Shown: one piece after another, positions 1 through 15,295 of the stretch
Position numbering within the stretch: the first letter of the stretch is position 1
Layout: every line of letters starts with the position of its first letter
From: a virus
Lineage: Duplodnaviria; Heunggongvirae; Uroviricota; Caudoviricetes
DNA length: 15,295 bases
IMG/VR virus record: IMGVR_UViG_2778261085_000006
Location: 1 to 15,295 of that record
Reading direction: 5' to 3' (one strand)
The notes under the pieces: model-generated
Database searches by the model: none
Seen by the model: only the letters and a program-made list of their open reading frames with translations
What the model was told of the DNA's origin: nothing
Translations under genes and position numbers: made by a program

Positions 1-30
1 TGTTTCGGTCATATCCTGCTGTTTTAGCAT
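1..30 (-). CDS. 5' end of a minus-strand CDS continuing beyond the window start (begins MLKQQDMTET); product unknown, possibly first late/lysis-region gene
   Basis: ATG at 30..28 (minus) preceded by AAGGGA-like SD; open frame runs off the window edge; sits downstream of the terminator at 151..176. Confidence 0.3.
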   Translation of the reverse strand, partial: MLKQQDMTET

Positions 31-150
31 GTCTTTTTCCCTTTTCTGGTTAACGTGACATACCAATAACTCTTGTCTGAAAAGCCAGCAAGCTGAAAGA
101 CCAGTATTCGCAACCACCAGCGCGTTTAACGTACTGCACCACTTTTCGGG

Positions 151-176
151 CACAAAAAACCCGCTCAATAGCGGGC
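151..176 (-). terminator. Rho-independent terminator closing the two-gene cassette; near-duplicate of the tR'-like terminator at 1066..1093
   Basis: Minus strand reads CCCGCT-attg-AGCGGG followed by TTTTTTGTG; located immediately after the stop of the 177..707 CDS. Confidence 0.7.
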
Positions 177-707
177 TTATTCTTCTTCATTGGTATTAGG
201 CGTCGGCATTTGTCGTGACAGACCAGATGCTCTGCCCATTATGAAAACGGATGCCAATCCTATCAGATCAACAGTAATCAGCGTTCCAGCAAAAACAGTA
301 TTACCTCTCCAGGCAAAGACGGTTGCTATCAGCAAAATTAAAAGCGTTATCGAGTAAGCCATCCATTGACCACGCCTGTCTTTTTTTATTGTTCCCGTGA
401 CCGTTGTTTTCTGCATTTCATGACGATGAGCCTGCTCTTTCTCACTTCTTGCCATTATCCGCTCAGCAGCACCTTCAACTATATCATCGTATTCACGTAG
501 CATTGATGGTGGAGGAAGCGGACCACGGAAATAGGTTTGACTTACTATGGCTCTAAATTGAGGTCGCTCGAGGAGCCGTTCAAGAACATTTGGATTTTCA
601 ACCAGCTCCCCTTCTATCTCTTTAGCCAGCTGTTCTGAACTCTTACATGAATCGTTATCGTGCAGTGGCAAGCTGGCGTTTAAGTTTTCTTGCTCTGAGT
701 CTTGCAT
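177..707 (-). CDS. DUF2335-like membrane protein (soluble N-terminal domain, two predicted C-terminal TM helices)
   Basis: 176-aa ORF; GAGG SD 4 nt before ATG at 707; hydrophobic stretches WMAYSITLLILLIATVFAW and TVFAGTLITVDLIGLASVFIMG; motif FRGPLPPPSMLREYDDIV...EKEQAHRHEMQK resembles the DUF2335 family from memory. Confidence 0.75.
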   Translation of the reverse strand: MQDSEQENLNASLPLHDNDSCKSSEQLAKEIEGELVENPNVLERLLERPQFRAIVSQTYFRGPLPPPSMLREYDDIVEGAAERIMARSEKEQAHRHEMQKTTVTGTIKKDRRGQWMAYSITLLILLIATVFAWRGNTVFAGTLITVDLIGLASVFIMGRASGLSRQMPTPNTNEEE

Positions 708-870
708 ATGGCCTCATACTTGTCCGTAAGTCATCGCCTACAGCCTGGAAATCCGAACGTAAAGCATCAGCGTCAGATTTATGAACAACCAGTGCTGTAT
801 AATCAGTAGCAGGTATCAGGTCTATGATGCTACCTGCGGCGCGCATGATTCTGCGAGTTGAGCGCAACAT
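655..870 (-). CDS. Hypothetical 71-aa protein with Arg-rich C-terminal tail; overlaps the start of the DUF2335-like gene by 53 nt in another frame
   Basis: ATG at 870 preceded by AGGAGGT SD with 5-nt spacer; 216-nt ORF; first gene after the tR'-like terminator. Confidence 0.6.
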   Translation of the reverse strand: MLRSTRRIMRAAGSIIDLIPATDYTALVVHKSDADALRSDFQAVGDDLRTSMRPYARLRARKLKRQLATAR

Positions 871-1065
871 ACCGTACCTCCTTACATAGTTAACATCTTA
901 TAGATCACCTTTGGGGTAATCTTAGAATGAGCCATGCAAGCTGTACAGAATTATTTTATAGCGCACGACTTTCAAATTGGCGCACATAAAAGCAATTCCC
1001 CGTAAAAACACAGCAAACGAAGAAAGCAAACTATGCTGGAATCAACTATGGACTTCACTGTTTTT

Positions 1066-1093
1066 CCGGCACAAAAACCCGCTCGTCGGCGGG
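1066..1093 (-). terminator. tR'-like Rho-independent terminator downstream of the late promoter
   Basis: Minus strand reads CCCGCC-gacga-GCGGG followed by TTTTTGTG; about 40 nt downstream of the AACGAT pause element. Confidence 0.65.
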
Positions 1094-1130
1094 TTGTAAA
1101 AATTATTTTAACGTCAGGCATAATACGCCC

Positions 1131-1170
1131 ATCGTTGTGGAAAATTTACCACAGATTCGGGAAAAATCAA
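1131..1170 (-). promoter_or_regulatory. Lambda-like late promoter pR' with qut/pause element (-35 TTGATT, -10 TAAATT, then AACGAT)
   Basis: Minus strand reads TTGATT-16nt-TAAATT-ttccac-AACGAT-GGG, matching the lambda pR' arrangement as recalled (TAAATT -10, 6 nt, AACGAT pause element); lies directly after the Q stop. Confidence 0.6.
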
Positions 1171-1175
1171 CAACA

Positions 1176-1997
1176 CTATCGCGTTACCTTCTTTAACTGC
1201 CACTCCGCCCATGCCTCTTCAATGTCAAACCGAACCACCAACGTATCGTAAAAGCGCTTCACTGATTTTTTCCACGTATCAAGTGTAATAGCACTCGTCA
1301 CTTTGCATATGGCATTAAATGCCTCCGTTGATGGCAGTCGTTCATAACCACGACCGCCACAACGTTGGCAGTCCCTGATAACAGGCATCCCCCGTTTTTC
1401 CGACTCTTCACGATAAATGGCAACACCACGCCCACGGCAATCTTTACAGGCAGTGGAAATCTCCCCCTTCCCTTTACATTCAGGACAGGAAACTTTCACC
1501 ACCTCCCGGATTTTTTTCCATTCTTCCCAGTAAGACGGATACACACCTTTCGTACACTTTGCCCATACTGGCGGCTTGCCATCCGGATACTGAACCTTGC
1601 TTGTAAAAACTTCGCTTTCAATAAATTTTTCCCCATGGCAACAGGGGCACTGCTTTTTACTCGCAGCACTACGGGCATAATCCTCAAAAGCATACGAAGC
1701 CATAATGCGCATCACTGCCGGTTTTATTTCTGCCGGAAGTTTTCTTAACGCCGCCACACTATCGCACTGACTTAATGCATAATCTGCCAGTAATTCTGTT
1801 GCCCGCACTCTGTCATTCATACTGATGCCCATTTTCCCCAGGAACGCAGAAAATCCCATCTCAGCCCGGTTCTGTGTCATGCCCTGTGCAGCCATCACAT
1901 CAGTGATACTCAGTGCATCTTTTGATGTCGAGGCGGATGCATCAGTCAGGCCTGGCGATTTCGGGGAATAGTATTTCGGTAAATCTTCCAGCTTCAT
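1176..1997 (-). CDS. Late-gene antitermination protein Q (zinc-ribbon rich Q family)
   Basis: 273-aa ORF with several CxxC pairs (CPCCHG, CPECKGKG, CKDCRGRG, CQRCGGRG); ATGA start/stop overlap with upstream rusA; followed by pR'/qut/tR' module. Confidence 0.8.
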   Translation of the reverse strand: MKLEDLPKYYSPKSPGLTDASASTSKDALSITDVMAAQGMTQNRAEMGFSAFLGKMGISMNDRVRATELLADYALSQCDSVAALRKLPAEIKPAVMRIMASYAFEDYARSAASKKQCPCCHGEKFIESEVFTSKVQYPDGKPPVWAKCTKGVYPSYWEEWKKIREVVKVSCPECKGKGEISTACKDCRGRGVAIYREESEKRGMPVIRDCQRCGGRGYERLPSTEAFNAICKVTSAITLDTWKKSVKRFYDTLVVRFDIEEAWAEWQLKKVTR

Positions 1998-2368
1998 TTT
2001 TTGACCTGCCCGTCATGCATTATTTCGTAAATCTTCACGCCCAACCGACCACCTGGGACAAGCTGACCGCGCACAATATTGATTTCATCAAACTGCTCGT
2101 CGTCGATAAGCAACCCCGCATGCGTCAACGCATCCAGCGGTGCTTTCAGGATATTGTCCAGGTCACGACGGCGTTTATCCGGCGGCTCTGCGATAACCGT
2201 TATCGCCAGCCTTCCGGACAGGTTTAATTTCAGCCGCTGCTGGCGAACGATAAGCGCCACATCACAGCGATAACGCTTACCGGCTTCAGATATAAAATAT
2301 GTGCTGCCACGACGTCGCCAGTAAGTGTTCACCGTCGGCGGGTAAGGCAAAACAAATTCTATCCCCAT
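1994..2368 (-). CDS. rusA: Crossover junction endodeoxyribonuclease RusA (Holliday junction resolvase)
   Basis: 124 aa; motifs LPYPPTVNTYWRRRG, PDKRRRDLDNILKAPLDALTHAGLLIDDEQF, PGGRLGVKIYEI align with E. coli RusA as recalled; AGAGG SD 7 nt upstream of ATG. Confidence 0.9.
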   Translation of the reverse strand: MGIEFVLPYPPTVNTYWRRRGSTYFISEAGKRYRCDVALIVRQQRLKLNLSGRLAITVIAEPPDKRRRDLDNILKAPLDALTHAGLLIDDEQFDEINIVRGQLVPGGRLGVKIYEIMHDGQVKK

Positions 2369-2380
2369 CAGTAACCTCTT

Positions 2381-3430
2381 TTATCCGAGTACGCCAGTTG
2401 CAAAGGCGTGATCAAGAAAACGAAAAATTAAATCAACCTGAGAACCATGCTTTTCTTCGAACGCCTGCGGATCTGCATGAAGTTCATTGTGATGTTCCCG
2501 GCACAGCGGCAACGTAAAAATATCGTGAGCTTTTGTCCCCATTCCGCCCTGACCGTGACCAATCAGGTGATGGGGATCGTCTGCTGGCTTACCACAACAC
2601 GTACACGGCTGTTTCTTTACCCAGCGCGTGTATTTCTCATTCACCCAGCGGCGACGTTTAGGCCGCTTCATGAATGATTCCGGTGACTCCGGATCAACGG
2701 CAATGCTGACCACCGTCTTTTCCTGTGGTGCGTTCTGTTGCTGGTGGGCGTGAGGCAACGGCGCAAAATTTTTTGTGCGCTGCTTCAGTATGCTGGTGGC
2801 GGTCCGCTCTCCCTGTACGATGTCGCTTTCGCGGTACACCGAGCGGATTTTTTCCGCACGCAACCCCAGAGAACGACGTAATACTGACTCCGGTAGCGCG
2901 TCCGCTACCTGATTGCAGACCGCCCACCAGGATAATTCAGCCAGCGACAATTCCCGCTCCTGCGTGCCATTCATTGCGTGACGGATGACGTCAATCATCC
3001 ATGCTGACAGGTTTTGATGAGCAAGCTGCCCGAGTGATTCGGAAGTCTGGTCACGCAGCTGGTTGTCGCAGTGCCAGCACAACACCATCGCGCCGGTACC
3101 GTAACGATGTATGACGGTTTCACTGTGGTGATAGTCACCATGAGGCCACTGGCAGGATTTAACGTGGCGCAACAGCCAGTCAGAGAGTGCGCCAGCACCA
3201 CCAGCGGCACGAATCACACGCTCATCGCTGAAAAATGGCAGTAATGATTTATCTTCCGCCAGCGGCTGGCGAACGGCAGGAACAACTCCGGACGGCAAAC
3301 ATCGCATGCTTTTCGGTTCCGGTTCCACCAGCACTCGAGGGTTATGAAATACCTGCATGGATTCACGGCCCGGCTTAAGGACCACCAGCCCAAGTTCCGG
3401 TACCGGAACAGGTCGAAGTAATACCCGCAC
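2381..3430 (-). CDS. DUF968 (YdfU-like) prophage protein with C-terminal HNH-like nuclease motif
   Basis: 349-aa ORF, GTG start 1 nt after the stop of the upstream ORF with GGAGGT SD; C-terminal CTCCGK...DPHHLIGHG...LPLCREHHNELH resembles an HNH/zinc-finger nuclease signature; same position as ydfU in Qin. Confidence 0.8.
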   Translation of the reverse strand: MRVLLRPVPVPELGLVVLKPGRESMQVFHNPRVLVEPEPKSMRCLPSGVVPAVRQPLAEDKSLLPFFSDERVIRAAGGAGALSDWLLRHVKSCQWPHGDYHHSETVIHRYGTGAMVLCWHCDNQLRDQTSESLGQLAHQNLSAWMIDVIRHAMNGTQERELSLAELSWWAVCNQVADALPESVLRRSLGLRAEKIRSVYRESDIVQGERTATSILKQRTKNFAPLPHAHQQQNAPQEKTVVSIAVDPESPESFMKRPKRRRWVNEKYTRWVKKQPCTCCGKPADDPHHLIGHGQGGMGTKAHDIFTLPLCREHHNELHADPQAFEEKHGSQVDLIFRFLDHAFATGVLG

Positions 3431-3431
3431 G

Positions 3432-3704
3432 TTACCTCCAGATGCGTTGCTGGAATGTGCGGGATGAACGCGGTGGGCGTTCAGAATAAGGGAGCCTGAC
3501 TGAAATTATCCAGTGTCGGAAGTCAGGACTGAGGTCTTTCTGAAACTCATACCCACGTCTGCGGTAGTTCTGAATCAGCCATTCGGCCTGTTCTTCAGTG
3601 CATGGATCATGCTGGAACCAGTCGGTTTTAAATGCGCGTGAACGCCGCCATTGCCTGCTGGCAGGGGCGGTATCAGAATTGTTAAGTTTTGTGTAATGCA
3701 CCAC
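3432..3704 (-). CDS. Hypothetical 90-aa protein, tightly coupled to the DUF968 gene
   Basis: GTG start with GGGGA SD about 8 nt upstream; stop 1 nt before the DUF968 GTG; no recognised family. Confidence 0.45.
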   Translation of the reverse strand: MVHYTKLNNSDTAPASRQWRRSRAFKTDWFQHDPCTEEQAEWLIQNYRRRGYEFQKDLSPDFRHWIISVRLPYSERPPRSSRTFQQRIWR

Positions 3705-3764
3705 TACTATCCCCGTAATGGTGCGACAGATGTCAGTTGTTCAGGCTGACTTAACCAGTATAAT

Positions 3765-3959
3765 TTAGTCTTCTTTAATACAGAAGTGGCTAACAGAATC
3801 CATGTGCGCTTCTTTACTGATCAAAATGGCATCAGGTGGTAGTGGTATTACAACAAAGTCGCCATTCTCAAAAGTTATCACTTCATAACTACCAGGAACA
3901 GAAAGCGTGGCAATTAATTCCTTATCGTTCATAACCAAAATCCCATGAACTTTAAACAC
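3765..3959 (-). CDS. Hypothetical small protein (about 55 aa if started at ATG 3932, 64 aa from GTG 3959)
   Basis: AT-rich small ORF between the hok terminator and the 90-aa ORF; start site ambiguous and SD weak. Confidence 0.3.
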   Translation of the reverse strand: MFKVHGILVMNDKELIATLSVPGSYEVITFENGDFVVIPLPPDAILISKEAHMDSVSHFCIKED

Positions 3960-4091
3960 ATCCCCTTAAGGGGGCCATCCCTCTTCTCCCTGCGCGCTAA
4001 CTAAGTAATATGATTCTATTTACCCCAAACGGCCCCTCAAGAACCGCACCCAATGGAGTACACAAAAAGCTAATCAACTACGCCGCACAAT

Positions 4092-4112
4092 AAAAAAACC
4101 CGCCGAAGCGGG
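4092..4112 (-). terminator. Rho-independent terminator downstream of hok
   Basis: Plus strand AAAAAAA-CCCGC-cgaa-GCGGG, i.e. on the minus strand a 5-bp GC stem followed by a U7 run. Confidence 0.7.
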
Positions 4113-4186
4113 TTAAGTGCGGGTGCGTTGAGGATGCCTGACACATCATAGGTGGCGGGGGATAAAAATCCCCCGCCAGGTCACCC

Positions 4187-4342
4187 TTACTCCTCAGATT
4201 CGTAAGCTGTGAAGACAGTGACCTCCGTCTGGCCGGTTCGGATTCGTACCTCGCAGAGGTCTTTCCTCGTTACCAGTGCCGTCACTATGACGGTTAAACA
4301 GATGACGATCAGGGCGATTAACATCGCCTTTTGCTGCTTCAT
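4187..4342 (-). CDS. hokD: Hok/Gef-family type I toxin (HokD/RelF-like small membrane toxin)
   Basis: 51 aa MKQQKAMLIALIVICLTVIVTALVTRKDLCEVRIRTGQTEVTVFTAYESEE, near-identical to HokD/RelF as recalled; AAGGAG SD 9 nt upstream; perfect 9-bp hairpin 10 nt after the stop. Confidence 0.9.
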   Translation of the reverse strand: MKQQKAMLIALIVICLTVIVTALVTRKDLCEVRIRTGQTEVTVFTAYESEE

Positions 4343-4680
4343 AGCCAGCTTCTCCTTGCCTTTCGGCACGTAAGAGGCTAACCTACATGTGTAAAGCATG
4401 AAATTGGCCTCAGATTAATGTTAAGCGTCTTGCCGGACGCGTAATGTTAACTGGGGCTTTTCTCTGTCTGCCTTACAGTGGCATGCCCGAGGCAGACAGC
4501 CTCAAGCACCCGCAACAATCTTACCGACACCGATAAGAAAACGCTATTTTTTATTGCCAGAACCTTCTGCCCAGGCTAATGTATCCGCGTCAGAACGGCG
4601 CAATGCGCTCGCCTGAGATACGTTTACTTGTCATTGGTGGCAACAGATAACGGCAATTGTTATTTCTGTTTGTTTCCTTC

Positions 4681-4714
4681 AAAAACCCCGGACCGTCAAT
4701 CCGGGGTTTTTGTT
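4681..4714. terminator. Bidirectional Rho-independent terminator separating the DUF4406 gene from the hok locus
   Basis: AAAAA-CCCCGGA-ccgtcaa-TCCGGGG-TTTTTGTTT: 7-bp stem flanked by an A-run and a T-run. Confidence 0.7.
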
Positions 4715-4993
4715 TGCTATCCCCAGCGGCAAATCGAATACACCACCACCGCCATTGCAATTCCTGCCGTTGTGAATGCTTCAGGCCAAGTCATCGCAAA
4801 ACATCCTTCACACTTACCAGCCCGTTCTGTTTCAGATACGCCATCGCCTGTTAAGCCTCACTCGCCAGTATTTATGTTCACACGATCAGGGATAAATATG
4901 CCTTTACTCTTAAATGTCGGATTTCAATATTCGAGATTTCTTGCCAACGCCGCGCACGGTTCTATCTTATTACCATTAATTTGGCACTTTGAC

Positions 4994-5293
4994 TCACTCA
5001 CTGTTATCCTCCTGGAAAATAACCGCATGCCCCAGCTTCTCCGCCAGTGCCAGTTCTGCCTTAGCACCTGCTGACCGCTGCCAGCCTTTCAGCATGTAAA
5101 TCGCATCCACGCAGCGTATCATCGCCATGCAAATATCCATGTAGTGTGGCTGTGTCAGCCCATCCGGAAGTACTGCCGGGTTTAAGACTGTATGCCCTTC
5201 ACGTTTCAGTTCCTCTTCCGCCTTGTGAAACGCCTCACGGTTGAAATTTTTATATCCCGTCATTGGGCCGGCAATATAAACTCTCACCCTCAC
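4994..5293 (-). CDS. DUF4406 (nucleoside 2-deoxyribosyltransferase-like) prophage protein
   Basis: N-terminal VYIAGPMTG motif typical of DUF4406; GTG start at 5293 or 5287 (GGAG SD before 5287); 4-nt overlap with upstream gene. Confidence 0.75.
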   Translation of the reverse strand: MRVRVYIAGPMTGYKNFNREAFHKAEEELKREGHTVLNPAVLPDGLTQPHYMDICMAMIRCVDAIYMLKGWQRSAGAKAELALAEKLGHAVIFQEDNSE

Positions 5294-5544
5294 TCCTGAA
5301 CTCTCCTGTCGAAATAAACGTAGTTATTCACTGTGCGCAACGGCATTCCAAATTTTATGGCGATTTCTCTCCTGGAGACGCCACGCTGATGCAGTTTTCG
5401 CGCCAGCTCAATATCGCTCTGAAGATATTTTGCTGACTGGTGAAAATCACCACGCAGAATCAGACTTATTCCCATCTCCCGGGCTTTCGTCCTGACCGCC
5501 GCCTCACTACGACCAATCAGACTGCCGATGCTTTTTACCTTCAT
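5290..5544 (-). CDS. Small HTH DNA-binding protein (84 aa)
   Basis: ATG at 5544 inside a longer GTG-initiated frame; C-terminal RGVSRREIAIKFGMPLRTVNNYV looks like a helix-turn-helix; SD weak. Confidence 0.55.
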   Translation of the reverse strand: MKVKSIGSLIGRSEAAVRTKAREMGISLILRGDFHQSAKYLQSDIELARKLHQRGVSRREIAIKFGMPLRTVNNYVYFDRRVQE

Positions 5545-5600
5545 TGTTCCCGCGCACTGCCGAAGAATAAGGATTTCAGCCCGCACCCAGCCACGCCATC

Positions 5601-6362
5601 TCACTTCACATCCTCTCCGGAACAATTCATCTGCCGTATAATATCCCGGTGCTTGTTCAGCTCCTGCAGCGCGGCGCAGACACGTTCCCACTTCCGGATA
5701 TGACTTTTTGCCCGGCGCAGTTCACGGTTTGCCATATGTAGCGATGGCAGCATTACATAGTCGGTATGTTTTTCGGTGAACGATGGCAGTGACCGCACAA
5801 TATCCGCCACCGTTTCTGTTTTAATTTCTTCCTGTGTTGCCGCTTCCTGTACCGGTAATGCAACCCCCGCTGGCTGAGGAAAGGCTTTACCATCAGTTTC
5901 CGCTACCGATGCGGCTTTCAGTTCTGCTGGTAAATTCTCGCCTGGCATGCAGTAACGAAATTTACCGTTCTGATTAACGCGTGCCAGCCGCCCTGTTGAG
6001 GTTACTACCGCCAGCGTGGAAGCAACCTTGCGAATGCTGACACCGAACTTACCCGCCAGTTCCTCACACGTTTTAGCCCCCTCCTTGCCGATAAACTCAA
6101 TCATCATGTCAGCGGTAACTTTTTGTTCGCCCACCCCGGTTAGCACATCCGGTGCTTCAGATTGTACTGGCCGCTCTTCGGTTACCCCGGATTCACCTTC
6201 ACCAGCCAGAAACCAGGTATGACCTGTTTTATCAACGACGCCATTTCTTTTGAGTTCCCACAGCTCGTTCAGCACTTCTTCACGACTGATATCAAGTCGC
6301 GCGGCCAGTTCCACCGACGTGGCTTTTCCCATTGCGTTCAGTGCGTCAAAAACAGTCTCCAT
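5601..6362 (-). CDS. Prophage protein with N-terminal winged-helix-like domain (DUF1627-like)
   Basis: ATG at 6362 with GGGAGG SD 8 nt upstream; [43 protein letters not shown] resembles DUF1627 from memory. Confidence 0.6.
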
Positions 6363-6384
6363 TAAAATTTCCTCCCGGTAAAAA

Positions 6385-7130
6385 TTACTTCTCAATTCCT
6401 GGCTGGATGACATTCGTGCGCCAGCTCTCCCAGTTAAAATTCACCCAGCGACCACCGTTCATGGTCATGCGGTCCATTACGCGCTCGCCAAGCAGCGTAT
6501 TCATCGCCGTATGGTTCAGGTTCGTCAGCATCCCGACGCTGTGCATCGAGGCCGTTCTGCGATCGACTATCTGGTTCAGAGTGACCTGTTCGTTACGCGT
6601 ATCCCGCTGCATACCGATTTCATCCAGGATAAGCAGGTCAACCTCACACAACCCCTGCAAAAATTTTTGCCCGAGTTTTTGTTGTCGTAGTTGCCGTGTA
6701 ACGCCAGCATCACATCCGCCACCGTCACCACAATCATGCTGCGACCTTTCGCCAGAAGATGGTTGCCGATGGCTGCCGCCAGGTGATTTTTTCCGGTACC
6801 CGGCTTACCGCTGAACACAAAATTTGTGCACCAGGTCATCAGCTCGTCCGCAATGGACTTCGCCTGGCTGAGTGCATGACGCTGTCCGTCGATCTGCACC
6901 AGGTAATTCGCAAACGAACATTTCTGGTGCAACGGCTGGATACCGGAACGATTCAGGAATTTTTCCACCCGTAACTGGAGATTCTGGCGGTTAATTTCCT
7001 CACTACGCTTTCGCCCTTCCGCAAGCTGCCACCCCCGCCACTCGTCCACTGTCCGGTACGGCGCGGTTACATGCTGCGGGGCCAGCTTACGGATACGCTC
7101 AAGAACACCACCTGCCGCAATATTTTTCAT
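6385..7130 (-). pseudogene. DnaC-like replicative helicase loader, disrupted by a single-base frameshift in an A5T5 homopolymer near 6659..6668
   Basis: ORF 6576..7130 carries DnaC N-terminus and Walker A (FSGKPGTGKNHLAAAIG) but ends in nonsense; overlapping ORF 6385..6660 in another frame carries the DnaC C-terminus (DLLILDEIG...NQIVDRR...LGERVMDRM); frames join across GGCAAAAATTTTTGCAG. Confidence 0.8.
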
Positions 7131-7136
7131 AACCCG

Positions 7137-8246
7137 TTACCCCCTGAATCCCGGCGGAATTTCGGTGTCCGGTTCAGAAATGTGATTCACACAACGCTGG
7201 TTGTTCGTGCCGCTTACCGGAATCAACCAGGGGTTTTCAAAATTCCGGTCCGGTCCAAAAAACGTCGTCGCTCGCTGAACAAATTCCGTTCCCGTTTTCC
7301 CGGTAGCCGCCAGGTATCTTGCATAACGCCTCACACCATCCATCATGGCCTCTGGTGGCACCCCCTCGCGTAATCTGGCCTTCCAGGCACTGAATGCGGA
7401 TTTCTTCGGGTTTGCCCCGGCACGCAACGGGTATTCCCGCCAGACCTGTTCGAACACATCCGGATAATCCACCCGTCCCACAGGCTGCCCGGTGTTTTCC
7501 GGGACTACCCGATCGGCTTCCCGCTGAATGGCGGAATCGGCTTCAGGCTGCTGCAGTTGGTGTGATTGTTCCGGCCTTGCGGTCATCGCCTGCTGCACAG
7601 CTCCCGAATCGGCTTTCAGCGCATACGCTGAATCGGCTTCCGGTGTCGTGCCTGCTGGCTGACCAGAATTTACGGTCTGAACATCCCCTGCCTGGTTCAT
7701 GGTGTTTTTTTCGCCATGAACCATAGTGTTTTTGTCCTGTTCCTGTTCTTTCTCCTGCTCCTGTTCTTGGCTTCGAAGCCCCTTAAAAGCCCCTTCGAAG
7801 CCCCTTACAGAATTTCGGCTATTATTCCGCCTCACATCCAGATGGAAATCCGTTTTATATCTGTCGTAAAACGCTGACAGAAAAGCGTTTTCAGGTAATG
7901 ATGCATACTCATTCCTGACACCTGCACAACGGTTATCGCCAGGCTTCAACGTTTCCCCAACCTGCCAGGCTGCCATTTCATGGACCCAGACCATCTCTGC
8001 ATCATGGTCATAGCTACAAAAACCAGCTTCAACAGCCCTTTTAAGCCCCTTTGAAGCCCCTTCCAGACCAAGCCCGGTTTCATGAGCAAGGTATAAAACT
8101 GGCAGGTAATACAAACCCAGCATATTTGCGTGAGGGGATGTCATCAGGTAAAAAGCAACAACTTGCGCTTCTGCACCCGCCTTTCTAAGTTCTCTCCCCG
8201 TTTCTCCCAGCCAGAATCGCGGAGAAACTTTTGCGTAATCACGCAT
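7137..8246 (-). CDS. Phage replication initiator (O-like) with internal repeat/linker region
   Basis: 370 aa from ATG 8246 (GAGGT SD); immediately upstream of the DnaC-like gene; central low-complexity QEQEQEKEQEQ plus PEADSA repeats; C-terminal YPDVFEQVWREYP...AWKARLREGV resembles phage replication-protein C-terminal domains. Confidence 0.7.
   Translation of the reverse strand: MRDYAKVSPRFWLGETGRELRKAGAEAQVVAFYLMTSPHANMLGLYYLPVLYLAHETGLGLEGASKGLKRAVEAGFCSYDHDAEMVWVHEMAAWQVGETLKPGDNRCAGVRNEYASLPENAFLSAFYDRYKTDFHLDVRRNNSRNSVRGFEGAFKGLRSQEQEQEKEQEQDKNTMVHGEKNTMNQAGDVQTVNSGQPAGTTPEADSAYALKADSGAVQQAMTARPEQSHQLQQPEADSAIQREADRVVPENTGQPVGRVDYPDVFEQVWREYPLRAGANPKKSAFSAWKARLREGVPPEAMMDGVRRYARYLAATGKTGTEFVQRATTFFGPDRNFENPWLIPVSGTNNQRCVNHISEPDTEIPPGFRG
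7511..7639. repeat. Four iteron-like copies of GAATCGGCTT inside the O-like gene (candidate origin-binding sites)
   Basis: Copies begin near 7511, 7534, 7606 and 7630 (spacing about 23, 72, 24 bp); followed by a T-rich tract at 7695..7770. Confidence 0.55.
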
Positions 8247-8324
8247 GGCTACCTCATCTGGTGCCGAAGCTTCCTCCGGATATAATCTGTGGTTCCCAAT
8301 CGACAGAACCAGAGGAGGTTCGAC

Positions 8325-8780
8325 ATGTATTTTTTGAAAAGCCTTTATCAGGCTCATGTATTAAATGTTGCAGCAACAAACCGCTGGTGTAACAGCCCCG
8401 AAATGCTCCCGGATTACAGAGCCTGGCTGCGCGCAGAAACATACCTTCGTCTCGACATATTGATTAGCGAACTTCAAAAAGAGACTGCATCCATTCATAA
8501 CCTTCAGGGTATCGACGCTGTTCGCATTCTGGTATCGCGCCATAGTGCTCTCTCAATAATTGAAGTGCGTCATCTCTCTTTTTCTGAACTGATTTTCTTG
8601 CTTCAACCAGCTCTGGAATCAGCGAATATCCCACCGGAAGTGATCCAATACCCACCTCATGTTGACGAGCAGTTACAAGATGTGCCATACAACCAGCGTG
8701 CTGGATTGACTCCCTGCTCAGAGGCTGAATGGGATCACTCTCTGCTGAAGAAATACCAAGATTTGTATAATCCTCAATAA
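8325..8780 (+). CDS. Hypothetical antisense-oriented protein (151 aa) with near-consensus SD
   Basis: GAGGAGGT at 8312..8319, 5-nt spacer, ATG at 8325; overlaps the minus-strand ORF 8464..8973 by 317 nt, so at most one is likely fully real. Confidence 0.3.
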   Translation: MYFLKSLYQAHVLNVAATNRWCNSPEMLPDYRAWLRAETYLRLDILISELQKETASIHNLQGIDAVRILVSRHSALSIIEVRHLSFSELIFLLQPALESANIPPEVIQYPPHVDEQLQDVPYNQRAGLTPCSEAEWDHSLLKKYQDLYNPQ

Positions 8781-8973
8781 GCCCGGCACACGCTTCTGCA
8801 TCAGCCAGCTTTATTCTGGTTTCCTTGCGCTGTTCTCTGGCTGACAAACGCCAGAGCAGCGCATTAACTTTATGTATCAACCACTCTGCCAGCTCCACAT
8901 CAGATAAACCGCCACGCCAGATGTGCGGACTGTTTTCGTAAACGCTCAGTGTCAATTTTTTGTCATTACTCAT
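8464..8973 (-). CDS. Hypothetical protein (169 aa from ATG 8973) between the YdaT-like and O-like genes
   Basis: Same strand as the surrounding operon; E. coli-like codon choice (CTG, CGT, GAA frequent); SD weak; conflicts with the antisense ORF 8325..8780. Confidence 0.45.
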   Translation of the reverse strand: MSNDKKLTLSVYENSPHIWRGGLSDVELAEWLIHKVNALLWRLSAREQRKETRIKLADAEACAGLIEDYTNLGISSAESDPIQPLSRESIQHAGCMAHLVTARQHEVGIGSLPVGYSLIPELVEARKSVQKKRDDALQLLREHYGAIPECEQRRYPEGYEWMQSLFEVR

Positions 8974-8986
8974 ATTTATTACCCAA

Positions 8987-9412
8987 TTAATGCACAGCCA
9001 GAGTGTTTCCTGCCGGGCCACCACGATTCATCTGATCGAACAGAACTATCGCTGATGCAACTAAATCATCGATATCTTTCACCAGCCGTTCCTGCGTCTC
9101 CACCAGCTCCCGAAAATAAGCGGAACTGTGGCTGCGCATTCGGGCCACCAGCGGAGGCGGCATCGCTTTTTCGATAGCTGGTAACAACGCCTGAATTTTT
9201 TTAACCGCGTCAGGGGTATCTTTCTCCAGCCAGCGGAAAATTTTCTGGGTATTACGGCCCAGGGCTTCCGGATGGCTGTCGTCGAACAGTTCAGGAAACG
9301 TCAGACCCAACTCGAAATAAGCCCGGGTTATTTCAGCTGCCGGAACTTTTTCACCGTCCGGATATGCCCAGGCATTCATCGCCATGCGGATGTGTTCATG
9401 CTTGATTTTCAT
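8987..9412 (-). CDS. YdaT-like (CII-position) protein
   Basis: 141 aa; GGAG SD 8 nt upstream; 17-nt overlap with the upstream Cro-like gene; same position and size as ydaT in Rac. Confidence 0.65.
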   Translation of the reverse strand: MKIKHEHIRMAMNAWAYPDGEKVPAAEITRAYFELGLTFPELFDDSHPEALGRNTQKIFRWLEKDTPDAVKKIQALLPAIEKAMPPPLVARMRSHSSAYFRELVETQERLVKDIDDLVASAIVLFDQMNRGGPAGNTLAVH

Positions 9413-9671
9413 GAATCAACTCCGGTGTATTTGATGTGTTAGCCTTATCTCCATCAGGCACCCCGTCAGTTGGATTCGGGTATAAATCTGGTCGCAATTC
9501 ATGAGGAGTCACCCCAGTTGCAATATAAATTTGACGAACCCGTTCTCCCGTCGGTACTCGACCATTGTATTCATTTGCCCATTTGTGTATTTGAGACGGC
9601 CAAGCCCCTATTGCACGCCCTAGCGGACGAATACCACCAGCAATCTTTATTGCTTTGTCCAATGCTGTCAT
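9396..9671 (-). CDS. Cro-like HTH regulator (YdaS/DicC position)
   Basis: 91 aa; GGAGG SD 4 nt before ATG; divergent from the repressor gene; N-terminus MTALDKAIKIAGGIRPLGRAIG resembles YdaS-type Cro-like proteins. Confidence 0.7.
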   Translation of the reverse strand: MTALDKAIKIAGGIRPLGRAIGAWPSQIHKWANEYNGRVPTGERVRQIYIATGVTPHELRPDLYPNPTDGVPDGDKANTSNTPELIHENQA

Positions 9672-9693
9672 ACAACCTCCAATTCAACTAACC

Positions 9694-9770
9694 TTAACAA
9701 TTGTTCACTTAAAACGAACATAAGTCAACACCTCGAGGAATTGTTAGTGTTCACTGAACGGTTATAATTG
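9694..9770. promoter_or_regulatory. Divergent immunity promoter/operator region with two operator sites of form TTGTT(C/A)-N9-GAAC
   Basis: Operators at 9701..9721 and 9741..9761; plus-strand promoter -35 TTGTTA (9741..9746) and -10 TATAAT (9764..9769), 6 nt from the repressor ATG; minus-strand promoter -35 TTGACT and -10 AACAAT overlapping operator 1. Confidence 0.6.
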
Positions 9771-9774
9771 CTAA

Positions 9775-10164
9775 ATGGACATGAGAAAAAAGCAATACGA
9801 CACCCCGCTAGCAGAAAGGTTAGATACGATCTCGCAACAGCATCATTTAAGTGGTTCAGATTTAGCGCGTATCGCTGGTGTAGGTCGTTCATCAGTCAAC
9901 GCATGGAAAAAAAGAGGAACAATCAGTAAAGATTCCGCAGCCAAAATTGCGGAAGCTACAAACGTTTCCCTTTCTTGGCTACTGACAGGAAAAGAAGAGA
10001 CAAATAGAGAGGCACTTGATGATGACGAGAAGGCCCTGCTTGATGTTTACAGAAGCCTGCCACCTGTAGAACGTAGAAATATGCTGGCAGCTTTTCAAAT
10101 GCGACTTCAAAAACTGACCGAATTTTACTCAGAATACGTCGACCCAATAACAAGACAAAAATAA
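9775..10164 (+). CDS. DicA-like XRE-family HTH repressor (short CI analogue without peptidase domain)
   Basis: 129 aa; N-terminal HTH (SGSDLARIAGVGRSSVNAWKKRG); C-terminal ALLDVYRSLPPVERRNMLAAF resembles the DicA C-terminal region; divergent to the Cro-like gene. Confidence 0.8.
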   Translation: MDMRKKQYDTPLAERLDTISQQHHLSGSDLARIAGVGRSSVNAWKKRGTISKDSAAKIAEATNVSLSWLLTGKEETNREALDDDEKALLDVYRSLPPVERRNMLAAFQMRLQKLTEFYSEYVDPITRQK

Positions 10165-10185
10165 TTCTTTATTTTACAGAATCAT

Positions 10186-10209
10186 ACCGCCGCAAGGCGG
10201 TTTTTTTTT
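10186..10209 (+). terminator. Rho-independent terminator after the repressor gene
   Basis: ACCGCC-gcaa-GGCGGT followed by a T9 run. Confidence 0.8.
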
Positions 10210-10230
10210 GCTTTTCGCGCACTCATTATG

Positions 10231-10259
10231 TTGACATTTGTTCACCTTGGAAGAACAAT
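10231..10259 (+). promoter_or_regulatory. Promoter of the leftward (dicB-operon-like) transcript with a third repressor operator
   Basis: -35 TTGACA (10231..10236), 17-nt spacer, -10 AACAAT (10254..10259); operator TTGTTC-N9-GAACAA at 10238..10258 matches the two sites in the divergent region. Confidence 0.55.
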
Positions 10260-10333
10260 GTATTCCATCAAAGCACAACGGTGCGACAGGTCTTAGTTCC
10301 GCTACCCCGGCGTTAAGGGGAAATGAGGTCAGC

Positions 10334-10486
10334 ATGGATACTATCGATCTTGGCAACAGCGAATCTCTGGTATGTGGCGTGTTCCCCAACCAGGACGGTA
10401 CGTTCACCGCGATGACGTATACCAAAAGCAAAACGTTTAAAACCGAAACTGGCGCGCGTCGCTGGTTAGCCAGAAACACTGACTGA
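10334..10486 (+). CDS. YdfA-like small protein (50 aa)
   Basis: GAGGT SD 4 nt before ATG at 10334; MDTIDLGNSESLVCGVFPNQDGTFTAMTYTKSKTFK resembles Qin YdfA as recalled; first gene after the DicA-repressed promoter. Confidence 0.65.
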   Translation: MDTIDLGNSESLVCGVFPNQDGTFTAMTYTKSKTFKTETGARRWLARNTD

Positions 10487-10497
10487 TGAGGTTGACG

Positions 10498-11136
10498 ATG
10501 GAATTTAAAGATTTACCAATATCAATACAGGAAATGGCCGCTGATGTGATTCGCTCGCAACTGGCGCGGAACCCAATGATATTAGTAGATAAAGTGTTCA
10601 TCATAAATTTATCAAATCATGTCCGCAATTCTTTTACCGGACTGTATTCAGATTCGTTCACAAACAATCATTGTGTAGAAAATAAAGCAAAGCCCATTGC
10701 AGAAACGATAACGCAAAACATCAATACGAAACAAACCGAAGAAGAAATTGACCAGTTTACCCGAGATACTGGCTTAAAATGCAGGAAAGAAAAATCGCCA
10801 TATGCGGGGAATATGTTTGTTTATGACAACCTTATCCGAATTCGTGGCGAAATTCCGACTGAATACCTAGCAAGAATTCACCGGGCATTACTTAAAAATC
10901 TGGAAACGGAAGTATTTGATGGCAATACCAACGGCTCCTTCGTGGTGTCAACTCTCGCAAAAGAGTGGGATACAGATAATCGCTGGAATGTTGCCACATG
11001 GTTATTCAGCAACAAAGCTGCTGCCCTGGAAGCTGCGGCCTGTATTTGCGACCTGCTAAGGACAGACCGCAAATACAACCTGGATGTGTATAGCTATATT
11101 TATGCTGAACACTATCCGCTATGGATTAACTGGTAA
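10498..11136 (+). CDS. Hypothetical 212-aa soluble protein, AT-rich, unknown family (candidate accessory/defence moron)
   Basis: GAGGT SD 5 nt before ATG at 10498; 1-nt TGATG overlap between the ydfA-like stop and an upstream in-frame ATG; GC visibly lower than flanking genes (about 38% in the first 60 nt counted by hand); no TM segments or recognisable motifs. Confidence 0.7.
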   Translation: MEFKDLPISIQEMAADVIRSQLARNPMILVDKVFIINLSNHVRNSFTGLYSDSFTNNHCVENKAKPIAETITQNINTKQTEEEIDQFTRDTGLKCRKEKSPYAGNMFVYDNLIRIRGEIPTEYLARIHRALLKNLETEVFDGNTNGSFVVSTLAKEWDTDNRWNVATWLFSNKAAALEAAACICDLLRTDRKYNLDVYSYIYAEHYPLWINW

Positions 11137-11346
11137 TTACAAAGCTGCACCAGCAGGGCCACGGCGACCAGCGCCACGATTGTAATCAATGATGCCATTA
11201 TAAAGCGCATTATTTAATTTATCGTCGAATGCCGATTCTGTGAGCCCTAGCACTGAATGAGTTTTTAATAACCCTGATTGCCTGAGTTGATTAACCAGGC
11301 ATTCAATCTGTTTTTCAATAATCGGATGTATTGGCTTGTTTGGCAT
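11137..11346 (-). CDS. Hypothetical 70-aa protein, convergent with the 212-aa gene
   Basis: GGAGGA SD 5 nt before ATG at 11346; its stop codon directly abuts the stop of the 212-aa gene (TAATTA); Gly/Arg/Ala-rich C-terminal tail. Confidence 0.45.
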   Translation of the reverse strand: MPNKPIHPIIEKQIECLVNQLRQSGLLKTHSVLGLTESAFDDKLNNALYNGIIDYNRGAGRRGPAGAAL

Positions 11347-11669
11347 TTTATCCTCCATTGAAGTTACTGGTTGAGAATGGAGACCACACGTGACAGCGTG
11401 TTGTCGTGCGCCGGACACGGATAAGAATCCGGCACTGACAGTTTACTGAAAGAATATATCCCTGAAAAGTCAGGGCATAACTCGAAAGCGCACGGCGGAG
11501 GTGTCTTTTCCTTAGAAGGCTTGTCGTTAGATTTCTTCGACCGTGCGCTTCCGGTTGTGGCACTCCGCGAAATGGCGCGGCGGTAAGTATGGCGGGGTTA
11601 TCCTTACCCCATTAGTGGCACCGGGTTGTCAGGTTGACCATACGCTTAAGTGACATCCCCGCTGCAACA

Positions 11670-11735
11670 ACCCATGTTGATTACCTTTTGGCGGGTATCC
11701 GTTTTTTGTTTTCCCTTGTGATACCCGCCCTTTTT
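11670..11735 (+). ncRNA. DicF-like small RNA candidate (processed sRNA ending in an intrinsic terminator)
   Basis: 10-bp perfect stem GGCGGGTATC / GATACCCGCC with a U-rich 20-nt loop, followed by CTTTTT; 5' flank UUUUGGCGGGUAUC resembles DicF UUUGGCGGUAUC as recalled; sits in a non-coding stretch of the DicA-repressed operon. Confidence 0.4.
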
Positions 11736-12001
11736 AAAGTGAATTTTGTGATGCGGTGAATGCGGCTAAGCGCACGCGGAACAGTTAAAAAGGACAGTTG
11801 ACATTCGTATTGGTTCTTATGGGTGGGTTATCTGTATCCGGCGTTAATTGTTAACTGGTTAACGTCACCTGGAGGCACCAGGCATCGCATCAACAAAATT
11901 CACTTCAGTGATGAAAGGTGAGAGAAAATGTTGAATGTAGCTATTGAAAACCAGAACGGGTGGAATTATAGTGCACCTGCACCTCATAAAACGGGTGCCG
12001 G

Positions 12002-12212
12002 GATTTGCACCCCGATGATCACTAGAGCGCATAACCGCGCCAAAGCGGTTTTTTTATGCGTAAAGCGCAGCCACATTCAGATTATGGTGGGGCGTATGGG
12101 GCCGTTTTCGGGCGGGCCGGATTCTCTAGTGACCGGTAGTGCAAACCCTGTACGTCTCACCACCCATGAGATTTGCACCTACGGTGGTGAGTTTACCAAC
12201 TTATCACTAGAG
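12002..12212. repeat. Three copies of a bipartite motif TTTGCAC-N-TCACTAGAG (direct, inverted, direct) upstream of the Rha gene
   Basis: Copy 1 at 12004..12027, inverted copy CTCTAGTGA...GTGCAAA at 12124..12146, copy 3 at 12172..12212 with a longer internal spacer. Confidence 0.5.
12034..12055 (+). terminator. Possible intrinsic terminator/attenuator in the Rha leader
   Basis: ACCGC-gccaaa-GCGGT followed by T7; stem is only 5 bp. Confidence 0.4.
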
Positions 12213-12221
12213 GCTGCCATC

Positions 12222-12776
12222 ATGGCTACTATCCCTACCCTGTCTCACCCTGACGTAACCATCGAAAACGGTCGCGCTATCACTACGTCTGTTGCGATCG
12301 CAGAGTTCTTTGGCAAACGACACGACAACGTGTTACGTGCCATCGCAAACATTGAATGCTCAGAAAAATTTAACGCCCTCAATTTTGAGGACGTAACGTA
12401 CACCGACGCCAAAGGCGAAAAACGTCCAATGTACCAAATCACCAAAAACGGCTTCGTTTTCCTGGTGATGGGCTTCACTGGCAAAAAAGCCGCTGCATTC
12501 AAAGAGGCCTACATTGCTGAGTTCGACCGCATGGAGGCAGAGCTGCGTCAGAATAACACCCCACCAACTGACAAAATAATTCCTGGCGATGGTCGCACTC
12601 TGGTTGTTCGATTCGACGAACACGGCAATATCAAATTCACCGAAACCGTTCCTGATGGTGCAATGGTCTGTACTCTGGATACCTTCCAGTTTTATCTGGA
12701 GAAACAGGGATGGACACTTGTAAACCGGAGCGCAATTAGAAACATGACTGTCGAACAATTGCTGCGTATTAAATAG
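12222..12776 (+). CDS. Rha-family phage regulatory protein (antirepressor-like)
   Basis: N-terminal AIAEFFGKRHDNVLRAIANIECSEKFNALNFE...MYQITKNGFVFLVMGFTGKKAAAFKEAYIAEFDRME matches the Rha N-terminal domain; the in-frame extension back to 11928 contains a terminator and repeats, so was not taken as coding. Confidence 0.75.
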   Translation: MATIPTLSHPDVTIENGRAITTSVAIAEFFGKRHDNVLRAIANIECSEKFNALNFEDVTYTDAKGEKRPMYQITKNGFVFLVMGFTGKKAAAFKEAYIAEFDRMEAELRQNNTPPTDKIIPGDGRTLVVRFDEHGNIKFTETVPDGAMVCTLDTFQFYLEKQGWTLVNRSAIRNMTVEQLLRIK

Positions 12777-12821
12777 TTTTCTGGAATTTACTTCATATGA
12801 CTAATTATTATGGAGATAATT

Positions 12822-13043
12822 ATGATTGCTCATCACTTCGGAACTGATGAAATACCACGTCAGTGTGTGACTCCAGGCGATTATGTTCTTCATGAGGGCA
12901 GGACATATATTGCATCGGCAAACAATATTAAAAAGCGAAAACTTTATATTCGTAGCCTGACCACAAAAACATGCATAACTGGCTGCATGGTTAAAGTTTT
13001 CCTCGGTCGTGATGGATTACCTGTAAAGGCTGAGTCATGGTGA
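12822..13043 (+). CDS. Small 73-aa protein at the position and size of Rac KilR (identity unverified)
   Basis: GGAG SD 6 nt before ATG at 12822; lies between the Rha and RecE-like genes. Confidence 0.5.
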
Positions 13044-13295
13044 TAGACAGGAAAATAAAATGCGCTTACCTCCTTTGCAATAAAGGATTTGAAGAAAGCA
13101 AAAGTATTAAAAACCACTTCATTTCATGCGTGGCGTTATCCAAACAACGGAAATGAAAAAAAAATATTGTAGTGAAATCTGTGCCGAAAAAGACCAGATG
13201 GCACATGAACTTTAATTAACTGACTGAACGAAACTGAATTTATGCCTGCAATGGCAGGGATTCGCTCAGCCTTAAAATAGTTATGAGGTTTATCA

Positions 13296-15295
13296 ATGAG
13301 TATTGATAAAGAAGAATTTGCACTATATTGCGAAGCAAAAAATGACAAAGTCAGAAAACGCCTGGGAATTAAAGGCGGTTTTTACTGGACTACAGCAAAA
13401 AAATTATCTGTTGCAATCTCCCGCTGCATTACCGCAATGGATGACAACGATTATGATGAAGACGACTTTAAAAAACCGGTCCGAGTCCATTTACCCGTTG
13501 TGAATGACCTTCCACCGGAAGGCGTGTTTGATACGGAATTCTGCAACCGATACGAAAAAGGCGGGGAAGATGGCATCACAATGGTATTTATCGCCCCATC
13601 TCCCTCTGCGCAGGACAACCAGGTCAGCACTGACAATACCAATGTTAATGGCGAAGACATGACGGAGATTGAGGAGAATATGCTACTCCCGATTTCCGGT
13701 CAGGAACTGCCCATTCGCTGGCTTGCTCAACACGGCAGCGAAAAACCGGTAACGCACGTTTCACGCGACGAACTCCAGGCATTACACATTGCACGGGCTG
13801 AAGAACTACCAGCTGTTACTGCCCTGGCTGTTTCCCACAAAACCAGCCTGCTCGACCCGCTGGAAATTCGCGATCTCTACAAACTGGTTCGTGACACTGA
13901 CAACGTTTTCCCTAATCCTGGTAATTCAGACCTGGGACTGATGACTGCTTTTTTCGAAGCATACCTGGGCGCTGACTACACTGATCGTGGTCTGCTTACA
14001 AAAGAGTGGATGAAGGGGAATCGTGTTTCACGTATCACCCGCACGGCTTCCGGTGCAAATGCCGGTGGCGGGAACAAAACCGATCGCAATCCGAATTTAG
14101 TACACACCTTCGATACGCTGGATGTGGAGATTGCAGCAGCCACACTTCCGATGGATTTTAATATTTATGAAATTCCGGGCAGCGTTTATCGTCGCGCAAA
14201 AGAAATCGTCCTGAAAAGAGAAAGTCCGTTCAAAGAATGGTCCGCAGCACTTCGCGCAACCCCGGGTATTCTGGATTATTCCCGCGCCGCTATTTTTGCA
14301 CTTATCCGGAGCGCATACCCTGAGTTTTATCATTACCCGGGACGCCTTCAGAGGTATATCAATGCCTATTTAACGGAGACTGATCACGAGAACCCTACCG
14401 AGGAAACTCTCACTGCTGCACGACATACACCGGAAAAAGATATCCTGGAAGAAGTTAACCGCGAACTGGCCGCTGAACGCGAAACAGAAGAAGAAAAAAA
14501 TAATGAGGAAAAATCACAACCGTCTGACGCAATGGCAGATGAACAGGCAACGACTGAAGCAATGGGACAGGATACAACTGAATATCGCCAGGACACTCAA
14601 TCGCTGGATACTCAGGCACAGATAAATCCGGTTAATCAGGTAAAAGTTACCGCTGACGAAGTAAACAAAATTATGCAGGCAGCCAATATCAACCAGCCTG
14701 ATGCCGACAAAATACTGGCAGTCCATCGCGGTGAATTCGTTGACGGAATTAGCGACCCGAATGATCCGAAATGGGTTAAGGGGATTGAAACCCGCGATTC
14801 TGTGAACCAGAACCTGCCAGAATCGGAACAAAACAGCCAAAATGCGTTACAAAACGAGCCAGAAACGAAACAGCCTGAACCAGAAGAGCAACAAGAACCG
14901 GAAAAAGTCTGCACCGCCTGCGGTCAGACCGGCGGCGGCAACTGTCCTGACTGTGGCGCGGTGATGGGCGACGCAACATACAAGGAAACATTCGATGAAG
15001 AGAATCAGGTTGAAGTTCAGGAAAATGATCCGGAGGAAATGGAAGGCGCTGAACATCCACACAAGGAGAATGCTGGCAGCGCTCAGGACCACGCCAGCGA
15101 TAATGAAACTGGCGAGGCGGCAGATCACTCAATTAAGGTGAACGGTCATCACGAAATCACATCCACCAGCAGGACGTGTGACCATCTAATGATCGACCTC
15201 GAAACCATGGGAAAAAACCCTGATGCCCCGATTATCTCAATAGGTGCAATATTTTTCGATCCGCAAACCGGAGATATGGGACCGGAATTTAGTAA
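13296..15295 (+). CDS. Large RecE/exodeoxyribonuclease VIII-like protein, partial (continues past window end); has a zinc ribbon and the start of a DEDD-type 3'-5' exonuclease domain
   Basis: GAGGT SD 6 nt before ATG at 13296; at least 666 codons with no in-frame stop (checked codon by codon); [18 protein letters not shown] zinc ribbon; [26 protein letters not shown] matches exonuclease motif I; not in the ORF track because it lacks a stop in the window. Confidence 0.8.

Follow-up and report, generated by a model that had tools for sequence, protein, structure and literature searches.

Morons of lambdoid phages, in the definition of Hendrix and Juhala, include HK97 gene 15, which lies right before the tape-measure gene, and bor and lom of lambda. 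In Stx phages, the stx cargo lies past Q/PR'/tR' and ahead of the lysis genes. T4 offers two instances, Imm and the RI/RIII antiholin pair, of small proteins, membrane-bound or soluble, that are made in lytic growth and have the inner membrane as their site of action. Some prophages carry a defence gene together with a self-immunity or counter-defence partner, as in Tai/Ati of phi80 and BstA/aba (PMC11364771; PMC8585504), and the Tai and Ati genes are divergently arranged and differently timed (PMC11364771).

In the window (the whole 15,295-nt stretch of DNA that was analysed), nt 154..1051 form a mobile accessory cassette, which is located directly downstream of tR' in a lambda-like prophage. 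Its parts are a promoter-like site that is overlapped by an operator, a pair of overlapping genes and, last, a terminator. The element is of an ordinary kind, a phage accessory cassette, and it carries an uncharacterised, widespread gene pair. The cassette is on the same strand as Q, between Q/PR'/tR' and the late genes, and the order of elements along the minus strand is Q, a late-promoter-like site, a terminator (T1), a 71-aa ORF, a DUF2335 gene and a second terminator (T2). The individual features are:

1997..1176, minus strand: Q antiterminator gene, 273 aa (Pfam PF03589 Antiterm, E 3e-49; phrog_127)
1143..1170, minus strand: late-promoter-like site, candidate PR' (TTGATT, 16 nt, TGgTAAATT), as read from the sequence
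1094..1073, minus strand: T1, the proximal intrinsic terminator and recipient tR' (ACCCGC-CGACGA-GCGGGT, then TTTTT; by folding)
1052..1094, minus strand: first repeat copy, terminator plus about 17 nt past the T-run (repeat search, alignment)
960..1051, minus strand: insert-specific spacer of about 90 nt, separating T1 from the stretch that the cassette has in common with Salmonella
919..947, minus strand: putative promoter of the cassette (-35 TGTACA at 947..942, 17 nt, -10 TAAGAT at 924..919)
905..919, minus strand: predicted orphan operator of an epsilon15-type prophage repressor, TTACCCCAAAGGTGA (consensus TTACC-N5-GGTAA), overlapping the -10 element
870..655, minus strand: gene for a 71-aa basic helical protein (Shine-Dalgarno sequence AAGGAGGT at 883..876)
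707..177, minus strand: gene for a 176-aa DUF2335 protein (Shine-Dalgarno sequence GAGG at 715..712; PF10097, E 9e-20; phrog_3996)
178..154, minus strand: T2, the intrinsic terminator of the cassette, beginning inside the stop codon (AAGCCCGCU-AUUG-AGCGGGUUU plus T-run; by folding)
133..175, minus strand: second repeat copy (repeat search, alignment)
1..30, minus strand: first part of the following late-region gene, truncated at the window edge; it encodes a 65-aa protein

The candidate PR' is conserved in loci L001 and L002, and its consensus score of 8/12 is below the listing threshold of the promoter scan. The G+C fraction is 0.42-0.47 in the cassette, 0.44-0.50 in Q and 0.55 further upstream, and no known RNA families were found in nt 1..1300. 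The product of the 65-aa gene is labelled a TrmB-family regulator in phiP27. The first-pass annotation had recognised the Stx-type slot after Q, the late promoter and tR', and this placement is confirmed on the minus strand. It had also described a 71-aa ORF with a Shine-Dalgarno sequence and a gene for a DUF2335-like membrane protein that overlaps it in a different frame, with a basic tail encoded over an acidic N-terminus. All of this is present: the overlap measures 53 nt, the second ORF is shifted into the +1 frame with respect to the first, the DUF2335 match is to PF10097 in a protein with two hydrophobic segments, and the net charge of +8 of the small protein, which falls entirely within residues 51-71, is opposed to a net charge of -7 in residues 1-60 of the DUF2335 protein.

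As in lambdoid morons, the cassette is an extra transcription unit that is absent from collinear relatives, has a promoter-like site and a terminator of its own between late genes, and encodes a small, predicted inner-membrane protein, the likeness being one of layout. The parallel to HK97 gene 15 extends to position, as the pair lies right before the tape-measure gene in three phages (of Morganella, Yersinia and Klebsiella), where it is inside the tail operon and in the same orientation. Unlike morons, there are two coupled genes rather than one, the promoter of the donor lineage has a prophage-repressor operator, which argues for expression in the lytic phase, and the pair is found also in non-phage chromosomal loci and in many phyla. 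The slot is identical to that of Stx cargo, so transcription probably depends on Q read-through of tR' after induction, but the genes are unrelated to the toxin, the cassette has its own terminator, and it carries no tRNA genes and no predicted secreted product. The resemblance to T4 Imm or RI/RIII, of small membrane and soluble proteins at the inner membrane, is an analogy only, and the architecture differs. Like Tai/Ati and BstA/aba, the cassette is an accessory locus of a prophage, lies within or adjacent to the late operon governed by Q, and has two components that are linked, but it shows no sequence similarity to either and, unlike Tai/Ati, its genes are by layout co-transcribed and are sometimes fused.

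The only direct-repeat families in nt 1..1300 are 133-161 versus 1052-1080 (79%) and 155-175 versus 1073-1093 (81%), in agreement with the earlier view that the cassette lies between near-identical terminators. Folding gives stem-loops with T-runs at both T1 and T2, of which T2 is clear (-14.1 kcal/mol, z = -3.2) and T1 weaker (z = -0.6); a simple terminator scan of the minus strand listed neither. Judged by alignment, the repeat is more than a generic resemblance between terminators, since about 17 nt past each T-run (GTGCCnGAAAAnnnGTG) are also common to the T1 and T2 copies, and both copies align with the single copy in the empty site. This empty site is seen in collinear E. coli prophages, which join the same flanks across about 380 bp (381 bp) with one terminator, and was present in about 14 of 60 sampled E. 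coli records. In RM9088, a different cargo lies between duplicated terminators, such E. coli prophages carrying an unrelated gene for a 237-aa membrane protein. The comparison of related prophages that the first-pass annotation had called for thus returned either an empty site with one terminator or other cargo; the insertion is therefore real, and the slot is variable. At a coverage of at least 80%, the cassette was found in none of 5,426 complete genomes. The exact protein was found in 169 collection blocks, and in all retrieved loci it lies between Q and the 65-aa gene, with lysis and terminase modules that differ among the prophages. On the Q side, homology to many E. coli prophages stops at nt 1073 (T1), and on the side of the 65-aa gene, homology to other E. 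coli prophages stops at nt 175-177 (T2). By this comparison, the terminator hairpins are mosaic breakpoints among these prophages.

It had been suggested that the insertion was accompanied by a duplication of tR'. While the insertion is upheld by the empty site and the alternative cargo, T2 as a plain copy of tR' is not. Salmonella prophage L104, which carries an unrelated Q (PF06530), shows homology of at least 90% from about 90 nt 5' of the small ORF through T2. T2 thus moves with the cassette into a prophage of another Q type and is more than a duplicate of the tR' found in the recipient. A terminator is found directly 3' of the DUF2335 stop codon in most contexts examined. The likelier history would be that homology between terminators anchored a recombination, after which about 42 nt were present twice. 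The spacer at nt 960..1051, roughly 90 nt, has no counterpart in the empty site or in Salmonella L104.

The putative promoter of the cassette scores 8/12, below the threshold of the promoter scan, and its assignment rests on this consensus match together with conservation: the TAAGAT element is retained ahead of homologous pairs in four other loci (L104, L018, L024 and L026). In L018 the -35 element is TTGACG, and that of the window is degraded by comparison. The operator at nt 905..919 is the only site in the window at one mismatch or fewer. The epsilon15 genome has 15 TTACC-N5-GGTAA sites, against 0.54 expected, at the features that its record gives as binding the 'repressor', and the same operator precedes the pair in six loci (L003, L005, L018, L024, L025 and L104). 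As the predicted epsilon15-type repressor operator overlaps the promoter-like site, expression in lytic growth rather than in the lysogen is suggested. In Xenorhabdus, the fused gene is divergent from a gene for a CI/LexA-like S24 repressor.

The 71-aa ORF, by its dN/dS of about 0.14 (against E. coli 4/4), is evidently a real gene under purifying selection. Its family comprises at least 2,285 representative clusters, and no Pfam or NCBIfam model matches the protein. The AF2 model has two helices (pLDDT 78.6) and no recognisable fold, and no DNA-binding domain was found by family and PDB-sequence profile searches or in this model. The small gene is usually unannotated in genomes. The 176-aa protein is a clear member of PF10097 (70.7 bits, gathering cut-off 25) and of PHROG 3996, a 'predicted membrane protein' with no assigned function. 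Alignment and hydropathy divide it into an acidic N-terminus, a conserved helical region (GPLPPP, ExEQxxRH, RGQW) and a C-terminal two-helix hairpin, with hydrophobic segments at about residues 115-133 and 138-157, and the protein is accordingly predicted to be mostly cytoplasmic and anchored by a membrane hairpin at its C-terminus. Its AF2 model is all-helical (pLDDT 64.8) and gave no match in the PDB with Foldseek at E <= 0.001; for both proteins, confidence in the models is low to moderate. Sequence profiles of the pair searched against the PDB found nothing, and, taken together, the homology and structure checks that had been proposed for both proteins tied neither of them to a solved structure or to any known family of defence, toxin-antitoxin or holin proteins. 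Several papers on DUF2335 describe a phospholipase or Tle1-type lipase effector domain, which is taken here as a slip for DUF2235; literature on PF10097 mentions the family in an unrelated context only. No mention of a small upstream partner was found in the DUF2335/PF10097 family descriptions.

A profile search placed the small gene immediately 5' of DUF2335 in 78 of 95 loci, distributed over many phyla. Phages of Pseudomonas, Arthrobacter, Leptospira, Lactococcus and Klebsiella carry the pair, and the two proteins are fused into one in 23 Xenorhabdus-type loci and in four others (P0073, P0074, P0136 and P0264). Because of this adjacency, and of the fusions in some lineages, the small protein and the DUF2335 protein most likely act together. 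In MD8 and Gusanita the pair is beside the integrase, and in Lactococcus proPhi6 it directly follows the lysin gene, positions that are typical of lysogen-expressed genes. The pair has copies in chromosomal settings outside phages too (Arenicellales, Xenorhabdus), which suggests that its function is not tied to phage infection.

Several other readings of the pair have to be weighed. It might be a toxin-antitoxin-like or abortive-infection module, in which the DUF2335 hairpin would be a membrane-damaging effector that the small protein restrains until a trigger, such as phage infection. The genes do overlap with the small one first, they form a self-contained unit without conserved neighbours (150 neighbours fall into 147 families), the occurrence is patchy, on prophages and some plasmids, and the tail of the small protein and the N-terminus of the DUF2335 protein are oppositely charged. 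This reading is nevertheless rather unlikely, as there is no credible match to PADLOC-DB 2.0 (best E 0.003-0.03, to scattered unrelated families and in 1-3 of 41 members) and the small protein is without a DNA-binding fold. The upstream palindrome was considered as an autoregulatory operator of such a pair and rejected, because the same 15-mer is the multi-copy repressor operator of epsilon15, a phage without the pair. Stable in-frame fusions, with the fused gene apparently inherited vertically in a constant position by about 23 Xenorhabdus species, would also be unusual for such pairs; fused toxin-antitoxin forms do exist. Similarly doubtful is a classical moron, expressed constitutively in the lysogen from its own promoter, that serves lysogenic conversion or superinfection exclusion, with the membrane protein blocking incoming phage DNA, as HK97 gp15 is reported to do. 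The variable slots (after Q, before the tape-measure gene, beside the integrase, after the lysin), the promoter-like site and terminator of its own, the PHROG category 'moron', and an operator which lacks its cognate repressor in the lambdoid host, so that the promoter could be constitutively on, speak for it. Against this, the epsilon15-like promoter of the donor carries a prophage repressor operator and should be off in lysogens, the -35 of the window is the degraded form, and receptor-specific or injection-specific exclusion proteins tend to have a narrow range, whereas the pair spans many phyla and non-phage loci. The natural fusions and the repressor-controlled promoter of the donor point away from both a lysogen-expressed moron and an autoregulated toxin-antitoxin pair.

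An accessory lysis function, holin- or antiholin-like, in which an N-in, C-in hairpin with a soluble partner modulates hole formation, is very improbable. The topology is like that of class II holins, the position is in the late region with lysis genes downstream, and in Lactococcus proPhi6 the pair adjoins the lysin, but Pfam and PHROG gave no match to holin, spanin or endolysin families, phage copies are mostly far from lysis genes, chromosomal copies have none nearby, and these prophages already possess full sets of holin, endolysin and spanin. The first-pass annotation had named two findings that would tell against its own reading, an invariant presence of the pair in the phage lineage and an identity as ordinary holin or lysis-accessory genes; neither was obtained, since the pair is missing from collinear E. 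coli prophages and holin and lysis family matches are lacking. Least credible is a single gene whose two ORFs would be joined by a programmed +1 ribosomal frameshift into a product comparable to the natural fusions. In-frame fusions do occur, and the DUF2335 ORF is in the +1 frame in 41 of the 55 separate-gene loci, but 8 loci have the +2 frame and 6 the same frame with a stop, and as the frame relation varies among loci, a universal +1 frameshift was rejected. In the window, moreover, the DUF2335 ORF starts from an ATG with a GAGG of its own, nt 655..707 show no motif for slippage or for a shift at a stop codon, and the 53-nt overlap is constrained solely in the frame of the small ORF.

The best explanation as a whole, with a probability of about 0.55, is a mobile cassette of epsilon15-like origin that encodes an inner-membrane complex of the lytic phase. 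The lysogen-type positions of the pair in MD8, Gusanita and proPhi6 and its chromosomal copies outside phages speak against this explanation. The cassette would derive from an epsilon15-like phage, in which the prophage repressor would shut off its promoter, and would have entered a lambdoid genome by recombination through terminator/tR' similarity, with duplication of about 42 nt. In the present prophage, Q-modified polymerase would transcribe it through T1 after induction, possibly with additional transcription from the cassette's own promoter, now without its cognate repressor, and T2 would halt unmodified polymerase before the late genes. The gene overlap may couple translation of the two ORFs, and their products would form one complex on the cytoplasmic side of the inner membrane. 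The best guess is that this complex is active in lytic growth and alters the state of the membrane for the benefit of the phage, for example by excluding superinfecting DNA or by tuning the timing of membrane permeabilisation.

The slot after Q/tR' is the site of Shiga toxin, so its other contents, and the way they were inserted, are informative on the acquisition of cargo by lambdoid phages. The cassette provides a concrete case of transfer between unrelated phage types, from epsilon15-like to lambdoid and across two Q families, in which terminator hairpins would have served as the module junctions. DUF2335 genes are nearly always accompanied by a small upstream partner, mostly missed by current annotation, and the pair is now defined as a two-gene unit that can be cloned directly for assays of toxicity, phage exclusion and lysis. 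More tentatively, the pair may represent an unrecognised two-component system of many phyla, situated where the inner membrane faces the cytoplasm and acting upon loss of repressor (by infection, induction or SOS); it could then be a new class of exclusion or abortive-infection effector, or a controller of permeabilisation, and terminator hairpins would be recombination linkers between phage types.

The Q antiterminator gene, the cassette downstream of it and the adjoining genes all lie on the minus strand of the window, arranged as follows.

Features of the cassette and its surroundings (window coordinates)
3430..2381, minus strand: DUF968 gene
2368..1994, minus strand: rusA
1997..1176, minus strand: Q antiterminator gene (PF03589, E 3e-49)
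1170..1143, minus strand: conserved promoter-like site (TTGATT, 16 nt, TGgTAAATT)
1094..1073, minus strand: proximal terminator T1, stem-loop and T-run
202 nt, minus strand: spacer from T1 to the 71-aa ORF
870..655, minus strand: 71-aa ORF (the small ORF), AAGGAGGT upstream
707..177, minus strand: 176-aa ORF, GAGG upstream (PF10097, DUF2335, E 9e-20; phrog_3996)
178..154, minus strand: distal terminator T2, stem-loop and T-run, starting inside the stop codon of the 176-aa ORF
from 30, minus strand: start of a 65-aa gene

The first-pass annotation described this locus accurately, since the gene order, the 53-nt overlap (the 176-aa ORF being in the +1 frame relative to the 71-aa ORF), the terminator repeats and the contrasting charges of the two products are all present in the window. 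The 71-aa protein has a net charge of +8, located entirely in its Arg-rich last 21 residues, against -7 in residues 1-60 of the acidic DUF2335 N-terminus. The only direct repeats in nt 1..1300 are the two terminator regions (about 42 nt, about 80% identical, one indel), and there are no Rfam matches in this interval. A 46-aa ORF at 50-190 (minus strand), which spans T2 and the intergenic region, is without support and most likely spurious.

Elsewhere in the prophage, an Rfam match to the sok antitoxin RNA (4340-4511, minus strand, 115 bits), together with a Hok/Gef gene at the corresponding position of related loci, points to a hok/sok module in the early-right region. At 11979-12167 (plus strand), adjacent matches to isrK (68.6 bits) and C4 antisense RNA (78.1 bits) overlap the 5' part of an ORF (11928-12776) whose product has Ash and Rha domains; this resembles a P1/P7-like antirepressor under antisense control. 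The immunity region is at 8987-10164, where a CI-type repressor gene (9775-10164, plus strand) diverges from YdaS-like (9396-9671) and YdaT-like (8987-9412) genes on the minus strand.

The cassette was found, at 80% coverage or more, in none of 5,426 complete E. coli genomes, of which 2,134 matched one or both of its flanks. In RMDEC465 and many other strains these flanks are 381 bp apart with a single terminator, i.e. an empty site, with the gene order (RMDEC465 type) Q, terminator, 65-aa gene, DNA methyltransferase, holin. In RM9088 (nt 3204-3917 of locus L002) and its relatives the slot is filled by an unrelated gene for a 237-aa multi-pass membrane protein (WP_024166254), flanked by two copies of a terminator region of about 75 nt, the stem being broken in the distal copy. 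T1 of the window matches the left flank of the empty site to about 17 nt beyond the T-run, while T2 matches it from the hairpin rightwards, and therefore about 42 nt are present twice. Among 60 rows evenly spaced along the ranking of 2,141 matching records, about 14 had the empty site, about 29 shared the Q side alone, with homology running as far as the T1 T-run, which ends at 1073, and about 17 shared only the side of the 65-aa gene, with homology that stops at the T2 hairpin (175-177, its 5' edge). Since the one-sided homologies end at these points, the terminator is the place where modules of these prophages meet as a mosaic. In the assembly collection, 169 blocks contain the exact DUF2335 protein, and every retrieved locus carries it in the same slot, though the lysis and terminase modules differ. 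The earlier proposal of an insertion directly downstream of Q is borne out by collinear E. coli prophages with an empty site or unrelated cargo; presence or absence between the terminator copies was confirmed, the pair is not invariant, and the cassette is a genuine insertion at a site of variable content.

The pair also occurs, at 90% protein identity, in a Salmonella prophage, where the gene immediately preceding it is an unrelated Q (PF06530/DUF1133). At the DNA level, identity to the window is at least 90% over a stretch that begins about 90 nt before the small ORF and takes in both genes, the T2 hairpin and its T-run; beyond this it decays. Because the identity extends through T2, this terminator belongs to the cassette, and in most other contexts examined a GC-rich hairpin with T-run likewise occurs within about 25 nt after the DUF2335 stop codon. 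The suggestion of insertion with duplication of tR' thus holds in that about 42 nt occur twice, but T2 is the cassette's own, as it was co-transferred in Salmonella. In the likeliest history, recombination would have taken place between the cassette terminator and the recipient's tR', which resembles it, and the other end would have been joined just beyond tR'; for nt 960..1051 no counterpart was found in the empty site or in the Salmonella prophage. Confidence in this structural and evolutionary part of the reading is high.

The small ORF is a genuine gene. Compared with the 70%-identical copy in E. coli 4/4, its dN/dS is 0.14 in non-overlapping codons and 0.11 in its own frame across the overlap, where the DUF2335 N-terminus diverges freely. 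A small ORF with its motif, GSILDLxPxxDY ... SDxxALRSDxxxVGxDLxxA, overlaps the start of DUF2335 in phages of Klebsiella, Escherichia, Pseudomonas, Arthrobacter, Leptospira, Lactococcus and Lacticaseibacillus, and several of these records do not annotate the ORF. The partner gene is unannotated in the RefSeq entry of E. coli 4/4 (L003, 5415-5630), in RAH1 (L004, 3787-3984) and in BUCT711 (L018, 2140-2490; Klebsiella phages, GenBank), and gene callers missed it in several draft assemblies too. Of 95 DUF2335 loci examined (75 from genomes of many phyla), 78 match the small-protein profile just upstream of DUF2335. It is a separate ORF in 55, with DUF2335 in the +1 frame (41), the +2 frame (8) or the same frame after a stop codon (6). 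In the remaining 23, of Xenorhabdus type, only its N-terminal third is fused into one ORF with DUF2335; these fusions (L034-L056, one from a related MAG) are about 160 aa, comprise this third and the DUF2335 core, and appear to occupy a conserved chromosomal position. Other in-frame fusions are proteins P0073 and P0074 (one of these two confirmed on a contig), P0136 and P0264. A profile search of 1.84 billion representative proteins gave 2,285 members (E <= 0.001), most of 58-80 aa, with no relatives in Pfam, NCBIfam or PDB. In one representative, P0132 (266 aa), the domain is not beside DUF2335 but is C-terminal on an otherwise unmatched hydrophobic protein of 200 aa.

Given a near-constant partner and unrelated flanking genes (147 families among 150 neighbours), the pair is a two-gene unit complete in itself, and the fusions are an argument for joint action of the two products in one complex. 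That a programmed frameshift joins the two ORFs is unlikely, because their frame relation varies among loci and the DUF2335 ORF has its own ribosome-binding site.

Upstream of homologous pairs there is a common TAAGAT element, followed immediately by the palindrome TTACC-N5-GGTAA. TTGACG lies 16 nt upstream of TAAGAT in Klebsiella phage BUCT711, and the corresponding hexamer in the window is TGTACA, at 17 nt. An autoregulatory role for the palindrome was rejected, as it is multi-copy in epsilon15, from which the DUF2335 pair is absent. The palindrome is instead an operator for the prophage repressor of epsilon15 type: epsilon15 carries 15 copies in its genome (0.54 expected by chance), coinciding with repressor binding sites marked in the RefSeq record, including clusters on both sides of the repressor gene. 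Epsilon15-like elements with the pair include the E. coli 4/4 prophage, EC.W1-9, BUCT711 and loci in Rahnella and Pseudomonas lundensis, and in these the operator also precedes neighbouring accessory genes, e.g. a BRO-N gene. It is found upstream of each gene at 6013-6723 and 7039-7296 of L003 and at 273-530 and 1913-2605 of L005, another epsilon15-like element; the C-terminal part of the BRO-N proteins of both resembles 85-aa gp19-like proteins. The window has a single operator copy and no homologues of the neighbouring epsilon15-type accessory proteins.

Because the operator is shared with epsilon15-like elements, the cassette probably originated in such a phage, where it would be silenced in the lysogen and expressed upon infection or induction. 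Its place in the lambdoid host is behind tR', and after induction it is expected to be read by Q-modified polymerase; the cassette's own putative promoter, which now has no cognate repressor and a weaker -35, may add some constitutive expression that T2 would contain. Two contexts agree with expression other than in the lysogen: in the Xenorhabdus loci checked by Pfam the fused gene diverges from a CI/LexA-like repressor gene (HTH and peptidase S24), and in Morganella, Yersinia and Klebsiella phages the pair is in the tail operon, in the same orientation, immediately ahead of the tape-measure gene. Locations next to integrase genes (MD8, Gusanita) and behind a lysin gene (proPhi6) speak for the opposite. 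In the same Xenorhabdus loci, serine-hydrolase genes follow the fused gene.

Two hydrophobic segments lie close to the C-terminus of the 176-aa protein; basic residues precede the first and follow the second, which fits a predicted membrane hairpin with both ends cytoplasmic. AF2 models of both proteins are helical and of modest confidence, DUF2335 having a long helix that continues into the first membrane segment and the small protein two helices. Foldseek against PDB, PDB-sequence profile searches, PADLOC, PHROGs and NCBIfam gave no informative relatives. The alignment has invariant residues in the cytoplasmic part (GPLPPP, ExEQxxRH, RGQW), which suggest that this part has an activity or takes part in a specific interaction, and is more than an anchor in the membrane. 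Tentatively, with a probability of about 0.3, the pair would form a complex on the inner membrane face, made in lytic growth, that alters the membrane state to the phage's advantage; in the likeliest versions, superinfecting DNA would be excluded or permeabilisation timed. The pair may instead be a toxin-antitoxin or abortive-infection module, a classical exclusion gene expressed in the lysogen, or a lysis accessory.

The element is one of the phage accessory cassettes ("morons") and occupies a slot known from Stx cargo, with which it shares the position after Q and tR'. Like other morons, it is polymorphic for presence and absence and has its own terminator; its own promoter is probable, and lysogenic expression is doubtful. 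By its profile match the 176-aa protein is an ordinary DUF2335 member. What is new, to our knowledge of the literature searched, is that DUF2335 nearly always has a small partner gene and is in some loci fused to it, that the cassette carries an epsilon15-type operator, and that it has passed from one phage type to another with terminator hairpins marking the junctions. DUF2335 has been called a phospholipase or Tle1-type lipase effector domain (10.1101/2023.07.16.549128, PMC6267618, PMC13600407); DUF2235 was apparently meant, and the confusion could lead annotation transfer astray.

Follow-up and report, generated by a model that had tools for sequence, protein, structure and literature searches.

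Decay into pseudogenes is an ordinary fate of prophage replication genes, and it is usually through point inactivation of such genes that lambdoid prophages become trapped in the chromosome. E. coli DnaC (PDB 6QEL/6QEM) has an N-terminal DnaB-binding region, a Walker A motif (GKPGTGKN), a Walker B motif (DLLxxDEIG) and a VDRR segment, all of which recur in the locus described here. Nearer relatives of this locus are the YdaV-type proteins (PRK12377, NCBIfam NF009043) of Rac-like and other lambdoid prophages (E. coli WP_042631009.1 and others), which are 248 aa long and are encoded between an O-like gene and a DUF1627 gene. E. coli commonly harbours defective lambdoid prophages, some lambdoid prophages carry DnaC-type loaders, and complementation among defective lambdoid prophages has been documented (PMC2669165). 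The prophage pool of E. coli O157 Sakai (Asadulghani et al. 2009, PMC2669165), for instance, includes the lambdoid prophages Sp4, Sp10 and Sp12 with DnaC-type loaders, and has many point and indel defects in essential functions that can be complemented by co-resident prophages. The locus studied here is an ordinary prophage pseudogene of this known family. Very probably, a genuine and inherited 1-bp deletion has inactivated the DnaC-type loader gene of a Rac-like lambdoid E. coli prophage, and the gene is now decaying.

The window, i.e. the whole stretch of 15,295 nucleotides that was analysed, contains only the early region of this lambdoid, Rac-like E. coli prophage. The genes are ordered as Q antiterminator, RusA, DUF968, hok/sok, DUF4406, HTH protein, DUF1627, DnaC-like, O-like initiator, YdaT, YdaS and CI repressor, followed by a Rha/Ash regulator, KilR and exonuclease VIII. 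This order is shared by relatives in E. coli genomes, and the replication module within the series is cro(YdaS)-cII(YdaT)-O-like-DnaC-like-DUF1627. The DnaC-like gene occupies 6385..7130 on the minus strand, and its neighbours are those of the YdaV-type relatives. The O-like replication-initiator or replisome-organiser gene (7137..8246, minus strand) ends at 7137, 6 nt before the loader ATG at 7130, so that the loader lies in the lambdoid early-right position. Its product is 369 aa as called, or 406 aa if translation starts at the first ATG (8357). It strongly matched phrog_1701 ('DnaD-like helicase loader') and phrog_3729 ('replication initiation protein'), and E. coli relatives have a 'phage O protein family' gene at the same position; no Pfam or NCBIfam match was obtained. 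An acidic low-complexity linker rich in Q and E (QEQEQEKEQEQDK) is also part of the protein. On the downstream side of the loader, the DUF1627 (YdaW-like) gene at 5601..6362 (minus strand) is intact, with a match to Pfam PF07789 at 2e-90.

Several other elements were observed in the window. The hok/sok type I toxin-antitoxin module is complete (4187..4511, minus strand), with an Rfam sok antitoxin RNA (115 bits, 4340..4511) located upstream of a HOK_GEF ORF of 70 aa (4187..4399). The Rfam families isrK (68.6 bits) and C4 antisense RNA (78 bits) were found at 11979..12055 and 12080..12167, inside the 5' part of a 282-aa Rha/Ash-type regulator ORF (11928..12776, plus strand) that matches phrog_995 over its full length. 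This layout, in which the RNAs overlap the annotated start of the coding sequence, looks like the c4-antirepressor arrangement of P1/P7 immI, here within a lambdoid early region. Between the YdaT-like and O-like genes, an ORF in the sense of the operon (8464..9024, minus strand) matches phrog_8304 over its full length (E=2e-119). The public call at this spot is an antisense ORF of 151 aa (8325..8780, plus strand) that has no PHROG or Pfam match, and it is probably a wrong-strand gene call. The insert between ydaT and O is missing from E. coli TUM9757, where the two genes abut.

No uninterrupted reading frame of the DnaC-like gene spans both Walker motifs. Walker A (GKPGTGKN, 6786..6809, minus strand) lies in frame 0, in an ORF of 184 aa (6576..7130, minus strand) that runs to a stop at 6576. 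Homology to DnaC extends over residues 1-154 of this ORF, including the DnaB-binding N-domain and Walker A; the remaining 30 aa (residues 155-184) are an out-of-frame tail (KNFCRGCVRLTCLSWMKSVCSGIRVTNRSL). Walker B (DLLILDEIG, 6613..6639, minus strand) lies apart from Walker A in the -1 frame; both motifs were located by alignment to DnaC. The C-terminal homologous segment in this frame (6385..6666, minus strand) runs from KFLQGLCEVDLLILDEIG to a terminal GIEK and stop, and includes the sensor and the Arg region besides Walker B. Public gene calls split the locus into two genes of 184 aa and 75 aa. The Pfam profile IstB_IS21 was matched by the N-terminal ORF on positions 63-140 and by the C-terminal piece on positions 150-216. 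Because the two pieces fall on successive stretches of one profile, their homology in two frames is far above chance. The junction reads CTCGGGCAAAAATTTTTGCAGGGG in the sense of the gene, and its A5T5 tract is located at 6659..6668 on the plus strand. Hence, the ORFs and the junction sequence bear out the statement of the first-pass annotation that DnaC-homologous parts in two frames are joined across this tract.

The same annotation had proposed that one added base restores a continuous DnaC-like protein of about 248 aa, which agrees with our profile searches. With the missing base added, and only then, the protein scored 474.2 bits against NF009043 (cutoff 389) and covered positions 1-248 of 248. 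The restored protein also matched phrog_50 ('DnaC-like helicase loader', E=1e-76), and its residues 2-241 aligned with E. coli DnaC (6QEL, E=2e-73). Its score of 304.6 bits against NF005931, the equivalog model of the host DnaC, was below the cutoff of 357, which indicates that it is a prophage paralogue of YdaV type rather than the host gene. Its amino-acid identity to the nearest copy in a complete genome is 94.8%. Residues 2-56 aligned with the DnaB-binding N-domain of DnaC (6KZA, E=3.7e-5) as well as with 6QEL, and binding of DnaB is therefore predicted from these alignments.

The base that was lost could be placed exactly by comparison with orthologues in related prophages, as the first-pass annotation had recommended. 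An alignment with four intact E. coli genes (88-94.6% identical) gave a length of 746 bp for the locus versus 747 bp for the relatives. All four intact genes contain the A5T5 tract and read GGCGAAAAATTTTTGCAG. The G of codon 155 is present in these four of four E. coli genes, in 44 of the 44 IMG/VR contigs that match the flanks, and in a sister prophage from IMG/VR (IMGVR_UViG_2737471845_000026, hereafter L020). All of these read GGCGAAAAATTTTTG, versus GGCAAAAATTTTTG in the deletion form. The lengths of the A5 and T5 runs are the same in the window, the four E. coli genes, the 44 IMG/VR loci and L020; the missing base is a lone G between C and A, in codon 155 (GAA, Glu) between 6668 and 6669 on the minus strand, where the plus strand lacks a C. 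Thus, the indel had been assigned wrongly to the inside of the homopolymer: A5T5 is unchanged, and an isolated G in front of the A-run was lost. For the same reason, it was mis-specified to expect that reads with an A6 or T6 run would reveal an intact gene, because the intact state is G followed by A5T5.

An ancestor with six A's (GGC AAA AAA), and hence a deletion within the homopolymer, was also considered. Residue 155 is Glu (E155, GAA) in 102 of 103 full-length homologues and Lys in none. This near-invariance implies that the ancestral codon was GAA, and the A6 ancestor was ruled out.

The same missing base was found in at least 11 independent public assemblies, including NCBI assemblies, Logan re-assemblies of SRA runs and ENA metagenomes. 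The carriers encode five product variants and have two different immunity regions. An identical 184-aa product is encoded in GCA_002486915.1, GCA_002521485.1, SRR9913895 and SRR3987492, the last two being Logan assemblies; GCA_002486915.1, counted among the carriers, is the assembly that holds the window itself (contig NNXD01000078.1). Four variant products that share the out-of-frame tail are encoded in ERZ15610157 (on a contig of 97.9 kb), ERR7450907, ERR3329136, ERR5014434, SRR19912668, ERZ28575768 and ERZ27287286, and the variant contig of ERR5014434 was seen in seven samples. A second group of carriers is 0.3% divergent in the replication region, and has a 162-aa HTH repressor in place of the 127-aa CI. 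In one carrier (L009), a prophage of the same type adjoins potC with an adjacent integrase. The intact version of the allele was not encountered: exact look-up of three restored 248-aa sequences among approximately 15 billion proteins gave no hit, and none of the 5,426 complete E. coli genomes has a gene with more than 94.6% identity. Likewise, no match to the 60-nt junction was obtained by megablast among complete E. coli genomes, a result that speaks for complete genomes only. Exact-pattern scans of the GTDB species-representative genomes found the junction neither with nor without the G; the allele family is absent from that set, and the scans are therefore uninformative.

One carrier (L015; ENA ERZ27287286 k141_508211, 383..1125) has extra lesions, namely G160E, L185Q and a 3-bp deletion near the 3' end. 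L185Q abolishes the frame-0 stop and extends the product to 187 aa. If they are not assembly errors, these lesions suggest ongoing decay.

These carriers bear directly on the possibility that the real gene is intact, and that the frameshift is a sequencing or assembly error at or near A5T5. With 15,295 bp, the contig that makes up the window (NNXD01000078.1) is a short draft, and some sequencing platforms are known to produce indel errors beside homopolymers. However, at least 11 independent assemblies share the identical deletion while differing by substitutions and immunity regions, the A5 and T5 runs have the same lengths as in intact genes with an isolated G as the lost base, and no further coding indel was found relative to L020 over approximately 11.7 kb. 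Recurrence of one deletion across independent data sets and genetic backgrounds implies that it is not an artefact, and we consider an error extremely unlikely. In other words, the five variants and two immunity regions among independently assembled carriers exclude the sequencing error that the first-pass annotation had listed as an option. Its first option, a true inactivating mutation in a prophage, is favoured by the independent carriers, the intact sister and a pattern of relaxed selection.

The sister prophage L020 shares 99.1% identity with the window over 2767..9420 and 99.86% over 10266..15295. Its loader gene is intact (248 aa), with 97% nucleotide identity to the copy in the window. 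Over the approximately 11.7 kb compared, the two sequences differ by two intergenic indels (at 4978 and 13156) and by the lost G, which is the only coding indel. The immunity region of L020 (window 9420..10266) is swapped relative to the window. Furthermore, mismatches between the two are concentrated in short patches at 2957-3095, at 4867-4937 and, in the 5' half of the DnaC-like gene, at 6833-7098. Patchy mismatches together with an immunity swap are the typical pattern of mosaic recombination in lambdoid phages.

The lost G was the sole imperfection of a quasi-palindrome, GCGAAAAATTTTTGC. Its deletion extended the perfect palindrome from 10 bp to 14 bp, giving GCAAAAATTTTTGC at 6657..6670. 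Among all single-base deletions that the restored gene could undergo (747), the observed one ranks first by the length of the palindrome gained. In E. coli, mutations that perfect a quasi-palindrome are a known class, generated by template switching during replication (PMC7202029). Slippage cannot remove a base that is not repeated, and a template switch therefore fits better. We give about even chances to an origin by quasi-palindrome template switching, as opposed to homopolymer slippage, an argument that is drawn from the sequence and made post hoc. All carriers belong to one allele lineage. A protein search with the out-of-frame tail for independent deletions in other alleles gave no hits, but its sensitivity was poor, as it missed known carriers too.

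A role of the palindrome as terminator or promoter element was rejected, as there is no G+C-rich stem and a scan gave no sites at the junction. Rfam likewise gave no family match at the junction. The longest perfect palindrome in the window is located elsewhere: GTTCCGGTACCGGAAC, with 16 bp, lies at 3394..3409 inside the DUF968 gene.

Changes among the carriers were polarised with the intact relatives as outgroup. Seven non-synonymous changes arose after the frameshift (P24L, W34G, R51L in the lineage of the window, F104C, G160E, L161V and L185Q), together with two synonymous changes and one 3-bp deletion. Three of the residues altered in carriers (W34, F104 and L185) show no variation among the homologues (103 of 103). 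The ratio of non-synonymous to synonymous changes was 7:2 after the frameshift versus approximately 12:26 between intact genes (Fisher p=0.02), counts that are small and include four of nine substitutions resting on single metagenome contigs, which may be errors. With only multiply-supported changes included, the ratio was 3:1 (p=0.12). Mostly non-synonymous changes, some at invariant residues, imply relaxed selection and hence a pseudogene; the signal is small, and as read from these sequences it is consistent with relaxed constraint on both halves of the gene.

The C-terminal frame is nevertheless open in all carriers, and the junction could in principle allow recoding. The deletion brought the slippery heptamer A_AAU_UUU (6660..6666, minus strand), which fits X_XXY_YYZ, into frame 0. 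A -1 slip on this heptamer enters the C-terminal frame exactly and yields a protein of 248 aa that has GKNFLQ instead of GEKFLQ (EK to KN) and is otherwise the same. The deletion might thus be a compensatory 'savior indel', with -1 ribosomal frameshifting on A_AAU_UUU producing enough 248-aa loader for replication from a gene that is alive or down-tuned. Motifs of the type H_HH.U_UU.Y are among the efficient ones in E. coli, albeit only with stimulators (PMC4066793). A precedent is the thymidine kinase of HSV, in which a savior indel is combined with low-level frameshifting (PMC5009743). In addition, the allele persists in two prophage backgrounds with its C-terminal frame open. Against this, no downstream stimulatory structure was detected in five window sizes compared with shuffles (z = +0.82, +0.60, +0.24, +0.58 and -0.90), and no SD-like element (GGAG or AGGA) is present within 20 nt upstream of the heptamer. 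Without stimulators, such motifs yield only 2-10 times a background of 0.055% (PMC4066793). The two-frame layout is limited to one allele and is not conserved among homologues, all other relatives having single-frame genes of 246-250 aa. Moreover, the changes W34G, F104C and L185Q at invariant residues and the 3-bp deletion affect both halves, as expected without selection. We therefore regard a replication-sufficient savior indel as very unlikely.

A trickle of full-length protein by slippage is physically likely, and any rescue by frameshifting is probably very small. That a savior-type indel keeps the loader almost off, while a trickle suffices for occasional replication or is tuned against toxicity, has only a slim chance of being correct, slightly below that of the broader savior reading. 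If true, it would account for the survival of the allele, with its C-terminal frame still open, across different immunity regions. Of the slippage-dependent expression that the first-pass annotation had mentioned as a less likely option, the mechanistic possibility stands by virtue of the in-frame A_AAU_UUU; it finds no backing in a stimulator, in conservation or in purifying selection.

Transcriptional slippage on A5 or T5 would be another way to restore the frame in some of the mRNAs, given the two adjacent 5-nt homopolymers at the junction. Productive slippage in bacteria uses much longer A/T runs, however, of roughly nine or more. Runs of 5 nt are abundant in normal genes, and intact homologues keep A5T5 without a frame problem. 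The likelihood of this mechanism is close to nil.

The preferred reading thus remains a pseudogene created by a genuine deletion. Codon 155 (GAA), which lost its G, lies downstream of Walker A and upstream of Walker B, and translation thus yields a product of 184 aa. This product retains the DnaB-binding N-domain and Walker A (the P-loop), and is without Walker B and all that follows, including the sensor and the arginine residues. Judging from the structure and function of E. coli DnaC, a protein that lacks these elements should be unable to act as an AAA+ loader. The allele has since been inherited, gathering mostly non-synonymous changes. From the biology of DnaC we infer that the prophage could not load DnaB by its own loader, and would be replication-defective unless host DnaC or the loader of another prophage stands in. 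Against this reading, the presence of the allele in prophages with different immunity regions means that it has persisted and possibly spread, as would be compatible with a loader that is dispensable or weakly rescued.

A truncated product may also have retained or gained a function, for example by sequestering host DnaB, or the two halves may act as a split protein. The alignment of the N-terminal 56 residues with the DnaB-binding domain of DnaC (6KZA, E=4e-5) and the 184-aa ORF, intact in all carriers, fit the former idea. Changes in the N-terminal part have nonetheless hit invariant (W34G, F104C) or conserved (P24L, R51L) residues. As to a split protein, inspection of the sequence revealed no strong ribosome-binding site before the internal TTG or ATG of the C-terminal part, and reconstitution of this AAA+ fold from chains that carry Walker A and Walker B separately is not known. 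Either function is very unlikely, and inactivation by the deletion is the reading that we retain.

The wider importance of this result is small, as it adds one more case of point inactivation in a prophage replication gene. For annotation, the locus should be listed as a single pseudogene in place of the two called genes (184 aa and 75 aa). Two lessons concern method. A frameshift adjacent to a homopolymer does not have to stem from an error in the run, as here the relatives reveal the loss of a lone G and the perfecting of a quasi-palindrome. Furthermore, independent assemblies can decide between mutation and error without read pile-ups.

Compared with known systems, the locus combines familiar elements. 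As in the quasi-palindrome template-switch mutations described by Ripley (1982) and by the Lovett laboratory (PMC7202029), an imperfect inverted repeat was made perfect, although the palindrome in the window differs from that class in being short and A/T-rich and in having no spacer. As with the G-run savior indel of HSV thymidine kinase (Atkins et al. 2016, PMC5009743), the main frame was inactivated and a shift-prone site was left; in contrast to that case, the window has no stimulator, and a frameshift product or selection for it is hypothetical. The gene shares its motifs with E. coli DnaC but is prophage-borne and frameshifted. It equals the YdaV-type relatives in restored length and differs from them in that the G of codon 155 is gone, with Walker A and Walker B in separate frames. 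Finally, whereas the replication genes in the Sakai prophage pool were mostly judged intact (PMC2669165), in the prophage studied here it is the loader itself that is damaged.

Follow-up and report, generated by a model that had tools for sequence, protein, structure and literature searches.

A candidate replication origin within the initiator gene of a lambdoid prophage of E. coli

The initiator gene and the adjacent loader gene

The DNA analysed here (the window, the whole stretch of 15.3 kb) includes a replication initiator gene carried by a lambdoid prophage of E. coli and, directly downstream of it, an AAA+ helicase loader gene of the IstB/DnaC type (Table 1). The start codon we assign to the initiator is the one annotated in the E. 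coli R1 prophage copy, which is 98.5% identical and labelled "DNA-binding protein" in RefSeq. All repeats described below lie on this minus-strand gene, which corrects their strand relative to a preliminary description of the same DNA.

The initiator has a predicted winged-helix domain at its N-terminus (about residues 1-140), a low-complexity, disordered linker (about residues 158-257), and a C-terminal DnaT-like domain with a tail. It matched PHROG 1701/3729, which are replication initiation and DnaD-like families; Pfam and NCBIfam gave no family for it. The gene had earlier been called O-like, a label that we do not retain: the N-domain had no Pfam match to Phage_rep_O (PF04492) at E up to 1, in a search in which the control, relative L174 with a true lambda-O N-domain, matched at E=2e-34; hhalign of the window N-domain against the true O N-domain gave 0.2% probability, no relation; and the C-terminal domain is DnaT-like. 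The window protein likewise lacked a match to Phage_rep_org_N (PF09681, SPP1 G38P-like), for which a relative with another N-domain (type B, below) gave a weak match under the cut-off (E=0.013). In the AF2 model the N-domain is a three-helix bundle with a beta-hairpin wing, helix 61-74 is the predicted recognition helix, and the structural neighbours found by Foldseek are winged-helix proteins; at moderate model confidence (pLDDT 60-79) and weak Foldseek E-values (0.04 or worse), the prediction is that of a winged-helix fold. The initiator would be a functional analogue of lambda O that lies outside the O family.

The C-terminal domain aligned with residues 107-179 of DnaT in hhalign (probability 96.5%, E=9e-10), and a profile search of the PDB matched the DnaT chains 2RU8, 6AEP and 9ZBT through the tail (the DnaT sequence was checked against 9ZBT). 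The domain is modelled at pLDDT ~90, and a tail of the form ...SEPD..IPPGFRG is common to the initiator and the DnaT C-terminal domain. We conclude from these profile alignments that the domain is homologous to host DnaT and is not of the lambda-P-binding type. Among relatives the tail pairs with the type of loader: a DnaT-like tail with a DnaC-like loader, the other tail with a lambda-P-like loader.

The window loader matches PF01695 (E=7e-7) and PRK12377 (E=1e-85, profile positions 1-161 of 248), and its open frame, 6576..7130, encodes 184 aa against 248 aa in intact relatives. Relative to the intact gene of L001, homology of the DNA runs to 6408 and the protein diverges past NYDNKNSG; the gene is also intact in L002, L039 and L177. 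With its loader frameshifted, the origin of the window prophage may no longer fire.

Table 1. Features of the initiator locus, in window positions
Feature	Position	Strand	Basis and remarks
DnaC-like helicase loader gene	6385..7130	-	Pfam IstB_IS21, NCBIfam PRK12377; frameshift near 6665
Replication initiator gene	7137..8246	-	ORF and translation; 369 aa, start ATG at 8246
DnaT-like C-terminal domain	7140..7475	-	hhalign, PDB profile search, model
GAATCGGCTT repeats	7510..7639	-	Coding strand (G)AAGCCGAT(TC); in frame, disordered linker of C1 module
Low-complexity tract, candidate unwinding element	7727..7775		T-rich on plus strand; (CAR GAR)n on coding strand, 80% purine; encodes SQEQEQEKEQEQDK
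Approximate mosaic junction	7732..7732		megablast and protein alignment
Candidate iteron cluster 2	7776..7806		Three exact AAGCCCCTT (7776, 7787, 7798), 11-bp period
AT-rich patch between clusters, candidate unwinding element	7845..7885		GC ~0.38-0.40; z=2.3 in the window
Candidate iteron cluster 1	8043..8062		Two exact AAGCCCCTT (8043-8051, 8054-8062); degenerate third unit at ~8032-8040

Short repeats in the initiator gene

A 9-bp motif, AAGCCCCTT on the plus strand and AAGGGGCTT on the coding strand, occurs in five exact copies, as had been reported, and nowhere else in the 15.3-kb window in exact form; the copies fall within 287 bp, where ~0.12 would be expected in the window as a whole. 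The spacing within clusters is always 11 bp. Cluster 1 sits in the codons of the predicted recognition helix (EGASKGL), and cluster 2 at the 3' end of the part coding for the N-domain, just before the linker, so that three direct repeats are present at the N/C domain boundary inside the initiator gene, the position taken by the lambda iterons of L174. Because of the 11-bp period the copies of cluster 2 fall in all three reading frames, as RGF, EGA and KGL, which argues that AAGGGGCTT is a DNA repeat and not a peptide repeat. The motif has partial symmetry only (AAG...CTT), and 18-19-bp dyad-symmetric iterons spaced ~20-24 bp are absent. The clusters are themselves 42-nt paralogous copies with 81% identity; gene conversion between them could help to keep them identical.

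The other repeat, GAATCGGCTT, had been described in four copies. Three are exact (7534-7543, 7606-7615 and 7630-7639), with ~0.03 expected in 15.3 kb on both strands; the fourth, at 7510-7519, reads CGATCGGCTT and agrees at 8/10 positions, with ATCGGCTT in common. The units encode PEADSA (twice), KADSG and READR, and these peptides, like the EGASKGL and EGAFKGL of the 9-bp clusters, appear in the translation as claimed. Spacings are 24, 72 and 24 nt, all in frame. Alleles, even near-identical ones, differ in the number of copies (2 to at least 5), and alleles L033 and L019 naturally lack one 24-nt unit.

The gene has an approximate mosaic junction at 7732. To its left (7137-7732) the gene is ~95% identical to that of phages with an unrelated N-domain, and to its right it is specific to the N-domain type of the window; in megablast, query positions 1-596 only were covered in Tritos, Evi and ~1,600 E. 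coli genomes.

Conservation of the 9-bp repeat

We compared ~200 related loci. A single C-terminal sequence used as query returned one locus, an alignment of the C-domain returned 80 near-identical loci with two N-domain types only, and further N-domain types were reached through the C2 module as query. The window N-domain, type A, is accompanied by AAGGGGCTT through four different C-terminal modules, and every type-A gene compared retains the sites of cluster 2: the sites are fixed at gene nt 185/196 and 440/451 whether the partner is C1, C1', C2 or the form with a lambda-P-like loader, and their position is conserved across Escherichia, Klebsiella, Raoultella, Serratia and other genera. This linkage is partly trivial, given that the coding sequence of the N-domain either contains the sites or ends in them.

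Among 49 unique type-A genes, which share 69-99% nt identity, cluster 1 (GAA GGG GCT .. AAG GGG CTT) is almost invariant at its third-codon positions; the Ser codon of the spacer and the 4-fold codons on either side are free to vary. Entropy averages 0.17 inside the motif against 0.81 bits in the neighbours (Mann-Whitney p=0.002, a value for six codons that is uncorrected for phylogeny). Cluster 2 stands out as two islands of 1.6-2.0 bits amid an otherwise variable stretch of 0.2-1.0 bits. In PhiR5_2 and POCJ13 two sites keep the same place and 11-bp spacing but are inverted (GAAGCCCCTT..GAGCCCCTT) and encode EAPSEPL, not EGAxKGL, which argues against a peptide role and an mRNA role alike; on the same ground we rejected a role of internal Shine-Dalgarno-like AAGGGG pause sites. 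PhiR5_2 is a viable phage of 50 kb, and all three of its exact copies lie inside the initiator gene. We argue from these patterns that selection acts on the DNA of the AAGGGGCTT sites.

Other N-domain types replace AAGGGGCTT by motifs of their own: GTCACG, GCCTWAG or lambda iterons. In type B (Tritos, Evi) GTCACG occurs at nt 129/139/160 and 389/399/409/420/430, and an A-rich tract comes next. Type C is remotely homologous to type A (hhalign E=8.6e-6); its GCCTWAG sites fall at the matching place in helix 3 and again ahead of its A-rich tract, and type C relatives have further sites around the start codon. L174, our positive control for repeat position, has four lambda iterons (ATCCCTCAAAAC) at nt 346-432 and then an AT-rich tract. 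Specificity for the N-domain type, independent of the C module, thus holds for AAGGGGCTT and fails for GAATCGGCTT. The preliminary description had made its proposal depend on the presence of the repeats in orthologous initiator genes; AAGCCCCTT is conserved there and GAATCGGCTT is not.

Low-stability tracts and other sites

The T-rich CCTGTTC tract noted earlier is real: Tandem Repeats Finder reports periods 6 and 18 at 7727-7768, and over 7700-7759 GC drops to 0.42 and AT skew to -0.71. The tract occupies the position of the lambda AT-rich region, and genes with type B, type C and lambda-O N-domains have their least stable 40-mer, clearly past the repeats, at exactly the equivalent position (z=2.6-3.9). 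In relatives with the window's own N-domain type, the least stable 40-mer of the gene is the equivalent of the AT-rich patch (L002, z=3.5; L175, z=3.6). In the window itself the tract lies z~2.0 and the patch z~2.3 below the gene average, with GC of 0.38-0.47, and both are kept as candidate unwinding elements. We weighed whether a perfect 10-bp inverted repeat at 7693-7723 might correspond to the palindrome of lambda ori, and dropped the idea because this repeat is not conserved in L033 or L003; it is also terminator-like on the antisense strand.

Between 7000 and 8400 there is no DnaA box (TTWTNCACA), no IHF consensus and a single GATC, so neither repeat is accounted for by host-factor sites. 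No Rfam or tRNA match fell in the initiator gene, promoter and terminator scans were at chance level in the region, and a full-text literature search for the motif strings returned unrelated primer and sequence matches only.

A proposed origin and its alternatives

We suggest that the segment from ~7690 to 8065 is probably the replication origin of this lambdoid prophage, placed inside the initiator gene as ori-lambda is placed inside O. The general idea of the preliminary description, a lambda-like origin within the initiator gene, is supported by comparative evidence, and its details are revised. The steps that follow are what we infer from sequence comparison. The N-terminal winged-helix domain would recognise the 9-bp AAGGGGCTT sites, which at 11-bp phasing would present themselves on about the same face of the helix, three in cluster 2 and two in cluster 1. 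Binding would distort and open a low-stability tract, either the (CAR GAR)n stretch or the AT-rich patch. The DnaT-like domain and its tail might then bind the single strand that has been exposed, recruit DnaB together with the DnaC-like loader encoded downstream, or both.

The preliminary description had built its origin on GAATCGGCTT: these four repeats would be the iterons bound by the initiator, the T-rich tract the unwinding element, and AAGCCCCTT secondary. The density of the repeat (three exact 10-mers and the 8/10 copy within 130 bp) speaks for this, as does its retention, codons included (GAA GCC GAT), by C1 linkers that have diverged (L002, L177); PhiR5_2 has one copy in another frame (GKPI), where the DNA is kept and the peptide is not, and PhiR5_2 and POCJ13 carry two extra copies (GAAGCCGATT in PhiR5_2) just upstream of the gene. 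We dropped these upstream copies as a sign of a DNA-level role: they are 45-bp linker duplicates of one lineage, and in 108/114 other loci no copy lies outside the linker. Against this reading, GAATCGGCTT accompanies the C1 module whichever N-domain it is joined to, being found under type A in the window and, in a region ~95% identical, under the unrelated type B of Tritos and Evi. Most type-A initiators do without it, those with C1', C2 or the lambda-P-partner module among them, yet those phages must have origins. Its spacing is in frame, its changing copy number in near-identical alleles is as slippage in a disordered linker would give, and in gene sense it follows the tract by ~100-230 nt, whereas the lambda-type iterons of L174 precede their A-rich tract. 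An origin based on GAATCGGCTT is accordingly very unlikely in our estimation; the repeat is most simply read as coding, in frame, for a repeated peptide (PEADSA) in the disordered linker of an exchangeable module, and its copies are probably not initiator-binding sites.

A different objection is that the repeats have no function as DNA sites and are all by-products of low-complexity coding, duplication and gene conversion, with the origin elsewhere or another mode of initiation in use. Duplication and conversion do occur here, as the paralogous AAGCCCCTT clusters attest, and EGASKGL is nearly invariant as protein. Such an account is at odds with an 11-bp period that runs through three reading frames, with synonymous positions fixed only inside the motif, with inverted sites in PhiR5_2 that encode a different peptide, with conserved islands within a variable peptide stretch, and with the same arrangement in three other N-domain types, authentic lambda iterons included; we regard it as improbable. 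The sites might also be bound, by the initiator or another phage protein, as operators that autoregulate the initiator-loader operon or set up a transcriptional roadblock in it, and not as an origin. Many iteron-binding initiators, such as those of iteron plasmids, also autoregulate, and regulation would suit both the place of cluster 1, which is 185 nt into the coding region, and the type C sites around the start codon. Cluster 2, however, lies directly before the A-rich tract at the domain boundary, the origin architecture of the lambda-O control; AAGGGGCTT is independent of immunity type (DicA-like/Cro/YdaT in the window, cI/cro/cII in PhiR5_2); and the promoter scan gave chance level in the region. 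Operator and origin roles are not mutually exclusive, and operators in place of an origin seem to us highly improbable.

The origin proposed here could be extended to a self-referential gene, an idea we hold to be doubtful. In cluster 1 the codons of the recognition helix would carry the very sites that this helix reads, an arrangement kept in two remotely related N-domain subfamilies with different motifs (AAGGGGCTT in type A, GCCTTAGG in type C). The initiator might bridge the clusters, ~250 bp apart, and so loop and open the AT-rich patch or throttle its own transcription; GAATCGGCTT could form another class of DNA site, one tied to the exchangeable DnaT-like module, giving two independently swappable sets of cis elements.

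Significance and comparison with known systems

The initiator family is common: a matching gene is present in 2,170/5,426 complete E. coli genomes and in prophages of Klebsiella, Raoultella, Serratia, Citrobacter and Shigella, and the family has neither a Pfam entry nor a described origin. It includes the initiator of Eru4-type Shiga-toxin phages, whose replication drives Stx gene dosage after induction. Shigella phage 75/02 Stx, the Eru4 reference phage (PMC8951638), has an initiator of this type, with 76.7% nt identity across 91% of the gene; the papers defining the Eru4 type, by classes of gene content, describe no origin or iterons, and the word "iteron" is absent from them. The prediction is concrete, with a 9-bp site, two clusters, candidate unwinding tracts and a DnaT-like recruiting domain, and makes replication of these prophages testable. 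Lambdoid replication modules also offer a natural experiment, in which the N-domain travels with its own sites and the C-terminal tail goes with the type of loader. The general picture of phage origins is unchanged. For an uncharacterised family of initiators, such an element is of an expected kind.

The closest parallel is lambda, in which the origin lies in the middle of O and consists of iterons and an AT-rich tract, as established by experiment (PMC7466680). The candidate origin likewise lies within its initiator gene, at the junction of an N-terminal domain predicted to bind the origin and a C-terminal one that would recruit the loader, and its cluster of direct repeats has an A/T- and purine-rich tract after it in gene sense, as in lambda (PMC7466680) and L174. 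As among lambda and Stx-phage variants, each N-domain type has its own repeats, the C-terminal end is matched to the loader type, and the module has the same place in the lambdoid early-right operon. Unlike lambda, the N-domain is outside Phage_rep_O; the sites measure 9 bp and recur every 11 bp, where lambda iterons are ~19 bp, dyad-symmetric and spaced 20-24 bp; a second cluster lies ~250 bp upstream, inside N-domain codons; the C-terminal domain is DnaT-like and its partner DnaC-like, not lambda P; and the AT-rich element is weaker and ambiguous between two candidates.

In SPP1, oriL is embedded in gene 38, with repeats and an unwinding element established by experiment (PMC5737612). The candidate origin resembles it in lying in the initiator's own gene, with repeats beside a candidate AT-rich unwinding element, and the initiator resembles G38P in having no AAA+ domain and a separate loader (PMC5737612); type B relatives that share the window C module are annotated "phage replisome organizer". 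Unlike in SPP1, the N-domain has no Phage_rep_org_N match, and host, helicase and loader differ.

The order of the genes, with a dnaC-like gene directly after the initiator gene, is that of E. coli dnaT-dnaC, which share an operon (PMC13377028). The homology of its C-terminal domain connects the phage initiator with DnaT, the restart protein of the host; how DnaT recruits DnaB-DnaC is a question that is still open (PMC13377028). Beyond the tail, the similarity to DnaT is found only by profile comparison. DnaT depends on PriA and PriB to reach forks and is without a sequence-specific DNA-binding domain, in contrast to the phage protein, in which a predicted winged-helix domain in place of the DnaT N-domain would make an origin-specific initiator.

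Setting of the initiator gene

The initiator gene lies in the gene order of a lambdoid early-right operon: DicA-like repressor, Cro-like regulator, YdaT, initiator and DnaC-like ATPase. Its product was assigned to the replication-initiator and DnaD-like families of PHROGs, matched no family in Pfam or NCBIfam, and has a 98.5% identical counterpart in E. coli R1 annotated "DNA-binding protein"; a protein search found family members in Escherichia, Klebsiella, Raoultella, Serratia, Citrobacter, Lelliottia, Pluralibacter and Erwinia. Two overlapping ORFs, one on each strand, lie between ydaT and the initiator, and likely no more than one of them is real. Elsewhere in the window, Rfam identified a sok antitoxin RNA (115 bits), part of a hok/sok-type toxin-antitoxin locus (hokD is annotated nearby in the relative L001), and an isrK RNA beside a C4 antisense RNA at the start of an ORF; such pairs are typical of P1/P7-like antirepressor control modules.

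Coordinates of the initiator gene, its repeats and other features in the window
Feature	Position	Strand	Remarks
Initiator gene	7137..8246	minus	ATG at 8246, 369 aa
DnaC-like helicase loader	6385-7130	minus	frameshift near 6665
GAATCGGCTT	7534, 7606, 7630		exact; 8/10 copy at 7510
AAGCCCCTT, cluster 2	7776, 7787, 7798		exact
AAGCCCCTT, cluster 1	8043, 8054		exact
Inverted repeat	7693-7723		perfect, 10 bp
T-rich tract	7727-7768		period 6/18
AT-rich patch	~7845-7885		before cluster 2
ORF	8289-8780	plus	RefSeq "ECs1072 family phage-associated protein"
ORF	8464-9024	minus	phrog_8304, E=2e-119
sok RNA	4340-4511	minus
isrK RNA	11979-12055	plus
C4 antisense RNA	12080-12167	plus
ORF with isrK/C4 at start	11928..12776

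Two repeat families in a mosaic gene

Both repeats of the preliminary description are present in the window: the 10-bp GAATCGGCTT, favoured there as the iteron, and the 9-bp AAGCCCCTT (AAGGGGCTT on the coding strand), which has no exact copy in the window beyond the two initiator-gene clusters. Arithmetic expectation is 0.03 and 0.12 exact copies, respectively. The T-rich tract between the two repeat sets was likewise confirmed (GC 0.42, AT skew -0.71). Just after the QEQ tract, TGGTTCATGG and CCATGAACCA form an inverted repeat around an A7/T7 run, which is probably fortuitous because it is not conserved in the close relatives L033 and L003.

In Megablast searches only 7137-7732 was common to Tritos, Evi and similar phages (~95% identity), and this segment was also matched in well over a thousand E. 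coli genomes. The remainder of the Tritos/Evi-type genes codes for an unrelated N-terminal domain (type B; the window's is type A); these genes retain four copies of (G)AAGCCGAT(TC), the coding-strand reading of GAATCGGCTT, and AAGGGGCTT was not found in them. An IMG/VR scan that used the N-domain of the window as query gave 80 loci, among which at least three other C-terminal modules are present. When the repeats were looked for in these orthologous initiator genes, GAATCGGCTT was missing from most; AAGGGGCTT, exact or with one mismatch, was present in all 80 at gene nt 185/196 and 440/451, with an extra copy at nt 429 or 463 in some. It is also kept in Serratia-type and metagenomic relatives that have a lambda-P-like gene downstream in place of a DnaC-like one. 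These comparisons indicate that the initiator gene is a mosaic, and that the two repeat families belong to separate modules.

Constraint on the repeats

The pattern of variation indicates constraint on AAGGGGCTT at the DNA level. With a period of 11 bp, the copies of cluster 2 fall in three reading frames (A AGG GGC TT, GAA GGG GCT T and AAG GGG CTT); the EGAxKGL peptide of the preliminary description is indeed encoded by the motif, but it therefore follows from the DNA repeat and does not cause it. In cluster 1 (GAA GGG GCT / AAG GGG CTT), third codon positions are essentially fixed among 49 unique sequences with pairwise identity down to 69%, GGG being found in 49/49 at both occurrences, and all alternative codons are used for the Ser of the 2-nt spacer and the adjacent Gly, Leu and Thr. 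Mean entropy is 0.17 bits for the third positions inside the motif versus 0.81 bits for those of the spacer and adjacent codons (Mann-Whitney p=0.002, uncorrected for phylogeny). The peptide upstream of cluster 2 is hypervariable (0.2-1.0 bits of conservation per nucleotide), but the two motif copies rise to 1.6-2.0 bits. At the cluster 2 position, phages PhiR5_2 and POCJ13 (77% nt identity) carry GAAGCCCCTT-CA-GAGCCCCTT: the site is inverted, the 11-bp spacing retained, and the product is EAPSEPL. This argues against a peptide role and an mRNA role, such as Shine-Dalgarno-like pausing; a site read as duplex DNA would fit. In 50 kb of PhiR5_2, a viable phage, there are three exact AAGGGGCTT copies, all of them inside the initiator gene.

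The GAATCGGCTT repeats most likely represent a peptide repeat, prone to slippage, within a disordered acidic linker. They read GAA GCC GAT TC(N), encoding EADS, and lie in frame, 24, 72 and 24 nt apart; alleles differ by entire 24-nt units, with one fewer in L033 and L019 and extra EADSADAL units in P0009. The region is disordered in the AF2 model (pLDDT below 40, residues 91-259), and the repeat is confined to the C-terminal module C1, with type A and type B N-domains alike. Against these features, which suit a peptide repeat, stand some DNA-level hints of binding sites: L002 and L177 use the same codons in their diverged linkers, one copy in L002 is in another reading frame (GKPI), and PhiR5_2 and POCJ13 have two additional copies in 45-bp linker duplicates, within a small ORF that immediately precedes the gene. 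The upstream copies are limited to that lineage; at 108/114 other loci the linker is the sole place where copies occur. Weighing both sides, we consider it unlikely that GAATCGGCTT is bound as an iteron, and the earlier assignment was not borne out. The small ORF, a "hypothetical protein" between cII and the initiator (11288-11506 in L178, PhiR5_2; 3098-3316 in L004, POCJ13), consists mostly of the two 45-bp direct repeats copied from the initiator linker (CAACCGCAGCAGCCTGAAGCCGATTGGGTTAACCCGG...), which are either a recombination scar or an additional site set.

Repeat architecture with other N-domains

Comparison with other N-domains indicates that the same architecture recurs. Two informative genes, L174 and L173, came from a scan with the C-terminal module C2. 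L174 has a genuine lambda O domain at its N-terminus (PF04492, E=2e-34), and four lambda iterons (ATCCCTCAAAAC...) at nt 346, 366, 390 and 413 are directly followed by an A-rich tract, the arrangement known experimentally from ori-lambda (PMC7466680); at the sequence level the gene is a positive control for the repeat architecture. The fusion of a lambda-O N-domain with lambda iterons to a non-lambda C2 module (L174 2452-3306) is an unusual combination, and the next gene, in place of P, is a 626-aa ORF (3418 onward) that we read, by eye only, as a primase-helicase.

The type C N-domain of L173 is remotely homologous to that of the window (hhalign 83% probability, E=8.6e-6). In L173 and relatives 72% identical to it, GCCTWAG/CCTTAGGC sites lie around the start codon, at nt 235-262, which align with cluster 1 of the window in the helix-3 codons, and again at nt 449-497, ahead of an A-rich tract; this pattern is weaker evidence because it was defined after inspection. 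In type B genes (Tritos plus 78 others) GTCACG occurs at 129/139/160 and 389/399/409/420/430, spaced 10-11 bp, and GAT AAA GAT ACA repeats come next. In type B, type C and lambda-O genes, the second repeat cluster is immediately followed by the 40-mer with the lowest stability in the entire gene (z=2.6-3.9). Type A genes have their minimum 40-80 bp ahead of cluster 2, in an AT-rich patch (z=2.3 in the window, 3.5-3.6 in L002 and L175), and the (CAR GAR)n stretch on the other side of cluster 2 ranks second or third (z=1.3-2.5; window 2.0); both tracts are candidates for the unwinding element of the window's putative origin.

C-terminal module and helicase loader

A PDB profile search matched the initiator tail (...RDVN.ISEPD..IP.GFRG) to DnaT, and hhalign extended the alignment across DnaT residues 107-179 (96.5% probability, E=9e-10), indicating that the C-terminal module is homologous to the E. 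coli DnaT C-terminal domain. At the helicase-loading site that domain assembles into filaments on single-stranded DNA, and dnaC follows dnaT (PMC13377028), just as a dnaC-like gene follows the window's DnaT-like initiator. In L180-L207 (IMG/VR, gene at 1501 onward), initiators that combine the type C N-domain with an EEW-type tail, the C-terminal domain looks by eye much closer to DnaT's (GKFTMTAAWSPSRDFRQRAAMWGIALPDPDY..ELAEFASYWESEGKIF..QWEQKFARH). Pairings among relatives indicate that the tail covaries with loader type: IPxGFRG with a DnaC-like loader (L002, L039, L053, L177), and the long ...EEW..T...LD.. tail with a lambda-P-like (PF06992) loader (L175 3001-4510, L176 3001-4492). Tritos and Evi have an IPPGFRG tail and no phage loader adjoining the gene, which suggests that they use host DnaC.

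The cis elements of the window's candidate origin are intact. The window's loader gene has an open frame of 184 aa versus 248 aa in an intact homologue; the protein diverges after NYDNKNSG, and DNA homology to the intact gene goes on (93.6%). Given this frameshift, the prophage may depend on host DnaC or be replication-defective. In the near-identical L006 (IMG/VR), whose initiator N-domain is identical to the window's, a DUF1627-like gene lies 46 nt past the initiator stop (3610-3656), and the DnaC-like gene appears to have been deleted.

Proposed mechanism and known systems

We propose that winged-helix domains would bind the 11-bp-phased AAGGGGCTT sites of both clusters, and that the resulting nucleoprotein complex, with the DNA supercoiled and transcribed, would open one or other of the candidate low-stability tracts nearby, by analogy with lambda (PMC7466680) and SPP1 (PMC5737612). 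The acidic flexible linker would give the DnaT-like domain access to the single strand and allow it to bring in DnaB together with the DnaC-type loader, a step proposed from homology and gene order.

The window's initiator type also occurs in Shigella phage 75/02 Stx, which serves as the "Eru4" reference among replication types (PMC8951638). An origin is not among the features described in the Eru papers, and our literature search found no account of AAGGGGCTT or GAATCGGCTT sites. The concept of an origin within its initiator gene is not new, since a review of phage replication modules by Weigel and Seitz in 2006 reportedly already generalised it. The closest system is ori-lambda with O, and the candidate element would work alike. 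The lambda parallel drawn in the preliminary description is supported for the proposed origin-in-initiator architecture, but not for the GAATCGGCTT iterons or for an O-like protein: the window's initiator falls outside the O family, and its sites are of another length and spacing than those of ori-lambda and form a different number of clusters. A second precedent is SPP1 oriL/G38P, an origin within an organiser gene.

Follow-up and report, generated by a model that had tools for sequence, protein, structure and literature searches.

The gene pair and its neighbors

The window—the whole stretch of DNA analyzed here, 15,295 nt in length—comes from a Rac-like E. coli prophage in which two convergent open reading frames (ORFs) lie between a YdaT/CII-like gene and a replication gene. 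The features of the locus are as follows.

7137..8246, minus strand: replication-initiation gene (O/DnaD-like; phrog_1701/3729), downstream of the cassette
8258..8286, plus strand: putative sigma-70 promoter of the plus gene, read from the sequence
8261..8326, plus strand: conserved leader with a long-range inverted repeat (RNAalifold, 15 lineages)
8312..8319, plus strand: Shine-Dalgarno sequence GAGGAGGT, 5 nt before the plus ATG
8325..8780, plus strand: plus gene, ATG at 8325, stop at 8780, 151 aa, 'ECs1072 family phage-associated protein'
8464..8780, both strands: probable dual-coding overlap, 317 nt, formed by the convergent 3' halves of the two genes
8464..8973, minus strand: minus gene, ATG at 8973, stop at 8464, 169 aa, phrog_8304
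8987..9412, minus strand: YdaT (CII-like) gene, Pfam PF06254 YdaT_toxin (3.7e-10), phrog_163 'CII-like'

An earlier note on this DNA had placed both ORFs, their 317-nt overlap and the flanking YdaT/CII-like and replication genes correctly. By these coordinates, codon position 1 of the plus gene lies opposite position 1 of the minus gene, 2 opposite 3, and 3 opposite 2. The same note had ascribed a more E. coli-like codon choice to the minus ORF, but codon usage does not separate the two: the mean ln RSCU, computed against the window's own genes, is +0.04 for the minus ORF and −0.01 for the plus, and rare codons number 14/169 and 7/151 respectively.

The minus gene begins 13 nt past the stop codon of the ydaT-like gene, its immediate upstream neighbor in the early-right operon, and has the orientation of that operon; YdaT is a CII analogue (PMC8630535, PMC9986795). 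On the other side of the cassette, the alignment of the 406-aa replication ORF with phrog_1701/3729 begins at residue 38, corresponding to the ATG at 8246, and PGAP starts the homologous replication gene at the equivalent position. Early-operon transcripts that reach the replication gene must cross the entire plus gene in antisense. The minus gene is co-oriented with upstream cro/ydaT/cox genes and downstream replication or recE genes in the window and at loci L003, L078, L082, L087, L088 and L090–L093. Membership of the minus gene in the early-right operon is not a universal rule: at L080/81 the cassette lies left of the cI-like gene.

The plus ORF matches the NCBIfam profile NF033230 (ECs1072 family) with 105.7 bits (E = 2.1e-30) over profile positions 3–141 of 142, and passes the curated cutoff of 70 bits. 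It is thus a member of this family, whose entry—a hypothetical equivalog—gives no function and makes no mention of an opposite-strand gene; annotation based on NF033230 suppresses the minus gene. An AlphaFold2 (AF2) model built with eight input sequences is confident over the full length (pLDDT 89.5, pTM 0.86), and the product is predicted to be a soluble all-helical protein.

The minus ORF matches phrog_8304 over 169/169 positions (396.8 bits, E = 1.7e-119). Judged by its score per position, phrog_8304 is a shallow family of near-identical sequences; its entry likewise gives no function, and the overlap with ECs1072-family genes goes unmentioned there. The N-terminal part of the minus protein carries a conserved motif (TLxVxKNSPHIWxGGL..LAxWL..ANA); the protein also has long helices and a C-terminal tail that varies, and its stop codon is found at two different positions among lineages. 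Its AF2 pLDDT is 69.6 overall and 51–76 in the part encoded by the overlap. The family comprises 23 representatives at 50% identity and spans 33–50% identity with conservative substitutions; short members of 68–99 aa are also present in the protein library. Where the homologous minus gene is not coupled to ydaT, an SD-like GGAG/GAGG lies 5–9 nt before its ATG.

Conservation of the pair and coding in the overlap

Homologues of the pair from E. coli, Salmonella, Klebsiella, Enterobacter and Izhakiella make up 46 distinct sequences, with divergence reaching about 35% amino acid identity. Loci retrieved with one protein nearly always carry the other in convergent orientation, and both ORFs are intact in most of the 46 sequences and in about 20 deep lineages. 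The overlap varies from 257 to 323 nt among these relatives, with an identical frame relation in all lineages. Recurrence on this scale among the compared sequences indicates more than a chance co-occurrence. The pair is not obligatory: the plus gene occurs without a minus partner in L082/L083, the minus gene is frameshifted in L041/42 and in L080/81 (the latter retaining an 83-aa N-terminal fragment), and nonsense mutations interrupt the plus gene in L036, L037 and L090. Neither gene has a DNA or protein match in GenBank phage genomes; among GTDB representative genomes the plus profile finds nothing and the minus profile a single locus, in Izhakiella.

Each gene was examined for selection outside the overlap, a comparison across related prophages that the earlier note had suggested and that reveals purifying selection in both. 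The plus-only region has a dNN/dSN of 0.08 (CI 0.01–0.19), and the plus frame is unbroken in every deep lineage. The first 64 codons of the minus gene (a 193-nt stretch) lie outside the plus gene; for codons 2–63 the NG86 dN/dS is 0.04–0.21 in eight E. coli-clade pairs and about 0.1–0.2 in deeper pairs for which dS is still estimable. A strong excess of third-position substitutions is seen in both the plus-only and the minus-only regions, whereas substitutions in the overlap are spread evenly over the three codon positions. The pattern that the earlier note would have taken as evidence against its plus gene, with protein-level conservation confined to the minus frame and the plus frame broken by stops, was looked for, and the plus frame proved intact in the deep lineages. 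The converse, conservation of the plus frame only, is also false, given the minus-only dN/dS and the intact minus ORFs of most lineages.

Neither frame has a stop before it enters the other gene, and both proteins thus necessarily contain overlap-encoded residues. Selection on these residues was assessed in several ways. Under independent synonymous re-coding of eight independent deep pairs, the minus-frame identity is 247 observed against 118 expected (z = 14.1; control z = 1.0), and the reciprocal plus-frame identity is 267 against 114 (z = 16.8; control z = 2.0); each frame of the overlap is thus about twice as conserved as the protein of the other frame alone predicts. A run-length (gamma) test over 16 deep lineages, in which the minus frame is open for 84–129 codons, indicates that it stays open longer than codon choice allows (summed −ln p of 34.6, gamma tail P = 1.5e-4), while a control region, in the same frame upstream of the minus stop, has 37 stops against 34.8 expected. 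Three independent close contrasts, put through an OLGenie-like test, yield 0.45 for the plus frame (CI 0.23–0.89) and for the minus frame alike (CI 0.23–0.87), with a minus-frame control of 1.09. On short tree branches the minus frame of the overlap is weakly constrained, with NN/NS of 0.58–0.99 and confidence intervals touching 1, against 0.22–0.59 for the plus frame. The conserved motifs of the two frames coincide in position, as expected if the constraint is shared.

Taking these comparisons together, we put at roughly 70% the probability that both ORFs are real protein-coding genes that form a mobile two-gene cassette with shared 3' halves. The earlier note had described the ORFs as mutually exclusive, which is wrong, since both appear to be genes; among the alternatives it listed, expression of both is favored on comparative grounds, and neither the minus nor the plus ORF is likely to be spurious. 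For expression itself, a microarray reports one ECs1072 change, which is not strand-resolved, and the supplements of a Sakai Ribo-seq paper hold no ECs1072 entry.

Two rival readings admit just one gene. PGAP names the plus gene at this locus in E. coli genomes and annotates it alone in hundreds of them, and on that view the minus ORF is a shadow frame left open by chance opposite a conserved gene. Such a frame has, in some lineages, a chance of 0.2–0.45 of being open given the plus protein, and in three lineages the minus gene is frameshifted or missing. This reading is nonetheless very improbable in the face of the low dN/dS and third-position excess in the first 64 minus codons, the Shine-Dalgarno sequence or ydaT coupling at the minus start, a family extending to 33–50% identity, and the excess identity and open length of the minus frame in the overlap. 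The opposite reading, that the minus gene alone is real and that the plus ORF with its strong Shine-Dalgarno sequence is a chance frame, has the operon orientation, the choice of PHROGs and of several gene callers, and the three plus nonsense alleles in its favor. It is scarcely credible against the NF033230 match, the plus-only dNN/dSN of 0.08, the confident AF2 model, the Shine-Dalgarno sequence, ATG and leader kept across lineages, the plus genes that stand intact without a minus partner, and the reciprocal re-coding result.

A third reading grants that both ORFs are translated but confines function in the minus protein to its N-terminal ~65–90 residues, the remainder being a tolerated read-through tail; the extra conservation at plus synonymous sites would then come from a constraint on the nucleotides themselves, for instance through the folding or stability of mRNA or antisense RNA, and not from selection on a second protein. 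The weak selection on short branches points this way, as do the low AF2 confidence for the overlap-encoded part, the two stop positions and variable tail, the 83-aa fragment of L080/81 and the family members of 68–99 aa. The sustained openness of the minus frame in 16 deep lineages, with control stops at their expected rate, argues against it, as does the pooled value of 0.45 for the close contrasts; moreover, the minus motifs Y..LG.S..SDPI.PLS.EAIQ and PVGYSLLPDL.E are kept in 22 family representatives with protein-like substitutions, and no Rfam family or significant RNA fold is found (see below). We regard a tolerated tail as quite unlikely, and prefer the reading in which both full-length frames encode constrained proteins.

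The plus leader and the accessory slot

The near-consensus Shine-Dalgarno sequence with good spacing that the earlier note saw ahead of the plus ORF is indeed present (GAGGAGGT), and GGAGGTTCGACATG is kept in almost all lineages. Upstream of it a putative promoter can be read from the consensus, with a −35-like CTGGTG at 8258–8263, a 17-nt spacer and a −10 TATAAT at 8281–8286. The −10 takes the form T-A-n-n-n-T, with variants TATAAT, TAGCCT (with an upstream TGn), TATCCT and TATTCT, and together with a TGGTGCC block it remains in register in 15–20 diverged lineages; a strict promoter scan makes no call at 8258–8286 because the −35 is weak. A plus promoter activated by YdaT was also considered and rejected: the only candidate site, at 8460–8477, has two mismatches and is within chance expectation. 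A perfect YdaT operator is found at 9402–9419, the position of PRE.

The leader contains an inverted repeat with arms GTGCCGAAGCTTC (8261–8273) and GGAGGTTCGACAT (8314–8326), the right arm spanning the Shine-Dalgarno sequence and the AU of the plus start codon; a local palindrome, GAACC (8306–8310) and GGTTC (8317–8321), flanks the Shine-Dalgarno sequence. Across the leaders of 15 lineages, RNAalifold predicts 11 pairs, and 95% of cells are paired. A single compensatory change is seen, U-A to C-G alongside ATG to GTG in L082; the arms are otherwise nearly invariant, so covariation does not discriminate between an RNA-level and a DNA-level role. An Rfam search of 7900–9800 identified no family, and the predicted fold of the plus 5' region is not significant (z = −0.6).

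This leader is not confined to the plus gene. About 60 other E. coli genomes carry it at 88–92% identity, and there it heads different cargo: PD-Lambda-6 in L085 (PADLOC 9e-90, PDLC04020), other genes in L084 and L086, and none in L145, where the slot is empty. PD-Lambda-6 has been shown to protect an uninduced K-12 strain into which it was cloned under its native promoter (Vassallo et al. 2022, PMC9519451). Like the plus gene it lies in the slot flanked by ydaT and the replication gene, has the same orientation, and follows the same leader of ~80 nt, which ends in GGAGGTTCGACATG; its protein, however, has no similarity to the plus protein, the reverse gene there overlaps no forward gene, and its defense phenotype is not transferable to ECs1072. 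The cassette thus occupies a variable hotspot that holds a known defense gene in sibling elements. A possible N-terminal motif linking the minus protein with the forward gene in the L086 cassette scores 4 bits only and is not claimed.

Each of the two proteins was searched for relatives of known function. Pfam has no match for either, PADLOC matches neither at E ≤ 1, a profile search against PDB sequences finds none for the minus protein and nothing below E = 0.3 for the plus, and Foldseek against BFVD gives nothing below E = 2. The homology comparison proposed in the earlier note thus returns just NF033230 and phrog_8304, with no relative of known function by sequence or fold, and a defense role is suggested by position only. 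The note's picture of a reverse-oriented accessory or defense gene in an early operon is accordingly borne out in its context, through the leader and slot shared with PD-Lambda-6, and finds no PADLOC match. The pair does not qualify as a type II toxin-antitoxin module, a class that calls for co-oriented and co-transcribed genes, a toxin of recognizable fold and an antitoxin with a DNA-binding domain. Our best inference is that the plus gene is a lysogen-expressed accessory or defense gene opposed by a minus partner in the early operon, with convergent transcription coupling the two.

A proposed switch and comparison with known systems

The cassette occupies an accessory slot, variable in content, in the early regions of temperate phages; the plus gene runs from its own leader against the early operon, and the minus gene is read as part of that operon. 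We envisage that repression of the early operon in the lysogen would leave the plus protein as the only one made, with an accessory, defense or exclusion function. Upon induction or infection, transcription from PR would pass through the minus gene and then run antisense over the whole plus gene, shutting it down as converging transcription complexes collide and the two RNAs form duplexes; the minus protein, made concurrently, might oppose the plus protein or take its place. Because their coding sequence is shared, the two genes would not be separated by recombination. We offer this model, with a plus gene expressed only in the lysogen and shut down upon induction or infection as the minus gene is turned on, tentatively and as less likely than not. 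The full life-cycle switch, with a lysogen-only plus effector, an early-operon minus antidote, convergent transcription that excludes co-expression, and inseparable genes, is more speculative and on balance somewhat unlikely.

Alternatively, the cassette might help to control replication or the choice between lysis and lysogeny in the phage itself, the plus transcript acting, for instance, mainly as an antisense brake on read-through into the replication genes, with its protein secondary. Its position directly between the CII-like and replication genes would suit such a role, as would a conserved inverted repeat that spans the intergenic leader and persists where the slot is empty, the lack of a match to any defense model, and the presence of the cassette beside regulatory genes in P4-like or integrase-cox elements. 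The slot is dispensable, however, carrying unrelated cargo or none in sibling prophages, which is unlike the behavior of a core regulator. One alternative cargo is a validated defense gene, the plus protein is well folded and under purifying selection, and recurrent nonsense knock-outs of the plus gene are tolerated. We therefore judge a control function unlikely and continue to favor an accessory or defense pair; because the slot elsewhere holds a validated defense gene, the cassette is a concrete candidate for a new defense/counter-defense pair.

Lysogen-expressed accessory genes in or beside the immunity region are familiar from lambda rexAB and P22 sieB-esc, and in the latter a second product prevents self-exclusion. 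Genes in those systems share an orientation or are nested in one frame, whereas the pair described here is convergent on opposite strands, and no similarity in sequence or fold to their products emerged from the Pfam, PDB and BFVD searches.

The closest architecture, and the closest proposed logic, is that of Pseudomonas phage Fc02, in which a lysogen-expressed gene, olg1, overlaps the early-lytic gene 10 in antisense and both are reported to give superinfection exclusion (PMC9936078). Fc02 is a Mu-like Beetrevirus, for which no sequence relationship to the present pair is expected, and in which the lysogen gene (olg1/olg2) adjoins the repressor, and expression and phenotype were demonstrated there, whereas the present pair is known from sequence comparison; deep conservation of the overlap, which was not the point of the Fc02 work, is seen for this pair.

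The antisense overlapping genes of EHEC, nog1, asa, ano, laoB and pop (PMC7103648, PMC6294744, PMC5960689), resemble the pair in being long, non-trivial antisense overlaps in an E. coli O157-type genome of which pipelines keep one partner. They are mostly young, taxonomically restricted and embedded in an older gene, and are backed by RNA-seq, Ribo-seq and phenotypes; the present genes are of similar size, share their 3' halves only, have coding parts of their own, and extend across genera to ~35% identity.

Long antisense overlaps between two protein-coding genes of bacteria or phages are uncommon and frequently contested; most candidates are young and embedded and are backed mainly by expression data. 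For the present pair the support is of the opposite kind and comes from sequence comparison: ~260–320 nt appear to be shared across several enterobacterial genera, and such deeply conserved sharing would itself be rare. If both genes are real, the pair provides a clean natural test case for the co-evolution of two proteins on one stretch of DNA, and standard pipelines would systematically drop one real gene, with PGAP keeping the plus gene and PHROGs and some callers the minus. Should the proposed switch also hold true, it would represent a new design of effector/immunity pair, distinct from operonic toxin-antitoxin systems.

The early operon and the two overlapping frames

The window covers the early region of a lambdoid, Rac-like prophage from an EHEC-type E. 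coli. Loci in O157:H7, O26, O121 and other genomes match its stretch 8100–9100 at 99.3% identity, and 522 of 5,426 complete E. coli genomes contain a match. In prophages of this kind YdaS has been shown to be the Cro analogue and YdaT the CII analogue (PMC8630535, PMC9986795), and the YdaT operator listed here lies where CP-933P has its YdaT-activated PRE promoter.

Features of the early region
6576–7130, minus: DnaC/IstB-like gene, early-right operon
7137–8246, minus: replication-initiation gene; residue 38 of a longer ORF, corresponding to ATG 8246, is the first that PHROG alignments cover
8258–8263: -35-like CTGGTG (TGGTGCC block), plus leader
8281–8286: -10 element TATAAT, plus leader (elsewhere TGnTAGCCT, TATCCT or TATTCT)
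8325–8780, plus: plus ORF, 151 aa, with GAGGAGGT at 8312–8319
8464–8973, minus: minus ORF, 169 aa, starting 13 nt past the ydaT stop
8987–9412, minus: YdaT/CII-like gene, early-right operon
9396–9671, minus: YdaS/Cro-like gene, early-right operon
9402–9419: perfect YdaT operator TTGATTTTCATGAATCAA (TTGATTN6AATCAA), ydaS/ydaT junction, PRE position
9775–10164, plus: CI-like repressor

A two-mismatch copy of the operator (8460–8477) straddles the minus stop codon, within chance expectation. The long reading of the replication ORF (406 aa, 7137–8357, ATG 8357) would overlap the start of the plus gene; homologues begin at 8246. The DnaC/IstB-like ORF is short (184 aa), and in closely related genomes this ORF and the replication gene are both marked by PGAP as frameshifted, which suggests that the replication module of this prophage is decaying.

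The two overlapping ORFs between ydaT and the replication gene are exactly as the earlier note described them, sharing 317 nt with plus codon position 1 opposite minus position 1, 2 opposite 3, and 3 opposite 2. Databases differ on which of the two genes exists: PGAP annotates the plus ORF only, which scores 105.7 bits, above the cutoff of 70, against the curated NCBIfam model NF033230 ('ECs1072 family phage-associated protein'), and some gene callers pick in its place the minus ORF, a full-length match to phrog_8304 (396.8 bits). Codon usage, which had been cited in favor of the minus ORF, gave that argument no support when checked. Neither protein has a hit in Pfam or PADLOC, or a sequence or fold relative with known function that we could find, and no Rfam family was found in the region. 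Both starts look functional by their ribosome-binding motifs: GGAGGTTCGACATG at the plus start is kept in almost every lineage, and GGAG or GAGG lies 5–9 nt upstream of the minus start where this is uncoupled from ydaT.

Recurrence and dual constraint of the pair

Searches at the protein and profile level, with the coding DNA of the hits then retrieved, recovered 46 distinct versions of the module, from E. coli, Salmonella enterica (including subsp. diarizonae), Klebsiella oxytoca, K. quasipneumoniae, Enterobacter ludwigii, Izhakiella australiensis and IMG/VR prophage contigs, with both proteins as low as about 35% identical to those of the window. A locus found through either protein carries the partner convergently on the opposite strand, with the exception of six loci or locus pairs from other genomes and contigs (L080/81, L041/42, L082/83, L090, L037 and L036). 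Among paired loci the frame relation is the same throughout, overlaps are 257–323 nt, and the minus stop uses one or other of two conserved positions. The minus frame is shifted in L080/81 and L041/42, where the frame downstream remains open, and is absent from L082/83 (stops in frame, plus intact). The plus gene has nonsense codons, with minus intact, in three loci.

Loci with plus nonsense codons
L037:4001–4456: W34*, independent lineage
L036:4001–4456: E98*
L090 (module): W34*, with the SD changed from GGAGG to GGTGG

Because both kinds of defect occur, either gene can decay; the intact pair is the rule. W34* (TGG to TAG) inactivates plus twice, in lineages that are independent of each other and share 99% and 84% identity with the window. 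Such repeated loss may point to a cost of the plus protein.

In the window and in ten further loci whose flanks are informative, the minus gene runs in the same direction as its upstream neighbors (cro/ydaT/cox) and its downstream ones (replication or recE genes). The exception is a single metagenomic lineage (L080:3191–3835 and L081), in which the cassette lies left of the cI-like repressor gene (the rex/N position) rather than downstream of cro/cII, and minus is frameshifted to an 83-aa N-terminal fragment. The full module is present in about 8% of complete E. coli genomes and the pair is common in prophages; tblastn of both proteins against 50,697 GenBank phage genomes gave no match. Prophages and other integrated elements are the module's only known sources to date, and it appears restricted to elements that are integrated and possibly defective.

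Judged by substitution patterns, each ORF is coding outside the overlap. Across 46 plus-only codons dNN/dSN is 0.08 (CI 0.01–0.19), plus-altering changes being 12-fold rarer than synonymous ones; for 62 minus-only codons Nei-Gojobori dN/dS is 0.04–0.21 in eight E. coli-clade pairs, and about 0.1–0.2 in deeper pairs with dS still estimable. Both flanks have an excess of third-position differences (e.g., 1,1,7 and 1,2,5). As neither frame has a stop ahead of its entry into the other gene, the residues encoded by the overlap must be present in both proteins.

Within the overlap, substitutions are even across the three positions (8,9,11; 8,9,9; 13,14,17), unlike either flank. The earlier note had called the ORFs mutually exclusive, with the minus or the plus frame possibly spurious, or both expressed. 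Given the plus protein sequences and ordinary codon usage, the minus open stretch exceeds expectation (sum of -ln p 34.6 over 16 deep lineages; gamma tail P = 1.5e-4), and the same frame upstream of the minus stop, as a control, has 37 stops against 34.8 expected. When both plus proteins of eight phylogenetically independent deep pairs were re-coded with random synonymous codons, minus-frame identity was 247 observed against 118.4 expected (sd 9.1; z = 14.1; plus-only control z = 1.0), and the reciprocal test of the plus frame gave 267 against 113.9 (z = 16.8; control z = 2.0); therefore neither frame's conservation is a by-product of the other's protein. An OLGenie-like test on three independent close contrasts gave 0.45 for plus (CI 0.23–0.89) and 0.45 for minus (CI 0.23–0.87), with a minus-frame control of 1.09–2.5. 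A parsimony-on-tree version is clear for plus (0.22–0.59) and weaker for minus (0.58–0.99, control 0.74–1.69). By these measures both frames are constrained within the overlap, and we put the probability that it is dual-coding at roughly 85%. Mutual exclusivity is thus wrong, since the intact pair recurs with both frames constrained, and the coding evidence on both frames favors expression of both.

The plus protein is predicted to be an all-helical globule, confident along its whole length (pLDDT 89.5, pTM 0.86, from 8 sequences only). The minus prediction (69.6 overall, pTM 0.43) has long helices and a better-defined N-terminal part (pLDDT 74–85), with 51–76 in the overlap-encoded half. These models agree with the asymmetry in overlap constraint; we read plus as dominant over the shared stretch, and minus as having a genuine but more malleable C-terminal half.

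A portable leader and an exchangeable slot

About 75 nt upstream of the plus ATG (8253–8327), including an SD/ATG block, are kept in all lineages regardless of flanking genes. This leader contains a 13-nt inverted repeat, in which 8261–8273 (promoter spacer) is complementary to 8314–8326 (the SD and the AU of the start codon); over 15 lineages 95% of cells are paired, and the single compensatory change, found in L082, involves ATG to GTG. The repeat may be an RNA anti-SD or a DNA operator, which are not separable because its arms hardly vary. The putative -10 sits between the arms, so anti-SD action would be limited to longer transcripts or the minus-strand early mRNA; otherwise the repeat would be a DNA operator.

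Some 60 further E. coli genomes with neither ORF also have the leader, at 88–92% identity.

Slot contents at comparison loci
L084: 83-aa reverse gene abutting a 98-aa forward gene
L085: 131-aa reverse gene, PD-Lambda-6 (PADLOC 9.2e-90)
L086: 137-aa forward gene
L145 (E. coli VL40): empty, leader abutting the ydaT stop

The leader is a portable unit in Rac-like E. coli prophages, heading unrelated cargo, and the site that it marks between ydaT and the replication gene is an accessory hotspot not described before. Because the same leader heads different cargo, PD-Lambda-6 or nothing, the slot is dispensable and exchangeable. This, together with the PD-Lambda-6 gene in L085, upholds the suggestion that the layout is that of an accessory or defense locus. 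Cloned in uninduced K-12 under its native promoter, PD-Lambda-6 was validated as an anti-phage system (PMC9519451), and a reverse-oriented slot gene is therefore of a type that a lysogen would be expected to express. Reverse cargo may generally have a convergent forward partner (compare L085, L084 and L086). The 234-nt gap between PD-Lambda-6 and ydaT (L085:2972–3205, E. coli 3-72) has an unannotated forward ORF of ~69 aa with a hydrophobic, membrane-like segment.

A possible switch and its relatives

With PR repressed, the plus gene alone would be transcribed. When PR fires, polymerase would cross the minus gene and then the entire plus gene antisense en route to the replication genes, and this read-through would make minus protein, collide with plus transcription and yield RNA fully complementary to plus mRNA, placing the two products in opposite life-cycle states. 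It is plausible that plus is an effector and minus its antagonist or replacement; this specific switch is a tentative proposal, which we consider somewhat less probable than its alternatives.

The closest published analogue of the switch proposed for the cassette is in Pseudomonas phage Fc02, where olg1, expressed in the lysogen, overlaps the early-lytic gene 10 in antisense and each of the two excludes superinfecting phages (PMC9936078). Both protein families were already catalogued individually, with function unassigned, and no report of an overlap between ECs1072-family and phrog_8304 genes was found in the searchable literature. The EHEC overlapping genes described so far are young ORFs embedded in older genes, whereas the cassette consists of two genes of similar size, each with an independent non-overlapping part, and its overlap is conserved across genera.

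Follow-up and report, generated by a model that had tools for sequence, protein, structure and literature searches.

The stretch of DNA analyzed here, 15,295 nucleotides long and referred to below as the window, belongs to a Qin/Rac-type lambdoid prophage of Escherichia. Its closest DNA match is an E. coli chromosome (97.4%) and its closest protein match comes from Escherichia sp. E4742 (98%); the IMG/VR contig L006 encodes both proteins that are the subject of this analysis in identical form. On the plus strand, a gene for a 129-residue DicA-like HTH repressor (9775 to 10164; Pfam Phage_CI_repr, 1.7e-12, and HTH_3, 2.6e-8) occupies the dicA position of the K-12 Qin prophage. It is followed on the same strand by an intrinsic terminator at 10186 to 10210 (stem ACCGCCGCAAGGCGGT, then a T-run), a dicBp-like promoter of the early operon at 10231 to 10259 (TTGACA-17-AACAAT, 10/12 in a consensus scan), and the first gene of that operon, which encodes a ydfA-like DUF1391 protein of 50 residues (10334 to 10486; Pfam, 4.4e-28). 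The same order of DicA-type repressor, terminator, promoter, and ydfA is found in K-12 Qin, where DicA represses the promoter at the corresponding position (PMC10448788), the operon is driven by dicBp and repressed by DicA (PMC5069750; PMC10448788), and dicBp transcripts extend from ydfA through dicF (PMC10448788). The site at 10231 to 10259 is presumably active as a promoter in the window.

The second gene of this operon (10498 to 11136, plus strand) encodes a 212-residue protein that matches phrog_2151 (E = 1e-96) over its entire length (residues 1 to 212 of 212) and is called "Ybl81" in some sources, a name not found in the literature searched. Its ATG at 10498 is preceded, at a distance of 6 nt, by GAGG, and its stop codon ends at 11136. 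The gene begins 11 nt from ydfA or, if the alternative ATG at 10486 is used, overlaps the ydfA stop codon as TGATG; the consensus scan reveals no promoter-like site of its own. Its placement after the ydfA-like gene in a DicA-type early operon, proposed in a first-pass annotation of the window, is borne out by homology and by the layout of K-12 Qin. In some E. coli genomes (L001, 6204 to 6842, and L002, 3615 to 4253), this gene is marked in the RefSeq/PGAP annotation as a pseudogene truncated at the N terminus ("incomplete; missing N-terminus") despite an intact 212-residue ORF that starts with MEFKDLP.

The facing gene (11137 to 11346, minus strand) spans 210 nt including the stop codon and encodes a protein of 69 residues, not 70 as first stated; the convergent ORF itself and its GGAGGA Shine-Dalgarno (SD) sequence had been recognized correctly. 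The SD sequence lies at 11351 to 11356, with a spacing of 4 nt to the ATG (5 nt when counted from the GGAGG core). The protein matches phrog_4274 (E = 2.4e-40) at residues 1 to 69 of 69 and is basic (pI 9.0), with a GRAVY value of -0.30 and a highest 19-residue hydropathy of 0.32. Its homologues form 35 clusters, all from Escherichia or Salmonella and all annotated as "hypothetical"; the Salmonella version is 52% identical (E = 6e-24) and has 64 to 69 residues, depending on the start codon. Pairwise dN/dS values for this ORF are 0.23 to 0.29. The phrog_4274 match, the 35 clusters, the dN/dS values, and the Salmonella homologue all argue against a chance ORF. Homologues of the large protein fall into 131 clusters, again exclusively from Escherichia and Salmonella and annotated as "hypothetical" or "Ybl81", and the pairwise dN/dS values of its C-terminal domain are 0.14 to 0.19. 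Sequence comparison thus indicates that both genes are genuine and under purifying selection. The RRGPAG tail of the small protein does not fit the RGRP motif, and a reading of this tail as an AT-hook was dropped. A scan of genome contigs with the small-protein profile gave one match, a false positive that is part of a 394-residue Bacteroidota protein.

The two stop codons abut as TAATTA (11134 to 11139), and a consensus scan of both strands from 10498 to 11346 finds no terminator-like site, in agreement with the first-pass annotation on both points. Because this convergent, terminator-less arrangement is conserved, with exactly abutting stops at 70 of the 73 IMG/VR loci that carry the small ORF, antisense control or transcriptional interference is plausible. 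The low GC content ascribed to the large gene is a real dip (41.0% versus 48.4% for the window, which puts the gene among the 4% of 639-nt segments with the lowest values) that resides mostly in its N-terminal half (37%). It is a modest one, however, and has parallels elsewhere, as the dicA-like gene (42.8%), kil (41.0%), and the segment from 13044 to 13500 (37.2%) are similarly AT-rich. The horizontal acquisition that it had been taken to suggest fits the mosaic and exchangeable character of the cassette described below.

On the minus strand, the small gene is preceded by a predicted structured 5' leader (11347 to 11435), recognized by folding and by comparison of 17 distinct leaders; the leader of the window was compared with the homologous positions in L004, L017, L018, L021, L041, and L086 to L089. 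In the direction of the small ORF, it comprises a hairpin, H1 (11408 to 11435), with an invariant 9-bp stem (GUGCCGGAU...GUCCGGCGC); a second hairpin, H2 (approximately 11384 to 11405), which is kept as a hairpin in four unrelated sequence versions; an anti-SD element, CUCCAU (11378 to 11383); and the SD region, AUGGAGGA. The anti-SD element pairs with AUGGAG at 11353 to 11358, which overlaps the SD sequence GGAGGA. The H1 stem includes two G.U pairs that exist only in minus-strand RNA and become A.C mismatches in plus-strand RNA. RNAalifold reveals a compensatory A-U to U-A change in the anti-SD helix (CUCCU:AGGAG) in 4 of the 17 sequences, and the SD sequence is predicted to be paired in the minimum-energy single-sequence folds of nearly all 17 distinct leaders. 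H1 was considered as an intrinsic terminator and dropped, as no T-run follows it on either strand.

A candidate promoter of the small gene (11440 to 11468, minus strand) has a -35 element TTTTCA at 11463 to 11468 and a -10 element TAAACT at 11440 to 11445; at 8/12 versus the consensus, it scores below the scan threshold. The sequence upstream of H1 differs completely between contexts, and a -10 hexamer of the TAnnnT type is located exactly 6 nt before H1 in five of seven otherwise unrelated upstream sequences. This pattern suggests that transcription would start at H1 from a promoter belonging to the small gene itself. In the Qin prophage of K-12 MG1655 (L165, 2545 to 2640), a remnant of the leader with H1, H2, and CUCCU is found right after ydfC, and the SD sequence and the small ORF are lost. 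The lack of the small ORF in K-12 is probably the reason why the dicBF papers searched contain no mention of an antisense gene.

The leader with its hairpins is kept without any following ORF in the L016 class of loci as well as in K-12 Qin. This, along with the missing terminator between the two genes, would be expected if the small ORF were incidental and its transcript mattered mainly as RNA, with a convergent promoter in the dicF leader supplying an antisense transcript that damps a leaky, toxic dicBF-type operon; the dicBF products are indeed toxic and under layered control (PMC10448788). Nevertheless, such a purely RNA-based role appears very unlikely in light of the dN/dS values of the ORF, its strong SD sequence at the correct spacing, and the 52% amino acid identity maintained in Salmonella over much more diverged DNA. 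Furthermore, an SD-masking helix is sensible only for a translated mRNA. A lack of conservation of the small frame at homologous loci had been named beforehand as a result that would speak against the first-pass proposal; the frame is instead kept, being intact at 73 of 73 loci.

On the plus strand, the leader region is part of a homologue of the dicBF long UTR (11413 to 11676), including its long processing stem GAAAGCGCACGG...CCGTGCGCTTCC (11484 to 11552), that is near-identical to the DicF-upstream region in L002 to L004 and in K-12. At the DicF position, alignment with DicF loci reveals a noncanonical small RNA allele (11677 to 11735, plus strand) with a terminator hairpin, TTGATTACCTTTTGGCGGGTATCC...GATACCCGCCCTTTTT. 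Both of its flanks are near-identical to those of the DicF loci, and the Rfam DicF model has no match in the window, compared to scores of 75 to 77 bits in relatives; the canonical DicF and the downstream dicB are both absent from the window. At least five alleles occur at this position among the loci fetched (L001, L006, L009, L012, L016, L020, L040, L058, and others), including chimeras that join the 5' half of DicF to another 3' hairpin and the reverse. Accordingly, the DicF locus looks polymorphic, and its alleles possibly differ in target specificity.

Several features of the remaining prophage deserve mention. The place of dicB in relatives is taken by the segment from 11928 to 12776 (plus strand), which contains matches to isrK (68.6 bits) and the C4 antisense RNA (78.1 bits), at 11979 to 12055 and 12080 to 12167, followed by a Rha-type antirepressor-like domain. 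The Pfam Phage_ASH match of the 282-residue ORF found here (residues 14 to 108) coincides with the isrK/C4 RNA genes, so that either the region is dual-coded or the family consists in part of translated RNA genes and the true protein start lies further downstream. The ant-like gene is followed by a gene for a Kil-type septation inhibitor (12810 to 13043, plus strand; phrog_294, E = 2.2e-36). Elsewhere in the window, a sok antitoxin RNA (4340 to 4511, minus strand; Rfam RF01794, 115 bits) indicates a type I toxin-antitoxin locus of the hok/sok type.

The 212-residue protein is divided into an N-terminal MEFKDLP module (10498 to 10662), a low-complexity linker (10663 to 10788), and an acidic C-terminal domain (10789 to 11136), all on the plus strand. 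Its relatives, collected by searching 1.84 billion representative proteins with a profile, fall into two classes. In about 50 clusters, the similarity is limited to residues 1 to 55 (MEFKDLP...RNVRDAFxGLY, two predicted helices), after which the proteins continue into unrelated C termini, for total lengths of 34 to 286 residues; the N-terminal part matches phrog_1363, phrog_6937, and phrog_9419 as well. A few Salmonella and metagenomic proteins, including P0182 (220 residues) and P0171 (286 residues), share only residues ~98 to 192 and have a different N terminus. The existence of these two classes of relatives suggests that the large gene is a fusion of a family-wide N-terminal module, a linker, and a specific C-terminal domain. 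In P0171 (L088 to L090, 5001 to 5861), an XRE-type HTH (Pfam HTH_3, 8e-6) is inserted between the N-terminal region and the shared C-terminal domain, a hint that the latter may serve as the partner-binding or oligomerization domain of a DNA-binding protein.

The AF2 model of the full 212-residue protein is poor (pLDDT 52). The C-terminal domain modeled alone, with the Salmonella homologues added, gives a better-defined structure (pLDDT 74.5, pTM 0.71, core 77 to 93), predicted to be a two-layer ββαββα sandwich in which the last ~17 residues are uncertain. The invariant residues of this domain are mostly hydrophobic or Gly/Pro, with a few polar ones (D, N, and E); they include no Cys or His and form no recognizable catalytic set. 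Because catalytic residues are not conserved, the domain is more likely to function in binding or oligomerization than as an enzyme. A reading of this domain as a Prp protease was dropped, since the Cys and His residues are not conserved, and its resemblance to SUI1- and ACT-like folds was dismissed as generic topology.

Only noise is obtained from Pfam, NCBIfam, PADLOC, and PDB sequences, whether the query is a single sequence or a profile of the entire large protein, its N-terminal module, its C-terminal domain, or the small protein, and fold searches with the C-terminal domain model give generic matches, none of them significant. The initial impression that the 212-residue protein has no assignable motif thus holds in sequence-family and fold searches alike. 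Among the 5027 models of PADLOC-DB v2, no family matches either protein or P0182, and P0171 is matched solely through its inserted HTH. In these databases and fold searches, neither protein resembles a known superinfection-exclusion, abortive-infection, or other defense protein, and neither has a predicted transmembrane segment, in contrast to SieB and RexB. Comparison with the defining features of known systems gives a similar result. Type II toxin-antitoxin genes form one co-transcribed operon, whereas these genes converge from opposite strands, and no recognizable toxin or antitoxin domain is detected in Pfam, NCBIfam, PADLOC, PDB, or the fold searches; the 69-residue protein is not the small hydrophobic membrane peptide of type I systems; and, in place of an inner-membrane protein expressed in the lysogen, as in SieB/Rex, there are proteins of no homology to these, with the 212-residue one encoded in a repressed operon. 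The pair belongs to no described family and does not fit what structurally defines toxin-antitoxin systems of type I or type II, or SieB/Rex.

These results bear on the original proposal of a two-component system for anti-phage defense or superinfection exclusion, with both products acting against incoming phages. The neighborhood speaks for it, as rex, sieB, and similar genes of lambda and P22 are classically found beside the immunity region. The distribution of the pair, which is narrow, patchy, and enriched in prophage-rich STEC strains, would suit a defense role as well. In addition, DicB, encoded in the same type of operon, is reported to protect against phage (PMC6832061). However, no PADLOC model or other defense family is matched and neither protein has a membrane segment. 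Moreover, with the large gene under repression in the lysogen, the two products would seldom coexist until induction. We regard a joint defense function as quite improbable.

The C-terminal domain of the large protein and the small ORF have nearly congruent distributions. Among 5426 complete E. coli genomes, 600 contain DNA encoding the former (751 places) and 597 contain the small ORF (744 places), so that the pair is present in ~11% of the set, with many O157:H7 and further STEC strains among the carriers. Each of the 73 IMG/VR loci that have the small ORF also has a complete C-terminal domain gene alongside in convergent orientation, and none of these loci has the small gene only. The large gene can be found without its partner: in L008 and in the FKG-ending "ybl81" type, the small ORF is internally deleted and the large gene is intact. 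Deposited phage genomes contain the N-terminal module, but neither the C-terminal domain nor the small gene.

The comparison of presence and absence in related prophages, as suggested in the first-pass annotation, reveals that the pair is kept from Escherichia to Salmonella. In Salmonella and metagenomic prophages (L086 to L090), the large protein is represented by a homologue of the C-terminal domain only, with 31% identity over the shared region in BLASTP (E = 2e-15) and 36% in the search table. Its gene takes second place, behind a Cox-like gene, in an early operon of another type (integrase, HTH repressor, Cox-like gene, and homologue) and is again followed by a convergent ORF of 64 to 69 residues, whose 3' end overlaps its own by 11 to 53 nt. 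The retention of the small partner by such distant homologues in another operon is the most telling evidence of linkage. A contrast in charge is preserved in four of four lineages, with a pI of 4.7 to 5.3 for the C-terminal domain and 9.0 to 9.9 for the small protein. On these sequence data, the two genes are a linked pair whose convergent arrangement is conserved from Escherichia to Salmonella. This linkage could merely reflect inheritance of an ~850-bp block as a unit; homology of the Salmonella loci includes the downstream leader and UTR, so that the conserved block extends beyond the two genes.

Other prophages have different genes at the same place, in line with its early description as an accessory hotspot; the two genes occupy a variable slot within an early operon under DicA repression. 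This slot contains N-terminal-module genes with at least seven different C termini, together with at least six unrelated convergent small ORFs (61, 69, 73, 77, 90, and 100 residues), or none, and a common leader. Thus, besides the 69-residue ORF, at least five further unrelated ones (61, 73, 77, 90, and 100 residues) are found behind other N-terminal-module genes with a leader of the hairpin-hairpin-anti-SD type. Neither these small ORFs nor the other N-terminal-module proteins of the slot have a Pfam or PADLOC match. The N-terminal-module proteins of 106, 109, and 124 residues have a mostly common C-terminal sequence, differing mainly in the last ~20 residues, and are accompanied by various small ORFs or by none, which indicates that the small ORFs are not always tied to the upstream gene.

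A mosaic hotspot of this kind, with many C termini and small ORFs behind one leader, is consistent with the two genes being independent accessory genes (morons) within one exchangeable block, the large one encoding an early lytic host-takeover protein and the small one an unrelated product expressed in the lysogen. The pairing of closely similar N-terminal-module proteins with different small ORFs and the persistence of the large gene after deletion of the small ORF point the same way. We consider such independence somewhat less likely than the reading favored below, as it does not readily account for the survival of the pair through divergence to 31 to 36% identity in one protein and 52% in the other and through a swap of both the N-terminal module and the surrounding operon, for the lack of small-only loci among the 73, or for the conserved complementarity of charge. 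If the genes were independent, this would be an ordinary accessory gene pair.

The reading that we favor, with a probability of roughly 0.4, is that the two genes form an antagonistic pair under opposite regulation, with one risky product and one that counteracts it, either in the manner of a toxin and antidote or as a defense factor with self-immunity. It draws on the apparently opposite regulation, the convergent layout without a terminator, and the pairing itself, all three of them maintained across two distinct prophage backbones; that the promoters are used as proposed, that the products interact physically, and that they are antagonists of a given polarity are all inferred. The locus would then represent a two-gene accessory module, conserved among lambdoid (Qin/Rac-like) prophages, with oppositely regulated products. 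As the product of the second gene of a DicA-silenced early operon, the 212-residue protein would be made only after derepression. The 69-residue protein would be expressed from its own promoter within the dicF leader region, from an mRNA with a 5' hairpin and an SD-masking helix. The risky product would harm the host or the phage's own lytic growth, and its partner would neutralize it. Upon derepression, strong transcription of the early operon may silence the small gene through the terminator-less convergence and, conversely, read-through from the small gene may damp leaky early transcripts. As to polarity, the existence of large-only loci and the lack of small-only ones mildly favor an active or risky role in the lysogen for the small protein and a neutralizing one for the large early protein; very few lineages contribute to this comparison.

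The antagonistic-pair model could be extended to the whole slot, from the ydfA-type genes to the dicF leader, which would represent a polymorphic expression platform. The antisense promoter and SD-masking leader would drive interchangeable small proteins (61 to 100 residues, at least six unrelated families) in the lysogen, and the early proteins with the MEFKDLP module and matching C termini would be their cognate neutralizers. This generalization is speculative and on balance unlikely to hold in full. If true, it would define a previously undescribed family of prophage cassettes, combining a small effector with early self-immunity (or a toxin with its antidote), built on convergent transcription, whose most widespread member, and the one with the deepest conservation, would be the 69-aa/212-aa pair. 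If the two genes are antagonists under opposite regulation, the pair by itself would provide a compact example of a lysogen-expressed factor coupled to an induction-expressed antidote via convergent transcription. Lacking functional annotation and absent from the K-12 model, it appears to have escaped study even though operons of the dicBF type are well studied. The common leader would provide a handle for finding a whole set of small prophage proteins.

Among known systems, SieB-Esc of P22 and lambda and BstA-aba are similar in logic, as each combines an immunity-region neighbor that acts in the lysogen with a tightly linked neutralizer that permits the phage's own lytic cycle. SieB is located in the membrane and Esc is produced internally in the same frame, whereas BstA immunity is provided by a DNA element. 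In contrast, the present pair consists of two separate soluble proteins encoded on opposite strands, without similarity to these systems in sequence or fold. Type I toxin-antitoxin systems such as txpA/RatA and bsrG/SR4 share the convergent, terminator-less layout, which would force an overlap of the 3' transcript ends, and the predicted SD-masking leader recalls the inert mRNAs of the hok/sok type. However, no membrane peptide is encoded here, the small protein being hydrophilic and basic, and its partner is a gene for a conserved 212-residue protein rather than a noncoding RNA. The CdiA-CT/CdiI and Rhs-CT/RhsI cassettes resemble the slot in combining a conserved N-terminal module with swappable C termini, each of which tends to travel with a particular small neighbor. 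Here, the small gene is encoded on the other strand; the proteins, which are cytosolic, have no secretion or delivery domain or recognizable toxin domain; and the pairing of C terminus and small ORF is loose for the group of 106, 109, and 124 residues. The operon as a whole has a counterpart in the dicBF operon of K-12 Qin, ordered dicA, dicBp-ydfA-ydfB-ydfC-long UTR/dicF-dicB-ydfD, with which the window shares the layout of repressor, terminator, promoter, ydfA, and long UTR, the latter near-identical including the long stem. In place of ydfB and ydfC, the window has the 212-aa gene and the convergent 69-aa gene; another small RNA allele is found at the DicF position, and isrK/C4/ant-like and kil genes are located where K-12 has dicB.

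Follow-up and report, generated by a model that had tools for sequence, protein, structure and literature searches.

Genetic Context of the Leader

The window analysed here, a 15,295-nt stretch of viral DNA, carries a YdaT/YdaS (Cro-like) gene pair on the minus strand upstream of a structured noncoding leader (11350..11927, plus strand). The YdaS/Cro-like member of the pair (9396-9671, recognised by a match to the YdaS_toxin profile) diverges from a CI/DicA-type prophage repressor gene on the plus strand (9775..10164; Pfam Phage_CI_repr at 47.9 bits, HTH_3). A strong terminator (10186-10201) then precedes a σ70-like promoter sequence, TTGACA-17-AACAAT (10231..10259, plus strand), detected by consensus scan only, which we regard as a candidate early-left promoter of the dicBp or pL kind and whose position parallels that of dicBp upstream of ydfA in K-12. 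The first gene of the dicB-type operon is a ydfA homolog (10334..10480, plus strand; tblastn with K-12 YdfA, 90% identity, 49 aa).

The leader itself corresponds to the ydfC-dicB intergenic region of Qin and is 84-96% identical to the dicF regions of phage Tritos, E. coli SC407 and K-12. In Tritos the matching region contains an annotated "DicF antisense sRNA" flanked by small ydf-type genes and dicB, and its K-12 counterpart is the ydfC-dicF-dicB interval of Qin; on the strength of these counterparts we assign the window to the early-left, dicB-type operon of a lambdoid prophage. The setting is that of a dicF-type location, which lies between ydfABC-type genes and dicB/kil, with the characteristic flanks, the ydfA homolog upstream, and the CI-like repressor and promoter-like site further upstream, and the description of the region in a first-pass annotation as part of a repressor-controlled operon is borne out. 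Such leaders are widespread: a 581-nt query (11350-11930) finds matches in 4,721 of 5,426 complete E. coli genomes and in 59 phage records. No N-like gene was recognised in the window's operon.

The same annotation saw no convincing ORF in this stretch, and comparison upholds it, as neither overlapping ORF is conserved. Of 108 distinct homologues, only 10 keep open a 41-aa plus-strand ORF (11634-11759) that spans the variable segment described below, and the alignment-covered part (11396-11563) of a 71-aa minus-strand ORF (11348-11563) is broken or frame-shifted in about one-third of them; hidden small ORFs in the leader were rejected on these grounds. The limits first given to the noncoding stretch, 11419-11927, are probably too tight on the right, where a 282-aa ORF starting at 11928 overruns two RNA genes confirmed by Rfam. 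These belong to an isrK/C4/Rha module that replaces dicB itself in the window and adjoins the leader as a separate unit on the plus strand: a promoter-like site found by promoter scan (11944-11972), isrK RNA (11979-12055, 68.6 bits) and C4 antisense RNA (12080-12167, 78.1 bits), both above gathering, and the coding sequence of a Rha-family, antirepressor-like regulator (12222..12776; Pfam Phage_pRha at 113 bits, residues 119-203 of the long ORF). The true start of the latter is likely the ATG at 12222, after the C4 RNA, which is preceded by a putative Shine-Dalgarno sequence in the arrangement GAGG-N8-ATG.

A Terminator-Like Hairpin in the Leader

Within the leader, positions 11690..11735 of the plus strand encode a hairpin whose reported extent and make-up proved exact: a perfect 10-bp stem formed by GGCGGGTATC (also written GGCGGGUAUC; 11690-11699) and GATACCCGCC (also written GAUACCCGCC; 11720-11729), a U-rich 20-nt loop, CGTTTTTTGTTTTCCCTTGT (11700-11719), and a CTTTTT tail (C followed by five U in the RNA; 11730-11735). 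The segment 11681-11737 folds at -18.5 kcal/mol as RNA, compared with -7.0 ± 1.8 kcal/mol for 200 dinucleotide shuffles, none of which folds as well (z = -6.48). This z-score of about -6.5, together with conservation over hundreds of loci, led us to reject a chance hairpin. The reverse strand folds too, and since a U-tract follows the stem on the plus strand only, we orient the element on that strand. In its sequence features, GGCGGG...CCCGCC followed by CUUUUU, the hairpin has the form of a Rho-independent terminator, and the plus strand has no other terminator-like site from the promoter-like site at 10231 up to position 11690. The promoter scan likewise returned no promoter-like site directly upstream of the hairpin, which fits the situation in K-12, where no internal promoter was found for dicF (PMC10448788). 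Rfam scans at three stringencies gave no family match over the variable segment.

The dicF Slot Holds at Least Six Classes of Cassette

When the window is aligned with K-12 Qin, phage Tritos and about 300 further loci, the hairpin takes exactly the position of dicF, between near-identical flanks. Compared with Tritos, E. coli SC407 and E. coli Br_190, some 110 nt upstream and 65 nt downstream are nearly invariant and the middle is replaced, with divergence from canonical dicF starting directly after CGCTGCAAC. Using the flank anchors GACCATACGCTTAAGTGAC ... AAAGTGAATTTTGTGATG we collected 135 loci with 41 distinct slot sequences, which fall into six classes, and the slot is a mosaic cassette of about 70 nt with at least six allele classes. 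Canonical DicF, as in K-12 and Tritos, constitutes class A and accounts for about 110 loci. Class B (loci L012, L117 and L128) joins the canonical 5' arm to a different hairpin, and class F (L021, L125) joins it to a minimal hairpin with an 8-nt loop. The allele of the window defines class C, represented in this collection also by L002, L078, L084 and L123, and its 5' arm recurs in class D (the Br190 type; L003, L044) in front of the hairpin GGCGGCAUCAG...CUGAUGUCCGCC. Class E (L005, L025, L086) has an arm resembling those of C and D, the canonical loop, and a GGUGG/CCACC stem base, a compensatory exchange that indicates maintenance of the terminator stem base. From these compositions we conclude that arm type and hairpin type combine mosaically. 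The type 2 arm of the window, AACCCAUGUUGAUUACCUUUU (11669..11689, plus strand), stands where canonical loci have the RNase E site and the 5' seed of DicF, UUUCUGGUGACG.

A second scan with the arm shared by classes C and D recovered 68 class C loci from viral contigs, metagenomes and genomes. The 17-mer by which these loci were collected lies in the arm and accounts for much of its invariance; 12 nt outside the search pattern, AACAACCCATGT (window 11666-11677), are invariant in 67 of the 68. Over the same loci the stem is essentially invariant and the loop occurs in eight length or sequence forms of 17-20 nt, which differ mostly in the length of U-runs around a recurring GUUUU...UUCCC motif; the tail is a weaker CCUUUU in 30 of them. 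Among the 5,426 complete E. coli genomes, the 65-nt cassette of the window is present in 158 (~3%; 170 places) and canonical dicF in 4,011 (7,254 places), and the class D cassette yields roughly 90 records at ≥90% identity (~2%). Examples of class C carriers are O55:H7 CB9615, O121:H19 16-9255 and lysogens of phage vB_Apl-pPE4. The missing dicF annotation of such loci was dropped as evidence, canonical dicF copies being equally unannotated in these RefSeq records.

Cassettes and flanks have diverged in different ways. Within classes, cassette identity is 0.990 in A, 0.981 in D and 0.944 in C, with flank identities of 0.94-0.96, 0.85-0.96 and 0.85-0.97, respectively; between classes, cassette identity drops to 0.67 and the flanks stand at 0.86 and 0.92, so that flank divergence is similar within and between cassette classes. 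Nor is the cassette linked to repressor or immunity type, class C being found behind at least five unrelated repressors. The gene dicB lies within 400 nt downstream in 45 of 51 class C loci.

A Conserved RNA Scaffold Surrounds the Cassette

The slot is bracketed by a predicted long-range duplex whose 5' strand, CCGUGCGCUUCCGG (11541..11554), pairs with GCGGCUAAGCGCACGCGG (11762-11779), both on the plus strand, to close the domain that contains the cassette. The duplex is part of the MFE fold of the window as well as that of K-12 and is invariant across loci, for which reason covariation neither supports nor refutes it. In K-12, the 190-nt and 53-nt DicF species depend on RNase III and RNase E, and the 5' end of the former is RNase III-dependent (PMC10448788). 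Calculated from the annotated 53-nt RNA, the position of this 5' end would be inside the long-range duplex, which we infer to be the RNase III site.

A small stem-loop inside the precursor, GGGGU-UAUCCUU-ACCCC, had also been reported upstream of the main hairpin; it is real, and its actual position is 11594..11610 (plus strand), a few bases to the right of the 11585-11605 first given. Its stem varies in a compensatory manner across loci (CGGGG/CCCCG, CGAGG/CCTCG, CTGGGG/CTCCAG, CAGGGG/CCCCTG and GGGGT/ACCCC), and from this covariation we conclude that the leader is a conserved structured RNA whose scaffold is intact around the replaced cassette. On the 3' side of the putative terminator, a plus-strand spacer (11736..11900) shows 97-99% column conservation and includes both the 3' strand of the long-range duplex and a nearly invariant hairpin, CCUGG-AGGCA-CCAGG (11868-11882). 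This side of the scaffold, outside the main hairpin, bears a partial resemblance to STnc100 (RF02076) at 11742-11897, below gathering at 31.8 bits against 47, and similar subthreshold scores of 31-36 bits are obtained at the equivalent place in K-12 and other loci.

Relationship of the Class C Element to DicF

The element shares with DicF its genomic slot with near-identical flanks in a repressor-controlled early-left operon, the conserved flanking duplex fitting RNase III processing, the stem base GGCGG/CCGCC, the CUUUUU tail and a UUUGGCGG(G)UAUC lead-in. The latter bears out the resemblance to K-12 DicF that had been noted in the 5' flank UUUUGGCGGGUAUC, which matches GUUUGGCGG-UAUC, and the accompanying observation that the loop and 3' stem differ is correct by comparison with DicF. 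The DicF 3' end is made by Rho-independent termination, and the stem base and CUUUUU that form it (PMC5069750) belong to the shared portion. Unlike DicF, however, the window has replaced both the 5' arm, with the xylR seed and the region of the RNase E site, and the internal 3' segment with the ftsZ/pykA seed, and its 10-bp helix is perfect, with a simple loop of 20 nt, where that of DicF is interrupted.

The first-pass annotation had proposed a divergent DicF-family RNA and named the Rfam DicF covariance model as a check that would count against this proposal if no match were obtained. The whole window, searched with RF00039 at the gathering threshold, gave no match, and neither did stretches of 951 nt and of 106 nt searched at E ≤ 10, the filters being laxest for the shorter of these. 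Against a gathering score of 48 bits, K-12 DicF as positive control scores 76.7 bits, class E 58.9, class B 43.5 and class D 39.4 and 38.8; class F gives no match to the model. When cassette interiors (from GGCGG to CCGCC) are compared with DicF and referred to shuffles, class E reaches z 10, class D 3.8 and class B 2.8, but the window only a nonsignificant 0.9-1.4. We have accordingly withdrawn a likeness by descent between its interior and DicF, which had been suggested by eye from a GUUUU..UCCGUGA match.

These comparisons leave classes C and F together as the most diverged alleles of the slot. Stem base, tail and flanks are common to all slot classes; class E in addition keeps the ftsZ-pairing loop, and class F is reduced to a minimal terminator with an 8-nt loop. 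Class D has exactly the arm of the window and a comparable simple long hairpin, but reaches 39 bits with the DicF model and z 3.8 in its interior. Homology of the class C element to DicF is thus indicated by position, flanks, the shared stem base, tail and lead-in, and the arm common to the DicF-like class D. Of the original family assignment, what stands is this positional and structural kinship; what does not is a match to the covariance model or pairing with ftsZ. Judged by its sequence, the element is a positional allele of dicF rather than a demonstrable sequence-level member of the family.

Loss of the Mapped mRNA-Pairing Segments

In DicF, the residues that pair with ftsZ and pykA lie in the 3' part, the segment complementary to the ftsZ ribosome-binding region having been mapped with DicF9, DicF23 and compensatory mutants, and the 5' single-stranded arm UUUCUGGUGACG pairs with xylR, as seen with the DicF3 mutant (PMC5069750). 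The ftsZ-pairing segment, UUUACUCCGUGACUGCUCUG, is absent from the window with up to three mismatches allowed, and the xylR seed is absent from the slot, its three two-mismatch matches elsewhere in the window being at chance level. Having lost both mapped seed segments, the class C allele is not expected to repress ftsZ, xylR or pykA.

Predicted pairing with the translation-initiation region of ftsZ agrees. K-12 DicF gives a duplex of -38.5 kcal/mol (net of unfolding, -15.1), class E one of -31.8 (net -8.5), and the class C allele of the window one of -26.6 (net -2.6), its duplex energy being worse than the shuffle mean and its net value poorer than all shuffles; these are crude estimates from duplexfold and cofold, which use no accessibility model, and the targets scanned were ftsZ, the dcw cluster and the window only. 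Over the translation-initiation regions of 18 genes in the dcw cluster, ftsZ is recovered as a strong target of canonical DicF (-11.1) but scores -1.7 with the window allele, and neither class C nor class D has a standout among the other targets. Inside the window, the best duplexes formed by the loop or arm are weaker than those of shuffled queries, and only self-antisense matches stand out. The earlier suggestion of a cell-division-inhibitor RNA, for which pairing with ftsZ had been proposed as a check, therefore finds no support.

Discussion

DicF is a classic sRNA of prophages, through which prophage derepression is tied to host cell division, to metabolism and, in EHEC, to virulence. The hairpin of the window is a rare noncanonical (class C) allele of the dicF slot in an early-left dicB-type operon, in which both mRNA-pairing sequences of DicF have been lost. 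We propose, with a probability of roughly two in three, that it serves mainly to attenuate transcription of the early-left operon and to form 3' ends there, and that a processed hairpin RNA lacking the known activities of DicF would be released. Extrapolating termination and processing from K-12, we envisage that relief of the CI/DicA-like repressor lets RNA polymerase proceed from the early-left promoter across ydfA and the structured leader, and that the GC-rich 10-bp stem and U-tract (11690-11735) terminate part of the transcripts. The flanking scaffold would then trim the product, RNase III cutting the long-range duplex and RNase E an AU-rich stretch on the 5' side of the stem (this cassette has another sequence in place of the canonical RNase E site), to leave a stable hairpin RNA of roughly 50-60 nt that would accumulate in parallel to DicF in K-12, presumably without activity in trans.

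The combination of a drifting loop with an invariant stem favours such a mainly structural, terminator role, and the lower conservation of class C cassettes relative to canonical ones counts in the same direction. Known counterparts are terminator-embedded or 3'-end-derived phage sRNAs and the internal terminators of lambdoid pL operons, such as tL1 of lambda. We take class C to resemble tL1-type elements in being an intrinsic terminator of an early operon, putatively attenuating and leaving a stable hairpin RNA, and it differs from them in that no antitermination factor or nut site was identified for the operon type of the window. Some features sit less easily with termination alone. The loop of 17-20 nt, unusually large for a plain intrinsic terminator, is kept in all class C variants, and class F demonstrates that the slot tolerates a short one. 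The U-rich stretch before the stem and the U-tail resemble the 3' module of Hfq-binding sRNAs. The occurrence of discrete, recombining cassettes in conserved flanks also hints at a role beyond termination.

For these reasons, namely the persistently large loop, the U-rich lead-in and the discrete recombining cassettes, a trans-acting role is possible, and the class C RNA might be an Hfq-dependent sRNA with DicF-like biogenesis that has exchanged ftsZ, xylR and pykA for other host or phage mRNAs as targets, recognised through AACCCAUGUUGAUUACCUUUU and/or the UUUUCCC loop. This is the main alternative, tenable though doubtful. The expression and processing scaffold of DicF is kept around a large loop and a class-wide invariant arm, a U-rich tract lies ahead of the terminator, and the independent assortment of discrete classes from flanks and immunity type is what functionally different alleles would be expected to show; in addition, the arm when reverse-complemented, AAGGUAAUCAAC-AUG-GG, resembles a translation-initiation region. 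However, no part of the cassette is less conserved than the loop, which changes mostly by U-run slippage, the opposite of what would be expected of a seed, the invariance of the arm owes much to the pattern used to collect the loci, and the scans of the window and of the dcw cluster yielded nothing above shuffled queries and no standout, respectively. Far less probable is a functional orthologue of DicF that still inhibits division by pairing with ftsZ mRNA. Slot, operon type, stem base and tail are those of DicF, and the retention of dicB immediately downstream in most class C loci implies that the whole operon is still one of division inhibition, but the DicF covariance model fails at every threshold, the pairing segment is missing even under relaxed matching, the net interaction with ftsZ falls below every shuffle, and the interior bears no significant similarity to DicF.

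Hairpin alleles in a conserved early-operon leader, with conserved and covarying stem-loops in the flanks, also bring to mind nut sites, and the hairpin and its surroundings could in principle form an antitermination or recognition site of the nut/boxB or HK022 put kind, each allele matched to a cognate phage factor. We consider this scarcely credible: an immunity-linked, nut-like site was rejected on the lack of association between cassette class and repressor type, flanks do not diverge along with cassette classes, no N-like gene accompanies the operon, and neither the leader nor the whole window gave a blastn match to HK022, put regions included, which at the level of sequence argues against a put-like RNA.

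Surveys usually recognise dicF copies through high sequence identity or a match to the Rfam model. Class C and D cassettes, which are without the ftsZ, xylR and pykA seeds, are invisible to either approach, and a dicB-type operon is thus no guarantee of DicF-type regulation. In the literature covered, which is an incomplete sample, dicF is treated as a single sequence with more than 99% conservation (PMC5069750), and we found no description of these cassette classes there. A preprint on Pas sRNAs (10.64898/2026.05.13.724894) was considered as a match and set aside, its late-region loci being different from the dicF slot.

One broader interpretation, which we think unlikely on present indications, is that the dicF slot constitutes a conserved platform for expression and processing, made up of the promoter-distal leader, the RNase III duplex and the base and tail of the terminator, into which lambdoid prophages swap seed cassettes of about 70 nt by recombination, class C being one of at least six functionally distinct sRNAs. 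If so, DicF would belong to a series of allelic prophage regulators and simply be the best known of them, and should the variants have targets of their own, the regulatory repertoire of very common prophages would be wider. The locus offers a natural system for studying the gain, loss and exchange of seeds by recombination in terminator-embedded sRNAs. One deposited phage genome, PP818812, carries the class C cassette, which there lies between a DicA-like repressor gene and a kil-type gene.

The isrK/C4/Rha module and its place in the operon

In the window, the position immediately after the dicF spacer, the conserved stretch 11736-11900 between the hairpin terminator and the next gene, is occupied by an isrK/C4/Rha module, and a tblastn search with K-12 DicB as the query found no dicB homolog anywhere in the window. 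Among the class C loci, those carrying the window's allele, three have this arrangement, with the window counted among them; in Br_190, of class D, which shares its 5' arm with class C, dicB comes next after the Rha module (class D loci considered: L003 and L044).

The module is spanned by a 282-aa 'Rha' ORF (11928-12776, plus strand), which overlaps along its way two Rfam-confirmed RNA genes on the same strand: isrK (11979-12055, 68.6 bits), which has a promoter-like site (11944-11972) and a terminator of its own, and the C4 antisense RNA (12080-12167, 78.1 bits). The layout is similar to that of a P1 immI-type antirepressor module under C4 control, placed here between the dicF slot and the remaining operon. 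The long form of the Rha ORF is also the one annotated in RefSeq relatives (for example CP182387). It is probably over-extended, and a GAGG-N8-ATG start is found at 12222, 3' of C4. The Pfam 'Phage_ASH' match at the N terminus of the ORF (aa 14-108) falls exactly on the isrK and C4 RNA genes, and translated RNA genes may be part of the basis of the Ash protein family.

Sequences flanking the dicF slot

Over about 100 loci, the spacer that separates the dicF terminator from the gene after it shows 97-99% conservation, and it gave sub-threshold matches to STnc100 (RF02076, 31-36 bits) at every tested locus, K-12 included. Its 11836-11890 part holds a nearly invariant pentaloop hairpin, CCUGG-AGGCA-CCAGG (11868-11882), as well as the palindromic GTTAACTGGTTAAC.

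Upstream, the place held by ydfB/ydfC in the K-12 prophage Qin is taken by a 216-aa plus-strand ORF (10486-11136), adjoined by a 70-aa minus-strand ORF (11137-11349), neither with a Pfam match. Transcription of the latter would be opposed to the early-left operon, and at the equivalent position in E. coli SC407 (L002:5812-5997) a hypothetical gene is annotated on the minus strand. Just before the minus-strand ORF, the leader palindrome CCCTGAAAAGTCAGGG (11460-11475; 6-bp stem, 4-nt loop) has a terminator-like score on the minus strand, whereas its K-12 counterpart has a weaker stem (CTGA/TCAG).

Host labels and a sok RNA

Three MAG contigs labelled Veillonella parvula (L131, JAGZPX010000007.1), Collinsella sp. 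(L133, JAIIUG010000151.1) and soil 'Proteobacteria bacterium' (L132, JAGTSE010000010.1) match E. coli dicF-region flanks exactly, with near-canonical DicF in L131 and L132; mis-binning of Escherichia prophage contigs is the likeliest explanation. 'Actinobacillus phage vB_Apl-pPE4' (L309, PP818812.1), deposited with Actinobacillus pleuropneumoniae as host, carries a class C cassette (94% identity) within an E. coli-type gene layout (DicA-like repressor, YdaT, Kil, exonuclease VIII), and looks like either a questionable host assignment or a phage closely related to Escherichia lambdoid phages.

Finally, a full-length sok antitoxin RNA (4340-4511, minus strand; RF01794, 115 bits) identifies a toxin-antitoxin module of the hok/sok type within the prophage, and such a module is likewise present at the E. 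albertii class F locus (L125).

What the first reader, a model, noticed from the sequence alone, without database searches (positions are those of the whole stretch)
11928..12221. Direct-inverted-direct repeat array and putative attenuator in the leader of the Rha regulator gene
The bipartite motif TTTGCAC-N-TCACTAGAG occurs three times (direct about 12004..12027, inverted about 12124..12146, direct about 12172..12212), with a candidate intrinsic terminator (12034..12055) between copy 1 and the inverted copy. The inverted copy could pair with either direct copy in the RNA, giving alternative terminator/antiterminator folds, or the repeats could be protein operators. The in-frame ORF extension over this region (from ATG 11928, with an AGGTGAG SD) is probably not coding.
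Basis: seen in the sequence. Interest (0 to 1): 0.45.

Follow-up and report, generated by a model that had tools for sequence, protein, structure and literature searches.

The report
IsrK–C4 antisense RNA cassette before rha
The three repeat copies are the matching recognition boxes of a well-known phage antisense-RNA switch (the P1/P7 c4, P4 CI and Salmonella Gifsy-1 IsrK type) that keeps a prophage regulator gene switched off, so the finding is real but ordinary.

Summary
TCACTAGAG occurs three times in 15.3 kb, where 0.07 is expected by chance.

It is a known regulatory cassette. It also places a C4 antisense RNA at 12080-12167, which carries the inverted copy in exposed positions. Direct copy 2 lies in the rha leader, and its 3' box overlaps the Shine-Dalgarno sequence (GAGG 12210-12213; ATG 12222).

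Across 26 distinct related loci there are 8 a-box and 14 b-box variants. All three copies change together. The a-boxes are 182/182 Watson-Crick paired with each target. Departures in the b-boxes are mostly G·U, which points to RNA-RNA pairing rather than protein operators.

The same layout occurs in a P1-like phage, in P4 and in Gifsy-1, and one GenBank Stx-phage record already annotates both RNAs.

The ORF extension from 11928 starts upstream of the internal promoter and shows no codon-position bias. It matches Pfam "Ash", which appears to be a translation of this RNA cassette.

Verdict: already known, low interest.

The parts
11944..11972 (+). Sigma-70-type promoter of the cassette (TTGAAA, 17 nt spacer, TATAGT). 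The predicted start is about 11979.
   Evidence: Promoter scan, 10 of 12 matches. Hexamers sit in the same alignment columns in loci whose upstream sequence is otherwise unrelated: TL-2011c, L017, L039 and Gifsy-1. Position 1 of the isrK model falls 7 nt after the -10 hexamer.
11979..12055 (+). isrK-family small RNA. It has two 5' hairpins, with the a1 box in the loop of the second, a single-stranded b1 box, and an intrinsic terminator.
   Evidence: Rfam RF01394, 68.6 bits against a gathering score of 50. Fold z-score -2.3. Stems covary.
12004..12010 (+). a1 box (TTTGCAC), target copy 1.
   Evidence: 7 pairs with a', 6 of them covarying, 100% paired.
12019..12027 (+). b1 box (TCACTAGAG), target copy 1.
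   Evidence: 9 pairs with b', 8 of them covarying.
12033..12055 (+). Intrinsic terminator of the isrK-family RNA. Read-through is needed to make C4 and the rha mRNA.
   Evidence: Terminator scan; positions 56-77 of the Rfam isrK model.
12080..12167 (+). C4-family antisense RNA. It has a long basal stem and two internal hairpins; its 3' end reads CACCACCC.
   Evidence: Rfam RF01695, 78.1 bits against a gathering score of 45. Fold z-score -3.1 on the + strand and +0.2 on the - strand. 9 of 17 basal-stem pairs and 4 of 5 hairpin-1 pairs covary.
12124..12132 (+). b' box (CTCTAGTGA), in the loop of C4 hairpin 2. It is complementary to b1 and b2.
12139..12145 (+). a' box (GTGCAAA), in the single-stranded linker of C4. 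It is complementary to a1 and a2.
12156..12191 (+). Alternative hairpin. The 3' strand of the C4 basal stem (CTCACCACC, 12156-12164) can pair with GGTGGTGAG (12183-12191), placing a2 in the loop. This excludes the C4 fold.
   Evidence: pair I17; 96.5% paired across 19 sequences, 4 pairs with changes on both sides.
12172..12178 (+). a2 box (TTTGCAC), target copy 2, in the rha leader.
   Evidence: 182/182 Watson-Crick cells with a'.
12204..12213 (+). b2 box (TCACTAGAG, 12204-12212), overlapping the rha Shine-Dalgarno sequence GAGG (12210-12213).
   Evidence: In every related locus b2 abuts or overlaps the GAGG.
12084..12221 (+). Open frame resembling Gifsy-1 orf45, with ATGs at 12084 and 12096 inside the 5' strand of the C4 basal stem. 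Here it runs in frame into rha with no stop.
   Evidence: The same two ATGs occur in Gifsy-1, where the 45-codon ORF ends in a TGA that overlaps the anrP ATG. Translation of orf45 and its coupling to anrP were shown experimentally (PMC4825925). In this window the fusion is read directly from the sequence.
12222..12776 (+). rha: a Rha-family regulator whose N-terminal domain resembles antirepressors. This is the gene the cassette controls.
   Evidence: Pfam Phage_pRha, E = 7.8e-33. PHROG 995, 518, 373 and 63, described as Rha-like or anti-repressor. The TL-2011c and F039 records annotate this short start.
11928..12221 (+). Conceptual ORF extension (98 codons), matched by Pfam Phage_ASH. Most likely not a protein domain.
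   Evidence: details in the full report.

Best explanation
The direct-inverted-direct array is the recognition code of an immI-type antisense-RNA cassette, as in P1/P7 c4-icd-ant, P4 seqA-CI-seqC and Gifsy-1 isrK-STnc1160/orf45-anrP.

Proposed sequence of events:
1. A promoter at 11944-11972 starts transcription near 11979.
2. Most transcripts stop at the terminator (12033-12055). This gives an isrK-family small RNA that displays boxes a1 and b1.
3. Read-through transcripts contain the C4 RNA (12080-12167), which displays the complementary boxes b' (in a hairpin loop) and a' (in a linker). They also contain the rha leader with boxes a2 and b2.
4. C4 is probably cut out of the precursor, as in P1 and P4. 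It pairs with a2 and b2. Because b2 overlaps the Shine-Dalgarno sequence, ribosomes cannot start on rha. By polarity, the downstream kil gene would also stay silent.
5. The isrK-family RNA carries the same boxes as the leader, so it competes for C4. The ratio of terminated to read-through transcripts therefore sets whether rha is translated.

Shown here: the family membership of both RNAs, their structures, the three-way complementarity and its covariation, and the overlap with the ribosome binding site.

Inferred by homology: processing of C4, the direction of regulation, and the antirepressor role of Rha.
For: - Rfam isrK (68.6 bits, gathering score 50) and C4 (78.1 bits, gathering score 45) at gathering thresholds.
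- Both RNAs are found in tandem in front of rha in 17 of 19 related rha loci scanned. They are also in tandem in a P1-like phage, in Gifsy-1 and in P4.
- Over 26 distinct loci there are 8 a-types and 14 b-types in 18 combinations. a'·a1 and a'·a2 are each 182/182 Watson-Crick. Non-Watson-Crick cells in b are 25 G·U against 6 A·C.
- On the tool-made alignment, a1·a' has 6 of 7 pairs covarying and b1·b' has 8 of 9. The whole structure is 95.8% paired against 83.6% in shuffles (0 of 500 reach it) and 36-45% when the partners are slid.
- Cognate duplex energies are -31.3 and -28.0 kcal/mol, against -18.3 and -18.5 for non-cognate pairs.
- The C4 fold is strand-specific.
- b2 abuts or overlaps the GAGG in every locus.
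- The leader aligns end to end with the P1-like immI leader, including the first ten codons (MATIPTLSHPD against Icd MATVPTPTHPE).
- Experimental precedent: IsrK pairs with the STnc1160/orf45 region and switches anrP translation (PMC4825925). C4 RNA and Icd regulate Ant in P1 (PMC8201110). The C4 precursor is an RNase P substrate (title of Hartmann 1995, cited in PMC11143913).
Against: - There are no expression data for this locus, so the transcription start, read-through, processing and direction of regulation are all inferred.
- In Gifsy-1 the published mechanism is activation by trans IsrK of a self-silenced mRNA through a translated uORF. There, constitutive STnc1160 did not relieve toxicity. 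So "C4 is simply a repressor" may be too simple.
- The leader alone is predicted to hide its SD and AUG without C4 (z = -4.39).
- Rha is not similar to AnrP or to P1 Ant. Its antirepressor role rests only on domain-level PHROG and Pfam hits.
Confidence: 0.8

Rival explanations
1. P4-style control. C4 acts mainly by pairing with a1/b1 and a2/b2 on nascent RNA and causing premature transcription termination, at the 12033-12055 terminator or at Rho-dependent sites downstream. On this view the block of ribosome binding is secondary.
For: P4 carries the same isrK plus C4 pair, and its CI RNA is reported to cause termination by pairing with seqA and seqC (PMC4825925 discussion). b1 ends only 5 nt before the terminator stem.
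Against: b2 overlaps the SD in every locus, which argues that translation is the primary target. The two modes do not exclude each other: in P1, from my own knowledge of Biere et al. 1992, translational block leads to Rho-dependent termination.
Confidence: 0.12
2. A purely cis-acting attenuator. On this view alternative folds of one transcript decide termination or translation, with no diffusible RNA.
For: In Gifsy-1 the read-through RNA does form an intramolecular a1·a' helix ("structure A") that is translationally silent. A conserved alternative hairpin, 12156-12164 with 12183-12191, competes with the C4 stem.
Against: Trans action is documented for c4 (P1/P7), CI (P4) and IsrK (Gifsy-1). 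Cassettes that share one genome differ in at least one box in 5 of 5 cases, which is expected only if cross-talk in trans matters.
Confidence: 0.05
3. The repeats are DNA operators for a protein, or they reflect a real Ash protein domain fused to Rha and translated from ATG 11928.
For: Frame 0 is open for about 294 nt upstream of the rha ATG in most Rac-type loci and in Citrobacter, with 0 stops against 5-8 in the other frames. Pfam Phage_ASH matches it. PGAP annotates the 282-aa ORF.
Against: - G·U departures outnumber A·C 25 to 6, and the C4 fold is strand-specific.
- There is no third-codon-position excess in the leader: 23/23/22 polymorphic sites in C4, against 44/34/85 in rha.
- A promoter and a T-run terminator lie inside the supposed domain.
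- The frame is closed in TL-2011c, L039, L080 and L030.
- Phage_ASH also matches the frame over P4 CI RNA and over P1-like c4, both known to act as RNAs. P4 epsilon itself matches a different family.
Confidence: 0.03

Closest known systems
Phage P1/P7 immI operon (a1b1 - c4 - a2b2 - icd - ant)
   Same: Same order of parts and the same two Rfam RNAs, seen in the P1-like phage RCS47: isrK 2347-2425 and C4 2470-2557. The a/b code is bipartite in the same way, and b2 sits on the SD. The homology even extends into the first ~10 codons of the downstream gene.
   Different: Here the first gene is rha itself, not the 73-codon icd followed by ant. Rha is unrelated to P1 Ant. The box sequences differ. 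The frame that starts in C4 ends before b2 in the P1-like phage but runs into rha here.
Salmonella Gifsy-1 isrK - STnc1160/orf45 - anrP locus (Hershko-Shalev et al. 2016, PMC4825925)
   Same: The promoter, the IsrK RNA with its terminator, the C4-family RNA (STnc1160), the same two ATGs in the 5' strand of C4, and a2/b2 in front of a prophage regulator gene.
   Different: In Gifsy-1, orf45 stops at a TGA that overlaps the anrP ATG. In this window the equivalent frame is fused in frame to rha. AnrP and Rha are not similar. The cassette lies in the early-left region next to a kil gene rather than beside the Q antiterminator.
Satellite phage P4 immunity (seqA - CI RNA/seqB - seqC)
   Same: isrK-family and C4-family RNAs in the same order. 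The logic is direct-inverted-direct. A historical ORF over the RNA matches Pfam Phage_ASH, like the extension here.
   Different: P4 has a longer spacer (about 108 nt) between the two RNAs. Its reported output is premature termination of the replication operon, not control of a Rha gene.
Rfam c4-a1b1 motif (RF03163; Weinberg et al. 2010, PMC2864571)
   Same: It describes the upstream a1/b1 target element of C4 RNAs in gamma-proteobacteria and phages. It hits Gifsy-1 and L090 above threshold.
   Different: In this window it scores only 18.8 bits against a gathering score of 46.7. The isrK model describes the same stretch better.

Membership tests
C4 antisense RNA (Rfam RF01695; P1/P7 c4, P4 CI) | Covariance-model score at or above the curated gathering score. 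| tested here: met
   78.1 bits against 45, full length 1-87.
C4 antisense RNA (Rfam RF01695; P1/P7 c4, P4 CI) | Basal stem plus two hairpins, supported by compensatory changes, and folding on the transcribed strand only. | tested here: met
   Helices 6-8 are 99-100% paired, with 9, 4 and 1 covarying pairs. Fold z-score is -3.1 on the + strand and +0.2 on the - strand.
C4 antisense RNA (Rfam RF01695; P1/P7 c4, P4 CI) | Two exposed antisense boxes (a', b') complementary to a downstream target (a2, b2) that covers the ribosome binding site of the next gene. | tested here: met
   b' lies in a loop and a' in a linker. a'·a2 is 182/182 Watson-Crick. b'·b2 is 215 Watson-Crick, 13 G·U and 2 other. 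b2 overlaps GAGG 12210-12213.
C4 antisense RNA (Rfam RF01695; P1/P7 c4, P4 CI) | A second, upstream target copy (a1, b1) on the same transcript. | tested here: met
   a1 12004-12010 and b1 12019-12027; 14 of 16 pairs covary.
C4 antisense RNA (Rfam RF01695; P1/P7 c4, P4 CI) | Release from a precursor by RNase P, and action in trans as a repressor. | not testable with these tools
   Only the CACCACCC 3' end is visible. Processing is known from P1/P7 (title of Hartmann 1995, cited).
isrK small RNA (Rfam RF01394) | Covariance-model score at or above the gathering score, with its own promoter and an intrinsic terminator. | tested here: met
   68.6 bits against 50. Promoter 11944-11972 and terminator 12033-12055.
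isrK small RNA (Rfam RF01394) | Hfq binding, and activation in trans of the read-through mRNA. | not testable with these tools
   Known only from Gifsy-1 experiments.
Gifsy-1-type uORF coupling (orf45 - anrP) | A short ORF that starts in the 5' strand of C4 and stops at or over the start codon of the downstream gene. | tested here: not met
   The ATGs at 12084 and 12096 are conserved, but the frame has no stop and runs into rha. In Gifsy-1 the TGA overlaps the anrP ATG.
Antirepressor cargo (P1 Ant, Gifsy-1 AnrP) | The downstream protein is homologous to a characterised antirepressor. | tested here: inconclusive
   No similarity to AnrP (E = 0.076) or to P1-like Ant (E = 6). The N-terminal Phage_pRha domain does match PHROGs named anti-repressor, 373 and 63.
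Pfam Phage_ASH (PF10554), taken as a protein domain | Evidence of protein-level selection on the matched stretch. | tested here: not met
   The HMM matches at 51.8 bits. There is no third-position excess. A promoter and terminator lie inside the match. The same HMM matches the frames over P4 CI and P1-like c4 RNAs.

The most novel reading that the evidence does not exclude
The C4 gene may double as coding sequence in this lineage. The orf45-like frame (ATG 12084 or 12096) is fused in frame to rha and stays open across all 8 x 14 box variants examined. Ribosomes that start inside the C4 stem would then make an N-terminally extended Rha isoform, about 42-46 extra residues (the "Ash" part). That would make the cassette a dual RNA/protein element with two Rha isoforms. 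In addition, the freely recombining a and b boxes could form a two-key code that lets several prophages in one cell keep their regulators independent.
Probability: 0.2. Interest if true: 0.45.

Novelty: already known. Interest (0 to 1): 0.22.

Why it matters
The finding mainly gives a correct annotation. The rha gene of this Rac-like prophage is gated by an IsrK/C4 antisense-RNA cassette, and the specificity of that cassette is written in two short boxes.

Two practical consequences follow.
- The 282-aa "Rha/Ash" proteins annotated by PGAP and discussed in the Stx-phage literature probably contain a mistranslated RNA cassette. The true start is 12222.
- The box types predict which co-resident prophages could cross-regulate each other's regulators.

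Neither point changes the established picture of c4-type immunity.

Tried and rejected
- Duplex folding of the whole RNAs gave inflated, uninformative energies. I replaced it with the exposed segments only.
- Counting b'·b2 at fixed alignment columns failed, with 47% paired. The b2 box sits 2 nt further upstream in most box types; sliding by -2 raises the covariation score to 0.346. I used per-locus scanning instead.
- a2 could not be counted on the alignment because of a 3-nt indel.
- The genome-contig scan gave only 8 loci, so diversity came mainly from viral contigs.
- Rha was compared with AnrP and with P1-like Ant. There was no similarity, so the cargo is not conserved.
- The P1 genome paper is not held. 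P1 details therefore rest on PMC8201110, on reference titles and on my own knowledge.
- The open reading frame as evidence of coding was considered and rejected. Most of its openness is inherited. The 11 b' variants give only about 33 variable codons, for which no stop is expected about 20% of the time by my own estimate.
- AlphaFold and the large protein searches were not run. They could not change the verdict.

Full report
**Observation**

- a1 TTTGCAC is at 12004-12010 and b1 TCACTAGAG at 12019-12027.
- The inverted copy is b' CTCTAGTGA at 12124-12132 and a' GTGCAAA at 12139-12145.
- The second direct copy is a2 at 12172-12178 and b2 at 12204-12212.

The 9-mer occurs three times in the 15.3-kb window, all in this region, against 0.07 expected; 0 of 200 shuffles reach 3. 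The 7-mer alone is unremarkable, with 6 matches against 3.8 expected.

The terminator is real: a stem at 12033-12050 followed by a T-run. ATG 11928, with AGGTGAG at 11916-11922, opens a 282-codon ORF that runs to 12776.

**What it is**

An Rfam scan at curated thresholds finds two RNA genes here.
- An isrK-family small RNA at 11979-12055 (68.6 bits, gathering score 50).
- A C4 antisense RNA at 12080-12167 (78.1 bits, gathering score 45). Here b' fills the loop of the second hairpin, and a' lies in the linker before the basal stem closes.

A good sigma-70-type promoter (TTGAAA, 17 nt spacer, TATAGT; 11944-11972) ends 7 nt before position 1 of the isrK model. Loci whose upstream sequence is unrelated keep hexamers in the same alignment columns.

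C4 folds significantly better than shuffles on the + strand (z = -3.1) but not on the - strand (z = +0.2).

The second direct copy lies in the leader of rha. b2 overlaps the Shine-Dalgarno sequence GAGG (12210-12213) by 3 nt, 8 nt before ATG 12222.

**Comparative evidence**

I collected 88 loci encoding relatives of the Rha protein. One of them, L003, encodes an identical Rha protein and has an identical leader, so it is probably the source of the window.

The leaders fall into 26 distinct versions, with 8 a-box types and 14 b-box types in 18 combinations. In every version all three copies change together.
- a'·a1 and a'·a2 are each 182/182 Watson-Crick.
- b'·b1 is 202 Watson-Crick, 12 G·U, 6 A·C and 10 other. 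The A·C and "other" cells come from a one-base bulge register.
- b'·b2 is 215 Watson-Crick, 13 G·U, 0 A·C and 2 other.

On a tool-made alignment of 19 leaders that includes a P1-like phage and Gifsy-1, covariation is strong.
- 6 of 7 a1·a' pairs and 8 of 9 b1·b' pairs carry changes on both sides.
- The whole structure is 95.8% paired, against 83.6% in shuffles (0 of 500 reach it) and 36-45% when the partners are slid.

Cognate duplexes are about 10-13 kcal/mol more stable than non-cognate ones.

The excess of G·U over A·C departures and the strand-specific fold point to RNA-RNA pairing on the + strand, not to protein operators.

**Relation to known systems**

The same tandem of isrK plus C4 was found in four other settings.
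- In front of rha in 17 of 19 related rha loci scanned.
- In Gifsy-1, between antQ and anrP.
- In P4, over the CI RNA region.

A distant BLAST search finds the cassette in 212 phage records. In front of it sit genes annotated as Rha, Ant, antirepressor or "Ash family protein". One Stx-phage record (LC710660) already annotates both ncRNAs.

The window's leader aligns with the P1-like leader from the a1 hairpin through the first ten codons of the next gene (MATIPTLSHPD against Icd MATVPTPTHPE).

Published work covers the mechanism.
- The C4 precursor is an RNase P substrate (title of Hartmann 1995, cited).
- In P4, CI RNA pairs with seqA and seqC (PMC4825925 discussion).
- In Gifsy-1, the terminated IsrK RNA acts in trans on the read-through isrK-orf45-anrP mRNA. 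The a1 region (G28, G31) pairs with C162 and C159 in the STnc1160/orf45 region, and compensatory mutants confirm this.
- The a1/b1 element was also described as the c4-a1b1 motif (PMC2864571).

**Most likely mechanism**

This is inferred by homology; the anatomy was shown above.
1. The promoter fires, and most transcripts end as the isrK-family RNA.
2. Read-through produces C4 and the rha leader.
3. C4 pairs with a2 and b2 and masks the ribosome binding site of rha. The isrK-family RNA carries identical boxes and competes for C4.

Two further structural features are worth recording.
- The 3' strand of the C4 basal stem (12156-12164) can instead pair with 12183-12191, putting a2 in a loop. This helix is 96.5% paired, with four covarying pairs, so the precursor has genuine alternative folds.
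- The leader 12150-12225 folds on its own (z = -4.39) so that the CCU next to a2 pairs with the SD and 12164-12169 pairs with the AUG region. This fits the self-silenced mRNA reported for Gifsy-1.

Whether C4 mainly represses or is part of a more complex switch cannot be settled without experiments.

**The ORF extension**

PGAP annotates the long 282-aa form in E. coli. The TL-2011c and F039 records use the short start. The extension matches Pfam Phage_ASH (51.8 bits) and several PHROG profiles.

Four results argue against real coding.
- ATG 11928 lies upstream of the internal promoter, and the supposed domain contains a T-run terminator.
- Polymorphic sites show no third-codon-position excess in the leader (C4 23/23/22; isrK 21/20/14). 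The rha coding region gives 44/34/85.
- The frame is closed in TL-2011c, L039, L080 and L030.
- Phage_ASH also matches the historical "cI" ORF over P4 CI RNA (59.7 bits) and the frame over the P1-like c4 gene (28.3 bits). P4 epsilon, sometimes called Ash, belongs to a different family, PF25738.

The frame is nevertheless open in most loci, with 0 stops against 5-8 in the other frames. Its last 46 codons start at the same two ATGs as Gifsy-1 orf45, which was shown to be translated. In this window that frame has no stop and runs into rha. A leader-encoded N-terminal extension of Rha therefore cannot be excluded.

**Context**

The window is a lambdoid, Rac-like prophage segment.
- A Q antiterminator at 1176-1997 (-), DUF968, and hok/sok at 4340-4511.
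- DUF1627, and a cI-like repressor at 9775-10164 (+).
- Then the cassette, rha, and a Kil-family gene at 12810-13043.

The closest E. coli loci have the same order, followed by kilR-ydaE-recET-xis-int.

**Verdict**

It missed that these are two catalogued RNA genes of a classical phage immunity cassette.

The only local variations are the rha cargo, the in-frame fusion of the orf45-like frame, and this particular box combination (TTTGCAC with TCACTAGAG, seen in 13 of the collected loci).

Noticed in passing
window 11967-12251; L094 (P4) 8168-8584; L092 (P1-like) 2474-2590: Pfam PF10554 "Ash protein family" looks like a conceptual translation of the isrK/C4 RNA cassette. It matches the window's leader, the old P4 "cI" ORF over CI RNA, and the frame over a P1-like c4 gene. 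P4 epsilon itself is PF25738. Published papers treat Ash as a protein domain of unknown function fused to Rha (PMC8951638), or use PF10554 as the marker for P4 epsilon (PMC8628076).
   Followed up: partly
L007 1290-1500; L001 (TL-2011c) 3955-4150: An sRNA-Xcc1 family RNA (RF02221) sits where C4 sits, upstream of an orthologous rha in L007 and upstream of the gene after rha in TL-2011c. It follows the same direct-inverted-direct logic. In L007: CAGTTAAG at 1295, CTTAACTG at 1421, and CAGTTAAGGAGG at 1481 on the SD. In L001: CAAGTAG at 3960, CTACTTG at 4073, and CAAGTAGGA at 4128. The sRNA-Xcc1 papers I read do not describe it as a c4-like cis-encoded antisense repressor.
   Followed up: partly
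L083/L086, L084/L087, L016/L022, L004/L028, L008/L080: Cassettes that share one genome differ in at least one of the two boxes in 5 of 5 cases, consistent with selection against cross-talk. In E. coli complete genomes the query region (cassette plus rha, 11700-12800) has a median of 2 and up to 10 matching places per genome.
   Followed up: partly
L004 841-1029 and 1255-1443: Two complete isrK-C4 cassettes lie in tandem upstream of one rha gene. They share the a' box but have different b' boxes.
   Followed up: no
window 11737-11905: A 13-nt perfect inverted repeat (11737-11749 with 11893-11905) brackets a weak, sub-threshold match to STnc100 (31.8 bits against a gathering score of 47), just upstream of the cassette. 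In many related loci a DicF RNA occupies the equivalent place, but DicF is absent from this window.
   Followed up: no
window 4340-4511 (-): A hok/sok-type toxin-antitoxin RNA (Rfam sok, 115 bits) lies in the prophage early region.
   Followed up: no
window 12150-12225: The rha leader alone is predicted to fold (z = -4.39) so that the CCU next to a2 pairs with the Shine-Dalgarno sequence and 12164-12169 pairs with the AUG region. A CCU(C/U) motif follows a2 in most related loci, but not in Gifsy-1.
   Followed up: partly
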